64,000 nucleotides of DNA, taken from positions 384,001-448,000 of the forward strand of contig OZ243938.1 in NCBI GenBank assembly GCA_965214095.1, read 5' to 3'. Both the position numbers and the translations under genes were made by a program. Numbering within the stretch: the first letter of the stretch is position 1; each line of letters starts with the position of its first letter. Shown one piece after another: positions 1-64,000 of the stretch. Origin of the DNA: Candidatus Poribacteria bacterium. GTDB taxonomy: Bacteria > Poribacteria > WGA-4E > WGA-3G. The notes beneath the pieces are model-generated. The model did no database searches and was not told the DNA's origin. It saw nothing but the letters and a program-made list of their open reading frames with translations.

Positions 1-1491
1 AAAGAGAGAATCAAGATTCCTTTTTCCAACTCGTTCTGCTTCTTGATATGCACACATAAGGTTTTCTTGGGCACGTTCCAACTCGTCTGCTTCAAGATAA
101 GCACAACCTTTCAAAAAGTATGTTTTCCAAAGTTCTTTCTTATTTCTGGATTTTTTCGCAATATCAAGGATTGTCTGGGTTTCTGTGATTCGCCTAGATT
201 TAAACATCGCAAGTGCCCATGTGTGGAGTATATATTCATCAATAGACTCCAAATTACCTCTATATTTCAACTTGTCTTCATGATATGATTCTATAATAGA
301 AATTGCTTGATCGTACTCCCCTTTACTGATAAAAACACGTGCGAGACGCTCAGCGATGTATGATTTATCTTGTTTCGATTTTTGAGGGGACCACTCACAT
401 TTCAAAGATGCTTGAAGGTAATGTTCCGCATATTGACGGGCTTCAAGTGCTGAGTCAGTGTCCTTTGAACCGTAGTCACTGAGTATCCAATATTTTGCGA
501 AAAAGATTTTGCCAATTCTATAGAGTTTATCAACCCCTTCATATACTCCACTAACAGCTGCTATTGTTTCGATACGTTGTTGATTTTGTTTAACATCTTG
601 CAAAAGTTTAGGAGAACAGTCTGTTTTACAACATTTCTTAATTGTCTGTATTGCATCTTCAATATTTTGCATATCATCTTGATTGATAGCAACTTGCTGG
701 TTAGTCAGAACATCGTCACACAAATTTAGAGCGTACACTGATTCATCCCAGTCGTTTACAATTTTATCATAAGAAGTTCGACTGAGTGTATAAAGTGATT
801 TTATGTAGTCTTTCCGGTATCTTTTCTTTGTAGATTCCTCATTTGGATTATGAGGGTCTAACTTTTCCCATTCGTTTATAGCTTTCCGTAAAGTTTGGAT
901 GCCTTTTTCTCGTATTTCATAGACCTTTTTTAATTTTTCTGCTGAGTGACCAAAATCTTCATAAGACTTGCTCCACAAAATTTGATCTGGAAGAACTTTC
1001 ACTAAAATCCGTCCTTTACGATACATATCAGTGACACGCGTTGGATCAAGTGTGAGTGCTTCTTCTACAGCAGTAATAAAGTTATCAATCTCTGCTCTTA
1101 TATTTCCATCTTTCCTGCTTGACTGACTAGTTAATTCATTTATGTTCTGATAGTATGTAAAGGCTAAATTAGATCGATAACCTGAGTTATTCGGTTTGAG
1201 TTTAATACACCGTTTTCTAATCTGTTCAGTGTGTTTTCTATACTCCGCTTGCTGCTCCAAAAATTTAGTCTTAGCCACCGAATCTCTAAATATATCACGC
1301 GGAATTGCACCGGTTTCTGATAATTTAGCACATGCTAATGCGACATCGTTCAAAACTTTATGATTATTCCAAATTAATTCATTTTGATGTAATTCCTCTA
1401 TTGGTTGAAATTGTTTATAAATCCCTTGCCAATCACCTACTGATTTCCGTTTGTTCAATCGTTCTATTAAGTCATGAATTGTATCTGCCAT
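1..1491 (-). CDS. TPR-like helical repeat protein, 3' end outside window (not in ORF track)
   Basis: ATG at 1491 after GAAAGGAAAAATAG. Frame MADTIHDLIERLNKRK...YRSNLAFTYYQ...EEALTLDPTRVTDMYRKGRIL; the same frame is open at position 1 (LMCAYQEAERVGKRNLDSLF). TPR-like A/Y/L/P patterns. Middle of ORF only spot-checked. Confidence 0.75.
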   Translation of the reverse strand, partial: MADTIHDLIERLNKRKSVGDWQGIYKQFQPIEELHQNELIWNNHKVLNDVALACAKLSETGAIPRDIFRDSVAKTKFLEQQAEYRKHTEQIRKRCIKLKPNNSGYRSNLAFTYYQNINELTSQSSRKDGNIRAEIDNFITAVEEALTLDPTRVTDMYRKGRILVKVLPDQILWSKSYEDFGHSAEKLKKVYEIREKGIQTLRKAINEWEKLDPHNPNEESTKKRYRKDYIKSLYTLSRTSYDKIVNDWDESVYALNLCDDVLTNQQVAINQDDMQNIEDAIQTIKKCCKTDCSPKLLQDVKQNQQRIETIAAVSGVYEGVDKLYRIGKIFFAKYWILSDYGSKDTDSALEARQYAEHYLQASLKCEWSPQKSKQDKSYIAERLARVFISKGEYDQAISIIESYHEDKLKYRGNLESIDEYILHTWALAMFKSRRITETQTILDIAKKSRNKKELWKTYFLKGCAYLEADELERAQENLMCAYQEAERVGKRNLDSLF

Positions 1492-1639
1492 CTATTTTTC
1501 CTTTCACAATAAAATCTGACAAGGCTAACATCAACATATATTTTACGAGTTGTCCGCAGCGCGTGTTGCCCGTTACCGGTTTCGCTATGCCCTACCTAAT
1601 CTACTTTAATATCAGAGTCATCATTTTCTGATCGCCCAT

Positions 1640-1986
1640 TTTTAAGACCAAGCACTTTCTCCGTTTTCCGGTGACTTCTGAGCCATTGGTGACGATAGAA
1701 CTATACCAAGCCCTTTCGCCCTCACAATCAGGGACAGCAACCAGGGGCACAGCTGAGGTTCCCCTCCCGCAAAAGTGATCTTCTCAAAACCGACATCAGA
1801 AATCTTATCAATAAGCGAGAGACATTCCTGCTTCGGCAAGTGACCTTTAGGGAGTTTCATATCTCGCTTGACATCTTCAAATATAGCAAAGCGGAATTTG
1901 CAGTGCATATTGCAGGGTGTCCACAGATGGAAATTAACAGAAGGGATGGGTGGGCAAACGCCGCGGTCAACGTTGGTGACTTTCAT
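1640..1986 (-). pseudogene. Prokaryotic viperin (radical SAM) remnant, frameshifted and truncated
   Basis: SVNFHLWTPCNMHCKFRF and EKITFAGGEP match the viperin N-terminus. Third Cys of CxxxCxxC is Arg. Conserved IVTNGS continues in another frame near 1700. C-terminal part absent. Confidence 0.85.
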
Positions 1987-2070
1987 ATTCTACTCCTTAC
2001 TTTATTTTACGCAATTGACCACTGGCTCATACCTCGCCAATTGTCCTAAAACGCAAATTAACTGTCGTGT

Positions 2071-2219
2071 TTTTCTTTGAACCTTGCAATCGCTCCCCGT
2101 TCTGCCATCTCCGCCCGTGCATAATGCGCGGGCATCTGTGAGTTTTTCCAACGACCTGCTACCTGTAAATCTATAACCGAAGCACCCGCTTTGGCAAGAG
2201 ACACCGCAGAACCGACACG
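2071..2219 (-). pseudogene. Orphan 3' fragment of a tyrosine recombinase, paralogous to 2731-2878
   Basis: Translates RVGSAVSLAKAGASVIDLQVAGRWKNSQMPAHYARAEMAERGAIARFKEK; no start; begins a few bp after the stop codon of the TPR gene. Confidence 0.9.
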
Positions 2220-2225
2220 CTCAGA

Positions 2226-2717
2226 TTAGTCCACAACTTTAGGGCGTTTCCCTGGATAAGATGAAATATATGTGTCAAGCATTATTGTCTCTTGTGCTGA
2301 TAATTCTGGATCGTTTCTATCTAATTTTCTCGCCATACGTAAGTCAAATAAAGCAAGATCGTAGTGTTCGCGTTCCCATCTTGCTAATCCACGACCTAAA
2401 TATGCACTTGCAGAATCTGGTTTATAGTGAATAACGACATTATATGCAGCTACAGCTGAGATAGGGTTGCCTTCTAACATGTTTTTAGATGCTTGCAATC
2501 TGTAAAAATTATCACGGAACTCTTCATAAGCCGGCATTGGTGGTATGCTTTCGCTTCGTCTAAATTCATGCCCCCTTCGCCTAAATTCAATTGCAGCGTC
2601 ATATACTTTATCAAATTCAGACTTTTTGGGTTCTTCCGTATAATGCGACACTAAATATAGGACGACAAGACCCAAAAGTATCAGCGATAAAAACGATATT
2701 CTAATTTTTCGTTTCAT
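2226..2717 (-). CDS. Membrane-anchored TPR protein
   Basis: N-terminal hydrophobic segment; TPR motif AVAAYNVVIHYKPDSASAYLGRGLA...ALFDLRMARKLD; RBS AAGGAG. Confidence 0.75.
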   Translation of the reverse strand: MKRKIRISFLSLILLGLVVLYLVSHYTEEPKKSEFDKVYDAAIEFRRRGHEFRRSESIPPMPAYEEFRDNFYRLQASKNMLEGNPISAVAAYNVVIHYKPDSASAYLGRGLARWEREHYDLALFDLRMARKLDRNDPELSAQETIMLDTYISSYPGKRPKVVD

Positions 2718-3666
2718 TTACTCCTTACCTTTCTCTTTGAATCTGGCAATTGCACCGCGCTCAGCCATCTCAGCACGGGCATAATGAGTTGGCATCTGTG
2801 AGTTTTCCACCTGCCAGCGACTTGTAAATCTACAACGGTTGCACCGGCTTTCGCGAGGGAGACCGCAGAACCTACACGTAACGAATGACCCGATATAAAT
2901 CCATCGACACCGGCATCAGCTGTCCGTTGTTTGATGATCCGTCTGGCAGAGACATCCGCAAGCCTACCCGGTTGAATATGGCCACCACGACGAACTGGAC
3001 GGAACAATGCACCGCGAGTAATACCCGTTTTCTCTTGATACCGACTAATCACCTTACGTGTATCACTGGTAACATACAAAGCTACACCAGAACCGTCTTG
3101 ATCTGTCTTGGAACGCTGGACAACCAAAGTATTCTGTTTGAAATGTCCACAGTTGACAGCGACAACTTCAGAGACACGCAACAAGCAGTCAGACATCAGC
3201 CTAATCATCGCACTATCCCGAAGCCCCGCTATTGTGTTATCTGCTTCAGCAAATGCACACACGCGTTCAACGTCAGCCCACGTCAAGCCGTTAACTTGAC
3301 CCCGCCCCGACCCTTTGCATCTCCGCGGATTGTCCGTAATCGCTTTTGACTCATCGGGAACTGGACATCAACGGCTCGCACATTCACAAAATACCATTTC
3401 ACTGCTGCGACACACATACTGAGCGTGGCTGGGGCAACGCCTTGTGTGTCTAATGTGGAAAGGTAAGCTGCTAATTGTACATCTGTCAGGTCTCTCAGTG
3501 TCACGTCTTTAGAGGATAACCAATCTGAAATAGAACGCCACGCCTGCTGATAAGCACGTCTGGAGTTGGGCGATAGGGCATCCCACGCAATACCAATACG
3601 CAGTTTATCCTCATCCGTAAGTTGTAAGTCTGTTCTGGGTTCAATCGGTGCTAATAGTCGCATCAT
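2718..3666 (-). pseudogene. Cre-like tyrosine recombinase with two 1-nt frameshifts
   Basis: N-terminal domain (LSPNSRRAY...) joins the catalytic domain (RD..LLRVSE, RSKTDQ, GHSLRVG) across a frameshift near 3305. A second frameshift in an A-run near 2805 hides NSQMPTHYAR (catalytic Tyr). Corrected stop at 2718-2720 abuts the next ATG. Confidence 0.88.
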
Positions 3667-3686
3667 TGGTTACCTCTTTGTCCGTC

Positions 3687-5174
3687 CTATAATTTAATAG
3701 ACAATCCAAGTAACAATCCTATAATCACACAACCCATTAATAACCCCCAACGTATTACTTTTGATATTTTTTCAGAAAGTTGTTGGTTAGATCCTATAAT
3801 CACACAACCCATTAATAACCCCCAACGTATTACTTTTGATATTTTTTCAGAAAGTTGTTGGTTAGATTCTCTTAGGTCAGAATTCACATCATTTATTGCG
3901 GTTTTCATGTCATCTATCAGGGACGGTTGATCTTCATAAGTTTCAGATTCATATTCAATTAGTTTTTGCGAGATTATTTTTATCTGTTGTTGAAGATACT
4001 CAAGACGTTTATCAGCTCGTAATAAAGGATCCTCAACTTCGTCAAAAGAGATGTCACCTTCAAAATCAGGGAACCATTCGGGATGCTCCTTTGTAAGCCG
4101 ATTAACTTGTGCATCGAAATATTCGGGATTAATCATTAGTGCGTTTGGGTCTTCGTAATCCCAACAACATTTTCTCAATTCCTCTCTAATATCTTCATTC
4201 CTATAGAGGTTTGTATTGTATATGGCAACACTAAGGAATTTGTCATTGTCTTTTTCAAACATTTTTCTTACTTCCTCTGGTTTGCGTGCACGGAACCTAC
4301 TATAATATGATAGTCTTAAAGCAAGATCATCGTTATCTTTTAATGATTCAAATTCCGTTCCAATACCTTCTCCGAATCGCTCTTTTACTGCCCATGCTCC
4401 GCATCCAATCAGTTTTGCGAGGACATAACGGCACTTCACATACGAATTCAGCAAACCATCTATTTCTCCTTCGGTTTCTGCTTCCCATCTTTTTGCTGTT
4501 GCAAACACATCCATGTCATGAGGTTTGTCTGGCACTAGATTTTCTCCGAGATGAGAAAGGACTGCTGCAGAGTCTTTATTCACCGGCATCGTTTCAAACA
4601 GTTTCCAACCAGCTGTGAATACCTCCGTATATGAGTGCCATACAGATCCATCCCAAGGTAGTTCATCAAGTGGGGTGCTAATGCGAGGATTAGATGCAGT
4701 AAACGCTATTGCCGTAAGCCATTGTTCATCAGTCAGACTGTTAAAATGTTTTTCTCTTTTATATAGAGACACAAGCAAATCATCGGGGATAGACTCATTT
4801 GACAATAAAGACTCCAATAATTCCTCATCAAAAGAATTTAGTATCTCACCTAACACTTCAGGACTTTCAACCCAAGAAACCAAAAACTTTTTAGGAATGC
4901 TGCTGGACAATGCAGCCTTTTTTATTGTCTTGTCGTCATTCCTAAAAAGACTCAGTGAAGTCTCTTTTGACAACCCTTCTGCATATAATGCTAATCCCAA
5001 GTTTATTAAAGGTTCATCACGTTCAATCAAAACTGTTTGAATCTCTTTTTTATAAGAAAGGTAAGGCTTATACTCCCTTAGCCATTCAAAAACCGAGTTT
5101 GCGTTGGCATGAGTGAGCCAGTATTTCTGAAATTCCTCATTTTTTAATACTTGATCAGTTGAAGTGTTTATCAT
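3687..5174 (-). CDS. Hypothetical helical protein with C-terminal coiled coil and duplicated TM segment
   Basis: 495-aa ORF; SNQQLSEKISKVIRWGLLMGCVIIG occurs twice at the C-terminus. Confidence 0.7.
   Translation of the reverse strand: MINTSTDQVLKNEEFQKYWLTHANANSVFEWLREYKPYLSYKKEIQTVLIERDEPLINLGLALYAEGLSKETSLSLFRNDDKTIKKAALSSSIPKKFLVSWVESPEVLGEILNSFDEELLESLLSNESIPDDLLVSLYKREKHFNSLTDEQWLTAIAFTASNPRISTPLDELPWDGSVWHSYTEVFTAGWKLFETMPVNKDSAAVLSHLGENLVPDKPHDMDVFATAKRWEAETEGEIDGLLNSYVKCRYVLAKLIGCGAWAVKERFGEGIGTEFESLKDNDDLALRLSYYSRFRARKPEEVRKMFEKDNDKFLSVAIYNTNLYRNEDIREELRKCCWDYEDPNALMINPEYFDAQVNRLTKEHPEWFPDFEGDISFDEVEDPLLRADKRLEYLQQQIKIISQKLIEYESETYEDQPSLIDDMKTAINDVNSDLRESNQQLSEKISKVIRWGLLMGCVIIGSNQQLSEKISKVIRWGLLMGCVIIGLLLGLSIKL
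3716..3865. repeat. Perfect 75-bp tandem duplication, in frame
   Basis: 3716-3790 is identical to 3791-3865. Confidence 0.95.
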
Positions 5175-5352
5175 AAGTTTTATTCCGTTAGTTTACAGAT
5201 GCCTGCTTGTTTTCCGTATAGTTCGTTTTTATGGACGGTATACATCGGGAGTCTGAGTTGTCGCGGTTCCGTGTCATCCGTTCTAAGCCTTTTAAAGTGT
5301 TGAAGGTTCAGAAAAAGGGTTCTCAATAAGTAGTTTTGGGATTGCGTTTTTT

Positions 5353-6042
5353 TCATAATTCACTGAACAATTCGGGATTGCAGTGTTGGCAATCATACCG
5401 ATAACGTTGTTCAAGAATGTGATTGTTGTTGAAGTTGTGTTGAATAGGTTTAAGAAGAAGATTTCTAAAAGATGGCATATCTTTTTGGGAGTGTTCCCAA
5501 CTGTCAATCACATCTTGGCATTTCACTTCAATACACGGGAATGTCCATTTTGCAAAATCATCCCATTTTCTATCTTCTACTTTATGTGTATGCACAACTT
5601 CTATTGCATATTCCGGTATGCCACAACTCATAAATGCAACATCTACTCTATAGTTTCCTACCCTCACTTCAGTCTTTACGGCATCAATATCGCCAATATC
5701 TCCTACCAAAATATTACCATAAGCCCCATTTCCACATTTTTGACACTTTCTAAAAATCAAAACATCCGTTGGAGACAAAGGATCATGGTGTGGGTGTATC
5801 ATGTTTGTCGGATTTTCGCATGCATAAACAATCATTTCCTTTGCGATAATGTGCTGAACACTCTCCAGAGAACACTCTGTATCCTTTTTATGTGCAAAAT
5901 GAGGTCGTCTAATATCTCCTTTTCTTAAAACGACCTTATTATCACATTGTGGACAAGTGAATTTGTCGTGTTTGTTTGCTATCTGTGGACTGACAATATT
6001 CTTACTTTGAGTGAAAGCATAAGGTATTTTCAAGTTGTTCAT
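5353..6042 (-). CDS. CoiA-like protein (Zn ribbon plus PD-(D/E)xK-type domain)
   Basis: FTCPQCDNKVVLRKGDIRRPHFAH, ES..H..AK, RVDVA...AIEVVHTH. Confidence 0.75.
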   Translation of the reverse strand: MNNLKIPYAFTQSKNIVSPQIANKHDKFTCPQCDNKVVLRKGDIRRPHFAHKKDTECSLESVQHIIAKEMIVYACENPTNMIHPHHDPLSPTDVLIFRKCQKCGNGAYGNILVGDIGDIDAVKTEVRVGNYRVDVAFMSCGIPEYAIEVVHTHKVEDRKWDDFAKWTFPCIEVKCQDVIDSWEHSQKDMPSFRNLLLKPIQHNFNNNHILEQRYRYDCQHCNPELFSEL

Positions 6043-6175
6043 TTTTACTCCTTGTTAGATGTGAGGGTTTTCCGTCTCCCCGCAGGATGTCTCATAAGGA
6101 TTATCTATGAAACTTGTGTGCTGTTTTTTCTGCGGTTGACGCAGCCGCCACTTGCACATTGGGCGGAACATCCCA

Positions 6176-6556
6176 TTATTGCTTTTGAGATAGCCCTTCA
6201 ATACTGGCTGTTATCTTCCTAAGCTCTGCCCCAATAGTATTGAGATGTTCACGGATAGGATAGAGATGTCCTTTACAAGGTAAATTGTGCTGACCAGCGA
6301 TAATTTCATTACGCCACGTCTCACATTCCTGCTTGGTGCCTTTTGCAACTGTTATATCGGCTTGCTTTGTAACCCAACCACCTCGATTCCAGATATTCAG
6401 CTTCGCTCTAATTTCTGATTTATCTGTCGATCCCGTTATTTCAAAATGCGTAACTTGATCTAAGTTGAAAGTTGTGCCTTGAAACTCAACCCAATTCATC
6501 GTTTTATTCTCCTCTTTTGGAAAAGTGTCGTAAATTTGAATAGTGATTGATAACAT
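6176..6556 (-). CDS. Hypothetical protein (start probably at internal MNWVEF)
   Basis: ORF; GAGGAG upstream of internal ATG near 6499. Confidence 0.55.
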   Translation of the reverse strand: MLSITIQIYDTFPKEENKTMNWVEFQGTTFNLDQVTHFEITGSTDKSEIRAKLNIWNRGGWVTKQADITVAKGTKQECETWRNEIIAGQHNLPCKGHLYPIREHLNTIGAELRKITASIEGLSQKQ

Positions 6557-6598
6557 TATTTATTGAAAAAATATAACATCTGCATGATACCTCCATTG

Positions 6599-8701
6599 TT
6601 AGTGAGTTGTGCTATTTTTCTTTCTTGAAATTTGTTTTATAGTAGATTTTGAAATTACTTGAACACTCTGCATCGGCGAGGTTAGGAAACCTCGCCTACC
6701 GTGGGTCAAAAGTGTCAACTTATATTTATAATTCACTATAATATCCCAAATCAGTATTGTTCCACTCGGATCCATACTTGCGAGTGTCTGCCCATCCGGT
6801 GAAAAAAGCATAGAAGTAACCTGTCCATATCCTATAAAACTACCTTTTTGATTTCCTGTGTTAGTATCCCACAACCGTATAGTATTATCCGCACTGGCAC
6901 TGGCGATGGTGCTTCCAGTAGGTGAGTATGCGATACAAGAAACATATCTCTTGTGCCCCGTGAGAGTTCTCAAGTGTTCCCCTGTGTTCGTATCCCATAA
7001 CCATACTGTCTTATCCAGACTACCCGTAGCAATAGTGTTTCCATTGGGTGAATATACCATAGAAGTGACCGCCGCACCTATATGTCCAGTGAGTGTAACT
7101 TTGTTTTCACCAGTTATAACATCCCATGACCTGATAATACCTTCCTTGTCGCCACTCGTGATTGTTCTACCATCTGGCGAAAATGCCACGGTATTTACGA
7201 AACTATGCCCTTTCTGTATAACTTTGTAAATACCTGTCTGTGCGTGCCATAAATACACGGCACCTTTGTTTTTGTCGTATAAGTCTCCACCTGTAGCAAT
7301 CATATTTCCATCTGGGGAATATGCAATAGAAGAGATCTCGTAAATGTTATTTGGGAATAGAACATTTAGCAATGTTTGATTCCGTATATCCCGTATCACA
7401 ACCCCACCGTCAACAAAATCTGAGACTGCCATCGCAATCGTTTTTCCATCAGGAGAATAGGATACAGGAGCAAACATACCCCCATGTCTATATTTGTCAT
7501 TGTTGTTAACTATAAATATTTTTTCTTTGAATGTTTGTGCGTCCCACACTCTGAATTCAGACTGATGATTATTAGTTATAATGGTATTTCCATCAGGAGA
7601 ATAAGCAAAATTAGTCATGTGCGTGTGTTCTGTAAATACAGCTTCGTTTTTGTAAGTAATTGCATTCCATAACTTCACTGTGCCATCCCCCTTACTTCCA
7701 GTGACAATAATATTTGTATTAGGGGAATATTCAAGAGAAGTAATATTACCTAAGTGTGCTTTGAATACAGTTTCCTGTTTTCCTGTGCGTGCATCCCATA
7801 TATGTACTTCACCATTCCAGAGGCTTCCAGCAGCGATCTTTTCTTCATCAGGGGAATATGATATGGAAGTAAAAGAGTTTTTCTTTTGTGAAAATAGAGG
7901 TTTATCCGTTTTTAAGGTTCTTATACGTTCACCTGTTGCTGACTCCCATAATCGCACTGTTTCATCTGCACTCGCACTCGCGATTATGTTTCCATCCGGG
8001 GAATAGTCAATAGAACAAACGTTTTTTTTATGTCCTGTAAGTGTAGTTTTATGTTTTCCTGTTTGCACATCCCACAAACATATCGTACCATCTTGGCATC
8101 CAGCAACGATCATATTACCCTCAGGGGAATACACAATACAACGGATAAGGCTTGTATTTCCAGTAAGTGTAGTTCTGTATTGACCTGTTCGCGCATTCCA
8201 TAGCCGTAATGCACTATCTTGATACCATGCCCCCACTGCAATTGTATTACCCGCAGGAGAAAACGCCAAAGCTTCAACAAGTGGAATTTTGTGCCCCGTG
8301 AAGGTCGTTTTCTTTTCTCCTGTAGCAACATCCCACAAATGGACTACATCTCCTGCCCCCGTTACACTCCTCACACTTGCAATTGTGCTGCCATCGGGTG
8401 AATAGGTGAATTGATCAGATGATAAACAAAGGATACACTCTCTTAACAATTCTAACTTTTTGCCAGCTATGCCAGTTATCGGATTATAAAACCATAGACC
8501 GATTGAACTTGAAACTGCAAGCTGACTACCATCCGGTGAAAAACATACTTTTCTCAAATTTCCGTTGCCGAGCCGTGCTTTTGCACCTTGAGGTAAATTG
8601 GATTGCGTGTAATCTTGAGCAAAAGTTGAAAAGTGTTGAGGCTGAATATCTATAACACAGCCAAATATGGCAACTGTGAGTAACAACAAATACTTTAACA
8701 T
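6599..8701 (-). CDS. Secreted WD40-repeat protein
   Basis: Many GH...SPDG...LWD repeats; signal-like MLKYLLLLTVAIFG at ATG 8701. The ORF-track extension to 8917 lies inside the IS. Confidence 0.88.
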   Translation of the reverse strand: MLKYLLLLTVAIFGCVIDIQPQHFSTFAQDYTQSNLPQGAKARLGNGNLRKVCFSPDGSQLAVSSSIGLWFYNPITGIAGKKLELLRECILCLSSDQFTYSPDGSTIASVRSVTGAGDVVHLWDVATGEKKTTFTGHKIPLVEALAFSPAGNTIAVGAWYQDSALRLWNARTGQYRTTLTGNTSLIRCIVYSPEGNMIVAGCQDGTICLWDVQTGKHKTTLTGHKKNVCSIDYSPDGNIIASASADETVRLWESATGERIRTLKTDKPLFSQKKNSFTSISYSPDEEKIAAGSLWNGEVHIWDARTGKQETVFKAHLGNITSLEYSPNTNIIVTGSKGDGTVKLWNAITYKNEAVFTEHTHMTNFAYSPDGNTIITNNHQSEFRVWDAQTFKEKIFIVNNNDKYRHGGMFAPVSYSPDGKTIAMAVSDFVDGGVVIRDIRNQTLLNVLFPNNIYEISSIAYSPDGNMIATGGDLYDKNKGAVYLWHAQTGIYKVIQKGHSFVNTVAFSPDGRTITSGDKEGIIRSWDVITGENKVTLTGHIGAAVTSMVYSPNGNTIATGSLDKTVWLWDTNTGEHLRTLTGHKRYVSCIAYSPTGSTIASASADNTIRLWDTNTGNQKGSFIGYGQVTSMLFSPDGQTLASMDPSGTILIWDIIVNYKYKLTLLTHGRRGFLTSPMQSVQVISKSTIKQISRKKNSTTH
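6638..6740. mobile_element. REP-containing MITE (TATAGT...ACTATA shell) inserted in frame in the WD40 3' end
   Basis: Ends TATAGTAGATT / AATTCACTATA; core hairpin GGCGAGGTT-agga-AACCTCGCC-TACCG; related to 24086-24291 and 32523-32688. Confidence 0.8.
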
Positions 8702-8702
8702 C

Positions 8703-10159
8703 CAATACCTTCGCCAAAAACAGTTGAATAAATCGGGCAAATGTCCTAAAGTTATAAAAAAACAATCAATAACTTTGAAAGGACAATCGCCCATGCAAGT
8801 AATTATAGCACTTTTTACAGTTTTTAGAACACATTTATCCACAACGACACTACGCCAACTTTCGCAAGTTATATTCGCACTGCTTGCGATGACGGGACGG
8901 GTAACAATGCTAAACATCTCTCGTTGGACATTACAAGGTGGTAGCTACCGGACGGAACAACGCTTCTTTAACAAGGTGTTGCCTTGGACAACCCTCCTCT
9001 GGATGTTTTATTACACACATCTCTTTGATCCTGAAGGTGTCTATATCATCGCCGACGACGAAACGATCAAATCAAAATCCGGCAAGCATACCTATGGTTT
9101 ATCCCGTTTCTTTTCTTCAATACATGGCAAAACGATTCCAAGTTTGTCATTCTTAGCCTTGTCCATAGTGAGTGTCAAAAAACGGTGTTCTTATCCAATG
9201 GCTATAGAACAAATCGTCCGAGACGGGACACCATCGGTATCAACGACTTCAGCATCCAAACAACACGATACCCCACAGACACCCTTGAAACGCCCGCGTG
9301 GGCGGCCAAAACGAAGTCCGAACCGCAATAAAGCCGATGTCGTGATTACCGGCACTTTGAAGCAACTTCAAATGATGATCAAGCCCTTCCTGGCAAAGGT
9401 TAGAGATTTGATCCCACTCCGGTATTTAGTGCTTGATGGATATTTTGGACACAATAACGCACTACAAATGACACAACAATGTGGTCTCCATCTCATTTCA
9501 AAACTTCGCACGGATGCAGCATTGTATTGGGAACCGACAACACATCAGGGAGGCCCCGGCCGACCACCCATCTACGGAGATCGGTTCACGCCCGACAGAT
9601 CAACCCGAAATATCTTATCTCTACCGAAACAAAACAAAATATCAGAACCCATGTGTATCAAATGAAACTACGTAATAAAACGTTCCCAGAACTGCTCAAT
9701 GTTGTTTGCATCCTCAAGACAAATATAACCACGAAACGACAATCACACATCTTGTTATTTAGCTCTGATTTAGCGTTAGCAGCTGAGAAAATGATTGACT
9801 ATTATTCCCTTCGTTTTCAAATCGAGTTCAACTTCCGGGATGCCAAACAATATTGGGGTTTACAAGATGCTATGAATGTCAACAAAATACCCGTAAACAC
9901 TGCAGCAAATCTATCAATGTTTATGGTATCAGTCAGTGCGAAACTCACTCGGACGTTTCGTGGTGAGAATACACACTATGGTGTTATAGATCTGAAATCA
10001 CACTATAGAGGTCTGAAATATATAGACGAAACATTAAAAATACTTCCGCAAAAACCTGAACCAATTGTTATTGCGGAAATCACTGAACATCTGGGTTCAA
10101 TCGGTGCTATTCATTGGACGCAAACCGATCTAAGCCCAGGATAATTGGCGAAGGTATTG
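8703..10159 (+). mobile_element. IS element (IS4/IS701-like DDE)
   Basis: Perfect 15-bp TIR CAATACCTTCGCCAA (8703) / TTGGCGAAGGTATTG (10145-10159); no clear target duplication. Confidence 0.85.
8793..10144 (+). pseudogene. DDE transposase, frameshifted near 9588
   Basis: RBS GAAAGGA then MQVIIALF. Motifs IIADDET and VLDGYFG in one frame; YSLRFQIEFNFRDAKQYWG in a second frame. Confidence 0.85.
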
Positions 10160-10253
10160 TAATCAGGGATATTTAGTTCTAGGGATTCGTCCTTATTTAA
10201 GTTAACGGATTGTTAAATCACTGAATCGGTCTCATCACTGAATATATTGATGC

Positions 10254-10433
10254 TTGGCTGAACCAGGATTTTCAGGATGGACAGATGGACGCATCAACGG
10301 TCCGAATGCCTTTTGCCATTCCCCAGGATAAGAGCCTGAAACATCAAAGTGCCATTCAGACAATAAACATCAAATTGAGAATATGAACTTTGCAGTGCCA
10401 AACTCATAATCCTATAAATCCTGGTTCAGACAA
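10254..10433. repeat. Element bounded by ~25-bp imperfect inverted repeats (MITE-like)
   Basis: TTGGCTGAACCAGGATTTTCAGGAT ... ATCCTATAAATCCTGGTTCAGACAA. Confidence 0.65.
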
Positions 10434-10464
10434 ATAGGAATCCAAACCCATACTGGATTTAACA

Positions 10465-10929
10465 TTTGTGAATAATATTGAACAAAAATCCTAAAACTGA
10501 ATATCCCGCACAAACCTTTACCCCGCACAACGCAAATTACAACGTATCTCATAAATATTAGTTGGTGTGTTTTTTTCTTTAAACGTTAATCATCTCTGTT
10601 AAACTATTTCTACTAAGAGTAAGGAGATGCTCACACCCGCTTCTTCACATGCTAAACTCATAGAAGTGCACCTTAGCAACACAGCCAGATCAGCAATAAC
10701 CTCTTGTGACAACTGGATGCAACACTCCTTTTTCGCGAAGGTTTTTGTTATCAAATTTTTCCAAAAACACCAAATTATAATGCAATTAATGCAAAATGTT
10801 TTTAAGGATACCGTATTTTCAACCCAAAACATAACATCCCTTTAAGGTCTGTTCTTGCATTTGAAGGAACCTTTTCACGCTTTGTGTATAATATTGAACG
10901 AAAAACCGAAAAACTAAATGTCCCTGCAC
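10465..10929. repeat. Degenerate ~48-bp direct repeats at 10465-10511 and 10881-10929
   Basis: TTTGTG(A/T)ATAATATTGAAC...AAACT(G/A)AAT..CCC.GCAC in both. Confidence 0.6.
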
Positions 10930-10944
10930 CATCATTGAAAGATC

Positions 10945-10973
10945 TTGACATAATTTGGATTAAAGGTTATACT
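10945..10973 (+). promoter_or_regulatory. sigma70-type promoter for SDR gene
   Basis: TTGACA-17 nt-TATACT. Confidence 0.65.
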
Positions 10974-11038
10974 TGTATTAAGAAATGACATATCACAAAT
11001 TGAAAGGATAAATGGAATTCTCACCATAAAGATATCTT

Positions 11039-11830
11039 ATGAATTTTGGACTCACAGACAAAATTGCTGTTGTAGGCGCGTCAAGCAAAGGACTTGGAAG
11101 AGCAATCGCACTTGGTTTGGCGAAAGAAGGGGCAAAAGTCACAATCTGTGCCAGAAATAGCGACACTTTGGAAGAAACAGCTGAAGAAATAAGAAAAGAA
11201 ACAAGTTCTGAAATCTTAGCAGTACCGACTGATGTAAGCCAACCCAAACAAGTAGAATCCCTCATTGAAAAAACAGTATCACATTTTGGAGGGATTGATA
11301 TTTTGGTCAACAATGCTGGAGGACCTAGAGCCGGTAGATTTGATGACCTTTCAGCAGAAGATTATTTGAGTGCTGTTCAACTGAATTTAATGAGTACAAT
11401 AAACCTATGTCGTGCTGTTGTTCCAACGATGCGCGAACGCGGTGGTGGACGCATTATCAATTTAACATCTGTCTCTGTCAAACAACCTGTAGATGGTCTG
11501 ATGTTATCAAATATGGCGCGTACAGGAGTCATTGGATTTGCAAAAACGCTCGCTAATGAACTTGCATCTGATAAAATTCTCGTCAACAACGTCTGTCCCG
11601 GTATTATTTTTACAGATAGGATTAAGCAGTTAGCCACCGTACGAGCGGAAGAGGCGGGTATCTCTTTTGACGCAGCTCTTGAGAAAATGACAGCTGACAT
11701 TCCACTTGGTAGAATTGGCGATCCAGAAGAATTCGCAAACTTAGTCGTATTCCTCGCTTCTGAACGCGCAAGTTATATTACAGGAACAACAATTCAAGTT
11801 GATGGAGGTATGGTAAGATCTCTGCTATAA
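11039..11830 (+). CDS. SDR family oxidoreductase
   Basis: GASSKGLG, LVNNAGG, SNMAR, ITGTTIQVDGG. Confidence 0.9.
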   Translation: MNFGLTDKIAVVGASSKGLGRAIALGLAKEGAKVTICARNSDTLEETAEEIRKETSSEILAVPTDVSQPKQVESLIEKTVSHFGGIDILVNNAGGPRAGRFDDLSAEDYLSAVQLNLMSTINLCRAVVPTMRERGGGRIINLTSVSVKQPVDGLMLSNMARTGVIGFAKTLANELASDKILVNNVCPGIIFTDRIKQLATVRAEEAGISFDAALEKMTADIPLGRIGDPEEFANLVVFLASERASYITGTTIQVDGGMVRSLL

Positions 11831-11916
11831 TACAATCATTGTTCTCAACCTGCATGATACCGCATCTCTATTCTAATAACCAAATATAAATGAAAACTAT
11901 TTCGAAGTAATGTACA

Positions 11917-12627
11917 ATGTTAGTATCTGTTATCATTCCAGCATATAACGAAGAACAAACGATCCTTCAGGTACTAGAAAATGTGCAAGCATTACCTATT
12001 CAGAAACAGATTATCGTTGTTAATGATGGTTCTACAGATAACACACACGCTCTTCTTAAAAAAGTAAGTGTTGATAGTGAGATTACTGTAATTCATCATG
12101 AAGTGAATAAAGGCAAAGGTCATGCAATACGAAGTGGGATAACGCATGTCAAGGGCAGTTCGGTTGTCATACAGGATGCTGATATGGAACTCTGTCCGAA
12201 TGATATATTGCAGTTAGTTGAACTGTTAGAAAATGAAAGTGTGGAAGTGGTTTACGGTTCAAGGTTTCTAAAGGGGAGAGGAAACGCGAGTCTTCACAAC
12301 TATATTGCTAATAGAATCTTAGCAATCTATACAAATATACTCTATGGATGCAGAATCACAGATGAGTCAACTGGCTATAAAGCGTTTTCTACAAATTTGA
12401 TAAAAGAGCTCAATTTAACATGTGAAGGATTTGAATTTTGTCCAGAAGTAACAGCAAAGATATTGCGTGGTGGTTATACAATTCTTGAGGTGCCTGTCTC
12501 GTATTTTCCGCGCACCAAGAAGGAAGGTAAAAAACTCCGCTATTTCACTGATGGATTTTTTGCTGCGTGGACATTGTTGAAATATCGTTTTATTTCAAGG
12601 AATAAGATTTTTAAGAACAATTCATGA
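11917..12627 (+). CDS. Glycosyltransferase family 2 (DPM1-like)
   Basis: IIPAYNEE, VNDGSTD, NKGKG, QDAD, YGSRF. Confidence 0.9.
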   Translation: MLVSVIIPAYNEEQTILQVLENVQALPIQKQIIVVNDGSTDNTHALLKKVSVDSEITVIHHEVNKGKGHAIRSGITHVKGSSVVIQDADMELCPNDILQLVELLENESVEVVYGSRFLKGRGNASLHNYIANRILAIYTNILYGCRITDESTGYKAFSTNLIKELNLTCEGFEFCPEVTAKILRGGYTILEVPVSYFPRTKKEGKKLRYFTDGFFAAWTLLKYRFISRNKIFKNNS

Positions 12628-14270
12628 CAAATACACTTGGAGGTATATATTTGAAAATGCATAAAACATTGTTTATTTCTACGTTCTCTGTTTTGCTCAT
12701 TGTGGGATTTACCGTTTCTGTATTTGGACACGGAGATGATTCCACACTTTTAGAAGATGTCAATAATGATGGACAAGTTAACATTCAGGATCTTGTGTTG
12801 GTTGCTGGAGCATTTGGACAGCCGGGAGATCGTACTTCTGCAAAGAATCCCGATGTCAATCGGGATGGTGTGGTTGATATACTTGACCTTGTTCGCGTGG
12901 CAAATCGTTTTGGTGAAACCGAACAAGGAGACAACTCAACCTATCATGACATTCAGGACAACATTTTTGATAAAAGTTGTGCGAATAGTGCATGTCATGC
13001 ACCTCCAGGGAACGCTGCAAGTCTAAACCTAACGTATGGACAGTCATATCAGGATTTGGTGAATAGGATACCACGGAATTCTGCTGCTGCAGCAGCGGGT
13101 ATGAAACTAATTGACCCCGGTAATCCAGATAACAGTTTCCTACTGACAAAGTTAATGGCATCTGAAAATCCAGACTTCGGAAATCGTATGCCATTTCAAA
13201 TGGGCCCCCTACATAATGGAAAAATAGAAGCATTACGGACATGGATTACTGCAGGTGCACCCCGTGAGAGTAAGGTCGCTGGTGTGGGTGACTTAGGCGT
13301 ACTTCGTGATCCGCAAGAGGTATTCAACCCACCACCAGCACCTGCTCCTGGTGAAGGATATCAACTCTATCTACCGCCCTTCAAAATTGAACCTGGCACA
13401 GAACGAGAAGTCTACTTTGCAACACAAATTATGGATGAAAACGGTCTGCCGATAGAAGAAGATATTTTCATCAATAGGGTTGAAATCTTCTATCCCTCGG
13501 GTAGTCATCACTTCATCATATATCGGCTGACAGAGGAAGGACTTGAAAATGGAATTCTGGATAGAGGTATAGACACAAGTATTGGTGTCAATCCAGAACA
13601 CGAATTCAGAGAACTTGATCCTGATGATCCACAAGTATTGGGTAATTTCGGGATTGATAGGTTATTTGTTGTAGGCACACAAACAGATGACACAAATTTT
13701 GCATTTCCAGAAGGTGTTGCATTGCGACTGCCTGGGAATACGGTTTTTGACTTGAATTCTCACTATATCAATCTTCTTGGAGATGAAACATTGCTTGGTG
13801 AAACCTATGTCAATATCTATACTATTCCCGAAGAAGAGGTAAAATACGAAGCAATTGAAATATTTGTATCAAACCGATCTATCAACGTTCCTCCCAACAC
13901 AACACGGGTTGCTAAATTGACTTGGTATGTTGAAGATGAGTTAGAACGTCGTGGACATGATCCTGACACGGAGTTACATGTGTTTCTGCTTACATCACAC
14001 ATGCATAGACACGGTGAATTGTTTGAGATTTTCCAAGACTCAACAGGTGAGTTGTTACACCGTAGTATAGCCTACGACGATGCACCTATTACACTGTTTG
14101 ATACACCCCTAATTTTAGGTGTGGACGATGGTATAAAATTCCAGTGTACCCACAACAATTACGATATTGATGGTCCACTCCAATTCGGACTTACCTCCGA
14201 AGATGAGATGTGTATTATCTTCGGATATTACTTTATCCCAATTGAAAAAGCTGGAGAGACGATAAGATAG
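12624..14270 (+). CDS. Secreted dockerin + cytochrome-c-like + copper type II monooxygenase-like protein
   Basis: Signal peptide (start may be 12657); paired DVNxDGxVxIxDL dockerin; CANSACH...RMP; GSHHF, SHMHRHG and DEMC Cu-ligand motifs. Confidence 0.75.
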   Translation: MTNTLGGIYLKMHKTLFISTFSVLLIVGFTVSVFGHGDDSTLLEDVNNDGQVNIQDLVLVAGAFGQPGDRTSAKNPDVNRDGVVDILDLVRVANRFGETEQGDNSTYHDIQDNIFDKSCANSACHAPPGNAASLNLTYGQSYQDLVNRIPRNSAAAAAGMKLIDPGNPDNSFLLTKLMASENPDFGNRMPFQMGPLHNGKIEALRTWITAGAPRESKVAGVGDLGVLRDPQEVFNPPPAPAPGEGYQLYLPPFKIEPGTEREVYFATQIMDENGLPIEEDIFINRVEIFYPSGSHHFIIYRLTEEGLENGILDRGIDTSIGVNPEHEFRELDPDDPQVLGNFGIDRLFVVGTQTDDTNFAFPEGVALRLPGNTVFDLNSHYINLLGDETLLGETYVNIYTIPEEEVKYEAIEIFVSNRSINVPPNTTRVAKLTWYVEDELERRGHDPDTELHVFLLTSHMHRHGELFEIFQDSTGELLHRSIAYDDAPITLFDTPLILGVDDGIKFQCTHNNYDIDGPLQFGLTSEDEMCIIFGYYFIPIEKAGETIR

Positions 14271-14315
14271 AGTCTTTCTATTGCAATCAGTAAATTCTAT
14301 TATCTACCTAAGATT

Positions 14316-14374
14316 CCCGTGTCTACACAAGTAGGCACGGGTTTCATGTAACGTCTTCAGACACGGTTGCTTAC
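14316..14374 (+). promoter_or_regulatory. Hairpin with alternative pseudoknot pairing upstream of the Met-synthesis gene (terminator or candidate switch)
   Basis: 11-bp stem 14316-14341 followed by TTTC; 14359-66 and 14368-74 are complementary to the two stem strands. Confidence 0.4.
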
Positions 14375-14377
14375 ACT

Positions 14378-16258
14378 ATGTCCACAAACCCCAAATCATA
14401 CAACAACTTCATTGATTCCTTGTCAAACCGAGTACTGGTATGTGATGGTGCAATAGGAACAGAATTACGCAAACGGATAAATGCATTACTTCCATGTGTC
14501 GATGCTTGTAATATCATTGAAGAATATGTTGATGATGTGGTCAATGTTCATACTGCTTATGCCAATGCAGGTGCTGATGTCATACAAACCAACACATATC
14601 AAGCAAATAGAGAAGCATTGGCAACACACGGATTTGGTGATCAGGTAGATGAGATTAACCGTGCTGGTGTGAGATTAGCACGAAGTGCTGCAGGAAATAC
14701 ACAGTTTGTAGCTGGTTCTGTTGGCGAAATATCCTTCAACTCTGAGGATACTACTGACGTAGATATTGAACCATCAACCAAAAGGATACGTCATCTATTT
14801 AGAGAACAGATGGATGCACTTGTAGATGAAGGTGTTGATCTGTTAATACTAGAGACCTTTGTCTCACAGAAACAGGCTCAGATTGCAACAAAGCAAGCAC
14901 TTACTTATGACGTGCCTGTAATCGTTGAGATTAGTGGTATATCTGGTGGCACAGTCGGTTCAGGTTTAGATGTGAGAGTGTTTGCTCAGGAACTGGAACA
15001 ACTCGGTGCACATGTAGTCGGTATCAATTGTAGAGGACCCCACGACCTCGTGCAAGCGATGGAACTTCTTGCTCCTGTTATCAGTGTACCACTTGTCGTG
15101 CAACCCAATGCTGGTAACCCAAGGGTTGAACAGGGTGAAATTGCTGTTTCATACACCGTTGATGCGGATGTTTTTACAGACTATGTTCAGAAGTTGATAA
15201 GACTTGGAGCAAATATGATCGGCGGGTGTTGTGGCACTACACCTGAGTATATTACAAAAATTCGTGCAGCAGTAGGAAATCAAAAACCGGTAAAGCGACA
15301 TAGACGTATTTTTGTTCTTCCCAAGAGTTCGCCATCTATCAAAGCACGCACAGACAATCCTGTTCAGCAAGTATTTGAAACGCGTCAACGAATTGTAAGT
15401 GTGGAAGCACGTGCAAATACATTTCCACAATTACGTGCATTGTTGAAAGAAGCAAAAGTATTGGCTGCCATGGGGGTCGATCTCTTTGACGTAACAGACA
15501 ACTCTGGTGCAGCAGTCAACATCGGTGCAGTTGGCACAGCATTTCGTTTGCAACAAGCAACGCATATTCCAACGCTTATTCATTGGACAACGCGATCGCG
15601 AAACCTTATCAGCATGCAATCGCATCTATTGGAAGCAGAGGCATTGGGAATACGCGGCATAGTCGCTCTGTCTGGCGATCATCCCAAGGCAGGTCCTTTT
15701 GAATCTGCAAGTCTCGTGCCAGATGTGCGTGGAGCAGTCCAATTGATGAAACTCATCTCCAGACTCAATCAAGGTGAACTTGCCGACGGTTCGTCAATCG
15801 GCGACCCGTGTGGATTTTATGTCGGTGGAGGTTTCACAATTGCTGAAAATCTTGATCCACATGTCAAGCATTTACGGAATAAGGTGACAGCAGGCGCGAA
15901 ATTTGCTTATACACAACCTGTATGGACTTTTGAGGACATTGTGCGATCTCAGAAAGCTACAGAGAGTATCGGCATTAAGATACTATACGGAATCCTACCA
16001 CTAACAAGCTACCGTAGTGCATCCTATCTACGTGATAATTTAGGTCTATACATTCCACAATTAATTGTGGATAAATTCCGTGACCTTGGCGATACTGCTG
16101 GAAACGAACTCGGTATGAAATTGACACTTGATCTTGTTCGTGAAATACGAAACCAAGATACTATTCAGATTGATGGGATCTATCTTATCCCGCCTGCACG
16201 TTTGAACTGGAAAAACAGACGTGTTGTAATTTCAGAAATCGTGAAAGCCTACCGTTAG
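14378..16258 (+). CDS. yitJ: Bifunctional homocysteine S-methyltransferase / methylenetetrahydrofolate reductase
   Basis: DGAIGTEL, GINC, PNAG, GGCCGTTP; MTHFR domain with SGDHP and YTQPV. Confidence 0.85.
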   Translation: MSTNPKSYNNFIDSLSNRVLVCDGAIGTELRKRINALLPCVDACNIIEEYVDDVVNVHTAYANAGADVIQTNTYQANREALATHGFGDQVDEINRAGVRLARSAAGNTQFVAGSVGEISFNSEDTTDVDIEPSTKRIRHLFREQMDALVDEGVDLLILETFVSQKQAQIATKQALTYDVPVIVEISGISGGTVGSGLDVRVFAQELEQLGAHVVGINCRGPHDLVQAMELLAPVISVPLVVQPNAGNPRVEQGEIAVSYTVDADVFTDYVQKLIRLGANMIGGCCGTTPEYITKIRAAVGNQKPVKRHRRIFVLPKSSPSIKARTDNPVQQVFETRQRIVSVEARANTFPQLRALLKEAKVLAAMGVDLFDVTDNSGAAVNIGAVGTAFRLQQATHIPTLIHWTTRSRNLISMQSHLLEAEALGIRGIVALSGDHPKAGPFESASLVPDVRGAVQLMKLISRLNQGELADGSSIGDPCGFYVGGGFTIAENLDPHVKHLRNKVTAGAKFAYTQPVWTFEDIVRSQKATESIGIKILYGILPLTSYRSASYLRDNLGLYIPQLIVDKFRDLGDTAGNELGMKLTLDLVREIRNQDTIQIDGIYLIPPARLNWKNRRVVISEIVKAYR

Positions 16259-16269
16259 CATTCTATTCA

Positions 16270-18198
16270 ATGACAACAAATGGTCATCATACCTCAACGA
16301 AGCACATCACAGGACGTTCCCTTCTCATAGGTGTCCTTCTCATTCCTATCAATGTCTACTGGATGACAATCGTTGAGGTGAAATACTACTCACTTGATGG
16401 ATCTTGCCTTCCACTGTTTATTCAACCTATATTCATAATGTTTGTGTGTACTGTCGCAAATGTATCATTGAAACGAATTGCACCGCAATACATGCTGCGT
16501 CAAGGTGAGTTACTGACTATCTATATTATGGTTGCAATCTCCTGCACATTCGCTGGTCACGACACCATGCAGAATATGTTCGGTAGCATTGCGCATCCAT
16601 TCCGTTTTGCTACAGATGAGAATGAATGGCAGACACTGTTCTTTCGGTATCTTCCTGCATGGCTTACCGTGTCTGATCCACAAAGTCTACAAGGGTTTTA
16701 TGAAGGTGATGCCAGTTTCTATAACAAACATAACTTTTTTGTGTGGTTAAAACCGTTACTGTTTTGGGGACTCTTTTTCCTTACAATGATGTTTATGATG
16801 CTATGCATCAACACACTTGTTCGTAAACGTTGGACTGAACAAGAGAAATTGGCTTATCCGATCATACAACTCCCTTTACACCTATCTGAAGCAGGTGGTA
16901 GTAGTTTGTTGCAGAATAGAATGATGTGGGTTGGATTTACGATAGCGGTGGTCATTGGTATCATAAACGGTATTAACTATCTGTTTCCACAGTTTCCACT
17001 TATACCTTATATCAAACGGACAGCTGTGTTTCAAGACATCTTTACAGAACGGCCTTGGAGTGCGATACGAGGGACGCGTATCTCCATATATCCATTTGCT
17101 GTAGGGTTAGCGTTTTTCCTTCCATTAGACCTTTCCTTCTCGTGTTGGTTTTTCTTTGTAGTGCGGTTGGCAGAATTTGTAATAGCAGCTGCTCTTGGCA
17201 CGCGATATTTTCCTGCTTTGAATGAACAGGCTTACGGTGCGTGGGTTGCGTTATTCATACTTGCAGTTTGGGTAACCCGTCGTCATCTGATAGAAGTGTT
17301 GAAAAAGGCATTCGGATTCAGAACTGAAATAGATGACTCAAATGAACCGATGTCATACCGTGCTGCATTGTTAGGTATTCTCGGATCGCTTATTGCACTT
17401 GGTATCTTTGCCAATATCGCTGGGATGGCTTTATGGATAGCAGGCATTTTCTTCGGTATCTATTTTCTTCTCTCATTTGCTATCACTCGCGTTCGCGCTG
17501 AACTCGGCACACCACATGAAATCTATTATGTCAACCCACATGATATGTTGGCAACAGTAGGTGGAACACGTCAGTTTGATCCAAGTAGTCTCACGATAAT
17601 GTCCCTGTTCTACTGGTTCAATCGAGGTTATCGCAATCATCCGATGCCGAATCAGATTGAAGCGTTTAAACTTGCTGAATCGACTGGTATGGGGAATAGA
17701 CGATTATGGGTTGCGATGCTCATTGCGATTGTGGTAGGCATTATAGCAACTTTTTGGGCAAATCTTGACATCACATTTCGAAATGGAGCAGTAGCAAAAG
17801 CGGGTGGATTCAAAGGATGGGTCGGTAGAGAATCCTTCGGTAGACTTCAACGGTGGCTGCACAATCCATCTGAACCGAATGTTGTTGGAATCGGTTTTAT
17901 GGGGATCGGTGCATTGTTGACGTTTGTCATGATGTATATGCGGATGCATTTCTTGTGGTGGCCCTTCCATCCTGCTGGGTATGCACTTGCGATAAGTTTT
18001 GCGATGGATTATTTCTGGTTTGCCTTTTTCGTTGCTTGGTTTTTGAAGTATCTGATTTTACGTCATGGTGGTTTGAAGTTACATCGTAAAGTTGCACCGC
18101 TCTTTTTAGGTCTGATTTTGGGTGATTATGTCATTGGCAGTATATGGGCAATTATTGGTCCTGCTACTGGGTTACGGACTTACAAGATATTTATCTAA
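16270..18198 (+). CDS. Polytopic membrane protein (DUF6785/OPT-like putative transporter)
   Basis: Many TM helices; W..EKLAYP, WWPFHPAGY, PLFLGLILGD. Confidence 0.7.
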   Translation: MTTNGHHTSTKHITGRSLLIGVLLIPINVYWMTIVEVKYYSLDGSCLPLFIQPIFIMFVCTVANVSLKRIAPQYMLRQGELLTIYIMVAISCTFAGHDTMQNMFGSIAHPFRFATDENEWQTLFFRYLPAWLTVSDPQSLQGFYEGDASFYNKHNFFVWLKPLLFWGLFFLTMMFMMLCINTLVRKRWTEQEKLAYPIIQLPLHLSEAGGSSLLQNRMMWVGFTIAVVIGIINGINYLFPQFPLIPYIKRTAVFQDIFTERPWSAIRGTRISIYPFAVGLAFFLPLDLSFSCWFFFVVRLAEFVIAAALGTRYFPALNEQAYGAWVALFILAVWVTRRHLIEVLKKAFGFRTEIDDSNEPMSYRAALLGILGSLIALGIFANIAGMALWIAGIFFGIYFLLSFAITRVRAELGTPHEIYYVNPHDMLATVGGTRQFDPSSLTIMSLFYWFNRGYRNHPMPNQIEAFKLAESTGMGNRRLWVAMLIAIVVGIIATFWANLDITFRNGAVAKAGGFKGWVGRESFGRLQRWLHNPSEPNVVGIGFMGIGALLTFVMMYMRMHFLWWPFHPAGYALAISFAMDYFWFAFFVAWFLKYLILRHGGLKLHRKVAPLFLGLILGDYVIGSIWAIIGPATGLRTYKIFI

Positions 18199-18366
18199 TG
18201 TGCCTTGGATACCTTAGTCAAGAAAATATCCTTACTTGACATTAAAAGGCATGACATATAATCTATTCAACACTGATAGTATTTTTAATCTGGTGAACTG
18301 TGTTCAACTAACTGTAAAGGACATTCTTAAACCGAATTTTCAAGTAATTTAAAGGAGCTGCACCTT

Positions 18367-19380
18367 ATGAAAATTACAAAAATTGAATATCGCACGGTTT
18401 CAATCCCCTTTATACCTGCGATTGAGGAACATTCAGGTATGGTGTATCCAACGACACTTGTTTGGATACACACAGATGAAGGCATTACAGGTTTAGGTGA
18501 ATCTAATGCTGTCCATAGTGATATTACAGAACAAGCAGAACAAATTACAGAGAGATATGTTGGTAAAAACTTCTGGGAATTTGATATTGCCGATGAAGGC
18601 ATCACATTCCAATCAGCATTCTATGATATTGCTGGACAGGCATTAGGTGTCCCTGCACATAAACTAATGGGTCGTCAACATAGAGACAGTGTTGAACTTG
18701 CCTATTGGTCACCTCCGATGCCACCTGAAGCCACTGCTGCAGAGGCAGAACGGGCTGCCAACTTAGGTTTCCGTGTTCATAAACTCAAAGCAAGAAAAGC
18801 AACTATTGTTGAAACAGCAAAGTTAGTGAAAGAAGCATGTGGACCCGATTTTCAACTTCGTGTTGACCCAAACACAGAATTTGGTGATTTGGAAACGGGT
18901 ATCCGATTAGCAGAAGAATTGTTACCATATAACATTGAAGTCTATGAAGACCCAATTCAATTTGAAGACTTGTCATGGTATGCTGAACTTAGAAAACGGA
19001 CAGATGTCCCTGTCGCCAGACATATTGGCGGACTACAAGAGATTTTGCGGAACATACAGGCTGATGCCGTGGATGCGATTAACACACATGGCAATTTATC
19101 TGGACTTCGTAAGAGTGCTGCTATTGCAGAAGCGGTGGAAATTCCTATTTGGGTGCAATGTTTCGCTTTCGGTTGTTGCGTTGCTTCAACCTTTGTTGCA
19201 CACGTGGTTTCTACCATACCAAACTGCTCAATGCCTATTGACGAACTACCACATATTCGGGTTGATGATCTGTCAGGTGGTAGTATGAATCTAAAGAACG
19301 GTGCGATCCATCTGTCAGATGAACCGGGATTAGGTATTCAATTGGATATGGATGCTGTTGAAAAATATAGGATTCGGTAG
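18367..19380 (+). CDS. Mandelate racemase/muconate lactonising (enolase superfamily) enzyme
   Basis: TDEGITGLGE, KLK, RVDPN, YEDP, PGLGI. Confidence 0.85.
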   Translation: MKITKIEYRTVSIPFIPAIEEHSGMVYPTTLVWIHTDEGITGLGESNAVHSDITEQAEQITERYVGKNFWEFDIADEGITFQSAFYDIAGQALGVPAHKLMGRQHRDSVELAYWSPPMPPEATAAEAERAANLGFRVHKLKARKATIVETAKLVKEACGPDFQLRVDPNTEFGDLETGIRLAEELLPYNIEVYEDPIQFEDLSWYAELRKRTDVPVARHIGGLQEILRNIQADAVDAINTHGNLSGLRKSAAIAEAVEIPIWVQCFAFGCCVASTFVAHVVSTIPNCSMPIDELPHIRVDDLSGGSMNLKNGAIHLSDEPGLGIQLDMDAVEKYRIR

Positions 19381-19411
19381 GCAAGTTTTCTATTACACAT
19401 TTGCTGGCATC

Positions 19412-20269
19412 CTATTGCTTTGACTTTAAAATTCCCCAGATGACTGGCAATTTTCTTGTAGGTTCAACGTTATATATCGTTCTGGTTTCATAGTTTTTAA
19501 TTACTTCTTCGTGTGTAAGGGCACGATTGTAAATACGCACTTCATCTATAACGCCTTTGAAAAACCGTGTCCGTGCACCAAGTCGTCCTCCACCACCGAG
19601 ATAAAATGGATTTTCAAAAGGCAAAAATGTTGCTGGTTGTCTTAACTGATGTGCATCAGAATTTATCGGATCACCATCAATATAAATAAGGCTTTGTAGT
19701 TTTTTTATATTATCAACATTTATAATGTTATTTGTAAAGACAAAGTGATGCCAGTTACCATCAGAAATATTTATAGGTTCATGTAATCTATAGATACCAT
19801 GACAACTATTTCCGATTCCGACTTTATAAGAAATGCTGTCGGATATAAAATCTAGTGCTCCCTTATCACCATTTTTTATACTTAATTCCCATGCCATACA
19901 TTTGTCACGTACAGTAAAAAGAATCATACGATCATTCTTATGACCAATAATGATCCATGCTTCAAATGTAGATGAACCGAGTTGACTACCAAATTTTCCA
20001 AGATTCGTCATATTGAGATAATTTTCATCGCCATCAAATTCTAATCCATCACCTATTTTGCCCTGGACAATTTTGGGTTTTCCAAAACTAATTCCGTCAT
20101 TATCACCCCATACATCTTTTAGTTTGTTGTTTCTGATATGTGACTTGTCAAATGTCCAATAACTCACAAGACCATCAGTTACAATTGCATTTAATGGAAC
20201 TTGGAAACACAAAATAGAAAATATTACTGTGCATAGGAAGGAAAAGGTTCGGTTTGTCATTTGCTTCAC
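19412..20269 (-). CDS. Secreted LamG-like jellyroll protein
   Basis: GLVSYWTFD, GLEFDG, GVIDEVRIYNRAL; tail VEPTRKLPVIWGILK. Confidence 0.85.
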   Translation of the reverse strand: MKQMTNRTFSFLCTVIFSILCFQVPLNAIVTDGLVSYWTFDKSHIRNNKLKDVWGDNDGISFGKPKIVQGKIGDGLEFDGDENYLNMTNLGKFGSQLGSSTFEAWIIIGHKNDRMILFTVRDKCMAWELSIKNGDKGALDFISDSISYKVGIGNSCHGIYRLHEPINISDGNWHHFVFTNNIINVDNIKKLQSLIYIDGDPINSDAHQLRQPATFLPFENPFYLGGGGRLGARTRFFKGVIDEVRIYNRALTHEEVIKNYETRTIYNVEPTRKLPVIWGILKSKQ

Positions 20270-20473
20270 CTATTGTAATGAATTATCTATATTCAATTTA
20301 AGGTCTAAACTCATTTACTGACAGGTATAGCAATAAATATGCCAAAACTAAGAACTTGATATATACAGATTCTTGGTTAGGTAAGTGGAAAAAATGTACA
20401 AAAATGAACACTACTGTATAGAAAATGAACAAGTTTGTGCATTGTGCGTTTGGTAATATATCTTGAAATTATT

Positions 20474-21274
20474 TTATGATTGGATAGTATTGTCTAATTG
20501 TAAGTCTTTTAGAATTCGTTGAACTACTTCTTTTTGATGTCCGCGTTCAGCAGGCTGCTCCAATTCATACACTTCATCGGTTATCAGGTGTTTGTGATCT
20601 TCTTTAGGCAAACCACCATGCGAACCGTTATCTATGTATCTATTGAAAACGGTGAAACGGGGATAGTCCTCAGTCCATCTTCTTGCTCCATGATAGAGAG
20701 CTTCAGTGAATATAACACAGTCTCCTGCATTGACTGGGACATTTATTACGGTAGGAGGACCATCGTAAATAGAGAGATTTTCAGGTGGGTCAAAGTTGCG
20801 TTTGTGGCTGCCGGGAAGGCAAACAAATCCTGTTCCTTCAGGTACATCAACTAATGAAGTACCTGCATTGATAAATCCTGCATAAGGTTCTCCATCTTCC
20901 ACTCCGTAATCCTGTCCGGATCCATGAAAATGAATGTCATCCGATGTTTTATGGTTTTTTGTCAATGCACAATCTACGAGACAAGGTGATCCACGCGTGA
21001 GAGCTATGACGACACGCATGATCTCAATGTTAAGCACAAGTCGTTGAAAGGCTGCATCACCGTATTGCACATTGTTAATCCAATGTGCGATAGTTGAATT
21101 ATAATCGTTTGTCCGTGATGTAGAAGACAATGGAGGAGGCAATTCCTCTAATGCCATATCGTGCCAACGATGTCCCAATTCAATCATCAACTGAATGTCA
21201 TCAGGTGGGACAACCTTACGTAAAATAATGAATCCGTGGTGGTCAAAAAACCATTTTTCTTCAGGTGTTAACAT
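20474..21274 (-). CDS. Phytanoyl-CoA dioxygenase (PhyH) family protein
   Basis: FFDHHGFIIL, LPGSHK, AGDCVIFTEALYHG. Confidence 0.85.
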   Translation of the reverse strand: MLTPEEKWFFDHHGFIILRKVVPPDDIQLMIELGHRWHDMALEELPPPLSSTSRTNDYNSTIAHWINNVQYGDAAFQRLVLNIEIMRVVIALTRGSPCLVDCALTKNHKTSDDIHFHGSGQDYGVEDGEPYAGFINAGTSLVDVPEGTGFVCLPGSHKRNFDPPENLSIYDGPPTVINVPVNAGDCVIFTEALYHGARRWTEDYPRFTVFNRYIDNGSHGGLPKEDHKHLITDEVYELEQPAERGHQKEVVQRILKDLQLDNTIQS

Positions 21275-21863
21275 TGGAATTCCTTTCTATCCATCGGTTG
21301 AACTCTTCTAAAGTTGTGACATTATCAGAAATTACTGCGCGATAGACAGCCATACTATTATACACATCACCGCGATAATCCGGACGTTGAGATATTGTGT
21401 GCTTTATACGTAGGATGGATGTTCGGTCAGCATTTTGAATGTTCTTGTGTAAAATATCAAATTCTTCCATGTGTGTTCTAAAATCTGTTTCACCATATCC
21501 CCATAGGTCTATCTTCCATTCTTGTTCATTGAAGAGAAGTAAGATACCCCAATAAAGTCCATGGTCAAATCCCGGAAAATTACGAATATAATGGTTCGAA
21601 AATGACATCTTTGTAATTTGGAACTTATTCGCAATTTTTGAGCCGATATCAAAGAACAAGTCAACATCCTGCTCATTTGGTAATATCATACTAATGTCAA
21701 TATCTCGCCATGTCATTGTATCTAAGGTGTAACTCCCAATAACGCGCGTTGTACCATATTGTTCCATGAGTGACAGCAAACCTTCATTGTTTAATAGATT
21801 GCTTGCTTCTTCCCGTATCAAACATGAATGTGAGAGAATATATTTATCAGTCATGACAACCAT
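21261..21863 (-). CDS. Hypothetical protein, nucleotidyltransferase-like motif
   Basis: GSY..D.M..RDID and WKIDLW resemble Pol-beta NTase motifs. Confidence 0.55.
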   Translation of the reverse strand: MVVMTDKYILSHSCLIREEASNLLNNEGLLSLMEQYGTTRVIGSYTLDTMTWRDIDISMILPNEQDVDLFFDIGSKIANKFQITKMSFSNHYIRNFPGFDHGLYWGILLLFNEQEWKIDLWGYGETDFRTHMEEFDILHKNIQNADRTSILRIKHTISQRPDYRGDVYNSMAVYRAVISDNVTTLEEFNRWIERNSNVNT

Positions 21864-22062
21864 ATTTGGTGATGGATTTCATTCAATATATGGATTTGGA
21901 TTCCGTTCCACTTCAGCAAGTAATGTATCAACATAAGTACTTATATGGAACAAACGAGAGGGTGAATTCCCTATTCTACCTTGTCTCAAATATCCAAGTG
22001 AATCCCAATACTCACCAAGTTTTGGACAATTTAGTCCAATACAATTAAACAGAAATAAGAAC

Positions 22063-23259
22063 TTAAACTGCACCGTGTTTTTTCAACAGTTTAACTATTT
22101 CTTCCGTACCTATTCTCCGTTTTTGTGTTGCTATTTGTAGTGGCGTTGTCCCTCTGTTAGTCTTGAAATTAGGATTTGCACCATTGAGAAGCAATTTCTC
22201 TATTGCTCCACGTTGTTTTTCACCATTTTTTATTGTTGAACGTATAGCTTCAATTAAAGGGGTTTCACCTTTATTATCTACTGCATCAATAGTCGCGCCA
22301 TTATCTATAAGCACATCAATGACCTTGATAAATCCTGCTTTTGAAGCACAATGTAATGCTGTTTTACCTTTGCTACTCTTGACATCAATATCCGCTCCGA
22401 GTTCGAGCAGTCTTAATACACTTTCGGGGTGTTCACCTTTATCCCCGCGACATGCATAAGGTAATGGAGGCCATCCCATGTGACAAGGTGCATTTATATC
22501 TCTTGATGGAACACCATGAGACTTGAGAAGAACACTCATTTCAGAATTGTCATCGTAGATACGTGGTGCCTGATTTGAATCTGCACCGTTTTCAAATAAC
22601 AACTTCACGATGTCAACTCTACCTACTGATACGGCATGATCAAGTAATTCTTTACTATATTGTTTGACTTCAGCACCCATTGAAATCAGTAGTTCAACTA
22701 TGCGAATATTTCCACCAACGATGGCATAAGAGATAGACGTTGCAGATTCTGAAAACCTATGTTCAACTGAATGCGGCTCACCAGAAGGAAGCATTACAGA
22801 GTCAAGATAACCCATGTTTACAAGATTAATATCGTTATCAAGTAGTGCTTGGGCAGTGTCATAATCACCGAGATATGCAGCAGTATGAATATCAATTATT
22901 GCACCATTCTTTTGAAGGAAATCTGCAACATCATCGCGTCCTTCGTGTCGTGCAACACAGTATGGTGTAATTTCAAGTGCGTGTTGACTCAGATGGCAAC
23001 CCGGTAAATTCATATTCGCGCCTTGTTCTACCAGATATCTAACCACCTCTAATTTTCCACGATACGCTGCTTCCCAAAGCATCGTTCGTCCGTGTGAACC
23101 GACTGTGTGAAGCCAATCAGGTCTATATTTTAAGAAATGTTTCACTGCATTGAGGTCACCACGTCCTGCGGCAGCAACAACAATCTTTAGAAAATCGCTT
23201 TCTTTCCCAGTGAGTTGTGTTTTTGGCATTGACAATTCCTTAAATTTGTCTGAACTCAA
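22063..23259 (-). CDS. Ankyrin repeat protein
   Basis: GRTMLWEAA, GKTALHCA, GETPLIEA, GTTPLQIA. Confidence 0.9.
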   Translation of the reverse strand: MSSDKFKELSMPKTQLTGKESDFLKIVVAAAGRGDLNAVKHFLKYRPDWLHTVGSHGRTMLWEAAYRGKLEVVRYLVEQGANMNLPGCHLSQHALEITPYCVARHEGRDDVADFLQKNGAIIDIHTAAYLGDYDTAQALLDNDINLVNMGYLDSVMLPSGEPHSVEHRFSESATSISYAIVGGNIRIVELLISMGAEVKQYSKELLDHAVSVGRVDIVKLLFENGADSNQAPRIYDDNSEMSVLLKSHGVPSRDINAPCHMGWPPLPYACRGDKGEHPESVLRLLELGADIDVKSSKGKTALHCASKAGFIKVIDVLIDNGATIDAVDNKGETPLIEAIRSTIKNGEKQRGAIEKLLLNGANPNFKTNRGTTPLQIATQKRRIGTEEIVKLLKKHGAV

Positions 23260-23285
23260 TGCTTATATTGCATTACAAACAGTGG

Positions 23286-24020
23286 TTAATTGTTATCAAC
23301 AACGCGCGGTCTACTACCGATAGATGGGGGCAAAAGCATACGTTTTTGTTGTTCAGTTAATTCTCCGTATTTACTAATGTCATAATAATTTCCTGACCAT
23401 GCCGAATGACCTGGACTATATTTATAGAGAAGTGCACGCCGTTGATGTCCTGCTTTCCATGGCATAGTTCCATGCACGAGCGCTTCAGTGAAAAACAGCA
23501 CATCACCCGCTTCAAGTGCTGGTTGGAGAACATAGTGTGTAGGACGTGAAAAGTTTCGTACTTCAGGTGGGATTTCTCTTAAAAAATTACTTTTGTGACT
23601 TCCAGGAATACAGGCAAATCCGCCAGCACCCTCAGGTGCATCTGCAAGATTATATGTCATTACACACAACCCATTACGCATAATACCGTCACGGTATTTA
23701 TACCAATGGTCACCTTCAGGACCACCCGGACGACCACCATCCTCACCCCCGTGCAGACCTCCACGATTTTCACTACCGCTCATAAAGATCGGATAATCGT
23801 GATCAAGACGTACATTTGGACCTAACAAATCGATGAGATATGGAAGGATTTTAGGATGATCAATGAGTTTCTTGAACGCTTCACCCCAAGCACTTGGTGG
23901 ACCTTGCATTCCACCTTTGTCAATAAAGTTGTTCATTTCTGACACTTCATCGTCAGTCAATACATTCTTGATAATCAGATAACCTTCAAGATCAACCATA
24001 AATTTTTCTTCACCTGTCAT
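23286..24020 (-). CDS. PhyH family dioxygenase (paralogue of 24306-25040)
   Basis: RLDHDY, GGLHGG, IPGSHK, FFTEALVHGT. Confidence 0.88.
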   Translation of the reverse strand: MTGEEKFMVDLEGYLIIKNVLTDDEVSEMNNFIDKGGMQGPPSAWGEAFKKLIDHPKILPYLIDLLGPNVRLDHDYPIFMSGSENRGGLHGGEDGGRPGGPEGDHWYKYRDGIMRNGLCVMTYNLADAPEGAGGFACIPGSHKSNFLREIPPEVRNFSRPTHYVLQPALEAGDVLFFTEALVHGTMPWKAGHQRRALLYKYSPGHSAWSGNYYDISKYGELTEQQKRMLLPPSIGSRPRVVDNN

Positions 24021-24085
24021 GAGATATATCTACCTTTCATTTTAAGTTTATACAAAATTCATAAGTTTTTACCAGTGATCTCTTT

Positions 24086-24291
24086 TATAGTAAAAACCAT
24101 AATTATTTACACACGACGGTAGGTTCGGTTTCCTAACCGAACCATAGGCGTCAATTTAAGGGGAATTACGTTATAACTCCATGCCGGTAGGTTCGGTTTC
24201 CTAACCGAACCGGTATTTGTTCAGTCTCATAGATGCGGTTAGAAAACCACATCTACCGTGGAGTGTGCAAGTAATTATAGATTTCACTATA
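24086..24291. mobile_element. Composite MITE: TATAGT shell, three GTAG-REP hairpins and a solo IS231-like end at 24143
   Basis: CGGTAGGTTCGGTTTCCTAACCGAAC twice; inverted GATGCGGTT variant ending CTACCG; CATAGGCGTCAATTTAAG fused to the first hairpin. Confidence 0.8.
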
Positions 24292-24305
24292 AACAATGTC
24301 TATTT

Positions 24306-25040
24306 TCAATTTGAGTCAACAACGCGTGGTCTCTTGCCGATGGATGGAGGTAAGAGCAAACGTTTTTGTTGATCAGTCAATCCATCATATTTGCTGATGT
24401 CATAGTAATTGCTCGACCAAGCAGAATGTCCCGGACTATATTTATATAATAAAGCACGTCTTTGGTAGTCTGCTTTCCAAGGCATTGTGCCGTGTATGAG
24501 TGCTTCAGTGAAAAACAGCACGTCGCCTGCTTCAAGTGCTGGTTGGACGACATAATGAGCAGAACGTTCAAAACTTCGCACATCTCTCGGTATTTCTGGT
24601 GCGAAATTACTTTTGTGACTTGCTGGTATACATGCAAATCCACCGCCACCTTCAGGGGCATCGGCAAGGTTATAGGTCATCACGCACAGACCATTTCGTA
24701 TAACACCGTCTCGGTACTTATACCAATGGTCTCCTACGTTTCCACGCGCATGACCCCCATCTTCTCCACCATGCAATCCACCTCTTTTTTCACCTTTATT
24801 CATAATAATTGCATAATCGTGATCCAAACGGACATGAGGTCCCAACAGTTCAATCAGATAAGGTAATATTTTGGGATGATCAATCAGATTCTTGAAAGAT
24901 TCACCCCAAATACTGGGACGACCTGCCATTTCACCCTTGTCAATAAAAGCGTTCATCTCATCCACTTCATCCTGAGTTAATACATTCTTAATTACGAGAT
25001 AACCATCAAGGTCTACTTGAAATCTCTCTTCACCTGTCAT
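24306..25040 (-). CDS. PhyH family dioxygenase
   Basis: Same length (244 aa) and motifs as the neighbouring paralogue. Confidence 0.88.
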   Translation of the reverse strand: MTGEERFQVDLDGYLVIKNVLTQDEVDEMNAFIDKGEMAGRPSIWGESFKNLIDHPKILPYLIELLGPHVRLDHDYAIIMNKGEKRGGLHGGEDGGHARGNVGDHWYKYRDGVIRNGLCVMTYNLADAPEGGGGFACIPASHKSNFAPEIPRDVRSFERSAHYVVQPALEAGDVLFFTEALIHGTMPWKADYQRRALLYKYSPGHSAWSSNYYDISKYDGLTDQQKRLLLPPSIGKRPRVVDSN

Positions 25041-25068
25041 ATTTGGACTTTCCTCTCTTTCTGTAATA

Positions 25069-25182
25069 ATACCATTTCTAATAGAAAACGCCGCATTTTT
25101 GTAGCATAAACTGCCAGTTTGTGCAGTCCTTCAAGACATTCTTAACAAATGTTAATGGGATAAACATTTATAGAAATGGTAT
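25069..25182. mobile_element. MITE with ATACCATTTCTA TIR and GTAG hairpin core (copy 1)
   Basis: 12-bp TIR; core GTAGCATAAACTGCCAGTTTGTGC; near-identical to 34654-34768. Confidence 0.85.
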
Positions 25183-25225
25183 AACATTACCAAAAGATAA
25201 CTTGTCATTATCAAAATAGGTGTTC

Positions 25226-25247
25226 GTAGTCGCGCAATTCATTGCGC
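25226..25247 (+). repeat. GTAG-type REP-like hairpin
   Basis: GTAGTC-GCGCAAT-tc-ATTGCGC. Confidence 0.5.
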
Positions 25248-25508
25248 CTCTTATATTCTCTGTCTTAGGTTGAATTCACAATCTCATAATGAACTATTCT
25301 TTATTAGAAAGCGTATAAGATCTATACAAGATTATTCAGCAACTTCTGCCACTCTAAATACGATATCTTCTTAGCAATTGATTATAGCAGCTCAATTTAT
25401 GATGTGTCAAAACGAATTCTCCAAATGTGTTTATCGGTAATTGCATCACTGACCTAGATATGGTATACTAAAGAACACTATACATCATTTTCTCAATCCT
25501 TTAAAAAT

Positions 25509-26228
25509 ATGTACATAGATTTACTCAGTTATCCATTGGTAGAAATACCAGCCGGACCATTCACGATGGGAACGTATCCGACAGGAATGCGGAAAACCGA
25601 CCCTGAAGAACCACAACGTAGTGTCACGCTGGATTCTTATGCGATTGGCATCTATCATGTAACGAATATGCAATATGCTCAATTTGTGAAGGAGACAGAT
25701 TACCAACAACCTATGTATTGGAGAGATGATCGTTTTAACTTGCAAGATTGTCCTGTTGTAGGTGTAAGTTGGTATGATGTTAACAATTTCATGGAATGGC
25801 TCAACAATCTGACTGATGCTAATTATCGTTTGCCAACTGAAGCGGAATGGGAGAAAGCAGCGCGCGGCACGGATGGAAGAGAGTATCCTTGGGGCAATGT
25901 CTGGGATGCAGATAGAACGAACACAGCAGAAACTGGTATAAAGAAGTTAGTCCCAGTTGGTAGTTATCCTGATGGTATTAGTCCTTTTGGTTGCTATGAT
26001 ATGGCAGGTAACGCTTATGATTGGTGTAGCGATTGGTTTCATATTGAAACATATAAATACGCACCCGCTGACAATCCAATGGGGGCAGTTGATGGAAGAC
26101 GAAAAGTGATACGCGGAGGTTCGTGGCAACCACGCGGTGAGTATGCAGCGCGATGTGCAAATCGTGCTGCAAAGGAACCAGCAAATTCGAGTCATAATGT
26201 GAGTTTCCGTATTGCAATAGATGCTTAA
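25509..26228 (+). CDS. FGE-sulfatase (SUMF1) domain protein
   Basis: RLPTEAEWEKAARG, YPWG, DMAGN, RGGSW. Confidence 0.9.
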   Translation: MYIDLLSYPLVEIPAGPFTMGTYPTGMRKTDPEEPQRSVTLDSYAIGIYHVTNMQYAQFVKETDYQQPMYWRDDRFNLQDCPVVGVSWYDVNNFMEWLNNLTDANYRLPTEAEWEKAARGTDGREYPWGNVWDADRTNTAETGIKKLVPVGSYPDGISPFGCYDMAGNAYDWCSDWFHIETYKYAPADNPMGAVDGRRKVIRGGSWQPRGEYAARCANRAAKEPANSSHNVSFRIAIDA

Positions 26229-26230
26229 AA

Positions 26231-27310
26231 ATGACAAAACTATCTACACCTGAATCCTATCAAGAGTTCCGTAATGCCTTGCTGAAATGGTTTGAGAAAC
26301 ATAAACGTGAAATGCCGTGGCGCGGGATTGATGACCCATACAAGATTTGGGTTTCTGAAGTGATGCTTCAGCAAACACAGGTAAAGAAGGTAGTTGCATA
26401 CTATGAAAGATTTATTAAGAAGTTTCCCGATGTTCAACACCTTGCCGAAGCACCTTTACAAGATGTTCTAAAAGTATGGGAAGGTTTGGGGTATTATGCA
26501 AGGGCACGGAACCTACATAAAGCAGCACAAATTATCATTCAGGAATATGCTGGTAAAATACCGAATGACTATGCAACCTTTCGTAAATTACCGGGCATTG
26601 GGGATTATAGTGCCGCAGCAGTCCATAGTATTGCCTTTAACGAACCCTATGCTGCAGTTGATGGGAACATAAAACGCGTTTTAGCAAGGTTGTTGCTAAT
26701 TGATGCACCTATCAACGATACTTCGTCAGCAAAACTATTTCAGCAGAAGGCAGACACACTATTAGATAAAAATGAACCTGGGCAATTCAATCAAGCGATG
26801 ATGGAATTGGGAGCGACTGTCTGTCGTCCTCAATCTCCCACTTGTCTTGTCTGTCCTGTGAATTTATTTTGCGGTGCGTTTCAAACTTCACGACAAGATG
26901 AATTTCCAATAAGACTCAAACGTGAGAAAGTACCAGAACATCACATGATTGCTGGCGTAATCTACAAAGGATCAGAAGTACTTATCGTACAACGTCCTCT
27001 TGAAGGATTACTTGGTGGTCTCTGGGAATTTCCCAACGATCAGATCGCTGAGAACGAAACTGCCGAACAAGCATGTATACGTCTTACGGCAGATGTCGTG
27101 AATCTTTCTGTCCGTAATCTAAAATACCTCACTCGAGTGAAACATGCATTCACACATTTTAAAATCGTTGTGGATGTGTTTGAATGCGATTATCAATCGG
27201 GTGAGGTAGTACTGAATGAACCGATTGACGCAAAGTGGGTAAAACTCAATGAATTGAAGGATTATCCACTTCCGCGTACAACCCACAAAATATTAGAGGA
27301 ATTAATTTAG
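26231..27310 (+). CDS. mutY: A/G-specific adenine glycosylase
   Basis: WVSEVMLQQTQV, GLGYYARARNL, VDGN, 4Fe-4S CxxxxxxCxxCxxxxxC, NUDIX-like C-terminus. Confidence 0.95.
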   Translation: MTKLSTPESYQEFRNALLKWFEKHKREMPWRGIDDPYKIWVSEVMLQQTQVKKVVAYYERFIKKFPDVQHLAEAPLQDVLKVWEGLGYYARARNLHKAAQIIIQEYAGKIPNDYATFRKLPGIGDYSAAAVHSIAFNEPYAAVDGNIKRVLARLLLIDAPINDTSSAKLFQQKADTLLDKNEPGQFNQAMMELGATVCRPQSPTCLVCPVNLFCGAFQTSRQDEFPIRLKREKVPEHHMIAGVIYKGSEVLIVQRPLEGLLGGLWEFPNDQIAENETAEQACIRLTADVVNLSVRNLKYLTRVKHAFTHFKIVVDVFECDYQSGEVVLNEPIDAKWVKLNELKDYPLPRTTHKILEELI

Positions 27311-28276
27311 AGAACCGAATTTTGCCTCGTATTTCTCCCAGACATCATCTGGAATTGGAGTACTTGCTGCGATTACATTGGCATTTAATTGTTCTTTATT
27401 CAGACTGCCAATGTTATTGCCATGAATCCTTTCTTCTCGCAAACAGAACTGGATGGCAAGTTGAAGTATACTAATACCTTCTTCAACACACCATTCCCAA
27501 ATTGGATATGCTGCTGCAACATCACCCTCTTTTTTCCATCGACCGCGTTCAATTTCATCATCAATGTTAACATCTGTTAGGATACCACGTAGAATTGACC
27601 AACCGTTCATCACACCGATATCTGCTTCAGCCGCAGCGGGAAGGATTGTGTCCTTCACAGATTGACGGACAAGATTGTAATCGTTAAAACACAAGAGAAG
27701 GTCAACATCTCCAGTTGCGATAGCTTTTAAGTGAAAATCGTGCGGGTGCATTCCATATCCGACAAATCGGACAAGTCCACGCTCTTTACATTTGAGTAAA
27801 CCTTCAAGCGTTCCACCCTTTTCAAGAGTGGGATCAATTGCTCTTGGATCATGTATCAACATACCGTCAAGATAATCAATATTTAGTATTTTTAGTTGAT
27901 CTTCAAGATCGGCAATTGTTCGGTCAGCAGAATAGTTTGGTTCTCCTTGTCCATAACCTCCCCAATCCGCACCAGAATGGCAACAGAGACGTGCTGTTAT
28001 GATGACATCTTCACGCGGAATCTCCTTCATTGCTAATCCAAGTTTCCTTAATGAATCTCCATAACACCGGGCACAGTCAAAATGGTTGCTACCGATAGAG
28101 ACGGCGTACTTAATCAAGTCAATTGCATCTTCATCTGATACATGCCCAAAATTGTTCCCGAAACCTTGTGTGCCATAAGGGATAACAGGGATACTTAATT
28201 CAGTTCTTCCTAATCGTCGTCGTGGTATAGTTGGTAATGATTGATTTGCCATTATAATCTCCTGATAAGCGCGCAA
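27302..28276 (-). CDS. Aldo/keto reductase
   Basis: RRLGRTEL, FDCARCYG, LIHD. Confidence 0.85.
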   Translation of the reverse strand: MRAYQEIIMANQSLPTIPRRRLGRTELSIPVIPYGTQGFGNNFGHVSDEDAIDLIKYAVSIGSNHFDCARCYGDSLRKLGLAMKEIPREDVIITARLCCHSGADWGGYGQGEPNYSADRTIADLEDQLKILNIDYLDGMLIHDPRAIDPTLEKGGTLEGLLKCKERGLVRFVGYGMHPHDFHLKAIATGDVDLLLCFNDYNLVRQSVKDTILPAAAEADIGVMNGWSILRGILTDVNIDDEIERGRWKKEGDVAAAYPIWEWCVEEGISILQLAIQFCLREERIHGNNIGSLNKEQLNANVIAASTPIPDDVWEKYEAKFGSLN

Positions 28277-28403
28277 TGCATTGCATTATGACCAGTTACC
28301 ACACATTACGCAATAGTTGTCCAGTCCATTTTATCTTGCAAAATATTTCTTGTTCCTATTTTTTATATGCTTCTCACATCTAAAAAATTAATAGAAGACA
28401 CAA

Positions 28404-29006
28404 CTACTGAAAGAGTTGTGAGACTGGACAGATAAATCCCGGCACAACATTTTCACCCGTGAGTGTGTCTTCGTACGTGAGCAGTGCAATATCTCTTTCA
28501 GAACGATAAACTGTCACCGTTTGGGAGTGGGGTTCAAGAATCCAGACAAGTCGTGTTCCAGCATTCAGATAGGCGAACGCTTTTTCCACAACGCGTGACT
28601 GTACATCTGTCGGTGAAATAACTTCAATCGCCAGGTCGGGAGGGACCAGAAAACCTTTATTTTCGTCTCCATCCAATCGGGTACTTGAAACAAACGCCAC
28701 ATCGGGTTTCAGTCCGCGTTCACCGACCCGAAAAGTTGCCTCAACATGTACCTCACCTAACTGATTCTGACGCACATGCTGGTCTAAATGTCGGATAACA
28801 TTCACACTAATCTTGCTATGTGCTCTTGTGGCTGGTGACATCGGCACTAATTCTCCTTTAACGTATTCATAACCCTCTATATCGTTTTCAAGAAATTCTG
28901 CCAATGTTATGGAGACTTTTTCTGGTGTGATAACCTCTTGGGTGACTTCGTGAAACTCTTGTTGTGTCATGGCTCTCTTACCCTTTTGATATTCAATAGT
29001 AATCAT
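28404..29006 (-). CDS. Uma2 family endonuclease
   Basis: EYVKGELVPM, PDVAF, PDLAIEVISP, GTRLVW. Confidence 0.9.
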   Translation of the reverse strand: MITIEYQKGKRAMTQQEFHEVTQEVITPEKVSITLAEFLENDIEGYEYVKGELVPMSPATRAHSKISVNVIRHLDQHVRQNQLGEVHVEATFRVGERGLKPDVAFVSSTRLDGDENKGFLVPPDLAIEVISPTDVQSRVVEKAFAYLNAGTRLVWILEPHSQTVTVYRSERDIALLTYEDTLTGENVVPGFICPVSQLFQ

Positions 29007-29014
29007 TGTACTAT

Positions 29015-29251
29015 TTAGGGTTCTGTTTTGTCAAGTGGATATGTCTCCTCTTCTTTTGATAACAGATACGGATCTTCCTTCGTCAATTCACCGTTCGGAA
29101 GTTCGTAGTAACGATGCCCGTTAATATCATACACATTCGGAATCCCTTTCTTGCGGTTCTCTTCTTGTGCCCTTTTCGCAGCACGGTTGCCAATTTGCAA
29201 AAACTTACGGGCTTGTTTGTATGTTTCAAGGCTCAATTCATCTTGACGCAT
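29015..29251 (-). CDS. Small hypothetical protein
   Basis: RBS GGAGG; AKRAQEENRKKGIPNVY. Confidence 0.6.
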   Translation of the reverse strand: MRQDELSLETYKQARKFLQIGNRAAKRAQEENRKKGIPNVYDINGHRYYELPNGELTKEDPYLLSKEEETYPLDKTEP

Positions 29252-29306
29252 TACGTACCTCCATACTGAAACCTAACAACTCACACAATTTGAAATTTGG
29301 TAAGCA

Positions 29307-29438
29307 CTAATGTTCTGTCTACACTTATCTTGTAGGTCGGGTAGAGGCACGAAACCCAACATGCAGCCATTTATCATCAATAAAGGCGGGTGTCGTCCCT
29401 CTACCCGACCTACAAGATAAGAATGGACACTCCACTAG
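29307..29438. mobile_element. REP doublet in a CTARTG...CACTAG shell
   Basis: Perfect 24-bp IR CTTATCTTGTAGGTCGGGTAGAGG (29324) / CCTCTACCCGACCTACAAGATAAG (to 29421); outer end overlaps the DUF1080 stop codon. Confidence 0.75.
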
Positions 29439-30055
29439 TATTGATCAGAACCATCATGTGGAAGCGGTACTGCCCAAATATTCTGATACCGAACTAAATT
29501 TCCGTGGTCTTGTAGACGTAGTGGACCAGGTTTCGCAGCATCGGAATCACTACCTCCACCTATGCCGGGTAACTGGACGTTATTTAGAATTACCAATCCA
29601 TTCTGTATGGCAGTAACTCTGACGTTTTCAATCATGTCACCAGCATCGTTGAAGCGAGGAGCACGGAAGATAACGTCATAAGACTGCCAATGAAGTGGTG
29701 GATTACAAGCGTTAACAAGAGGAGCGAATTGATTGTATATGGCACCACAATCGCCTTTACCCGGCACATCAATACCGTAGGAATCGAGTACCTGTATTTC
29801 ATACCTTCCTTGGAGAAAAACGCCACTATTACCTTTTGCCTGTCCACTTGCTTCGGGCATATCAGGACACATAAATTCAACATGTAGGAAATGATCAGTG
29901 AAAGTTTCTTTACTGGAAATGTCACCGGTGCGTGGTTCAACAATCATCGCGCCATCTTCGACTTTCCATTTCGGTTCACCGTCACGTCCTGTCCAATTAC
30001 TAAGGTCTTTTCCATCAAAGAGAATCACAGCGGATTCTGGGGGTGTTTGTAACAT
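29435..30055 (-). CDS. DUF1080 (3-keto-disaccharide hydrolase family) protein
   Basis: LFDGKDL, GNSGVF, YEIQVLD, LQDHG. Confidence 0.88.
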   Translation of the reverse strand: MLQTPPESAVILFDGKDLSNWTGRDGEPKWKVEDGAMIVEPRTGDISSKETFTDHFLHVEFMCPDMPEASGQAKGNSGVFLQGRYEIQVLDSYGIDVPGKGDCGAIYNQFAPLVNACNPPLHWQSYDVIFRAPRFNDAGDMIENVRVTAIQNGLVILNNVQLPGIGGGSDSDAAKPGPLRLQDHGNLVRYQNIWAVPLPHDGSDQY

Positions 30056-30085
30056 AAGTTTTCCTTTCTAATGCTATACATTTAT

Positions 30086-30656
30086 TTGACATACTCCCCC
30101 AACTAAAGCAGGGGGATTCTTTTGTCCCTCTGCACTGGGTAAATTCTGCGATCTACAGTGAATGCGAATGCCAGCAAAATATATTACCTTTATCCGTCTT
30201 CCATCACCTACTGCACTGGACGATGCCCCGCCCATTCACCTGTCACAGATTTTCACCTGCTTTAGATGGCAAGATTCTTTTTTGTGAAGTGGCACTGCTT
30301 CACCCGAAACAGTTCATTGTTGTCCTTCCTACCAGACACCCCGACACAACAAGAGATGACTTACTTCTCTTGGGGGTCTTTTATACAATATGTTTACTCG
30401 CTCCTTTTGAGAGTTCGCTATTTAGCGACTTTGGTAACGCATATCGCAGATATGTGCTGCATATCAACCCGCTCACGTATTCCAGTTCACATTCGACTGG
30501 CATGATATGGATGCTCTCCACCAACTTGCATGGCTAACGATGTAGTATTACATCTAATCTTTCGTTGGGCAGTCAGTGATACCCTGCACATGTTTTAGTC
30601 CTTAGTGGTGTCTACATCCCCGTGCTAAAGCATCGGGGTCTTGACACCGAAGATTG
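30086..30656 (-). mobile_element. Non-autonomous IS200/IS605-family element, no tnpA/tnpB
   Basis: Minus strand: TTAT|CAATCTTCGGTGTCAAGACCCCGATGCTTTAGCACGGGGATGTAGACACC (left-end hairpin) and GAATCCCCCTGCTTTAGTTGGGGGAGTATGTCAA| (right end). Confidence 0.8.
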
Positions 30657-30696
30657 ATAATTTATCCTCTGTATTATGACTTGAGGATTTCTTGCA

Positions 30697-30725
30697 ATTT
30701 TAACGATGTTCGTCTTTTTTGTCAA
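30697..30725 (-). promoter_or_regulatory. sigma70-type promoter firing into the IS605-type element and DUF1080 gene
   Basis: Minus strand TTGACA-17 nt-TAAAAT. Confidence 0.65.
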
Positions 30726-30773
30726 CTGTAAAGGAATACAAACATAAAACATACGTCTTGCATTATATTAAAC

Positions 30774-32414
30774 TCAGACTTGTTGAGATACTTTCTCAGC
30801 CAATCGTATAAGTGCGGGTGACATGTCAGTTTTTTCTAGTTCTGCCTCAATCAAGACAAAATGTTTCGTATCGGCAAGAGCAGATTTCATGGCAGTGTCA
30901 AATTCACCTTCTGTCCGAACAGCAAACGCGCGTCCTGATCCTAACAGTTCTGGAAAATTAGTGTAACGCCAATTTACTATATCATTAAAAGGTCCTTCAC
31001 CGAGAGGACGGATGGTTCCGTATCCATAGTTGTTGAGAACAAGGACGATGGGGTTCAGACCGTAGCGAATGGCCGTAGATAGTTCAGTACCTGTCATTTG
31101 GAAAGCACCATCACCGACAATAACAAGTGGCCTGGAATCAGGATTGCTGAGTTGTGCTCCAACAGCAGCAGGAATTGCAAATCCCATTGAGGTATAGTAT
31201 GCCTGAGAGATAAAGTCGGTGTGTTCTGGCAGACGTAAATCCGATGCACCCCAAAGGCAGTCACCAACATCGGGGATTACTGTCAAGTCATCACACAGAA
31301 ATTGATTGAGATGTTGGAATAGACGTTTAACAGTTAATGCTTGCTCGGGTTCCATAACAAACGGTTCTGCTACTTCCAAGACCCATTCCAAATTTGCTTC
31401 GGGGTGTTTCTTAAGTTGAGGAGAACACAAACCATCCATAAAATCGGCTAACGTAACATCTTCATACGTAGAGTAACAGACGGTTATTTTATCAGATGAA
31501 GCATAGACACTACGACTGCGCGCGAGGTTTGCAGTGTAAATTCCAAGGTTGACATCGGTCATAAATGCACCGAGAATTATCAGACAATCAGAGGTTTCAA
31601 CAAGGGTTGTGATCTCCGTTCTACCCATTGCACCGCCATAAATACCCAAATAGAGCGGATGTGCCTCTGGCATCACCGATTTTCCCAACAACGTTGTTAC
31701 AACTGGAATCTGTTTTTCTTCGGCAAGACGAAGTAATTTATCCTGAAATCTGTATCTATGCAGCTCAGCACCAGCTAAAATGACCGGATTGTTGGATTGA
31801 TTGATAAAGTCAATCGCATTAGATAGGGCAGCATCCAACGTTTCAGCGTCACTCTGGTGTCTACCCGTTGAAGGACGTTGGTGAACTGCTCCTTGAGCCG
31901 CTACCATATCGCGTGGTAATTCAATATATCCGGGTCGTTTGTGCCAATAAACTTCGTCCAACACTCTGTCAATTTCGTTGAAGGCGGTGAAAGGATCATC
32001 AAGTAGTGTTGATGCGACAGTGATCTCTTCATAGATACGTTGCTGCGTGAAAAAATCTTTCCCTTTATGGTGTAATAAAGCTCCCTCGGTACGTTCTTTG
32101 ATACCTGGACTTCCGCTAATCACAACAAGCGGAGATTTCTCAGCGTATGCAGCGGTTACGGCGTTTATCATAGATAAACCACCGACACCATACGTAACAC
32201 ACGCAGCACCCATGCCATTTGTTCTTGCATAAGCATCTGCTGCGAACCCAGCAGTTTCTTCTCGCGTTGTGCCAATCTGTTGAATAGGACTCTGCTCAAT
32301 CAAATCAAAGAACTGCACTACATAATCGCCTGGTAAACCGAAAATGTGATTGATTTCGTAACTCTTCAGTTTTTTCAGAAGGTACTGACCAATTGTTAAC
32401 TGTTCATTTAACAT
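30774..32414 (-). CDS. TPP-dependent alpha-keto acid (pyruvate/indolepyruvate) decarboxylase family
   Basis: IFGLPGDY, AADAYAR, GDGAFQMT...NN; start re-assigned to MLNEQLTIG. Confidence 0.9.
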   Translation of the reverse strand: MLNEQLTIGQYLLKKLKSYEINHIFGLPGDYVVQFFDLIEQSPIQQIGTTREETAGFAADAYARTNGMGAACVTYGVGGLSMINAVTAAYAEKSPLVVISGSPGIKERTEGALLHHKGKDFFTQQRIYEEITVASTLLDDPFTAFNEIDRVLDEVYWHKRPGYIELPRDMVAAQGAVHQRPSTGRHQSDAETLDAALSNAIDFINQSNNPVILAGAELHRYRFQDKLLRLAEEKQIPVVTTLLGKSVMPEAHPLYLGIYGGAMGRTEITTLVETSDCLIILGAFMTDVNLGIYTANLARSRSVYASSDKITVCYSTYEDVTLADFMDGLCSPQLKKHPEANLEWVLEVAEPFVMEPEQALTVKRLFQHLNQFLCDDLTVIPDVGDCLWGASDLRLPEHTDFISQAYYTSMGFAIPAAVGAQLSNPDSRPLVIVGDGAFQMTGTELSTAIRYGLNPIVLVLNNYGYGTIRPLGEGPFNDIVNWRYTNFPELLGSGRAFAVRTEGEFDTAMKSALADTKHFVLIEAELEKTDMSPALIRLAEKVSQQV

Positions 32415-32522
32415 AATATTTCCTGTAACAACGCGTGGCAGCAGATCTTCAAAGAATGGTATTGCTCTACTAAACAATATCGTGAGCTCAAATGAATGAG
32501 TATACGGTAGAACTTTATGAGT

Positions 32523-32688
32523 TATAGTGAAATGTAAGAATACGTGCACACTCTTCGGTAGATGCGGTTTCCTAACCAAGGCAGAATGCCATAAGCGCAT
32601 TCTGCCTGACTATGAAACTGAACAAACACCGGTTCGGTTAGGAAACCGAACCTACCGTAGTCCGTAAATAATTATGAATTCTACTATA
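32523..32688. mobile_element. TATAGT-shell MITE with REP doublet (inverted relative of 24086-24291)
   Basis: TATAGTGAAAT...ATTCTACTATA; CGGTAGATGCGGTTTCCTAACC and GGTTCGGTTAGGAAACCGAACCTACCG; extra AGGCAGAATGC..GCATTCTGCCT hairpin. Confidence 0.8.
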
Positions 32689-32714
32689 AACCATATTTTC
32701 CATTAATTGCTCTG

Positions 32715-33467
32715 CTATTGTTTGGTATAATCTGAACGTAACACAAATGTATGCTGTGTCCAGCTGCCTGTGCGCACATCAAGCTCAGTTTCAATTGCCA
32801 TAATATCTTCTAATTCCCCGTAAGTAGTGGAATCTTCGGAATTAGCAAACTCAAACTCAACCAACCGGTGTGGGGATTCACCATAGTAATTGTCATAAGA
32901 TGCTATTGATTTCAACTGATCCGGTCCGACTGTTATAGAAGAAACGGAATCAACCCAATCCAGATATGCTTGTTTTCCACCAAGTGGATAATCAATTAAC
33001 AAAACACCTCTAACAGGCCAGTTGCCTTCCTCTTCTTTCGCGTAATCGGAACGTTGAATAAATGTGTTCACTGTGACTTTGCTTGTATGGTTCGGTAGGT
33101 CACCCATAATTTTCGCTATTTCTGGACGATTCAGGTAAGTTGCTGCATCAAGAAAACTATCAAATTCATACTCAATGAGTCGATTTGGACTCATTGTTTC
33201 GTCTTGATTATCATAAGACCTTATCCGATTAACCTCTTCGGGAGCCTGAAGAATATCCACAACAGATAAAACCCATGCAATATAAGCATCTTTCCCGCCT
33301 TCTGGGTAATCAATTAACAAAACCAACTTGACTGGAATCTCTTCTCCCATATTATCTTCGGTCTGAACAGAATCCATTACGTCTCTAACTGTCGTACATC
33401 CTGCAATAGCCACAAATACTATGAAAAGTGTGAAAAATGAAATTAGTCTAAAGGTCTGAGTCATCAT
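32715..33467 (-). CDS. Lipoprotein with two homologous domains
   Basis: Lipobox IAGC; repeated LLIDYPxGGKxAYxxWV...SYDN...SPxRLxExEF. Confidence 0.75.
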   Translation of the reverse strand: MMTQTFRLISFFTLFIVFVAIAGCTTVRDVMDSVQTEDNMGEEIPVKLVLLIDYPEGGKDAYIAWVLSVVDILQAPEEVNRIRSYDNQDETMSPNRLIEYEFDSFLDAATYLNRPEIAKIMGDLPNHTSKVTVNTFIQRSDYAKEEEGNWPVRGVLLIDYPLGGKQAYLDWVDSVSSITVGPDQLKSIASYDNYYGESPHRLVEFEFANSEDSTTYGELEDIMAIETELDVRTGSWTQHTFVLRSDYTKQ

Positions 33468-33831
33468 TGTCCCTCCTATGATAACAATTATTTTTTGGTA
33501 AATCTACAGTTTGATTATATAGGGCATTTATTTTGAGTTAACATTTGTAAGAAAATCCGAAATCTAAACAACCCTATTCAACAATATTAAAAGAAACTTA
33601 TAACTATTCTATACAATATGTGTAAAAATTCAAGTTTTAAATTCGGAACGATGAGAATATAGTGTTGATCTATCATTGATCTGTGATAATGTCCGATAGC
33701 ATGAATAAAAATACCTTCAGGTTTTTGTTGAAATGTTTTTAATTATCATAGATCCTAATTTGACAATAGAAATGGCTGGACAGCAATCTGACTGAACGGA
33801 ATTTGGCAACAGCCCCTTAAACGAACACTAT

Positions 33832-34010
33832 TTATACAATTGATTCATCATGAAAACCGTGTTGCGCAAGTTCTGTAGATGCGTCTGTCCAAACAACTCG
33901 CGCGTGTTTAACAGCCGTAATTGCCTCTGCTTTCGTAGGTTCTGGTACCTTCCCCGGGTAACGAGCATCAGCCAACAAACCGTTTCTGCAAAGACCTCAG
34001 TCGTTTGCAT
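33832..34010 (-). pseudogene. HEPN domain gene with large internal deletion
   Basis: MQTTEVFAETVCWL joined out of frame to ADARYPGKVPEPTKAEAITAVKHARVV; overlaps the MNT stop. Confidence 0.7.
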
Positions 34011-34317
34011 AGAGTATTTTTCCTTCTTGTTGGGCATAGCGCAGCACCGATCCGATCCGCGTACGGTTACGTTCCAGTTCTTCTGGTGTTGTGACAACGA
34101 TGTCCTTCGCTACGGGTAAGTCAGCCAAGGCGACGCGGATGTCAACAGCCGTTTTCCGCTTATCCTTATCTGCAAGTTTCTCAAAAACTATAAGCAAATC
34201 TATGTCACTATGCCGATCAGCATCCCCTCGTGCTTGTGAACCGAAGAGGATAATCTGCAACGGATCAAAGTCACGGATAATGCGATCTGTCATGATTGAG
34301 ATGAATTCGTTATTCAT
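33997..34317 (-). CDS. Minimal nucleotidyltransferase (MNT antitoxin)
   Basis: ILFGSQARG...SDIDLL. Confidence 0.9.
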   Translation of the reverse strand: MNNEFISIMTDRIIRDFDPLQIILFGSQARGDADRHSDIDLLIVFEKLADKDKRKTAVDIRVALADLPVAKDIVVTTPEELERNRTRIGSVLRYAQQEGKILYAND

Positions 34318-34448
34318 TTTTCTTTTTCCTTAGAGCATTTTTTGGAAAGTCCAGAAATGTGGATACTTGCTATTATAACATAATTCAAGGGAGAATTGAA
34401 AACCTGTTAGGGTGTGTAAAGTTCTTGCACAAATCCCTCATAAGTCCT

Positions 34449-34565
34449 TATAGTGCGTGGTCTCCGCGCCCCGCCATCTTTCAATAATGCTTGTAGGGTG
34501 AGTCTCTGTGCCCGCTATCTTTCAATCTATCAACAACTGCAGGAAACAGAAAACCGCCCCTACAA
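34449..34565. repeat. Degenerate GTAGGG-family REP cluster
   Basis: TTGTAGGG...CCCCTACAA inverted ends; two related GTCTC.G.GCCC...ATCTTTCAAT units. Confidence 0.5.
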
Positions 34566-34653
34566 TGTGTAGAGAGACGTTACCTGATATGAAAACTTGA
34601 ATTGGTACAAAAACTCTGCCGATTCTGAAAATATACGCGATAAGTTTCAACTA

Positions 34654-34768
34654 ATACCATTTCTAATAGAGAACGCCGCATTTTTGTAGCACAAACTGCC
34701 AGTTTGTGCCATCCTACAAGACATTCTTAACAAATTGTTAATGGGATAAACATTTATAGAAATGGTAT
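34654..34768. mobile_element. MITE with ATACCATTTCTA TIR (copy 2)
   Basis: Near-identical to 25069-25182; perfect core stem GCACAAACTG-c-CAGTTTGTGC. Confidence 0.85.
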
Positions 34769-34795
34769 AACTTTATATTATTCTGTAAATTCTGA

Positions 34796-35110
34796 CTATT
34801 CCAAATCGGTTTGAACTTTTATCTCCTCATCTTCTACAACAACTGGGTAAGTCCTAATCCGAAGACGTGGATCTGTCAAACACTCGCCAGTCTCTGTATT
34901 GTAGGTATATCCATGAACCGGACAAACAACCGTCCCGTTCCGTATCCGTCCACGTCCCAGTGAACCCATTGCATGTGGACACGTGTTATCCACAGCACAG
35001 AACTTACCATTTTCATTGAGAATTGCAATACGTCTTCCGTTAACTGTAAAGGACTTTCCCCGTCCTTCCTTAATCTTTGAAGTTTTTGTAACCGTTGTCC
35101 ATTCAGACAT
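34796..35110 (-). CDS. Rieske 2Fe-2S ferredoxin
   Basis: CPH...CPVHG. Confidence 0.9.
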   Translation of the reverse strand: MSEWTTVTKTSKIKEGRGKSFTVNGRRIAILNENGKFCAVDNTCPHAMGSLGRGRIRNGTVVCPVHGYTYNTETGECLTDPRLRIRTYPVVVEDEEIKVQTDLE

Positions 35111-35114
35111 TTGT

Positions 35115-36818
35115 CTACTCCTTTACACTTCCAAGTGTCATACCTTGAACAAATTCACGTTGCATTGCTAAAAATAGAATTACGATTGGTAGGAGTGATA
35201 ACAGTGTTCCTGCCATTAACATCCCGTAATCCTGCCGATAGATACCGATAAGATTTGCTAAACCAATAGGTAGTGTGTATTTTGCTTCATCGCGTAAAAC
35301 TATAAGTGGCCACAGATAACCGTTCCAAGAACTCAAGAAGGTATAGATAGTCAATGCACCGAGTGCGGGTTTGATAATCGGTAATACAATGCGATAGTAG
35401 ATGCCAAATTCAGAACATCCGTCCATTCTTGCTGCGTCAAGAAGTTCCGATGGAATTGTAACAATAAACTGTCGCATCAGAAACACGCCAAATGCACCGA
35501 CAGAAAATGGGAAAATAATCGCATTGTAACTATTAAGCCAACCGATATCATACATCAAACCAAATAGTGGAACAAGCAATACCTGAAACGGAACCATCAT
35601 TGAGGCAAGCATGATACCGAATAATATCGTCTTGCCACGGAATTGGTATTTTGCAAATGCGAATCCACCAAGTGAACAGAAGAATAGAGCCAGCAATGTT
35701 GAGGCAGTCGCTATAAAAACACTATTGATAAAATAACGATTGAAGGGAACTGCTTTCCATAGTTTACGATAGTTTGTGGTGAGTTTATTCCACACAATTG
35801 ATAGGTATGATGGACGGTGAATGCTTACTGTTAGCCTCAACCTATTTTCTCGGTCAGGTGTTGGAGCTACACTCTTTGTCAACTCCTGCTTTGAAACATA
35901 CTGCTGCATTGTAATTTGTGATGATTCTAATTCTCCTGGAATACCGTGGAGTCGCCATACAGAATCTTTTCGTAACGCACTATCTAAGACAAAAGGACGT
36001 GTAGGCCGATAAATAGTGGCATTTGATGATATTGATAAGGAAAGATGGTGATAGGATGCATTTCCACGAACAGGCAGTATTATACGACGAATGCGGTCTA
36101 TTGGAATAGGAGATTCAAATGGAGTGGTATAAAAGAAATTGTATCCATCTTGAAAATCATTTCTTAGATAGGCCATGGGTGTGGCTCCAGTAGATTCTTG
36201 AACTTGTTGAATAGTAAGTGTTGGAGAAACCCAGTTGATGTTGTCCATCTTATACCGATTAAACTCGTTATCCTCAATTTCAACTGTTTCTATTGCTATC
36301 TGTCGATATACATTATTCCAGATTGTATCAAGAGTTTCAGGAATGATCATTTTTTCCACTTGTGAAACAATTGACTCAGATGATTCAGTCCACACTTCAA
36401 ACGGTAATGTTGTGACGGTTTGTTTCCAAATACCTTTTGTCATTTCATTTTGTAAGTCCTGTATAATATTTGAATCTATGAACAATGGTTTAGTTTCAAT
36501 GTGTTGCTGCACTTTTTCACGTATAACATTTTCTAACTCAGGTTGAAGTGTTTTCCATATATCTTTGTCAACAGGCTTAGGTTTTCTAATCTTAGGATAA
36601 GCATTGGATACGATATAAGGTGAAGAAGTAATTCGTGGAGGTAATTTGGGTAACCACCGAATTGGAACAGCAAAGATCTCATCTGCATTCTTGAATGATG
36701 AACTGACTAACCAGAGGAGAGGAATCATAGTACATAACGCTGCAACAACGAGTAAAGGATACACTATTCCAATTAACAGTTTCTTCTGAATTGGTCGGTG
36801 TTTAGTTTTTAGTTTCAT
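35115..36818 (-). CDS. Carbohydrate ABC transporter permease with large inserted soluble domain
   Basis: SSFK after TM1; EAA loop ELLDAARMDGCS; WNGYLWPL. Confidence 0.85.
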   Translation of the reverse strand: MKLKTKHRPIQKKLLIGIVYPLLVVAALCTMIPLLWLVSSSFKNADEIFAVPIRWLPKLPPRITSSPYIVSNAYPKIRKPKPVDKDIWKTLQPELENVIREKVQQHIETKPLFIDSNIIQDLQNEMTKGIWKQTVTTLPFEVWTESSESIVSQVEKMIIPETLDTIWNNVYRQIAIETVEIEDNEFNRYKMDNINWVSPTLTIQQVQESTGATPMAYLRNDFQDGYNFFYTTPFESPIPIDRIRRIILPVRGNASYHHLSLSISSNATIYRPTRPFVLDSALRKDSVWRLHGIPGELESSQITMQQYVSKQELTKSVAPTPDRENRLRLTVSIHRPSYLSIVWNKLTTNYRKLWKAVPFNRYFINSVFIATASTLLALFFCSLGGFAFAKYQFRGKTILFGIMLASMMVPFQVLLVPLFGLMYDIGWLNSYNAIIFPFSVGAFGVFLMRQFIVTIPSELLDAARMDGCSEFGIYYRIVLPIIKPALGALTIYTFLSSWNGYLWPLIVLRDEAKYTLPIGLANLIGIYRQDYGMLMAGTLLSLLPIVILFLAMQREFVQGMTLGSVKE

Positions 36819-37695
36819 TTGAATGTATAGCTAACTCATCCATATCAACTACTCGTGCACGTTGAATATCGTCTTGGTACTTGAAGACACACCCCAATGT
36901 TTCAGCAATTACCTCTTCATCCAATTGCGTTTTTCCGAGTGCCATGATTGCCAATCCCCAATCTAATGTTTCAGCGATGCCAGGTTTTTTGTAGAAATCA
37001 CCTTGCCGCCAATGTTGCATCATTTCACATAATTGGTTTGCAAGATTTTCATTTATCTGTGGTAACTTCGTTTGAAGAATAGCCAATTCCTTTTCAGCTG
37101 TAGGATAATCTATCCATTGATATAGACAACGACGTTTGAGTGCTTCGTGCACTTCTCGCGTGCGATTAGAAGTCAATACGACATAAGGAATCTGCTTTGC
37201 ATGTATTGTTCCAATTTCGGGGATTGTAATCTGAAAATCCGACAGAATTTCAAGCAAAAATGCTTCAAATTCACTATCACTCCGATCAACTTCATCAATG
37301 AGTAAAACGGGAGGGACATTACCATTTCCTTGAATCGCTTCAAGGAGCGGTCGTTTCAGAAGAAATTTCTCACTGAATAGATCGCTTCCGATTTCATTCT
37401 TATCGCGTCCTTGTGCTTCATCAATTCTCAGTTGTAGAATCTGTCGCGTGTAATTCCATTCATATAATGCACTGTTGACATCCAAACCTTCATAACACTG
37501 TAATCGGATTAACTTCCCACCCGTGGCATCAGCAAGTACTTTTGCTACCTCTGTTTTCCCAACCCCCGGTTCTCCTTCTAAAAAGATCGGTTTCTTGAGA
37601 TGATGTGATAGATAGATCGTTGTTGCTAATCCCTTATCTGCGATGTATGACTGCTTTTCACAGGAGGATTGGACGTTCTCTATTGATTCAAACAT
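36802..37695 (-). CDS. MoxR family AAA+ ATPase (CoxD-like)
   Basis: GEPGVGKT, RLQCYEG, LLIDEVD, TSNRTRE. Confidence 0.9.
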   Translation of the reverse strand: MFESIENVQSSCEKQSYIADKGLATTIYLSHHLKKPIFLEGEPGVGKTEVAKVLADATGGKLIRLQCYEGLDVNSALYEWNYTRQILQLRIDEAQGRDKNEIGSDLFSEKFLLKRPLLEAIQGNGNVPPVLLIDEVDRSDSEFEAFLLEILSDFQITIPEIGTIHAKQIPYVVLTSNRTREVHEALKRRCLYQWIDYPTAEKELAILQTKLPQINENLANQLCEMMQHWRQGDFYKKPGIAETLDWGLAIMALGKTQLDEEVIAETLGCVFKYQDDIQRARVVDMDELAIHSNETKN

Positions 37696-37730
37696 AGCGA
37701 TTGTGTTAAATGAACAAATATCCTTTGATT

Positions 37731-38381
37731 TTATTGATAATCATTAAGTGCGTTTTCATAATCTTCTTTATAATCTATATCGCGTAAGACAGCATCTGTA
37801 TCCACATTGATGTAATGCATATCTTCACTGTGCAATTTATATAATGTTCGTACTCCATCACTATCTGCATCTAATGCTAAAATGTCGTCTGCATATTTCT
37901 GATGAAAGATTACAGGATGTCCGCGTTTATATTGATAGCTCGGAAGAACAATTCCTTTGTCTGTTTGTACATAAGCATCAATCACAGTATCAATTAGAGT
38001 AGATGTAATGAAGGGTTGATCAACTAACATGATAGAGAATGCAAGACTATCGGCATATTTTGCTTCTTTAAGATACTTATCATCCTTTGTAAGATTGAGC
38101 GATTTAATACCTACTTGTGCAGAAGTTAACATACCTTCACGGTAATCGGGATTAATTACTGTTGTCACAGGATATTCATCTATTAACTCTTGAATCTTAT
38201 CCGCGTAATGACCAAGCACGACAACAACCTTACTAAACTTAGAATTCAGCATATTGTCAACTACAGTTTCAACAATGGTCTTCTCACCAAATGGGAGCAA
38301 TTGTTTGGGTTGTCCCATTCTTGAAGAAAGTCCGGCTGCAAGCAGAATACCTGTAATAGCTGGTTGCTGCGTGTCGTTCAT
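37731..38381 (-). CDS. MocA-like molybdenum cofactor cytidylyltransferase family
   Basis: LAAGLSSRMGQPKQLL, DQP, GHPV, DID. Confidence 0.85.
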   Translation of the reverse strand: MNDTQQPAITGILLAAGLSSRMGQPKQLLPFGEKTIVETVVDNMLNSKFSKVVVVLGHYADKIQELIDEYPVTTVINPDYREGMLTSAQVGIKSLNLTKDDKYLKEAKYADSLAFSIMLVDQPFITSTLIDTVIDAYVQTDKGIVLPSYQYKRGHPVIFHQKYADDILALDADSDGVRTLYKLHSEDMHYINVDTDAVLRDIDYKEDYENALNDYQ

Positions 38382-38384
38382 ATC

Positions 38385-39344
38385 CTAATATCGGACTCCG
38401 AATGTTTCATATTCACCCGTGAATTTCCGTTCCTTGATTTCAATGGCATCAACCCTGGATGCACGAGGTCCTTGCCGCAGTTTTTCAATCAATGCATTCA
38501 ATTTCAACTTTTCACTTTCAGCTACTACCTCCACTTTACCATTTGCTAAATTCTTCGCATAACCGTTTACACCGATCTGTTTAGCATTGGTTCGCGTAAA
38601 ATTCCGAAAGCCAACACCTTGAACCTTACCACTGATTAACACATATAACTGCATTTTGCGGTTAACCTCAATGACAAGTCTAATTGGTGTGCCAAGTTCG
38701 GGCATAATGTCATCATTCTTTTTATACAGATTCTCTTCAACAGATTCTGGCAACGGGTTCTGAAAAAGTGCGGAACCATCCGTTTGTTTCAATGCAACAA
38801 TGTGGTTTGACATAAAAGCGTGTGGTATCATTGCATCTTCATCATCACTATCTAAATCTGGTATAACTCGCGAACCTGAATAAATCCAGGCTACTGGTGG
38901 TAACGGTTTGTCAGCCTTGAAATTGTAGATCAATTCTTCAGCACGTACACTTACTGTTTTGCCATCTTTTTCCCATTCCACAGAAAGAAGAAACTTAGTT
39001 CCTGTTGGTGGCACATGTCCCCCTTTTTCATCATCATAGTCGGGAGGTGTACCGGGCTCTATACCGAGTTTTTCTATTGCTTCATAGACATCTTTCGCTG
39101 ATGCTTCTGTTGTAATTATACTTTCATATACCTTCCCAGTTGGTCCACAAGCGATATATTCTACTGCACCTTTTAAGGTGTCATCATATTGACCCAGTGC
39201 CTTGGATATTTCACCTTTTAATATTATTTTTTGTTCTTTTTCTACAATTTGAATATGACCGTCAGTCCACGCAAAGTTTGATAAAAACATAATACCTATA
39301 CATAAAATAAGAATTAACGAACATAAGTAAAATAGATATTTCAT
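38385..39344 (-). CDS. YdjY-like domain fused to acylphosphatase
   Basis: Signal peptide; VEYIAC..GKVYES; C-terminal GKVQGVGFR...GYAKN..NGKVE. Confidence 0.75.
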   Translation of the reverse strand: MKYLFYLCSLILILCIGIMFLSNFAWTDGHIQIVEKEQKIILKGEISKALGQYDDTLKGAVEYIACGPTGKVYESIITTEASAKDVYEAIEKLGIEPGTPPDYDDEKGGHVPPTGTKFLLSVEWEKDGKTVSVRAEELIYNFKADKPLPPVAWIYSGSRVIPDLDSDDEDAMIPHAFMSNHIVALKQTDGSALFQNPLPESVEENLYKKNDDIMPELGTPIRLVIEVNRKMQLYVLISGKVQGVGFRNFTRTNAKQIGVNGYAKNLANGKVEVVAESEKLKLNALIEKLRQGPRASRVDAIEIKERKFTGEYETFGVRY

Positions 39345-39491
39345 AAAAAATCTCCTTCAATGTTGTAATACAAAGATTTTAGAAAGTATAACTTAAACCG
39401 TTAAAAATTTCCAGATCATGTTTCCGAATACCAGGTTTATTTTCACCACTACTTGACATCAAACCGATTCTTATGATAAACTGTTGACATC

Positions 39492-40019
39492 ATGAAAATC
39501 CAATTGTCTTTATTCATTTTCCTTCTATTAGCAAACATCGCAATCCATGCGAAAGAAGAACCACCGAAAGTTGGAGAACTTGCACCCGAATTTGCCCTTC
39601 AAGATTTTGAAGAGAAAACACATTCCTTAAAGAAGTTGCGCGGAAAAATCGTATTCTTGATTTTGGGAAACAGGAAAATTCGGAAGGAAGATGATAAATG
39701 GGCAGAAGCATTCAAAAAGGACTTTAAAGAAAACGAGAAAGTTACCGCATTCATTATTGCAGATATGCGAAGTGTTCCAGGTTTCATTCCAAAACGGTTC
39801 ATCCGATCACAAATAAAGAAAAAACCGCCACCTGTAAAATTTTTATTCGATTGGAAAGGTGAGATACACAAAAAATACCATACTGAGAAAAAGAAACCTA
39901 ACCTATATCTGATTTCTCCGCAAGGAAAAATTGTATTTCATAAGAAAGCGGATTTCAAACCAGAATTATACACCGAACTGAAAAAACAAATTCAAACTCA
40001 ATTGAAGTCAACGCGCTAA
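39492..40019 (+). CDS. Secreted redoxin-fold protein lacking CxxC
   Basis: VGELAPEFALQD...LRGK; PNLYLISPQGKI. Confidence 0.7.
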   Translation: MKIQLSLFIFLLLANIAIHAKEEPPKVGELAPEFALQDFEEKTHSLKKLRGKIVFLILGNRKIRKEDDKWAEAFKKDFKENEKVTAFIIADMRSVPGFIPKRFIRSQIKKKPPPVKFLFDWKGEIHKKYHTEKKKPNLYLISPQGKIVFHKKADFKPELYTELKKQIQTQLKSTR

Positions 40020-40039
40020 ATCACTTTTGAAAAGAATAA

Positions 40040-40921
40040 GTGCATTTGAGTCTAAGTAGGAAGGATGTTATGGATACGAAAAATGAAATCAAAAAATATT
40101 TATCTTATCCGATGCTTTTAATAGGCAGCGGCTCATTTTTCGGTGTGCTCGGATGGATGGGATTAGCAAATGCAGCAGAAAGTATAATCTTTCTTATCGG
40201 TTCATCGCTACTCTCATTAACCGGTTCAATGACCACACTATGCGGACTCATGAGTCTGGAAAGATTTCCACCAAGTAAACAAAAAATTAGACAATTGAAA
40301 TCTGATATATCTAAACACCTAAAGATACATTATCCTACCTATATTATTGAAGTTGAAAAATCCAAACAGAAGTATAAAGAATTATCCGAACAACTTCGAT
40401 CTATTCGCACTTATTTTGAGGGGTATCAACAGGAAGTAAGAAGTTTACGCTCTGAATTAACTCACATTGATAAGCAACTACAACAGAATCTAAAAGATAA
40501 TGCTCCAATTATTGACAACGATAGTGCGGATGCTATTGCAAGAAAGCTGCTCTGGTCTGAAAAACAGATTCAACTTGCTGAATTAAGTGAACAGTTTGAG
40601 AAATTTACTCGGACTTTTTCCTCTATAGATTTAGAACGATATCGTGATGAACTTACATATATCAGTGGCGGTCTAATACAATTAGAACAGGGAATGGAAT
40701 ATTATCGTGACTTGATGATTTTATGTAGTCAATCAAGCACTAAATATGACAATATCATCAATGCAAAAAAGAGGGTAGAAAAGGTTGACAGTTTGATCTC
40801 ACAACAACAAAAAAGACTTGTAGATCTGGAGTCAGAAATGGATACAAAATGTGAGGAAGTAAAATTTGAGTTATCTCAATTTCGTGAACGGTGTGATGAT
40901 TTCAAGACTGATGGAACTTGA
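40040..40921 (+). CDS. Hypothetical 2-TM coiled-coil protein
   Basis: Two hydrophobic segments then heptad-rich region; start likely 40070. Confidence 0.65.
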   Translation: MHLSLSRKDVMDTKNEIKKYLSYPMLLIGSGSFFGVLGWMGLANAAESIIFLIGSSLLSLTGSMTTLCGLMSLERFPPSKQKIRQLKSDISKHLKIHYPTYIIEVEKSKQKYKELSEQLRSIRTYFEGYQQEVRSLRSELTHIDKQLQQNLKDNAPIIDNDSADAIARKLLWSEKQIQLAELSEQFEKFTRTFSSIDLERYRDELTYISGGLIQLEQGMEYYRDLMILCSQSSTKYDNIINAKKRVEKVDSLISQQQKRLVDLESEMDTKCEEVKFELSQFRERCDDFKTDGT

Positions 40922-40950
40922 TGTTTCATTTTAAAAACACAGGGGTTGAT

Positions 40951-41922
40951 ATGAAATATCTGGTCACAGGCTGTGCTGGATTCATTGGTTGGAAAGTTAC
41001 CGAATTCCTTATAGCAGATGGACATACCGTTATAGGTATAGACAATATTAACGACGCTTATGATGTAACGGTAAAAAATTGGCGACTTGCACAACTTCAA
41101 GAGTTATCAGAATTCAATTTTCACAACGTAGATTTATGTGATCGTTCTGCTCTTGAACAGACATTTGAGGAATCTTTTGATGCTGTGATTAACCTTGCAG
41201 CACGTGCAGGTGTCCGTCAGTCTGTTGAAAATCCTTGGGTCTATATAGATACCAACATAACTGGCACTCTCAATTTACTTGAGTTGTGTCGTGCTAAAGA
41301 CATAAAGAAATTTGTTTTAGCATCCACATCCAGTTTGTATGGAGCGAAAAATCCCCTTCCGTTCAGCGAAGATGCCGACACTAACGGACCATTATCCCCC
41401 TATGCCGCCTCAAAAAAAGGCGCAGAAGCCCTCTGCCACAGTTATCACCATCTCTACGATTTAGATGTAACTATCTTCCGATTTTTTACTGTTTATGGAC
41501 CCGCAGGACGACCGGATATGAGTGCGTTCCGATTTGTTAAGTGGATAAGTGAGGGAGAACCTGTTATCGTATATGGAGATGGAAAGCAATCCTCTCGTGA
41601 TTATACCTATGTTGAAGATATTGCCCGCGGTGTTATAGCAGGTTTGAAACCACTCGGATATTCAGTCATTAACCTCGGTTCCGATAGTCCTATTGTCCTT
41701 ATTGATACGATTAGATTAATTGAAGAACTTGTTGGCAAGAAAGCGATTCTTTCACATCAACCTTTTCATCGTGCTGATGTGCGTGCAACATGGGCAAACA
41801 TCCAAAAAGCAAAGCAACTGTTGGGATGGCGACCAGAAGTAACATTCCGTGAAGGAATCACCGCACTTGTTGAGTGGTATCAAGAAAATCGAGATTGGGT
41901 AAAAGATATTCCTACCGGTTAA
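40951..41922 (+). CDS. NAD-dependent epimerase (UDP-glucuronate 4-epimerase-like)
   Basis: TGCAGFIG, LAARAGVR, YAASK, RFFTVYGPAGRPDM. Confidence 0.9.
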   Translation: MKYLVTGCAGFIGWKVTEFLIADGHTVIGIDNINDAYDVTVKNWRLAQLQELSEFNFHNVDLCDRSALEQTFEESFDAVINLAARAGVRQSVENPWVYIDTNITGTLNLLELCRAKDIKKFVLASTSSLYGAKNPLPFSEDADTNGPLSPYAASKKGAEALCHSYHHLYDLDVTIFRFFTVYGPAGRPDMSAFRFVKWISEGEPVIVYGDGKQSSRDYTYVEDIARGVIAGLKPLGYSVINLGSDSPIVLIDTIRLIEELVGKKAILSHQPFHRADVRATWANIQKAKQLLGWRPEVTFREGITALVEWYQENRDWVKDIPTG

Positions 41923-42026
41923 TCTATTGCTATGTTCATCACAAAAAGCAAGACATATTCATCACAAACCCCGTACTACAAATGATCTATGGGACACTCT
42001 AACATAATTTTCAAAACGATCTTGAT

Positions 42027-45000
42027 ATGAAATACTTCTATTCGTTATTCTTAGTCCTCTTCATTCTAATTTCTTGTAATCCAACTAATGACATCAATCG
42101 TAATGTTAAACGCGATTTAGCAATTACTGTCAGTACAGAGGTAGGAAAAGGAACGTATGACCATGTTGGGGAAGCAATAGGAAGAGTTCAAAGAACAGAT
42201 TCTTTTCTCTCTATATTAGTTCCATCATACCGACACGAACATTTTACACCTTGGTCTATGCTACTATTGTTCGCAAATATTGAAGGTGTCTTCTTCCATA
42301 ATCCATCAACAATTGAAGAATCTAATAAAAAATATGGAAATTGGAGAGGAAAGATATCAAAAACTACAAACGAAGGACATGAGGACATAACTGTAAAAGG
42401 AGGAACTTTTCCTCAGTGCCTAAAACAGAAAACGGTAGTGACTTTCAATGATGTCTATCACAATACAGAATTAAAAACTGCTTTGATAAATGGCACGCGA
42501 CACTTATGGTTCGCTGAGGGTGTCGGTATTGTGAAAATACGATATGAACACTCTAATGGTATCGTCACTGAAGCTGAATTGATTGATTACAAGATAGCAG
42601 ATAAGAGTGCGGATTATTTCCCACTAACATCTGGAACGACTTGGACATATCGTTGGCAGGATGACTTTTACAAACAACCACTTATAGACACAATAACAGT
42701 TGAACCCAGGAAACCACAACGGGAAGGGTATCCACTTAAAGTAGAAGTTACATCGGAAGACGGTGAAGAGATGGGATCCGGTAGTTTTGAAGTAACAAAA
42801 CATCGTATGTCTCTGGAATTAAGCTCGCGTGGTTCATCTTATGGTGGGAATCACAAAGGACGAGATTTAGTTCCAGGGTCAACAACTATATTTGATAGCC
42901 ATCTCAGTTCTATCTGGTCGAAACTACTTGAATATCCGTTTAGAATAGGCAACACATGGGAACAGGAAGGTATGTATTCTTCAACCGTTCAATCAACATT
43001 GGTTGGATATGAAACGGTTGAGATTGGCATTGGTAAGTTTCAAGAGTGTCTCAAACAGAAATCTGTAATATCAGGTGCAACTACAGACTCAAACGCAAAC
43101 GAGGATACACTTCAACGGATTGCTATGATAAACGGGACACGTTATATTTGGTATGCAAAAGGCATCGGAATCGTGAAAATGGTATATGAGCATTCTAACG
43201 GTGTTATCACTGAAGCGGAATTAGCTGAATTTGTGGTGCCAGAAAAAAGCAATGAGTACTTTCCTCTGGACCTTGATACTACTTGGACTTATACATGGCA
43301 GAACGACTACCATAAAGCACCGATGACTGAAAAAGTTCGAGTAGTTGAGGAAGGAAGCGGACATGAAACGCAACTTAAAAAAGCACACTATGTAGTCAAT
43401 GTATCTGCTGACAAACCAGGAGAAGCACATATAGAATGTAAATTTACAACAGAAGAGGTTACAGGTAACAAAATCAGACCACGTCCCAGTTCAGACGATG
43501 CTTATATTATCGGTCATACAATAAAGATGGAAGATTCCACTAAAAGAAGAGCAAGCAAATCGGGTGGGGCTGGTAGTTGGGATTTCAAATTTAGAGACGG
43601 ATATTCATCTCCACTCACAATGACCTATGATGTTTCAATAGAGCACGCACAACGGATTAGAACATTTAGAGAAAATCAAGGTTGGCCACAACATCTCAGG
43701 TACCAGACAATGGAACCTGACCACAAGCAAGATAGAACATTTTGGACAGGAAAAGCACTATTTATGGTTGGTGGGACGAGCCGTGATATTAGAGTTTCGT
43801 TTAACATTCCGAAAGGATGGCTTGTCTCAACACCGTGGAAAAGTATTAGTAGAGGCAACGAAAGATTCTCTGTATCCAATCAATCTGAATTAATCAGTTC
43901 CTTAATACTCATTGGACAACACAGTGAGTTAATCGCAAGATCGGGAAAGTCAAAAGTTACACTTGCTATTGCTGGTGAAATCCAACCTCATGAAAATACG
44001 ATACATGATACCGTTGAAAAATATCTAAATACATATCTAAAAATACTTAAGGGTGGACCTGATGAAAACGTCCTATTTATTATCAATCCGTATGAGACAC
44101 ATGATCAAAATGGGTCAGAAGGTCGGGGCATCACTCGGAGTGTAAGTATACTTATGGATAATTGGTTGGATGAAACAAATAGACATTTGTGGGGACCATT
44201 CCTTGGTCATGAAGTGTTTCATATTTGGAATGGACTTACTGCATTACAAGCATTTAGTGGGCATGAACATTGGTTCGTTGAAGGTGTTACTGACTACTAT
44301 TCTGACATGGCTTCACTTCATCTGGGATACCTTACAGAACGCGAATACTTGAATAGAATCGAAGCTGCTTGTGAAAATTACCTATCCGTTTCAAATGAAT
44401 ATGCTATAGGAGATGCAAGAGACACCCGACTGAGTTATGATGGTGGCAGGCTAATCGCTTTGGCATTGGATCACGAGATCCGCGAACATAAGAAAAACAG
44501 GAAAAGTTTAGATAACGTCATGCAGCTAATGTATAAGCAGTTTGACGATATTGATGTAGAATACACACAGAGCGACATCATTAAAATAACTAATAAAGTA
44601 TCGGGAGACGATTTCCTGCCATTTTTTCAAGAATATGTTGAGGGAAAGGCACGACTTCCACTCACTGACTATTTTGGGAAAGCAGGTTTGGACTTGCAGG
44701 TAACTTCTGAAGAACTACCAACGTCCCAATATGTGATGAATGTCCTAAAGTCAAGTTTAAGTCAAAATACAAATGTTGAAGTGGTTGGAATCAATGGTTC
44801 ACGAATTGGAAACATGAAAGAACTGAGAAAAATCGCCAAACACTGGAAATCAGGGGAAGTAATAACACTGTTGTATGAAGAGAAAGGTAAAGCAGTTACG
44901 AATACGACTACATTGAAAGGTGTTTCTGAAACACCACCGACAGAGAATGAGATAGTTGTTCATATTATTGAAAAACCCGATAAGACTAAGTTACAACGGG

Positions 45001-45032
45001 CAATATTATCAGATATATTAGGTAGAAATTAA
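42027..45032 (+). CDS. Lipoprotein, M61-like zinc metallopeptidase with duplicated N-terminal module
   Basis: Lipobox LISC; HEVFHIWN...WFVEGVTDYY; two copies of GTRxxWxAxGxGIVKxxYEHSNG...YFPL...TTWTYxW. Confidence 0.8.
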   Translation: MKYFYSLFLVLFILISCNPTNDINRNVKRDLAITVSTEVGKGTYDHVGEAIGRVQRTDSFLSILVPSYRHEHFTPWSMLLLFANIEGVFFHNPSTIEESNKKYGNWRGKISKTTNEGHEDITVKGGTFPQCLKQKTVVTFNDVYHNTELKTALINGTRHLWFAEGVGIVKIRYEHSNGIVTEAELIDYKIADKSADYFPLTSGTTWTYRWQDDFYKQPLIDTITVEPRKPQREGYPLKVEVTSEDGEEMGSGSFEVTKHRMSLELSSRGSSYGGNHKGRDLVPGSTTIFDSHLSSIWSKLLEYPFRIGNTWEQEGMYSSTVQSTLVGYETVEIGIGKFQECLKQKSVISGATTDSNANEDTLQRIAMINGTRYIWYAKGIGIVKMVYEHSNGVITEAELAEFVVPEKSNEYFPLDLDTTWTYTWQNDYHKAPMTEKVRVVEEGSGHETQLKKAHYVVNVSADKPGEAHIECKFTTEEVTGNKIRPRPSSDDAYIIGHTIKMEDSTKRRASKSGGAGSWDFKFRDGYSSPLTMTYDVSIEHAQRIRTFRENQGWPQHLRYQTMEPDHKQDRTFWTGKALFMVGGTSRDIRVSFNIPKGWLVSTPWKSISRGNERFSVSNQSELISSLILIGQHSELIARSGKSKVTLAIAGEIQPHENTIHDTVEKYLNTYLKILKGGPDENVLFIINPYETHDQNGSEGRGITRSVSILMDNWLDETNRHLWGPFLGHEVFHIWNGLTALQAFSGHEHWFVEGVTDYYSDMASLHLGYLTEREYLNRIEAACENYLSVSNEYAIGDARDTRLSYDGGRLIALALDHEIREHKKNRKSLDNVMQLMYKQFDDIDVEYTQSDIIKITNKVSGDDFLPFFQEYVEGKARLPLTDYFGKAGLDLQVTSEELPTSQYVMNVLKSSLSQNTNVEVVGINGSRIGNMKELRKIAKHWKSGEVITLLYEEKGKAVTNTTTLKGVSETPPTENEIVVHIIEKPDKTKLQRAILSDILGRN

Positions 45033-45094
45033 TTGCTGTCAAAATTGAAAACCTGTGTTACCGACAAACGACAAACCATTTTCGTTTTCACACA

Positions 45095-45949
45095 TCAATC
45101 AAGTTGAGGGTCAAGTGCGTCACGTAAGGCATCACCAAGTAGATTGAACCCTAAAACAACAAGGAAAATAGCGACACCGGGTGCAGTAACTGCCAATGGG
45201 GCTTTGTGAATAAATTTTGTGTTTTCATTGAGCATCGCACCCCATTCTGGAACACCTATCTCCGCACCAAGTCCAAGAAAACTCAATCCAGCCGCATCTA
45301 AAATCGCAGCACCGATACCTAAAGTTGCTTGCACAATCAACGGAGCAATGCAGTTAGGCAATACAGTAGTTACCAAAATTCGTCCATCACTCGCACCGAT
45401 TACCTTCGCAGACGTGACATAATCTAACTCACGCACTTTGAGAACCGATGCACGTAAAATGCGTGCATACTGAGGAATATAGACAATAGAGACTGCGATA
45501 ATCGCATTCGTAAGACTTTGACCCAGAATCGTGACAATCACCATTGCAAGTAGGATACTTGGCATTGCCAATAACATATCCATCAAACGCATTATGCTGT
45601 TATCCAACCATCCTCCATAGTATCCAGCAATTGCTCCAAACAAAGTGCCAAACCCAAGTGAAAAGGTCATTGCGATAAAGCCTACTTTCAGGGATATACG
45701 CGATCCGTAAAGCACACGGCTAAATATATCCCTTCCTGCACCATCTGTTCCAAGTAGGTGTTCACCTGACCATACAATTAAACGATTTTCAACATCTGTA
45801 GCCTTCGGTTTGTGTGTTGCAATTTGTGGTGCAAGAATAGCGATTACAAAGAAAAAAAGTATAATAGATGCACCAATTGTTGCTGAACGATGACGTAGCA
45901 GTTTGCGTAATACATTAGGTTGACCAGTAGGTATTGGATGTGTGTTCAT
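45095..45949 (-). CDS. Peptide/nickel ABC permease (DppC-like)
   Basis: LLGTDGAGRDIFSR, GLSFLGLG, NLLGDALRDALDP. Confidence 0.92.
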   Translation of the reverse strand: MNTHPIPTGQPNVLRKLLRHRSATIGASIILFFFVIAILAPQIATHKPKATDVENRLIVWSGEHLLGTDGAGRDIFSRVLYGSRISLKVGFIAMTFSLGFGTLFGAIAGYYGGWLDNSIMRLMDMLLAMPSILLAMVIVTILGQSLTNAIIAVSIVYIPQYARILRASVLKVRELDYVTSAKVIGASDGRILVTTVLPNCIAPLIVQATLGIGAAILDAAGLSFLGLGAEIGVPEWGAMLNENTKFIHKAPLAVTAPGVAIFLVVLGFNLLGDALRDALDPQLD

Positions 45950-46968
45950 ACCGCTTCATCCCCTACTCTGATACGCGGATCAAAATAGGCATATAATAGA
46001 TCCACAATAAGATTGACGAACATAAACAGCGCAGAAACAAATAGGACACCACCTTGCACCGCACGTACGTCACGTGATTCAACCGCATCGCGCAACCATG
46101 AACCCAGACCAGGCCATGAAAAGATATGTTCTGTTAGAATTGCACCTCCCATTAAATAACCGAATTCAAGTCCTATAACCGTAAGAACTGGTACCATGCT
46201 ATTTTTTAACGCATGTTTGATAATAACTCTCCATTTGGATAATCCCTTCGCATAAGCAGTGGTAATATACGGTTGATTCAACACTTCAAGAATACTTGAA
46301 CGTGTCATACGAGCAATAATGGCTAAAGGAATTGTTCCTAATGTTATAGCTGGAAGGATTAGGTGGGAAACTGCACTCTTAAATGCTGTAAAGTTCGTTG
46401 CAAGCAATGTATCTATTAGGTAAAAACCAGTATGGGTTTCAATATCCAAACTCAAGACAGTGTCTAATCGTCCGGTTGCAGGTAATATGCCTAAAATATG
46501 TGAAAATAGTAGGATCAACATCAATCCTAACCAAAATATAGGCATTGAAATTCCAGCAAGGGATACCGACATGGAAAAATAGTCCCAGAACCTACCACGA
46601 AAGACAGCAGCGATGATACCTGCAGTAATGCCGAAAACTATTGAGAATATCATCGCAGCAAGTGTTAATTCTGCTGTTGCGGGAAAATATCTCCTAATTT
46701 CGTCAACAACGGGTTCTTTTGTTTTAAAGGAGTTCCCTAAGTCAAGGTGGAGGAGGTCCCATAAGAATTTTCCGTATTGGTAATAAAGCGGTTTGTCAAG
46801 TCCAATATCCTCTCGGATTTGTTCTAACACTTCTTGCGTGGCGCGTTCTCCAGCGATTGTGAGAGCCGCATCACCCGGAATAAGATGTACCATCAAAAAT
46901 ACAAGGATAGAAACTCCAAGAAGTGACAATCCGATGGAGAGAAATCGTTGAACTAAATAGGAGAGCAA
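45946..46968 (-). CDS. Peptide/nickel ABC permease (DppB-like)
   Basis: PGD, SMPIFWLG, TAYAKGL, DLLYAYFDPRI. Confidence 0.92.
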   Translation of the reverse strand: MLSYLVQRFLSIGLSLLGVSILVFLMVHLIPGDAALTIAGERATQEVLEQIREDIGLDKPLYYQYGKFLWDLLHLDLGNSFKTKEPVVDEIRRYFPATAELTLAAMIFSIVFGITAGIIAAVFRGRFWDYFSMSVSLAGISMPIFWLGLMLILLFSHILGILPATGRLDTVLSLDIETHTGFYLIDTLLATNFTAFKSAVSHLILPAITLGTIPLAIIARMTRSSILEVLNQPYITTAYAKGLSKWRVIIKHALKNSMVPVLTVIGLEFGYLMGGAILTEHIFSWPGLGSWLRDAVESRDVRAVQGGVLFVSALFMFVNLIVDLLYAYFDPRIRVGDEAV

Positions 46969-47025
46969 TATTCAAGCCTCATACTGCATAAGATAATGAG
47001 TTGACCAGAAAAAATAGGAGTGAAA

Positions 47026-47859
47026 TTAGAAAAATGGGTTGTGTGACTTTTCTTCTCCAACAGTTGTCGTAGGACCGTGTCCAGGGAATAGTCTCACATC
47101 ATCAGGTAAAGAAAGAATATTATCGCGGACACTATCTATTTCATCTTGAAGAGATATGTTAGGTCCACCAACTGAACCTGCGAAAATCGCATCTCCTACG
47201 AAAGCAGCAGTATGTGTATGAAAACTACATCCACCTGGCGTATGTCCCGGAGTATCAAGGACTGACACCTTCAGTTCACCGACATTCACAACATCAGAAT
47301 GTGCAAGTAGTTGCAACTTACCAGCACTTTTAGGTTTCGGTTCTTCTCTATGAATGTACGTTGTGCATCCCGTTGCACTTTGCAGTCTTGGTAACCCATC
47401 AGTATGGTCACTGTGTGAGTGTGTCAATAGAATAGCAGTAGGATTAACCTTATGCTTGCCTAACTCCCGCAAAATCAGATCAGGACTTGCAGCAGTATCA
47501 ATGATGGCAGCATTATTAGTAGCTTTACATATCAGTAGGTATGCATTAACAGGCCATCCACCAACAGGTGCACTCACTGCAATCACATCAAGTACATCAT
47601 TATCAAATTGTTGAACAGGTTCTGGTTCCCATTCTTCATTCGCAATTGAGAGTAGCTTTGCACCATCAAGATTGAGTACTTCTGCAAGTTTATATACTTG
47701 CACTTCAGTCGGTTTTAAGGTATACTGTTCCATACTGGATAAGTCTGATTCTGATAGACCCGCTGCAGTGGCAGTTTCTTTCTGAGACAGGTTTTGTCCA
47801 CGACGAGCTTTACCAATTATGTCACCAAATTCGTCTTCAAGTGAATAAGCCATATTCAT
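47026..47859 (-). CDS. XRE-type HTH fused to MBL-fold metallo-hydrolase
   Basis: N-terminal HTH (IGKARRGQNLSQ); THSHSDH, PGHTPG, PGHGP. Confidence 0.85.
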   Translation of the reverse strand: MNMAYSLEDEFGDIIGKARRGQNLSQKETATAAGLSESDLSSMEQYTLKPTEVQVYKLAEVLNLDGAKLLSIANEEWEPEPVQQFDNDVLDVIAVSAPVGGWPVNAYLLICKATNNAAIIDTAASPDLILRELGKHKVNPTAILLTHSHSDHTDGLPRLQSATGCTTYIHREEPKPKSAGKLQLLAHSDVVNVGELKVSVLDTPGHTPGGCSFHTHTAAFVGDAIFAGSVGGPNISLQDEIDSVRDNILSLPDDVRLFPGHGPTTTVGEEKSHNPFF

Positions 47860-47948
47860 ATTCTCCTTTATCGTGTAGTGTGGAAAATTATAGCAAAAAA
47901 ACAGGTGTAGTGCAATCCAAATAACACATAAGCAACAGGAGTCGTCAA

Positions 47949-48524
47949 ATGCAGACTCATTTAAACAGTAACTCAGACCAAACAGATGTATCCATCAATC
48001 TAATAGATTCTGATATGACATTTGAGGAATTTTTTGACAGTGATATTAAGGGGTACGAATTTGTTAATGGAGAATTGAAACAGATGTCACCACCAACAAT
48101 GGAGCATGGTGAAATTAGCATGGGTCTCACTTTGCCTTTAGGGACTTATATTCGTGATAAACAGTTAGGTCGTCTGTATCCTGCAGATACAACTTTTAAT
48201 TTAGGAGATAGACTAGTAAAACCAGATCTTGCGTATGTTTCAAATGAACGGTTGCCAGATAATAGACGACAAGGGGCACCCATTCCTCCTGATTTAGCTG
48301 TTGAAGTGACTTCACCATCAGATTCTCAATATGATATAATAGAAAAAGCACTTGCATATTTGGAAGCAGGAACACGACTTGTGTGGGTGATAGAACCCAT
48401 AGCACAGACAGTAACAGTATACCGATCAAAATCGGATATAAAGATGCTTACACATAAGGATATTCTTACTGGTGAAGATGTGGTTGAAGGGTTCTCATGT
48501 CCGGTTGCGAAACTTTTTGAATAG
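47949..48524 (+). CDS. Uma2 family endonuclease
   Basis: PDLAY, PDLAVEVTSP, GTRLVW. Confidence 0.9.
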   Translation: MQTHLNSNSDQTDVSINLIDSDMTFEEFFDSDIKGYEFVNGELKQMSPPTMEHGEISMGLTLPLGTYIRDKQLGRLYPADTTFNLGDRLVKPDLAYVSNERLPDNRRQGAPIPPDLAVEVTSPSDSQYDIIEKALAYLEAGTRLVWVIEPIAQTVTVYRSKSDIKMLTHKDILTGEDVVEGFSCPVAKLFE

Positions 48525-48542
48525 AAATGCGGAGGAATAAAT

Positions 48543-49112
48543 ATGAATTCACATAACTCAAGCGTATTCTCACAAGATGATATGCTACCAGAAAATATCA
48601 CTATGACATTGGAAGAATTCTTGGAGAGTGATTTTGAGGGATATGAATACGTTAAAGGAGAAGTCATACAGATGCCAGCTGCATCGTTGGAACACGGCAT
48701 TATTTGCGCTAAAGTCTTTTTGCATTTGGGTACGCATGTGCAGGAACATCAACTCGGGATAGTTGTTACACCAGACACAGGATTCCAGGTTGGTGAACGG
48801 GTGTTAAAACCAGATGTTGCATTTCTTTTTAGAGATTGTATTCCAGATAACCTGAGTAGAGCGTGTCCTGTTCCACCAAACCTTGCTGTTGAGGTTATTT
48901 CCCAGACTGATTACTCAAGACGTATCATTGAAAAAGCATTTGCTTATCTGGAAGCTGGTACACAGATGGTTTGGGTATTTGAACCACTCGGGAAAACCGT
49001 GACGGTATATCGTTCGGAAACAGACATTGAGTTACTCACACGGAAAGACACTCTCACTGGTGAAGATGTGGTTGAAGGTTTTTCATGCCCGATAGCACAA
49101 CTTTTTGAATAA
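48543..49112 (+). CDS. Uma2 family endonuclease
   Basis: PDVAF, PNLAVEVIS. Confidence 0.9.
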   Translation: MNSHNSSVFSQDDMLPENITMTLEEFLESDFEGYEYVKGEVIQMPAASLEHGIICAKVFLHLGTHVQEHQLGIVVTPDTGFQVGERVLKPDVAFLFRDCIPDNLSRACPVPPNLAVEVISQTDYSRRIIEKAFAYLEAGTQMVWVFEPLGKTVTVYRSETDIELLTRKDTLTGEDVVEGFSCPIAQLFE

Positions 49113-49124
49113 GACAGAGACACT

Positions 49125-49718
49125 ATGCAAAAATGTGGAGGAATGAAAGTGAACTCACAAAACATAATCGAACATGACCATAGCACTCCTTTACCAGATA
49201 ACTTCACTGTAACATTGGAAGAATTTTTTGAAAATGATATTGAGGGTTATGAATACATAGATGGAGAATTAGTTCCAATGGCTGCAGCCGTAATTTTACA
49301 TGGGAAAATAAGTGTCAGAGTAATTCGGTATTTGGACCCTTTTGTTGACAAAAACCAATTAGGTGAAGTATACACAGCCGAAACTTCATTTCTCGTAGGT
49401 GAACGTGTAATGAAACCAGATGTTGCGTACGTGGCAGCATCACGTGTTCCAGAAGATGAAACAAAAGGGTTCCCAATACCACCTGATCTTGCAGTTGAAG
49501 TTATTTCGCCATCAGATATATTTTGGAACGTATATGAAAAAACACTCGCATATTTAGAATCAGGAACGCGACTTGTTTGGGTGATTGAACCCGTAGCACA
49601 GACAGTAACCGTATTCCGATCAAAAACAAATATAAAGACACTCACACAAAATGATATTCTTACTGGTGAAGATGTTGTTGAAGGGTTCTCATGTCCGGTT
49701 ACGAAACTTTTTGAATAA
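49125..49718 (+). CDS. Uma2 family endonuclease (start may be GTG 49149)
   Basis: PDVAY, PDLAVEVISP. Confidence 0.9.
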   Translation: MQKCGGMKVNSQNIIEHDHSTPLPDNFTVTLEEFFENDIEGYEYIDGELVPMAAAVILHGKISVRVIRYLDPFVDKNQLGEVYTAETSFLVGERVMKPDVAYVAASRVPEDETKGFPIPPDLAVEVISPSDIFWNVYEKTLAYLESGTRLVWVIEPVAQTVTVFRSKTNIKTLTQNDILTGEDVVEGFSCPVTKLFE

Positions 49719-49727
49719 GGAGAATTT

Positions 49728-50486
49728 ATGAAACTTGGTTTAGTAACATATAATATGGCAAAAGATTGGGATATTCCTACAATTATTAAGAACTGTTCGG
49801 AGACAGGTTTTGAAGGTGTAGAATTACGTACAACCCATGCACACGGTGTTGAAGTTAGTCTCTCTTCAAATGAACGAACAGATGTGAAAAAGCAGTTCGA
49901 AGATTCCCCAATTGAACTGGCAGGATTGGGATCTGCTTTTGACTATCATTCAACGGATCAGGATGCAGTTCAGAAAAATATAGATGGAACAAAAGAATAC
50001 TCTCAATTGGCAGCAGATGTTGGAGCACCGGGAGTTAAGGTGCGTCCCAATGGGCTGCCAAGTGAAGTTCCTGTAGAAAAAACCTTAGAACAAATAGGAT
50101 TAGCATTACGTGAATGTGGTGAATTTGCTGATGACATCGGAGTGCAAATACGTTTAGAAGTCCACGGCGGTGGAACTTCTGAACTCAGACACATCCGCAC
50201 AATTATTGATGTTGCTGACCATGACAATGTGTATGTGTGTTGGAACTCTAACTTCGGGGAAGTCGAAGATGGATCAATACAGAAAAACTTCAACTATGTC
50301 AAAGGTAAAATCGGATTGGTTCACATTACAGAATTACATCGTAAAGAATACCCTTGGCGTGAACTATTTACCTCACTGAAAGAGTCTGGATATAATGGCT
50401 ATACTTTGGCAGAAATTGCTGGAAGTTCTGATCCTGTAAGAGTGATGAATTTCTATAGAGCACTATGGGAAGAATATAACAGATAA
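49728..50486 (+). CDS. Sugar phosphate isomerase/epimerase (TIM barrel)
   Basis: GFEGVEL, LEVHG, VHI, LAE. Confidence 0.85.
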   Translation: MKLGLVTYNMAKDWDIPTIIKNCSETGFEGVELRTTHAHGVEVSLSSNERTDVKKQFEDSPIELAGLGSAFDYHSTDQDAVQKNIDGTKEYSQLAADVGAPGVKVRPNGLPSEVPVEKTLEQIGLALRECGEFADDIGVQIRLEVHGGGTSELRHIRTIIDVADHDNVYVCWNSNFGEVEDGSIQKNFNYVKGKIGLVHITELHRKEYPWRELFTSLKESGYNGYTLAEIAGSSDPVRVMNFYRALWEEYNR

Positions 50487-50506
50487 TTACAAAGGAGAAC
50501 ATTAGA

Positions 50507-51265
50507 ATGAGACACTTATCACTTCTTTTGCTTTGTTTTTCCTCAATTATGATAATCTCAACTACTGCTATTGATGCTGCAATCGATCCTGATTCCATTG
50601 TTGGCATCTGGCTTCTTGACGAAGGACAAGGTAATGAAATCAAAGATACATCTGTTAACGGTAATGATGGAGAAATCCACGGTGCCAAATGGACAGATGG
50701 AAAAATCGGAAAAGGTTTAGAATTTAATGGTGCTAATCGGGCTGAAATACCCGGTAGCAATACAATTGATGATTATCTTAACGGTTTCACTTATCTTCTA
50801 TGGGTAAAACCAACTGGAAATCCACCAAATGCAAATACACGTGTTATTGAACATGATTGGCATAATCCTACAATACAGCCAAATGATTATTACGCAAGTA
50901 TTGCAGCCAACGCGGACCAAGCACAAACGAACGTACGAGGTGGTACCTGGGTGATGGATGAGTGGAATTTTGTTGCAATGACCTATGATGGGAATACCCT
51001 CAAATTGTTTGTAGATGGAGAATTTGTAGGTGAAAAGGCAGTTGGGAAACCTGATGAGAAATTGGGTGCTGAAATACGACTTGGGTCTTGGAGAGATCCG
51101 GGTTGGAGCTTTATCGGTGTCCTTGATGAGGTCGCTGTTTTCAACGAACCACTTTCAGATGATGATCTAAATCAAATCAGGAACAACGGTTTGGAAGAAG
51201 CACTGTCTGTCTCTCCTACAGAAAAAATGACAACTACATGGGCACGGATAAAAGGACTTAGATAA
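50507..51265 (+). CDS. Secreted LamG-like protein
   Basis: WLLDEG, GKIGKGLEF, LDEVAVFN; tail VSPTEKMTTTWARIK. Confidence 0.85.
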   Translation: MRHLSLLLLCFSSIMIISTTAIDAAIDPDSIVGIWLLDEGQGNEIKDTSVNGNDGEIHGAKWTDGKIGKGLEFNGANRAEIPGSNTIDDYLNGFTYLLWVKPTGNPPNANTRVIEHDWHNPTIQPNDYYASIAANADQAQTNVRGGTWVMDEWNFVAMTYDGNTLKLFVDGEFVGEKAVGKPDEKLGAEIRLGSWRDPGWSFIGVLDEVAVFNEPLSDDDLNQIRNNGLEEALSVSPTEKMTTTWARIKGLR

Positions 51266-51270
51266 AAGGC

Positions 51271-51660
51271 ATGAATCATATTGATTTCTATACTGCAAAG
51301 TTGGAATATGAAACCGATTCTTGGGATCTCAGTGAAGCACTCAATAACGGTGAAGATATTGTTGTTATAGATGCACGTTCACCAGAAACGTATTCTCTTG
51401 AACATATTCCAACTGCAATCAATATTCCTCATAGAACTATGTGTGAGGAAACTACAGACAATCTTGACAAATCTAAATTGTATGTCACATATTGTGATGG
51501 AATCGGGTGTAACGCCTCTACCAAGGGTGCTTTGAATATGTCAAAATTAGGCTTCAAAGTCAAAGAACTCATGGGTGGATTAGATTGGTGGAAACGTGAC
51601 GGTTACGAAACCAATGGAGAACAAGGTGTTGAAGGCACAAAGATCAATTGTGGTTGCTAA
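51271..51660 (+). CDS. Rhodanese-like domain protein
   Basis: VIDAR, HIPTA, YCDGIGCN, GGLDWW. Confidence 0.9.
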   Translation: MNHIDFYTAKLEYETDSWDLSEALNNGEDIVVIDARSPETYSLEHIPTAINIPHRTMCEETTDNLDKSKLYVTYCDGIGCNASTKGALNMSKLGFKVKELMGGLDWWKRDGYETNGEQGVEGTKINCGC

Positions 51661-51683
51661 ATTAGGGAAATATACATTTTTAT

Positions 51684-51712
51684 TTGCATTTATGTTTTTG
51701 ATTATGTATAAT
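51684..51712 (+). promoter_or_regulatory. sigma70-type promoter of tRNA-Asn
   Basis: TTGCAT-17 nt-TATAAT. Confidence 0.7.
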
Positions 51713-51733
51713 TAATAATGTAGTATGTCATAT

Positions 51734-51806
51734 TCCCTCATAGCTCAGTTGGTAGAGCAGATGGCTGTTAACCATCGTGTCGGCGGTTCGAGTCCGTCTG
51801 GGGGAG
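51734..51806 (+). tRNA. tRNA-Asn(GTT)
   Basis: Acceptor TCCCTCA/TGGGGGA, D arm AGCTCAGTTGGTAGAGC, anticodon stem GATGG-ctGTTaa-CCATC, T loop GGTTCGAGTCC; CCA not encoded. Confidence 0.97.
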
Positions 51807-51816
51807 TTCTAATTTA

Positions 51817-51856
51817 TGCTGACGGACTTGGTATTACCTGTTCGTCAGCATTTTTC
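51817..51856 (+). terminator. Intrinsic terminator after tRNA
   Basis: ATGCTGACGGAC...GTTCGTCAGCAT followed by T tract. Confidence 0.75.
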
Positions 51857-51904
51857 TTTAAGTGTCTTTTTCATATAACTCAATATTTTCCAACGGAGGT
51901 TGAT

Positions 51905-52729
51905 ATGCCAAGAAAACTAACCGATTCGCATCTTAAGGAATTTGCTACTAAAGGTTATATCATCGTCCCAGATTACTATTCTGGAACGCAACTCACTGAG
52001 ATGCAAGCTGCTCAACGTCGTGTACTTCCTACATGGGAAAAAATAAAAGATAATCCACCGAATGGTAGAGCAATTCTAACTGAATTTCCATCGTCTGAAA
52101 TGGTTCTGTTAGAGGCGATCGTGGATAATGAAGCCTGGAGTTTTGCACGTAAGTGGTTCAAAACAGAACACATTCACTTCCGTGCAGGGTGCATGATCGC
52201 ACGCTATCCGGAATTCAAAGGTGGTGGTGTTGGTAGTGATGCAAGCGGTCTGCATATTGATAATGGCAATAATTCATTACTACCACAGTCTGAATCTGCA
52301 CCAGAATTCGGGCAACTTGTCTTTTGGGTACACCTTGAGGACGTAGGCGAAGATCAGGCTCCACTGAGATTACTTGCAACTGAGTATGGAGATGACACAT
52401 CCAAATATGAACCTCTTGTTTGCACAGGTGGCACCTTGTGTATCTTCTCCAATTATACATTTCATTCTGCCAGTGATTATCTCCGTGAAGATGGACAACG
52501 TTATACTTGGGGATTCGGCTTAGGTCGTGCAGATCATTATTGGGAAGGCTTTCGGCACTATACCGACAAAGGAAAACACCCAACGTTCTCAAAGTTTATC
52601 GGCACTTTGACAGCAGAAGAACGCGAGGTATTTCGGTTTCCACCAGCGGGTCATCCATATTACTCACCCCAGACACTTAAGGCATTGGAAGAGCAATACC
52701 CCGGTTGGAACTCCCGCGGAGAGTATTGA
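51905..52729 (+). CDS. PhyH family dioxygenase
   Basis: RBS GGAGG then MPRKLTD; FATKGY, LHID, FHSA. Confidence 0.85.
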   Translation: MPRKLTDSHLKEFATKGYIIVPDYYSGTQLTEMQAAQRRVLPTWEKIKDNPPNGRAILTEFPSSEMVLLEAIVDNEAWSFARKWFKTEHIHFRAGCMIARYPEFKGGGVGSDASGLHIDNGNNSLLPQSESAPEFGQLVFWVHLEDVGEDQAPLRLLATEYGDDTSKYEPLVCTGGTLCIFSNYTFHSASDYLREDGQRYTWGFGLGRADHYWEGFRHYTDKGKHPTFSKFIGTLTAEEREVFRFPPAGHPYYSPQTLKALEEQYPGWNSRGEY

Positions 52730-52755
52730 TACTTGGGACTCAGTCCAATATGATG

Positions 52756-54390
52756 TTAAAATGTCGTTTTTCGGAGTCGTTCAGAATGTAACCAGCCTAT
52801 AGTATCAATTAGTTTGTCTTGATACTCATGCATCATCACTTCAATGAGAGTAGGTTTATCTGTAGAGAGTGCCTTAGATAACGTTGGTTTAAATTCCTCC
52901 AATTTTTCAACCCTCCATGCCTCAGCACCAAATGATTTTGCAAATTCTACGAAATCTGGATTATGTAATTCTGTGTCAATGGTCCTTCCCTCAAAATTCA
53001 CTATTTGAGAACCTTTAATCGCAGACAATTCATTATCATTCACTACTATAGCCACAACATTGAGTCCGTATTTCACAGCAGTAGCCAGTTCCATTGCACC
53101 CATCATAAATCCGCCATCACCACTAAAGCAGACAACGGGTTGATCAGGAAATGCAACCTTTGCACCGATAGCAGCAGGATAGGAATAACCCAATGCTACA
53201 CCGATATTCGGATGAAGTAATGTCCGCGGGTCATAGATTGGAAAATCAGTGAAAGAGGCGTAACCAAGTGAATGGACATCTATAGAATAGATGGTATTTC
53301 GTGGTAGAACATCCTGAAGTTCATGAATAATTGGTAAAGGTGGTTGTGATTCAAACTTGGCACGTAGTTTCGGCATCACTTCATTCCAACCGTTATCGTC
53401 TGTGGAAACATCCTCAACGAGTGCTTGCAAAGTAAGTTTTAAATCTCCTACGACACCTATATCACAAGGATATTCCTGTCCTATCTCATTTTCATCTTCA
53501 TCAATCTGAATCAATGTGTTAGGAATCTGCATAGTCCAATTTCGCGTATCTATTGAAGTAAACCGAGGTCCAATAGCAATAAGACAGTCAGCCTTATTAA
53601 GTGCTTCTTTACCTAAATATCCATAACAGATTTGAAGTGACAACCGATGATCTTCCGACAAGGCACCCTTTGCACAACGGGAGACTATGACGGGGGCATT
53701 TAGTTTCTCTGCAAGCAACCGTAACTCAGTTCTTGCATTTGCATGAATAACAGCGGAACCAGCAAAAATCAGAGGATATTTTGACTTACGTATTTTATCT
53801 ATAACTGAACTTAGAGATGTATCGTTGGGCGGTGGCAACTCATCTCGTTCAACACGTTGAGGGATTCTGACCTTAGCATTACCAGATGTCACATCCATCG
53901 GAAATTCCAACACTGTCGGTCCAGGTCTACCATTTCTCATTGCTTTAAAAGCGTTCTCAACGACTATTGGAATCTCCGTGGTAGTACGTGCAATAGCACA
54001 ATACTTAGTGATAGGTTCAAAAAAGCGCATCTGGTCTAAACCGTGAAACATCTTACTCGGATGTCTCTTGTAAGTATCTGAATGACTCTGTCCTGTAATC
54101 AACAGCACAGGAACACAATCGGTGTATGCCTCCAAAATCCCTGTTGACGCATTGCTTGCCCCAGGTCCAGGTACAGTAATGGCTACACCTACATCACCTG
54201 TAGCACGTGCAAATCCATCTGCCATCAGGCTTGCTGAGTATTCATGTCTAACAAGGTAATGATTGATAGATCCAGAACCGCGACGCAGCAGCGAATCGTA
54301 GATGTGAATGTTCTGAGTCCCAGGCATCCCGAAAATCGTATTAACCCCTTGTGCTTTCAGACATTCAATAAGTATATCTCCACCGTTCAC
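52756..54390 (-). CDS. TPP-binding enzyme (acetolactate synthase-like)
   Basis: IFGMPG, RHE, PGPG, GDGGF...VND. Confidence 0.9.
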   Translation of the reverse strand: MNGGDILIECLKAQGVNTIFGMPGTQNIHIYDSLLRRGSGSINHYLVRHEYSASLMADGFARATGDVGVAITVPGPGASNASTGILEAYTDCVPVLLITGQSHSDTYKRHPSKMFHGLDQMRFFEPITKYCAIARTTTEIPIVVENAFKAMRNGRPGPTVLEFPMDVTSGNAKVRIPQRVERDELPPPNDTSLSSVIDKIRKSKYPLIFAGSAVIHANARTELRLLAEKLNAPVIVSRCAKGALSEDHRLSLQICYGYLGKEALNKADCLIAIGPRFTSIDTRNWTMQIPNTLIQIDEDENEIGQEYPCDIGVVGDLKLTLQALVEDVSTDDNGWNEVMPKLRAKFESQPPLPIIHELQDVLPRNTIYSIDVHSLGYASFTDFPIYDPRTLLHPNIGVALGYSYPAAIGAKVAFPDQPVVCFSGDGGFMMGAMELATAVKYGLNVVAIVVNDNELSAIKGSQIVNFEGRTIDTELHNPDFVEFAKSFGAEAWRVEKLEEFKPTLSKALSTDKPTLIEVMMHEYQDKLIDTIGWLHSERLRKTTF

Positions 54391-54524
54391 ACATCACTCT
54401 CCTTTGTGCTTTTTCAAAAAGTCCTCCAACCAAGCATCTGGATCACGTCCAAGTTTCCGCAGAAACAGACATCCTATTTTCTTAACATAATTTGGAAGAA
54501 GGTTAAATAGTCTTAATTGCCAAC

Positions 54525-55703
54525 TCATAATTGTTTAGAGGACAGATCAGATCTGGTCAATAGTGTATTACCTGTAACTTTATCAAACAAGTGTATTCGG
54601 TCAGGAACAAACGATACATAGATATGTTCCCCAATTTTTGCTTCAAAACTGGGTGAGGTGCGAGATTTGATAATCGTATGTGAACCATCACTATCTTTTC
54701 CAAGCGTAATCTCAACAATCGTTTCAGCACCCAGTGGTTCAACGCTGTATACTTCCGCTTTAAATGTATTGACATCAGAATCAAGAGTATTAGCAATAAA
54801 CTCCTGATGAACAAGCACATCCTCAGGATGTGTCCCAATTACCAAATCTTGATTTGTATCTATTTCACCTAACGTTTCTGCCATTTTTTCATCACGGATG
54901 GCAAATGTATGTTCTTCTTTCCCATTACCAGGCAATCTAACTTGGTATGTTCCATTGTTGCTAAAGATGTTACACGGAATACAGTTCATACTTGGGCTGC
55001 CGATAAATCCTGCTACGAATAAATTAGTTGGATGGTTGTATATCTCCGAGGGTGTACCCAGCTGCTGAATCTTTCCAGAATCAAGTACTGCGATACGATC
55101 TGCCATAGACATCGCTTCCACCTGATCATGCGTTACATAAAAGGTAGTCGTTCCAAGTTGACGTTGCCGCCATCTAATTTCAACACGCATTTCAGCACGT
55201 AATTTTGCATCAAGGTTAGAAATCGGTTCATCCATGAGAAAAACCTGTGGATGTCGCACCATTGCCCTACCTAATCCTACACGTTGTGTTTCGCCACCAC
55301 TCAACTGATTTGGCGTTCGCATCAGAAGATGTTCAATATGTAACATCTGAGCAATATCTCGCACACGACTGTCTATTTCTTGTGCTGATAATTTACGAGG
55401 ATGTAGTGGGAAAGCCATATTCTCGTAAACAGATAAGTGAGGATAAAGAATATGTGATTGAAACACAAACGCAACATCGCGCTCTGCGGGGGTTTTGTCA
55501 TTCACACGCACATCGTCTAAATAGATGCTACCTTCTTCAGGTTTGTCTAATCCAGCGATACAGCGGAGTGTCGTTGTTTTTCCTGCTCCGGTCTGCCCCA
55601 GCAAGACGAAAAATTCCTCGTCTTTTACATCAAGTGTGATGTTGTCTAAAGCTGTGAGCTCACCAAAACGTTTCGTAATGTTTTCAAGTTTTACTGTTGC
55701 CAT
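54525..55703 (-). CDS. Sugar ABC transporter ATP-binding protein
   Basis: GQTGAGKT, LSGGE, MDEP, TOBE-like C-terminus. Confidence 0.92.
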   Translation of the reverse strand: MATVKLENITKRFGELTALDNITLDVKDEEFFVLLGQTGAGKTTTLRCIAGLDKPEEGSIYLDDVRVNDKTPAERDVAFVFQSHILYPHLSVYENMAFPLHPRKLSAQEIDSRVRDIAQMLHIEHLLMRTPNQLSGGETQRVGLGRAMVRHPQVFLMDEPISNLDAKLRAEMRVEIRWRQRQLGTTTFYVTHDQVEAMSMADRIAVLDSGKIQQLGTPSEIYNHPTNLFVAGFIGSPSMNCIPCNIFSNNGTYQVRLPGNGKEEHTFAIRDEKMAETLGEIDTNQDLVIGTHPEDVLVHQEFIANTLDSDVNTFKAEVYSVEPLGAETIVEITLGKDSDGSHTIIKSRTSPSFEAKIGEHIYVSFVPDRIHLFDKVTGNTLLTRSDLSSKQL

Positions 55704-55841
55704 TTTTGTTTAGTCTTTGATAAGATATATTCATATTATTGCATGATATGTATTGTAAGTCAATACAAGAGTATGTAAAGTCAGGATTATTTAGGTTTCG
55801 GTATTTCTTGTGTTTTTTTACAAATGCTAAATGCTCCAAGT

Positions 55842-56060
55842 CGGTAGGTTCGGTTTCCTAACCGAACCATGGGCGTCAATTTAGTGTAAATTAGGCGTTT
55901 TCCCCAGACTGGTAGGTTCGGTTTCCTAACCGAACCGGATCCTACGCGAGAACCTCTATGAAGGTATTTGGCACAAAGCCGGTTCGGTTTCCTAACCGAA
56001 CCTACCAGCCCTGGAAGGACGCTAAACTGACACCTATGGTTTCGTTCCTCAACCCAACCG
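55842..56060. mobile_element. REP hairpin, IS231-ended MITE (55868-56038) with two internal REPs, then half of a second REP family
   Basis: CATGGGCGTCAATTTAG ... CTAAACTGACACCTATG; right flank GTTTCGTTCCTCAACCCAACC resembles the 29.3-kb REP. Confidence 0.8.
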
Positions 56061-56185
56061 AAGTGGCAATTGAATTAATCTATCAAACTCACGTTAACAA
56101 ATAAGTTGACGACAGCAATCAAATCTGGTAATCTTATATTCAGAAATTATTTTCAATTTCACAAGAAATCACAGTGGAGTTATAG

Positions 56186-57814
56186 ATGCCAACAAATGGT
56201 GAACTGATTGAAAAATGGCGTGATGCCCCTGCACCACTACTCGGTATATTACACGCTTTTCATGACAGAGATGGATATATCTCAGAAGAAACATTACGGG
56301 ACATTGCAGTTGGATTTCGGATTCCACTTGCAGAACTGTTTGGCACTCTAACTTTTTATCACCATTTTGCTGACAAAGCCCCAGGTCAATCAGCACCGCG
56401 TGTATGCACCGGTCCTGTCTGTCGTTTGAATGGAGGCTTGGAAATTCTTGAAACTTTAAAGCCTGAAGGGGCAACACCAATGGCATGTGCTGGAAGATGT
56501 GACGATTTTGTTCCAGTGCTAAAAGGACATCAAGTATTCACAGGAACGCAAGTTGACACACTCTCAGTACAACCTACTCCATTACCACCTCCATACCCAG
56601 GTGAAAAAGAAGAATGTATTTTTGCACATATACGAGAACCAGGTCAAAATACGGTTGAAGGATATCAATCTACTGGTGGATATGAAGGATTAAAACTTGC
56701 AGTTACAACATTGACACCTAATGAAGTAATTGATATATTAAAAGAAAGTCAACTTGCAGGTAGAGGTGGTGCGGGATTTCCCACAGGTATAAAATGGGAA
56801 TCGGTATTGGATGCACCGGGTGAACCAAAAACCATTATATGCAACGCAGATGAAGGGGAACCAGGCTGTTTCAAGGACAGAGTTATTCTTGATTATGCAC
56901 CTCACATGGTAATTGAAGGGATGACACTTGCGGCTTATGCTACTGGTGCAACCCGTGGTTTCATCTATCTTAGATATGAGTATCCTGAAACTTTGAATAT
57001 TCTTGAACAAGCAATCAAGGAAGCAGAATCAGAAGGTCTTGTTGGCGATGGTATTCTCGGAGAACAGTTCAATTTCCATATATATATTAGACGTGGTGCT
57101 GGTGCTTATGTCTGTGGTGAAGAAGGTTCATTGTTAAATAGTTTGGAAGGTAAACACCCATTCCCAAGGAACAGACCGCCATATCCAGTTACGCATGGGT
57201 TTGAAAACCTACCTACTGTCGTAAACAATGTGGAAACACTTGCAGCCACCACGAAAATTATACGACACGGAGCTGCATGGTACAAAAGTTTGAGTTACCA
57301 TGAAGATTTTGCGGGTACAAAAATCATCAGTTTATCAGGTGATATACAACACCCAGGGAATTATGAAGTGCCATTCGGACTACCACTTGAAACATTGCTT
57401 TATGACTGGGCAGATGGACCGAAGGATGGGAGGCAATTTCAAGCAATAACTTCTGCAGGTTTATCTGGCGGATTTATTGGGGTAAGTGATTTTGACATTA
57501 CAATTGATGAACCGAGTTTTCAGAAGGTAGGCTCAATGCTCGGTGCAGCAGGAATAATGGTTTTTGATGATACACGTGATATGCTTGATATCGCACACAA
57601 CGCAATGGAGTTTTTCGCCGATGAATCTTGCGGTAAGTGTTTCCCTTGTCGTATCGGAACACACAGAATTACAGAACTATTATCAGAACCACTGCATACA
57701 AAATCTATAGAACTTATCTCTGAAATTGGTACCGTAATGAGGGCAACAAGTGCTTGTGGACTCGGAACTGCTGCACCAAATGTGTCGGATAGTTTGTTGC
57801 GAATGATTTCGTAA
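56186..57814 (+). CDS. NuoE-NuoF fused NAD(P)H-binding flavo-FeS subunit
   Basis: CTGPVC/CAGRC; GRGGAGFPTG, CNADEGEPG, GAGAYVCGEE, CGKCFPCR, CGLG. Confidence 0.88.
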   Translation: MPTNGELIEKWRDAPAPLLGILHAFHDRDGYISEETLRDIAVGFRIPLAELFGTLTFYHHFADKAPGQSAPRVCTGPVCRLNGGLEILETLKPEGATPMACAGRCDDFVPVLKGHQVFTGTQVDTLSVQPTPLPPPYPGEKEECIFAHIREPGQNTVEGYQSTGGYEGLKLAVTTLTPNEVIDILKESQLAGRGGAGFPTGIKWESVLDAPGEPKTIICNADEGEPGCFKDRVILDYAPHMVIEGMTLAAYATGATRGFIYLRYEYPETLNILEQAIKEAESEGLVGDGILGEQFNFHIYIRRGAGAYVCGEEGSLLNSLEGKHPFPRNRPPYPVTHGFENLPTVVNNVETLAATTKIIRHGAAWYKSLSYHEDFAGTKIISLSGDIQHPGNYEVPFGLPLETLLYDWADGPKDGRQFQAITSAGLSGGFIGVSDFDITIDEPSFQKVGSMLGAAGIMVFDDTRDMLDIAHNAMEFFADESCGKCFPCRIGTHRITELLSEPLHTKSIELISEIGTVMRATSACGLGTAAPNVSDSLLRMIS

Positions 57815-57878
57815 ACTTTATGTTGAAATTGAAGTGTTATGTAGTTCATAATTTGACAAGTTATTCCAGCATATTCTG

Positions 57879-59075
57879 ATGTTGACTCGAGGATTTATAT
57901 CTCTTTGTCTCATCGTATTTGTAATCGGACTGATTACGGCTCCTGTCCACTTTTTCTTTCCGGTTTATACAGAATCAGAATTAGGGAAAGATGCGTTTTT
58001 TGCTGGGATTTTACGGGCAATACCTATCAGTCTCGGAGGAATTACAGCACTTATTGGAGGAACACTCAGCGACCGCTTCGGAAGGAAACCCACGTTACTT
58101 ATCGGCATGTCCGGTGCGGTTGTAATTGGAGCACTCTTCACAACTCAAATACCACTGTTTATATGGGGTATTCTGTGTTATCAGGGGATCGCTTCAGGTT
58201 TCAAAACAGCAGGAGGACAATCATATTTAATCAGTGCTGTACCATCTAATAAACTTGGTTTTGCAACAGGTCTCTATTTCATCAGTAGTACTGTCGGGGG
58301 TGCATTAGGGAATGCCATTGCAGGTGAAACCATTCATCGAATCAATTTCCAAATATTCGGTGTAAGTTCAGTTGTATTTTCTGGACTACTGTTTTTATGT
58401 GCAATTCTTTATTTGCCGCGTGTGCGACAGAATGTCCAGAATGTTGATCAGAATCAAAAAGGCATCTGGAAATCGACACTCAACATAGGGAAATATATCA
58501 ACCTTTGTCGCAAGTCCAACATTCGGATGTTAATTGGCTTACGCGTTTTTCCAACCTATTATTGGGGTTCTGTCAATCTACTCCTGCCGATTCTGATAAA
58601 TCAACTTGGTGGCAATAGAGCGACTGGATATTATGGAGCAATGAGTCTACTTTTTGCCTTTGCTTGTCAGTTGGTTACTGGTAAAATATGTGATGTAAAG
58701 GGGCATAGACTTCCTGCTTTAGTAGCAAATATAGTCGTTACGCTTCTTGCTTTTGGATTAGTCTTTTTTCACAACTCGTTATTCGGACTGGAATTGTTTG
58801 GGATACTCGGTGCTGGTGCTGCTTGGGCACTTTCAACTACAATACCACGATTTATCAATGAATTTACAACTCCTCAAGAGAAGGGACACGGCGTAGGTCT
58901 AACACATTTAGCTTGGAGCACCGGATTTCTTCTCGGTTTCGTCGCAAGTGGGTATTTGCTGAAAATTTCTACTCATCTGCCTTTTCTTGTCGCAGGAGTT
59001 TTTCTCATTTGTTCATCATGTATAGCCTATAAACTATTTAATATAAAATCACCAATTAGAAAGGAACACCTATGA
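57879..59075 (+). CDS. MFS transporter
   Basis: Motif A GTLSDRFGRK; multiple TM helices. Confidence 0.9.
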   Translation: MLTRGFISLCLIVFVIGLITAPVHFFFPVYTESELGKDAFFAGILRAIPISLGGITALIGGTLSDRFGRKPTLLIGMSGAVVIGALFTTQIPLFIWGILCYQGIASGFKTAGGQSYLISAVPSNKLGFATGLYFISSTVGGALGNAIAGETIHRINFQIFGVSSVVFSGLLFLCAILYLPRVRQNVQNVDQNQKGIWKSTLNIGKYINLCRKSNIRMLIGLRVFPTYYWGSVNLLLPILINQLGGNRATGYYGAMSLLFAFACQLVTGKICDVKGHRLPALVANIVVTLLAFGLVFFHNSLFGLELFGILGAGAAWALSTTIPRFINEFTTPQEKGHGVGLTHLAWSTGFLLGFVASGYLLKISTHLPFLVAGVFLICSSCIAYKLFNIKSPIRKEHL

Positions 59076-59599
59076 ATATTGTTGAACTTGATTTAGAAAA
59101 TGCTGAACACCTTGAACTTACCAAATCGGAATGGCGGTTTGCAGAAGGACTTGTCCCAGGTGAACCAAATGGCGGCTTAGTCAATCTGATGTCAGATTCA
59201 CCAGCGCGAAATGCTGATTATGACGATTCCGGTTGGGACGTTTGTGAGAATATCCAAGAAATCGTTCTATCCGGACTATGTTTTGGATGGTATCGGATTA
59301 CCGTCACAATTCCTGAAGAAGTTGATGGAAAGTCTGTTACCGGGTCAAAAGTGTGGTTTCACACTTGTATTGATGACTACGGTGAAGTCTGGGTTGACGG
59401 TGAAATTGACTTAGCTTTCGGTGAATCTGGACGTGGTGCTGCTTCTGGATTCAATGCCCCACAACGGGTGGTTGTATCCGAAAGTGCTGAACCCGGAGCG
59501 AAACATGTCCTTGCCTGTTTAGCTATAAACGGACCTCTTGCAAGACCGGGAGGCGGCATTTTTCTCCGTTTTGCAAAACTTGAATTTGAAAGTGAATAA
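59072..59599 (+). CDS. Hypothetical protein, galactose-binding-like fold
   Basis: DYDDSGW, GWYR, IDDYGEVWVDG. Confidence 0.65.
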   Translation: MNIVELDLENAEHLELTKSEWRFAEGLVPGEPNGGLVNLMSDSPARNADYDDSGWDVCENIQEIVLSGLCFGWYRITVTIPEEVDGKSVTGSKVWFHTCIDDYGEVWVDGEIDLAFGESGRGAASGFNAPQRVVVSESAEPGAKHVLACLAINGPLARPGGGIFLRFAKLEFESE

Positions 59600-59698
59600 T
59601 GCAATATAATGTTGTGGGGTGGTTCTACACCATTCCACATAGATTTAGTGTAAATTAGGCGTTTCCCCAGGACGGTAGGTTCGGTTTCCTAACCGAAC

Positions 59699-61186
59699 CA
59701 TAGGCGTCAATTTAAGGATGCACCAAGACCGATAAGTGTCAACTTTTAATCAGAGAAAGTATAAATTATGAAATAAAACTTCTGTAAAAATGAAAACACC
59801 TCATATATAATGTAGATATAGATTTATTATGGTCTACAAAGAGGTGTTTCCTAATGAATACATTATCACAAGTTCCCAAAGAAATGCAACATATTCTTAC
59901 AACTATAGCCAATGATGCAGCTCTCAATACAGGTTTTGTCAAAAGAAGTTGTAAACTCAACGGTAGTCGTTTTGCTCAAATACTCATTTGGACTTGGTTA
60001 GAAAACCCAGATGCCACCTATACACAACTTGCGCAAACCGCTGGTGTGCTGGGGATTTCAATCTCACGACAAGCCATTGAACAACGATTTACATCTGAAG
60101 CAGCAGAGACCCTGAAAGTTATCCTTGATGCTACTGCGTCCAAGGTTATTTCTGCCGACCCGCAAACGCTTCCGCTCCTTGAAAAGTTCACTGGTGTCTA
60201 TTTACAAGATAGTTCTTGGATTACACTCCCTGATGTGCTCCACGAAACTTGGGAAGGTGGAAGCAAAAAGAATAAACCGAACACAGCTGCCGTGAAACTC
60301 CACCTGCGTTTTGATAGTGCCACAGGCACTTTTGAACACTTTGAACTGACCAATGGTATCACCGCTGATAGTGCTATTGAAAAGCAGATTGACATGCTAC
60401 CCGCCGGCAGTTTGCGCCTCGCAGACCTCGGCTATTATTCACTTGATACCTTCAAAAGACTTTCCGATGCAAACGTCTTTTGGATATCACGCTACAAAGT
60501 CCAGTGTTTTCTCTATGATGAAACAGGTGCCCCTTTTTGTTTGCTAAAATGGCTCAAGAAGGGTTCTAATAACTTCAAGGACAAACAAATCTTTATAGGT
60601 AAAAACAAGCGTCTCAAAGCACGATTAGTTGTTCAAAGACTTTCAGAAACAGAAACCCAACAGCGTATTAAGGAGATAAAACATCGTGCAAAGCGGAAGT
60701 ATACGAAACCTTCACCCAAACGACTTCAGCTCGCAAGATGGAATATCTACATTACTAATATAAAAGTAGACCATCTGACTGCTGAACAGATTTGTGCTGT
60801 CGCACGCATCCGATGGCAGGTTGAGTTGATGTTCAAGTGCTTCAAAAGCATTGGAAAAGTTGATACCTCCCGTAGCGACAAGCCATATAGAATCTTATGT
60901 GAGTTATATGCAAAACTCATCGTCGCAATTATGCGGCACTGGATCATGTTAAGGGTCGGTTGGCGATGTCTAAAACATAGTCTAACAAAAACAGCAGAAC
61001 TTATTAGCACCTTCGCACGCACACTTGCAATAGGTTTCCGCAAGTCTATAATGTCTTTTCGGCAAACTTTTGATGAAATAAAACACGCTTTCCAAAATGG
61101 GTGCTACATTGAGAGACGTGCTAATAGAGACACAACATTAGAACACCTTGAAAATGCAGCAAAAAATCACTAAATTGACGCTTATG
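59699..61186 (+). mobile_element. IS4-family element with IS231-like ends
   Basis: TIR CATAGGCGTCAATTTA / TAAATTGACGCTTATG; flanked on both sides by the same 20-bp REP hairpin. Confidence 0.9.
59854..61173 (+). CDS. IS4 family transposase
   Basis: LQDSS, LADLGY, ITN, RWQVELMFKCFKS. Confidence 0.92.
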   Translation: MNTLSQVPKEMQHILTTIANDAALNTGFVKRSCKLNGSRFAQILIWTWLENPDATYTQLAQTAGVLGISISRQAIEQRFTSEAAETLKVILDATASKVISADPQTLPLLEKFTGVYLQDSSWITLPDVLHETWEGGSKKNKPNTAAVKLHLRFDSATGTFEHFELTNGITADSAIEKQIDMLPAGSLRLADLGYYSLDTFKRLSDANVFWISRYKVQCFLYDETGAPFCLLKWLKKGSNNFKDKQIFIGKNKRLKARLVVQRLSETETQQRIKEIKHRAKRKYTKPSPKRLQLARWNIYITNIKVDHLTAEQICAVARIRWQVELMFKCFKSIGKVDTSRSDKPYRILCELYAKLIVAIMRHWIMLRVGWRCLKHSLTKTAELISTFARTLAIGFRKSIMSFRQTFDEIKHAFQNGCYIERRANRDTTLEHLENAAKNH

Positions 61187-61286
61187 GTTCGGTTTCCTAA
61201 CCGAACCTACCGGTACTGGAAGGACGCTAAATTGACGCTTATGGGTGGTTCTACACCATCCCACATAGATTTAGGATAAGCAGGCT

Positions 61287-62015
61287 TTGACTACAAATAG
61301 AGAAAAAACAAACATTAATCAAAAATCACCAAAAGCAGTTGTTCTACTCAGTGGTGGGTTAGATTCAACCACGACCTTAGCAATCGCAACTGCTGAAGGT
61401 TATGACTGTTATGTGATGAGTTTTCGATATGGACAACGAAATAATCTGGAATTAAAATTCGCACAAAATATCGCAAAATCATTTGATGCAAAACAACACA
61501 CTATTATTGACATAGACCTTCGTATATTTGGTGGATCAGCTCTAACTGCAAATATTGAAGTTCCCAAAGAACGATCAAAAACTGAACAAAGTAATAGCAT
61601 TCCTATAACTTATGTGCCTGCTCGTAATACGATTTTCCTCTCTTATGCACTTGCGTGGTCTGAAGTTCTTACCGCCGATGCAATTTTCATAGGTGTTAAC
61701 GCTATTGACTATAGTGGATACCCGGACTGTCGTCCTGAATATATTCAAACCTATGAAGAGTTGGCAAACCTTGCTACACAAACAAGTGTTGAAGGTAGGA
61801 CGAAAGTAAGAATCTGCACGCCTCTTATTGAGAAAACAAAGGCAGAAATTATCCAGATTGGAACATCTTTGGGTGTAGATTATAGTCTTACGCTGAGTTG
61901 CTATGATCCGGATTCTGAGGGTAGAGCATGTGGTAAATGCGATAGTTGTCATCTTCGTAGAAAAGGATTTGAAGATGCAGGTATATCCGATCCAACTGTA
62001 TATACTCAACCATAA
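61287..62015 (+). CDS. queC: 7-cyano-7-deazaguanine synthase
   Basis: [26 protein letters not shown]...CGKCDSC. Confidence 0.96.
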
Positions 62016-62027
62016 ATTTAAAAAAAT

Positions 62028-62735
62028 ATGATAAAAGCAGTATTCTTTGATTTTTATTACACATTAGGTGTTTGGGGACTTCCGTTGGAGGATAGTCTTC
62101 AAAAAATTGCAGATAGATATCAGTTTGAAATTGATTGGGAACTATATGCTAAGGCAGTTCAGCATCTGTTTGCTGAGGCCTCTGACACTGATCCAACAAA
62201 TCACTCATTATTAGAAACGTTGGATAAAATAGTTGAAAGTTACTGCGAATTTACACGAAATCTTGGTGTTCAGGAACATGCGGACCAGATGGCATGGGAA
62301 TTACTTCAAGCAGGACACTCGCTCTTTGCTGCAAATGTCGCCTCACTATACAACGACACTATTCCAACGCTTCAACGATTGCAAGATGAAGGATACAAAT
62401 TAGCAATCGTTTCAAATTGGGATACACCCTTAGACCCGCTTGCAGAACGTTTGGGAATAGCAAAGTATTTTGATGTAATCACCGCATCCCACGATACGCG
62501 TGTTCGGTCAGCAAAACCGGATTCACACATCTTTGAGTATACTTTAAATGCAGTCGGTGTGTCTGCGGAAGAAACCGTGCACGTAGGGGATACTTTTGAA
62601 GCAGATATTGTCGGTGCAAGAGATGTAGGTATTCGTCCTATTCTTATTGATCGAGAAGGCACACAGCACGGCAGATGGCATGAGACGATTCGCAGTCTTA
62701 CCGAACTTCCCGATATATTGAAAGATTCAAATTAG
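62028..62735 (+). CDS. HAD-superfamily hydrolase
   Basis: FFDFYYTL, VSNWD, KPD, VGD..EAD. Confidence 0.88.
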   Translation: MIKAVFFDFYYTLGVWGLPLEDSLQKIADRYQFEIDWELYAKAVQHLFAEASDTDPTNHSLLETLDKIVESYCEFTRNLGVQEHADQMAWELLQAGHSLFAANVASLYNDTIPTLQRLQDEGYKLAIVSNWDTPLDPLAERLGIAKYFDVITASHDTRVRSAKPDSHIFEYTLNAVGVSAEETVHVGDTFEADIVGARDVGIRPILIDREGTQHGRWHETIRSLTELPDILKDSN

Positions 62736-62775
62736 TCTCTACTAAGATTTCATACAATCTTCCATCGGTTTCATT

Positions 62776-63543
62776 TTATGATGTTGACGTGTCGGATTTC
62801 AAACGACTAATTTCTTCGCGGAGTCCTGCCAATTCTGCCTCGGCCTGTAAACGAGCCACTACTGCTTCTTCTGCTCTATTTTCTGCTTCTTTTGCTCTTA
62901 TCGTTGCAACAGTTGCTGGCGTTTCTAACCACTTCTCATTGTTAAGATCAAAAAATCCGAATTCCTCACCACGCAAACGTAGCTCTAAATCCAATGTCTC
63001 GGAATAAACATGACCATCAGCATCTGGTTGAATAGGAAGATATTCACCATCTACCAACCTAAAACCCAAAATTGGAATAGGCAGCAAACGTCTTTCAGGG
63101 TCGTATAGGAAGTATTCTAAAATTCCTATCTCCGCATAGAGATGTTTTTTCTCATTTTGGTCTTTACGATATGTATTTGGACTTGAGAACTCAAGCACGA
63201 AGTCAGGTGGTTTCCCTTCGTTCCATATCTGGTAAATGCGTCTTTCTTTCTTACCCACACCAAACGCAACAAACACATCAGGTGAGATTGATTTTTGAGG
63301 ATTTCCTTCTTCATAATACATCATCATGTTCCCTGATACACAGGTGTCTTTGTCATCTATGTAATGTAAAGATAACGTCTGAATTGACGAAATAAGACAA
63401 TCCCGATGACGTTCAGTTTCAGCCATTGGTTTCCCATCCGATTCTGGATAATAGATATCCGTATCTGTTGTCGGAGCATAACGTGGACGATAAGTGGAGT
63501 CTGTTGTTTTTGAGGGAGTAAATTGTCCATTTTTACCTGCCAT
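62776..63543 (-). CDS. Uma2 family endonuclease with coiled-coil tail
   Basis: YPESDGKPMAE, SPDVFV, PDFVLEFSS, EYFLYDP. Confidence 0.9.
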   Translation of the reverse strand: MAGKNGQFTPSKTTDSTYRPRYAPTTDTDIYYPESDGKPMAETERHRDCLISSIQTLSLHYIDDKDTCVSGNMMMYYEEGNPQKSISPDVFVAFGVGKKERRIYQIWNEGKPPDFVLEFSSPNTYRKDQNEKKHLYAEIGILEYFLYDPERRLLPIPILGFRLVDGEYLPIQPDADGHVYSETLDLELRLRGEEFGFFDLNNEKWLETPATVATIRAKEAENRAEEAVVARLQAEAELAGLREEISRLKSDTSTS

Positions 63544-63695
63544 TATCGCATCTCCTAAGTTTGTTTTTGTGTTTATTTGTTAAATATCGTTGTCCAATTT
63601 TATCTTATTGTTCTTGCTAAATCAATTGAATTCGTCTTTAAAGAATCTCTCTTGTCAGACGCTTTAATTCTGAACTGTGGAACTTACAACTACTC

Positions 63696-64000
63696 TTAGC
63701 TGAATTGTGATCGCAATGCCCACAATCCCTGTCCCGGTTCACTAATATAATAGAATCCACCATCATTGAACCCATCTGCAAGTGTTTCTGGATTGTAGAG
63801 TTCCAACACTTTCTCCAATGGCATCCATTCATAACCTACAGATTCAATTTCTTGTTGAGATAAATGTTCTGTGGCATAGACAACCTTGAATCGTCCTTCA
63901 GTACTCCCATGTATTAGATGGGCAGCAGCAGAAAGATTTTCTCTGAGCTCAGAATTTTCCTCAACTGCTTTGAGTGTTGCAGGTGTTCCGCGATATCCGT
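63696..64000 (-). CDS. 3' end of a DUF2088/LarA-like protein (5' end outside window)
   Basis: GYRGTP...NLSAAAHLIHGSTEGRF...YISEPGQGLWA; frame not in ORF track. Confidence 0.65.
   Translation of the reverse strand, partial: GYRGTPATLKAVEENSELRENLSAAAHLIHGSTEGRFKVVYATEHLSQQEIESVGYEWMPLEKVLELYNPETLADGFNDGGFYYISEPGQGLWALRSQFS

Follow-up and report, generated by a model that had tools for sequence, protein, structure and literature searches.

Two families of protein-less IS200/IS605 elements in Candidatus Poribacteria share a predicted structured RNA module next to a putative omegaRNA

In a sponge-symbiont bacterium, Candidatus Poribacteria (genome G000), a 571-bp element without protein genes is located just upstream of a PF06439 gene. 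Judged from its sequence, it is a non-autonomous IS200/IS605 transposon (PATE/MITE) that retains RNA and DNA signals only. Its shell and its orphan omegaRNA are, by analogy with described elements, of an already known kind (PATEs). The new part is an extra RNA module only, which recurs in two MITE families, is absent from their TnpB parents and has no match in Rfam 15. The reading we favour, with a probability of roughly 0.6, is that of a PATE transcribed by read-through and served by TnpB and TnpA in trans, in which the module would be a cis-acting accessory of the omegaRNA precursor. We infer the transcription, the use of the two proteins in trans and the role of the module, and the role of the module is the weakest step.

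The window analysed is a stretch of 64,000 nucleotides of this genome (G000:C1:384001-448000), and positions are those of the window unless a contig (C1) is given. The element was found between two minus-strand genes, encoding a TPP enzyme (30774-32600) and a 206-aa PF06439/DUF1080 protein (29435-30055). On the minus strand the order is promoter, TTAT, 571-bp element (30656-30086), ATAAATGTATAGCATT, RBS and ATG. The features of the locus are:

30725-30697, minus strand: host promoter TTGACA-17-TAAAAT, with 11/12 consensus matches, outside the element
30657-30660, minus strand: TTAT target, also the TnpB TAM, adjoining the left end; seen at 14 of the 14 type A copies examined
30086-30656, minus strand: whole protein-less IS200/IS605 derivative (type A MITE/PATE), 571 bp, ending in ...GGGGGAGTATGTCAA
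30600-30656, minus strand: left end, a nested imperfect palindrome GGTGTC..GACACC around CCCCG..CGGGG with the loop TGCTTTAGCA, 93-97% identical to the left end of three TnpB-only IS copies
30086-30236, minus strand: putative omegaRNA scaffold with the right-end hairpin TCCCCC..GGGGGA at 30095-30116 and GTATGTCAA at its terminus; aligns with the 3' end of the TnpB-only IS 'IS-A'
30070-30085, minus strand: predicted 16-nt guide ATAAATGTATAGCATT in the host flank, assigned by position; together with TTAT it restores the empty site of the relative G021
29435-30055, minus strand: PF06439 gene (3-keto-disaccharide hydrolase, formerly DUF1080), 206 aa, E 5e-39

The promoter of the PF06439 gene is kept in relatives without the element, and hence TTGACA-17-TAAAAT is the host gene's own. 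The TTAT at 30660-30657 lies about 35 nt downstream of the TAAAAT box on the minus strand, and the RBS of the PF06439 gene follows about 18 nt past the element end, a placement that puts the element in what we take to be the 5' UTR of this gene, downstream of its promoter. The first-pass annotation of this DNA had placed the element between that promoter and the RBS of the DUF1080 gene, as the PF06439 match bears out. It had also described the element as transcribed from a strong promoter, and a promoter of the sequence it named is present; however, it belongs to the host gene and is not part of the element. This host promoter is the likely source of the element transcript. No site that resembles a promoter or a terminator was found inside the element on the strand that it occupies. 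Among the copies surveyed by crude ORF calling, 28 of 34 share their strand with the downstream ORF and 30 of 35 with the upstream ORF. The absence of such sites and the co-orientation with neighbouring ORFs suggest that the element is a passenger of host transcription.

Co-orientation with genes could also arise because IS200/IS605 elements insert into the lagging-strand template. In G022, positions and strands of the 13 copies loosely fit a two-replichore pattern, as read by eye with the replication origin not located.

The boundaries of the element were confirmed by comparison with other copies and with an unoccupied site. The TTAT found at each type A copy also precedes the resident IS-A, both ends are kept in 12 of the 14 type A copies examined, and these 12 range in length from 544 to 577 nt. 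The relative G021 carries the exact empty site at the orthologous position (flank 95.5% identical), in which ...AAATTAT is directly followed by ATAAATGTATAGC. Insertion took place 3' of TTAT without target duplication, and the junction of the empty site (TTAT followed by ATAAATG) is seamless. A search for further copies returned a full one in G000 (C1:2836271-2836829, 90% identity), a deletion derivative in the same genome (C1:2714070-2714355), and at least 16 copies of the 571-bp element, 96-99% identical, in the relative G032. The interior of the element is present in 12 of 40 genomes of the genus. G000, G032 and G022 all have an insertion at the orthologous site ahead of the PF06439 gene, and the copies found there are only 86% identical. 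Only one of the 14 type A sites lies inside an ORF, namely that of a G032 copy which interrupts an Rpn/YhgA-like gene in frame and in sense. The multi-copy spread and the precise empty site show that the family is mobile. The first-pass annotation had delimited a 571-bp element after TTAT and had proposed a search for other copies and for an empty-site junction; the delimitation holds, and both kinds of site were found.

The element shares its ends with protein-coding IS of G000 and is devoid of a transposase gene. Subterminal imperfect palindromes occur at both ends on one strand, and the left-end and right-end hairpins covary (helices 1, 2 and 26), with exchanges in the left-end stems such as GGUGUC/GACACC versus CCGUUC/GAACGG (type A alignment, helices 1-2). 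The ends are shared with IS-A, a 1.43-kb TnpB-only IS with three copies in G000, whose left 57 nt and right 72 nt match the element at 93-97% and 79%, respectively. The last ~145 nt of the element align with the last ~145 nt of IS-A, comprising the codons for ...KVGASTFGVEGIRLASASTPC*, a spacer and the right-end hairpin. Given this homology both to the 3' end of tnpB and to the right end of the resident IS, we assign the last ~150 nt to an omegaRNA scaffold. Its stems show compensatory exchanges (GGGCG/CGUCC versus GGGCA/UGUCC versus GGUAG/CUACC), and helices 22-24 pair throughout (100%), 9 of their 15 pairs being double-changed among 11 type A copies. A match of this part to HgcC (RF00062) reached 18.2 bits (E 0.07-0.2), below the gathering score of 50. 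HgcC has been tied to IS1341-type tnpB 3'-end RNAs in the passages of PMC4615843 compared here. The host flank ATAAATGTATAGCATT, placed after TTAT, is the exact empty-site target, and hence this part is most naturally read as an orphan omegaRNA that would be served in trans. An orphan, trans-acting omegaRNA in the last ~150 nt had been suggested earlier from the sequence of the element, and at the sequence level the homology to IS-A, the compensatory stems and the target in the flank agree with that suggestion.

Candidate partners in trans are present in the same genome. The IS-A TnpB (C1:2317197-2318354) is a 386-aa protein with matches to PF01385/OrfB_IS605 (E 2e-23) and to PF07282/Cas12f1-like TNB (E 1e-18), and its RuvC D/E/D and zinc-finger motifs are present. 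In total, G000 contains 22 TnpB-type matches and four intact Y1 tnpA genes; the left end of its TnpA-carrying IS605 copies differs from that of the element. With the IS-A TnpB as query, a protein at 82% identity or more was found in six of the ten genomes with type A elements, while a close one was not found in the other four (G009, G010, G020 and G024). G032, the genome richest in element copies, has at least ten intact IS-A tnpB genes, and these are most abundant there.

Between the left end and the omegaRNA lies the module of about 320 nt (30282-30599), which was not found in IS-A. The module and the linker that follows it consist of:

30482-30584, minus strand: 5' domain of the module with hairpins H1-H4, the best-conserved part between type A and type B (75-78% identity)
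30374-30470, minus strand: helix H5 (GGGUU/GACCC) and a type-A-specific insertion with H6, H7 and the invariant CUCUCAAAAGGAGCG; covariation in helix 10
30282-30372, minus strand: module core, with hairpin H8 and a junction closed by UUGUG/CACAA that holds H11 (loop UGGUAGGAAG) and H12 (ACUGUUU/AAGCAGU); compensatory changes
30237-30281, minus strand: A-rich linker and hairpin H13/H14 (CAUCU..AGGUG around CAG..CUG), type-A-specific; helices 20-21

Covariation was seen throughout this region. The 5' domain covaries in helices 3-9 of the type A alignment and in helices 1-6 of the two-family alignment, and the compensatory changes of the core fall in helices 14-19 and 9-13 of these alignments, respectively. 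H5 is 94% paired, with the version GGAUU/AAUCC in G009 and a plain hairpin GGAGG/CCUCC in type B. The 3' edge of the core (CGAC.UU.) pairs with the 5' domain (UAUAAAGUUG) to form a long-range helix, which is seen in type B. This helix is crossed by a 4-bp one (UCGC/GCGA, CCGC/GCGG or CCAC/GUGG) which, read by eye, is paired in 23 of 23 type B copies, a 24th copy (L165) having given no 5' strand; since the short helix crosses the long-range one, the two form an apparent pseudoknot.

The element as a single sequence folds with z = -2.9, and none of 100 shuffled sequences folds as well. Pairs were counted on the same sequences from which the structures were derived, and the percentages of pairing are inflated because the A3 alignment was fitted to the model: in the 116-pair structure of 11 diverged type A copies 91.3% of the cells are paired versus 37-47% in slid controls, and in the 58-pair structure of the module from both families (39 distinct rows) 94.5% are paired versus 35-42%. 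Counted on these same sequences, 51 of the 116 type A pairs are double-changed, as compared to 10-13 in slid and 17.9 +/- 2.9 in shuffled controls (0 of 500 shuffles reach 51), and 41 of the 58 module pairs, including all seven of the long-range helix, are double-changed versus 13-16 in slid controls. A covariance model built from 15 type B modules recovers the type A copies (E about 1e-23) as well as copies in a second genus. G-U cells (274) far exceed A-C cells (35), from which we conclude that the module folds on the sense strand; several positions are near-invariant as G-U. From these comparisons of sequences the module is a conserved structured RNA domain under clear structural selection, predicted to fold autonomously.

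Several hairpins had been proposed for the interior in the first-pass annotation, and those formed by GATGTA/TACATC with its outer stem, CCAGT/ACTGG, GATATG/CATATC, TCGCT/AGCGA and CAAGAGA/TCTCTTG are backed by covariation in the 11 copies. Three others gave way to competing helices. In place of the outer AGACCCC/GGGGTGTCT stem, GACCC pairs with GGGUU in a helix that covaries; GTGAAG/CTTCAC is replaced by ACUGUUU/AAGCAGU; and a covarying helix competes with GGTAA..ATTTTGC/GCAGAAT-TTACC. The comparison with shuffled controls and the search for covariation across copies, both proposed at the outset, showed a multi-copy sequence which folds better than its shuffles and has strong compensatory change.

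A second family of elements carries the module. Type B elements are about 440 nt long, are flanked by TTTAA or TTAAC and end in ...TATGAC. They share with type A the 5' domain (75-78%) and the architecture of the core, in a module of about 230 nt, and their last ~125 nt are homologous to a different TnpB IS, 'IS-B' (C1:2066622-2067989), which is also devoid of the module. In G000, type B copies lie between rpsA and metK (C1:3142095-3142545) and at C1:1047956-1048360. Insertions of module-bearing elements usually sit in sense, 15-250 nt ahead of a start codon, and six of 16 type B copies directly adjoin the stop codon of the ORF before them; TAA occurs within the flank TTTAA. All 12 further loci inspected show the module followed by an A-rich linker, the omegaRNA and the right end, with a left-end hairpin upstream of the module in 11 of them (it is absent at L165), and no module copy was seen with a protein gene at the loci inspected. 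A simple omegaRNA PATE without the module is also present in G000 (C1:3131657-3132070), so that an omegaRNA as such can do without the module.

The TAGCG hairpin loop resembles the ssoA CS-6 motif, which could suggest an sso-like reading; type A has GAGCA or GAGCG in its place.

Within the phylum, the covariance model found the module in 26 of 151 sampled genomes, all of one family: 16 of 37 genomes of genus g1 plus G000, and nine of 57 of genus g9. Together these 26 genomes contain more than 100 copies. It was found in none of 51 genomes of other families searched with the same model. When 185,579 species genomes were scanned for an exact pattern, a 21-mer from the 5' domain, 29 loci were returned, 28 of which are in Poribacteria MAGs, and no protein-coding 'parent' carrying the module was seen among them. 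The 29th locus is a chance match in a GC-rich coding region.

Public RNA data were examined as the assembled contigs of four runs, three of which are RNA runs. One contig of the RNA run X19, whose source strain is roughly 6% diverged, joins 30085 to 30657 with an exact skip of 571 nt; since empty-site DNA exists in G021, this contig is indistinguishable from that of an empty-site strain. The element flanks have zero cover in two of the three RNA runs (X15 and X16), and because the element is multi-copy, DNA carry-over is possible in the RNA runs. In two studies a contig ends at 30236, which hints at the 5' end of the omegaRNA and may equally reflect assembly breaks, the site being polymorphic among copies.

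The reading that we prefer accommodates these observations as follows. Read-through from a host promoter, here that of the PF06439 gene, would yield a transcript of module, omegaRNA and flank. This transcript would cross the right end into host DNA, and the 16 nt past the element would become the guide. By analogy with published TnpB homing, the IS-A TnpB could load the omegaRNA and cut an empty allele with TTAT+ATAAATGTATAGCATT, and such cutting would favour retention of the element copy. Y1 TnpA from elsewhere in the genome would move the element DNA via the subterminal hairpins of the left and right ends. The module may protect or define the 5' side of the omegaRNA precursor, affecting its stability or its 5' end, or it may stop the inserted RNA from disturbing the host mRNA, as an insulation from the 5' UTR. 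For the role of the module as a cis-acting accessory of the co-transcribed omegaRNA, taken by itself, we would put the odds somewhat below even. The module is selected at the level of the element; it would serve a selfish element that relies on the host for transcription and on other loci for its nucleases and transposases.

The module may instead be an undescribed class of self-splicing or self-cleaving ribozyme, by which the element would leave host transcripts as an IStron-like 'stealth' transposon, or would trim out its omegaRNA. We regard this as unlikely. The succession of left end, structured RNA, omegaRNA and right end is that of IStrons, including ORF-less ones, as they are described in the parts of PMC4227781 and 10.1101/2023.11.20.567912 compared here. 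Most copies stand in sense at transcribed positions, the G032 copy inside the Rpn/YhgA-like ORF is in frame and in sense, and the fold of the module is closed, contains an apparent pseudoknot and has invariant nucleotides at its junction. However, no Rfam match to a group I or group II intron or to a known self-cleaver was obtained at E up to 10. No Intron_gpI match that would mark a group I core (P3-P9) was returned for the window copy (E up to 10) or for five type B loci (E up to 1), and no group I-like internal guide complementary to the TAM was obvious by eye. The elements end in A (type A, ...GTCAA) or C (type B, ...ATGAC) and not in the terminal G of group I introns, only one of 14 type A sites is in an ORF, and the sole joined form in an RNA library is explained by empty-site genomes. 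If this reading were true, the IStron strategy would have been invented twice, the second time independently and with an RNA not related to group I introns.

That the module was co-opted by the host as a mobile 5'-UTR or intercistronic regulatory RNA (a sensor, stability or translation element), kept by host-level selection, seems to us rather improbable. The typical distance of the insertions from start codons and their sense orientation would suit such a leader, as would the PF06439 site with its diverged copies in three genomes. Yet the neighbouring genes are unrelated (metK, clpX-like, moxR-like, minD-like, PF06439), closer relatives such as G021 go without the insertion, and the 16 near-identical, recent copies of G032 reflect the dynamics of a transposon. 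Rfam has no riboswitch family that matches.

Permissive searches of Rfam 15 (4227 families; window copy at E up to 10, five type B loci at E up to 1) gave no match to the module. Introns of groups I and II, small ribozymes, HEARO and riboswitches were all without a match, and only chance miRNA and leader matches and the sub-threshold HgcC were returned. The earlier suggestion that the remaining interior may be a large ncRNA agrees with this result: these ~320-360 nt covary, have no Rfam match and are not a decayed tnpA or tnpB.

IS200/IS605 elements, such as IS608 and ISDra2, excise the top strand as single-stranded DNA. The fold could act in this excised strand, compacting the interior so that the left end meets the right end and TnpA excision or integration is raised, and it is true that the structured strand is the top strand and that the long-range helix draws one side of the module close to the other. 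We hold this to be very unlikely, given that the 274 G-U cells would be weak as G-T in DNA, that the invariant unpaired stretches and the pseudoknot point to RNA tertiary structure and that compaction alone needs no conserved sequence.

A decayed coding sequence or a small antisense protein was rejected as highly improbable: although an antisense frame is open over 85-149 codons in nine of 11 type A copies, with the shared stretch ...LDGKILFCEVALLHPKQF..., this frame shifts between copies on both sides of the stretch, has no common start and is closed in G009 and G020, its variable columns (35/29/23 by codon position) show no third-position excess, Pfam (E up to 1) gave no match, translated similarity to TnpB was confined to its last 18-35 residues, with none to anything else in G000, and the most conserved RNA helices fall on the shared stretch. 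The absence of a tnpA- or tnpB-like ORF, noted at first reading, was likewise confirmed, as tblastx of the element against the whole of G000 matched only other copies of the element. The tblastn comparison with resident TnpB, which had been proposed as a check for decayed tnpB in the interior, returned only weak C-terminal remnants (last 18-35 residues, E 0.3-0.6).

The module is a candidate new class of structured RNA, represented by about 40 diverged sequences with a covariation-supported fold. The 571 bp and one TnpB would make a compact, testable system for the RNA needs of a guide-RNA transposon. A literature search on TnpB in Poribacteria returned nothing on the module family.

The different parts of the element resemble different known systems. 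The last ~150 nt are like the TnpB omegaRNA, sotRNA and HgcC by position, by homology to the tnpB 3' end, by a terminal hairpin that is the right-end palindrome and by the weak HgcC match. Unlike HgcC, they score 18 bits against a gathering threshold of 50 and are not overlapped by a tnpB ORF. In the passages compared, IStrons combine a group I intron with IS200/IS605 or IS607 (PMC4227781; 10.1101/2023.11.20.567912), and ORF-less forms exist (Tourasse et al. 2014, PMC4227781; Zedaveinyte et al., 10.1101/2023.11.20.567912). As in those accounts, a large structured RNA of some hundreds of nucleotides follows the left end of our elements and precedes the omegaRNA and the right end (full-length IStrons have the tnp genes between the structured RNA and the omegaRNA), and the elements lie in sense in DNA whose transcription is suggested here by position. 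In contrast to IStrons as described there, no group I core was detected, there is no terminal G, the 5' flanks of type B do not end in U, insertions are mostly intergenic and splicing was not seen in the RNA contigs. The group I intron of IStrons is the sole parallel to the module described in these passages.

Protein-less IS200/IS605 elements that encode omegaRNAs used in trans have been described as PATEs in Geobacillus stearothermophilus (Meers et al., 10.1101/2023.03.14.532601), and a PATE-derived RNA is described in haloarchaea (Gomes-Filho et al., PMC4615843), in the portions of these reports used here. Like PATEs as portrayed there, the elements have no protein genes, share their left-end and right-end hairpins with TnpB-carrying IS of the same genome, are inserted after a fixed tetranucleotide without duplication, bear a putative omegaRNA scaffold at their right end and a predicted guide in the adjoining host DNA and, by analogy, would need TnpA and TnpB in trans. 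The PATEs of these passages are short, consisting of ends and omegaRNA and sometimes a promoter, whereas types A and B add a covarying RNA domain of 230-320 nt. In contrast to what is described for PATEs, this domain is absent from the parental TnpB IS and common to two MITE families with different ends, TAMs and omegaRNAs. The RNA cargo of the protein-less IS200/IS605 guide-RNA elements known from these sources is the omegaRNA alone, while elements of types A and B retain a further large domain.

The site upstream of the PF06439 gene (window 30086-30660) is occupied both in the genome under study, G000, with its relative G032, and in the relative G022 (L115). The G000/G032 copy and the G022 copy share only 86% identity and differ in the stem sequences of the left end (LE), and the flank at this site differs too, by an AT dinucleotide. 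In G021 (L113), a closer relative, the site is empty. Either the element inserted independently at one TTAT, or it is an ancient insertion that some genomes have lost precisely. On the opposite strand of the element in G000 there is an open frame of 149 codons (window 30088-30534, plus strand). Its reading frame is not conserved, and it arises as a side effect of RNA sequence conservation.

Insertion was also examined relative to genes in type B, the sister family of this element (type A). In six of the 16 type B copies (L084, L092, L102, L106, L107 and L108) the first base falls precisely at the stop codon of the ORF upstream. The flank TTTAA of these six includes TAA, so the target motif itself directs the element to the ends of genes, in the sense direction. 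Two type B copies in G000 are:

G000:C1:3142095-3142545 (L010:1393-1843), module-bearing MITE in the rpsA-metK interval, co-oriented with both genes
G000:C1:1047956-1048360, second type B copy

At L065 (G032:C4:1145499-1148967) a 99%-identical copy splits, in frame and in sense, an ORF named Rpn/YhgA-like (PD-(D/E)XK transposase-like) by eye from its translation rather than by family search. Another locus on this contig, L109 (1491310-1495798), carries one type B and one type A element in tandem, the 5' domains of which are on the same strand, 468 nt apart.

A third kind of protein-less element, of 413 bp, is found at G000:C1:3131657-3132070 (minus strand). Its LE is of the same type and its omegaRNA and right end (RE) are type-B-like, while its interior is AT-rich and has no module. 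The variant in the relative G020 (L044) has an AT-rich stretch with TTGATA-17-TATAAT in place of the 5' domain. Insertions of about 100-150 nt are present in the omegaRNA region of two type B copies, L049 (G019 C23) and L155 (G131); the one in L155 includes short CAGTT(T/A)C-type repeats.

Element-free solo LE hairpins, 95-97% identical and with GTAG 3' of the stem, occur at three places in G000:

G000:C1:1616942-1616999, solo LE hairpin
G000:C1:3857604-3857661, solo LE hairpin
G000:C1:4996825-4996882, solo LE hairpin

G000 also encodes four IS605-type units, in each of which an intact 141-aa Y1 tnpA is next to a 421-aa tnpB:

G000:C1:80511-81976, IS605-type unit
G000:C1:2168924-2170389, IS605-type unit
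G000:C1:2384494-2385962, IS605-type unit
G000:C1:4230081-4231549, IS605-type unit

The RE hairpin of these four units, AATCCCAATGCCTTTAGGCTTGGGTAGTTGAA, has the same design as that of the MITE, whereas their LE is unlike the LE of the MITE.

Follow-up and report, generated by a model that had tools for sequence, protein, structure and literature searches.

Insertion sequences of the IS4 family are recognized by a small set of hallmarks, which De Palmenaer et al. (2008; PMC2266710) give as a single-ORF transposase, a DDE triad spaced D(60~110)D(100~150)E, a Y(2)R(3)E(6)K motif and, for every subgroup, a target-site duplication of 7-13 bp, about one helical turn. In the same survey, the IS231 subgroup is characterized by the end signature CAT-------AA--TAA (Table 1), direct repeats of 10-12 bp, many transposase pairs above 50% identity, and hosts from the Bacillus cereus group; its non-autonomous derivatives, MIC231, are reported to move in trans (PMC6199540). 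Duplications far beyond one helical turn are listed for the IS4 relatives IS1634 and IS1549 (IS1634 family), but with lengths that differ from copy to copy, over a range of 8 to 514 bp (PMC2266710).

A different set of elements is known for where it inserts. ISRm22 (IS4 family), ISPpu9, ISPpu10, ISPa11 and ISPsy8 are described as having most or all copies at a fixed position of a REP, which they split, with duplications of 0, 2 or 6 bp; ISRm22 enters a palindromic target on its axis of symmetry (Tobes and Pareja, 2006; PMC1525189). REPs of the GTAG-tagged type are presented as short, palindromic, high-copy sequences that flank an associated RAYT gene (Di Nocera et al., 2013; PMC3733652). The IS analysed here touches on all of these systems: it very probably represents an active IS4-family element of the IS231 kind, whose 20-bp duplications concentrate at REP hairpins that fit its target consensus and whose enzyme would also serve a set of MITEs. 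Our full-text literature searches returned no paper that describes such a 20-bp, hairpin-duplicating IS; the ISfinder catalogue, outside the scope of these searches, may already list such elements.

An IS231-like element and its transposase

The window is a stretch of 64,000 nucleotides from Candidatus Poribacteria, a sponge-associated bacterium. The complete IS (59699..61186, forward strand) is 1488 bp long, carries CATAGGCGTCAATTTA on the left and, reading inward, CATAAGCGTCAATTTA on the right as its terminal inverted repeats, and is filled by one ORF (59854..61173, forward strand) encoding a 439-aa transposase of the DDE type. This protein matches PF01609 at 1.9e-22 and scores 195.4 bits with the IS4_1 profile NF033592 (cut-off 115), as compared to 28.7 bits with the IS1634 NCBIfam model (cut-off 100). 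D119, D191 and E324 are invariant in nine aligned relatives and are separated by 72 and 133 residues, within the IS4 ranges. R320, E324 and K331 of the YREK motif are likewise invariant in the alignment; unlike in the IS231 subgroup, the tyrosine is replaced by alanine (A317) in the window copy and in L006, the two closest sequences, whereas two relatives have valine and 5/9 retain tyrosine. With a structure model of pLDDT 74.9, built on nine sequences, Foldseek ranks the Tn5 transposase 1muh_A first (E 2.2e-9), and all of its top five matches are Tn5 transposase (E 2e-9 to 1e-7, TM about 0.45); phmmer against PDB sequences gives no match at E up to 1.

The first-pass annotation called the ends IS231-like, and they bear this out: the left end CATAGGCGTCAATTTAAGGA agrees at 8/8 specified positions with the published signature CAT-------AA--TAA---, and the right end reads TAG where the signature has TAA. 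The closest named tblastn matches are IS231C, ISBth4 and ISBce2, at 26-28% identity. With these and IS231A, the window element shares its single-ORF DDE transposase and end signature; it departs from the subgroup in similarity and host, as IS231 elements inhabit Bacillus and window-type elements occur in Chloroflexota and Poribacteria. In terms of classification, it is an IS231-like IS of the IS4 family with 171-bp MITE derivatives. The genome holds 13 full-length copies, which are recent, given that they are 98.3-100% identical; two sit within open reading frames that they still disrupt, as was verified against relatives for one of the two.

A target-site duplication of 20 bp

The sequence GTTCGGTTTCCTAACCGAAC occurs eight times in the window at 0 mismatches (24123, 24191, 32632 on the reverse strand, 55848, 55916, 55982, 59679 and 61187), versus 0 expected from 100 shuffles. 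Two of these copies, each a complete REP-like hairpin with an 8-bp stem and a TCCT loop in identical orientation, abut the IS at 59679..59698 and 61187..61206 (both forward strand). As the annotation had noted, the 1488-bp IS thus lies between two direct hairpin copies, and the hairpin joins CAT(A/G)GGCGTCAATTTA directly at 24143, 55868 and 59699, the junction base being the same every time; CATRGGCGTCAATTTA begins at each of these positions, the first base after a hairpin copy, and its inverted partners finish at 56038, 61186 and 61243.

Did the IS make the hairpin pair, or did it land in a pair that was already there? The annotation entertained both options, a long duplication or an IS filling the spacer of a REP doublet, and proposed tabulating the flanks of all copies and comparing empty alleles. 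Every one of the 13 genomic copies has a perfect 20-bp duplication, ten of the hairpin family and three of unique sequence. One unique, non-hairpin 20-mer, at C1:4400707, is present once at the uninterrupted site in two related genomes (G009 and G007), where the overlap of the two flanks is exactly this 20-mer. Because all 13 copies carry the duplication, three of them in unique sequence, and relatives have an empty site, the hairpin pair around the IS is a 20-bp target-site duplication and not a REP doublet with a replaced spacer. The long duplication suspected in the annotation is therefore real, and its doublet reading fails.

A pre-existing doublet, as in the MITE at 55868, whose spacer of ~46 bp was replaced by the IS, would explain why the outer MITE at this locus is without the centre that separates the hairpins of canonical MITEs by 46 bp. 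However, internal MITE hairpins have opposite loops (TCCT, then AGGA) in 32/35 aligned MITEs, while the two 20-mers beside the IS are identical at all 13 copies, down to the orientation of the loop in 10/10 REP insertions; at C1:2355717-2357396, a full MITE retains its 46-bp centre, with the IS in one hairpin and that hairpin duplicated; and three IS copies duplicate unique sequence. We consider spacer replacement highly improbable.

The assembly itself could mislead, through repeat-induced joins or a hairpin that belongs to the IS ends, and contigs from public short-read runs indeed break at every repeat, none spanning a junction by 31 nt; nor does any of these contigs connect 59698 directly with 61187, the join expected of an empty allele. 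Against this stand 13 different outer flanks on a single 5.2-Mb contig, an IS-interior contig depth of 11-13.5x flank depth in three public runs, which fits the copy number, three copies without the hairpin, and the same IS-duplication architecture in related genomes; an artefact is next to inconceivable. At the window locus, G001 and G002 show synteny of queC and the gene upstream, but their intergenic DNA is too diverged for an empty allele to be reconstructed.

The 20-bp duplication of all 13 copies lies outside the family hallmark of about one helical turn and exceeds the 10-12 bp of the IS231 subgroup (PMC2266710) by one extra turn; unlike the variable repeats of IS1634 and IS1549, it is fixed at 19-21 bp. 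The MITEs follow suit: among 35 of 160-190 bp, 18 have a duplication of 20 bp, two of 19 bp, one of 21 bp, and 14 have none by our own criterion. Poribacteria copies at 84-90% aa identity have 20-bp duplications in 6/6 cases, with ends fixed at CAT...ATG, and Herpetosiphon copies at 35% identity have 19-bp duplications in 5/5, which begin with GG, finish with CC and are off-centre where a hairpin is nearby. Four copies reside in the cultured organism Herpetosiphon aurantiacus DSM 785; a second Herpetosiphon plasmid match is a partial copy. Across 41 related IS loci, the duplication is 20 bp in ten, 19 bp in eleven, 18 bp in seven and 17 bp in two, with no duplication in nine and ends not found in two. 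The MITEs (14/35) and related IS loci (9/41) that have no clean duplication may have arisen as hybrids, by nesting or through decay, and inverted flanks at some of them suggest recombination. An IS231C copy, used as a control, has an 11-bp duplication, TGGCGGTACCC, which is symmetric and G/C-ended like that of the window element, and a Tangfeifania (Bacteroidota) relative has 11 bp in one example. The 11-bp class consists of these two copies and the published range, since 400-bp flanks revealed no ends for L042, L043 and L046-L051, relatives at 26-30% identity.

Target choice: consensus and hairpin

The hairpins belong to a large family with the 20-nt consensus GT(T/G)CGGTT-TCCT-AACCG(A/C)AC, represented in the genome by 360 strict and 510 relaxed copies; GGTAG precedes 327/360 strict copies, the tag of GTAG-tagged REPs. 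Most relaxed copies (470/510) are outside long ORFs, and about a third of the 510 are inside MITEs with IS-type ends; 18/76 hairpin copies adjoining an element end have MITE interior on the opposite side. The window hairpin resembles the GTAG-tagged REPs described by Di Nocera et al. (2013) in being short, palindromic and high-copy and differs from them in that much of the family is MITE-borne and no RAYT partner was found. None of the five Y1-transposase loci of the genome has a standard hairpin (<=2 mismatches) within 1.5 kb, and no dedicated RAYT gene flanked by the hairpin was found among them; at one of them, a 20-mer with a variant stem lies 230 bp upstream when 3 mismatches are allowed. 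In relatives, 2/27 Y1 loci have a single hairpin within 1.5 kb, by a strict pattern that would miss variants.

What does the element look for? At 73 element ends outside REPs, G is present at -20 in 51/73 and C at -1 in 59/73, with no base signal at -21 and farther out; the non-hairpin target consensus is a symmetric GKK-N14-MMC, or 5'-G(G/T)(G/T)-N14-(C/A)(A/C)C-3'. IS231A reportedly has the target consensus GGG-N5-CCC and favours the ends of Tn4430. The 73 non-REP flanks have 1.70 of 7 inner complementary pairs, as compared to 1.76 in random 20-mers. Because such targets fit the consensus without an internal palindrome, the hairpin is preferred but not required.

REP-type 20-mers adjoin 90/163 element ends (72 strict, 18 degenerate) and 10/13 IS copies, all ten at the identical position in the REP, with 3/13 elsewhere. 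In occupying a fixed REP position, the element resembles the REP-targeting ISs of Tobes and Pareja (2006; PMC1525189); it is set apart by the 3/13 copies outside REPs and by its outcome, as it brackets and copies the whole 20-nt REP instead of splitting it. Scored with a weight matrix derived solely from non-REP sites, REP 20-mers reach 5.7 and 7.2, with the 99.99th percentile of the genome at 5.8. By the matrix, REPs should receive 1-4% of insertions over the whole genome, or 9-28% when long ORFs are set aside, versus the observed 55-77%; the expected 1-28% is rough, coming from a matrix built on 73 ends and a crude coding mask (any open stretch of >=360 nt, stop to stop).

Hairpin preference is also confounded with purging of genic insertions, because only insertions that survived selection are counted. 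Could a weak end consensus suffice, with selection removing other insertions and REP-borne copies multiplying along with small carrier elements? The 20-position matrix does give REPs 28% of the weight outside long ORFs, and many hairpin-end junctions lie within repeated composite elements. Yet the IS copies are recent, two still in open reading frames, and 10/13 are in REPs; moreover, the REP contexts differ among IS copies (at least eight), and one repeat type was entered both ways (C1:1455897 and C1:2742881), so the REP insertions are independent events. Consensus and selection without any hairpin preference thus appear an improbable account.

Alternatively, structure rather than end sequence could make REPs hot spots, with the transposase or a bound host protein recognizing the hairpin by its shape, be it a cruciform extrusion, a single-strand hairpin or a dyad that bends easily; the first-pass annotation had proposed structure-directed targeting. 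Insertions in REPs are 2-8x as frequent as expected under even the most generous sequence-plus-neutrality model; with p = 0.28, the probability of at least 10/13 insertions in REPs is about 4e-4, and, with respect to the asymmetric loop, the two IS orientations occur at 9:1 (two-sided binomial about 0.02; both our own arithmetic). Diverged relatives use a different palindromic repeat, with the insertion centred on the dyad, and a loop longer by 1 nt changes the duplication from 19 to 20 bp. But unique, non-palindromic targets receive the same 20-bp duplication, the non-REP flanks are no more self-complementary than random, the Herpetosiphon GG...CC duplications are not centred on nearby hairpins, and support from neighbouring positions or neutral location could account for the REP excess. 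For the annotation's proposal, the evidence points both ways: hairpins are used above the sequence-only expectation, yet non-hairpin targets receive duplications of the same length. A cut at the hairpin base does not generalize, as cuts in related genomes fall within the stem of another, longer hairpin. We regard structure-directed targeting as possible but doubtful.

In the account that we favour, the transposase would attach the IS ends to the two target strands with a stagger of 20 bp, which spans two helical turns where one is customary, and gap repair would then produce the 20-bp duplication. The REP-like hairpin fits the target consensus at both ends over a length of exactly 20 nt; owing to this fit in sequence and length, insertions would concentrate in hairpins, with a complete hairpin left on either side of the element.

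MITEs and the history of the locus

The enzyme would also mobilize the 171-bp MITEs that share its ends, gene-less counterparts of the MIC231 elements moved in trans by IS231 (PMC6199540). A canonical one (55868..56038, forward strand) shares the terminal repeats and contains a pair of hairpins with 46 bp between them, in line with the annotation's remark that a MITE with IS ends carries hairpins; its left flank is a hairpin and its right flank another repeat (14/20 identical), with no clean duplication. A 48-bp half-MITE (24143..24190, forward strand), one terminal repeat plus inner sequence, lies between two hairpins and is nested in a member of a second MITE family; its end type matches the variant MITE ends. 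As a MITE carries two hairpins, each MITE insertion into a hairpin would add three landing sites.

The IS itself sits in a MITE. The left half of a short outer MITE (59638..59678, forward strand), which hosted the target hairpin, has a terminal repeat from which 6 bp are missing (CATAG------ATTTAG), a form unique in the genome; the right half (61207..61243, forward strand) ends in the terminal repeat TAAATTGACGCTTATG. A 31-bp direct repeat, not mentioned in the annotation, brackets this outer MITE: the left copy (59618..59648, forward strand) comprises the outer MITE's 20-bp duplication plus 11 bp (CATAGATTTAG), and the right copy (61244..61274, forward strand), with 1 mismatch, is placed where relatives carry a terminator-like hairpin in the interval between the upstream gene and queC. 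Most plausibly, a short MITE entered a terminator-like region upstream of queC, and the IS then entered the MITE's single hairpin. As to how the repeat came to be 31 bp long, a 6-bp end deletion plus a chance match is not convincing, and neither is gene conversion between the two copies or re-use of a site beside an older remnant.

In DDE transposases, the length of the duplication reflects how far apart the two active sites lie on the captured target. A reproducible duplication of 19-20 bp, about twice that of known relatives, made by a protein with a Tn5-like fold, points to a different target-capture geometry, in which either the synaptic complex is wider or the target is sharply deformed, and this is directly testable, as cultured Herpetosiphon aurantiacus DSM 785 carries copies of the Herpetosiphon relative. 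For annotation, a direct hairpin pair flanking an IS should be read as a duplication, not as a pre-existing doublet. The window IS multiplies REP hairpins rather than destroying them, and its MITEs would seed further landing sites. A bolder scheme, which we consider rather unlikely, has an IS231-like subclade of Poribacteria and Herpetosiphon re-spacing target capture to two turns, with the Poribacteria elements capturing the REP dyad structurally, in kinked or extruded form, such that cuts follow the stem and not a ruler, and with transposase, MITEs and REPs forming a self-amplifying network that helps to build the REP family; if true, this structural-capture network would be a route of REP multiplication without a RAYT.

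A hairpin duplicated upon insertion

The hairpin, a 20-nt REP-like palindrome (GTTCGGTTTCCTAACCGAAC; 8-bp stem, TCCT loop), occurs eight times in the window, where chance would give none, and an IS-type end, CAT(A/G)GGCGTCAATTTA, starts directly after a hairpin copy at 24143, 55868, and 59699. The last of these junctions opens a complete IS231-like element of the IS4 family, hereafter the IS (59699-61186; 1488 bp), which has inverted ends of the same type, a single transposase ORF (59854-61173; 439 aa), and identical hairpin copies on its two sides (59679-59698 and 61187-61206). Coordinates in the window confirm this arrangement, which the first-pass annotation read as an IS that occupies the spacer of a REP doublet, with spacer replacement or a long duplication.

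What, then, is the hairpin pair? The genome, whose main contig (C1; 5.2 Mb, 41% G+C) contains the window, carries 13 full-length IS copies (98.3-100% identity), and depth over the IS interior is 11-13.5 times that of the flanks (contig depth, three public runs). A second contig, C2 (32,066 bp), has 64% G+C vs 41% in the main contig and may come from another organism or replicon. When the flanks of all genomic copies are tabulated, a perfect 20-bp direct repeat surrounds 13/13. Ten copies are flanked in this way by the hairpin or by its compensatory form, GTGCGG...CCGCAC (one with a single stem mismatch, at C1:3684192, and one with the loop reversed in orientation); in the other three (C1:4200153, 4265783, and 4400707), the duplicated 20-mer is a unique, non-palindromic sequence. 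Empty alleles of C1:4400707 are found in two related genomes, in which the orthologous sites are uninterrupted; aligned to these relatives, the flanks overlap (left, 2014-2213; right, 2195-2393), and thus the 20-mer is single-copy there. Together, these observations identify the hairpin pair as a 20-bp target-site duplication of one hairpin. Two of the IS copies, C1:4265783-4267269 and 4400707-4402194, lie inside ORFs (by eye, one WD40-repeat-like, the other helicase-like) whose frame runs on after one duplication copy is removed.

The feature is real and correctly located, and the long duplication is borne out, but the doublet reading is wrong. The canonical 171-bp MITE, a non-autonomous derivative with the same terminal repeats as the IS, contains a pair of internal hairpins whose loops are opposite (TCCT in the first, AGGA in the second) in 32/35 aligned copies, whereas the hairpins on the two sides of the IS are identical in every REP-type insertion; and at C1:2355717-2357396 a full MITE retains its 46-bp center while the IS sits in one hairpin, which is duplicated.

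The window locus is layered. Its outermost layer is a direct repeat of 31 bp (59618-59648 and 61244-61274; one mismatch). Next inward come a short outer MITE, with 6 bp missing from its left terminal repeat (59638-59648), and the inner arms of this MITE; at the center, the IS lies between its two hairpin copies. Prior to the IS insertion, the outer MITE was a long imperfect palindrome tipped by a single hairpin. In the outer repeat, the initial 20 bp behave like a duplication that the outer MITE made. The remaining 11 bp, CATAGATTTAG, are present on both sides, and no explanation was found for these extra bases; the left CATAGATTTAG resembles the MITE terminal repeat minus 6 bp, an end form seen once in the genome. 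Gene order is the same in relatives, with a terminator-like hairpin at the corresponding place, but between the genes their DNA has diverged too far for an empty allele of this locus to be read from it.

The transposase and its relatives

The transposase matches PF01609 and scores 195 bits against the NCBIfam IS4_1 model (cut-off 115); the best fold match of its structure model (pLDDT 74.9) is Tn5 transposase. Its close relatives are all in Candidatus Poribacteria assemblies. Across nine aligned relatives, D119, D191, E324, R320, and K331 do not vary. The YREK motif's tyrosine is kept in 5/9 relatives, replaced by alanine (residue 317) in this IS and its 84%-identity relative, and by valine in a further two; that the genome has 13 near-identical IS copies suggests that an enzyme lacking this residue is still functional. 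Among named elements, IS231C, ISBth4, and ISBce2 come closest (26-28% identity), and the left end of the IS agrees with the published IS231-subgroup signature, CAT-------AA--TAA (PMC2266710). The same source gives 10-12 bp for IS231 duplications and a span of 7-13 bp across all IS4 subgroups it describes, and names a duplication of about one helical turn as a hallmark of the family (PMC2266710). Apart from its alanine in place of the YREK tyrosine, the IS departs from the tested IS4 hallmarks only in this last feature.

Is the long duplication peculiar to this hairpin? With ends fixed at CAT...ATG, duplications were read at 41 related loci in other genomes. Six Poribacteria copies at 84-90% identity have a 20-bp duplication in 6/6, at five hairpins and one unique sequence. 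In the group at ~55% identity, duplications are 19 bp long both at unique targets and at another palindromic repeat (stem GTCGGGT/ACCCGAC, 13-nt loop), which is cut within the stem, symmetrically about the dyad; at variants of this repeat whose loop is 14 nt, they are 20 bp long. The ~49% group duplicates 17-18 bp. A clean duplication is absent at 9/41 loci; flanks are inverted at three of these (L007, L028, and L034), the outcome expected of recombination between copies. At two loci the ends were not located. Herpetosiphon copies (35% identity) have 19 bp in 5/5; these duplications start with GG (TGG in one) and end with CC, and those near a hairpin are not centered on it. Against these 17-20 bp in Poribacteria and Herpetosiphon, IS231C and a Tangfeifania relative (27% identity) have 11 bp, in one example each; the long duplication is thus a subclade trait, independent of any one hairpin.

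Target choice

The genome holds 360 hairpin copies by a strict and 510 by a relaxed pattern; 327/360 strict copies are preceded by GGTAG, the tag described for GTAG-class REPs (PMC3733652). A strict pattern search near the five Y1 genes of this genome found no standard 20-nt hairpin and one stem-variant 20-mer; in relatives, single hairpin copies lie near 2/27 Y1 genes. Four of the five are near-identical 141-aa IS200-type Y1-transposase ORFs (C1:81623, 2170036, 2385609, and 4230081), none with a flanking standard hairpin; next to the fifth, partial gene (C1:2666075) are copies of another palindromic repeat, GTAGGTCGGGTAGAGGCACGA..CCCGAC, the main target of related IS in other Poribacteria.

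Does insertion require a hairpin? Of 163 element ends (≤2 mismatches), 90 adjoin a REP-type 20-mer, strict in 72 cases and degenerate in 18; the other 73 adjoin no such 20-mer. The 73 non-REP ends have G at -20 (51/73) and C at -1 (59/73); less strongly, they favor G/T at -19 and -18 and C/A at -3 and -2, and past -20 there is no signal. These preferences yield the consensus GKK-N14-MMC and are independent evidence for a 20-bp stagger. Their inner self-complementarity (1.70 pairs of 7, vs 1.76 in random 20-mers) is no higher than random, and so the hairpin is dispensable. On a weight matrix built from these 73 ends alone, REP 20-mers score at about the 99.99th percentile of genome sites or higher. 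This crude model predicts a REP share of insertions of 4% genome-wide and 28% outside long ORFs (1 and 9% with the eight informative positions only); the observed share is 55% for ends and 77% for IS copies. The preference for REPs is real, ~2-8 fold over the crude sequence-plus-neutrality model; the excess may come from selection, contacts with the inner sequence, a bound host protein, or structure, and hairpin-directed targeting, as first proposed, is one candidate among these.

Transposases of the IS4 family are Tn5-type DDE dimers that act by cut-and-paste or copy-out transposition. The duplications show that the target is captured with joining sites 19-20 bp apart. The symmetric consensus, and a flexibility of one base that tracks loop length, suggest that each half-complex would read one GKK/MMC half-site; gap repair would then copy the segment between the two cuts. 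A 20-nt REP would supply two good half-sites, correctly spaced, in neutral DNA.

MITEs as carriers of landing sites

The other two junctions in the window belong to MITEs. The one at 55868 marks the left boundary of a full-length MITE (55868-56038) whose two flanks differ (14/20 identical), with the hairpin on the left and a different repeat, GTTTCGTTCCTCAACCCAAC, on the right; the loop of its second internal hairpin is TCCT instead of AGGA, and it is probably a hybrid or converted copy. At 24143, a half-MITE of 48 bp has the hairpin on either side and is nested within a member of a second MITE family (24070-24300 and 32540-32700, minus strand; ends like TTTATAGTAAAAACCATAATTATTTACACAC), each copy of which has the 20-nt hairpin and a second, related one.

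Genome-wide, 21 of the 35 MITEs of 160-190 bp have a 19-21 bp duplication and 14 have none by the criterion used. Nested copies and 58-bp half-MITE arrays occur (e.g., C1:1562320-1562616 and C1:2057070-2057414); the latter is a full MITE followed by three more 58-bp tandem units (terminal repeat, 22 bp, hairpin). Hairpin spacings of 42, 58, and 65-68 bp are frequent (66, 15, and 124 pairs), which suggests that arrays are built and trimmed by recombination between hairpins. Of the 510 relaxed hairpins, ~164 (sum of classes) lie inside MITEs with IS-type ends and ~146 in the second family, and for 18 of the 76 hairpins adjoining an element end, the far side is MITE interior of the same family. 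The proposal that MITEs spread new landing sites for their own transposase is consistent with the ~164 and 18/76 counts; landing sites carried on MITEs may matter for the spread of the transposase.
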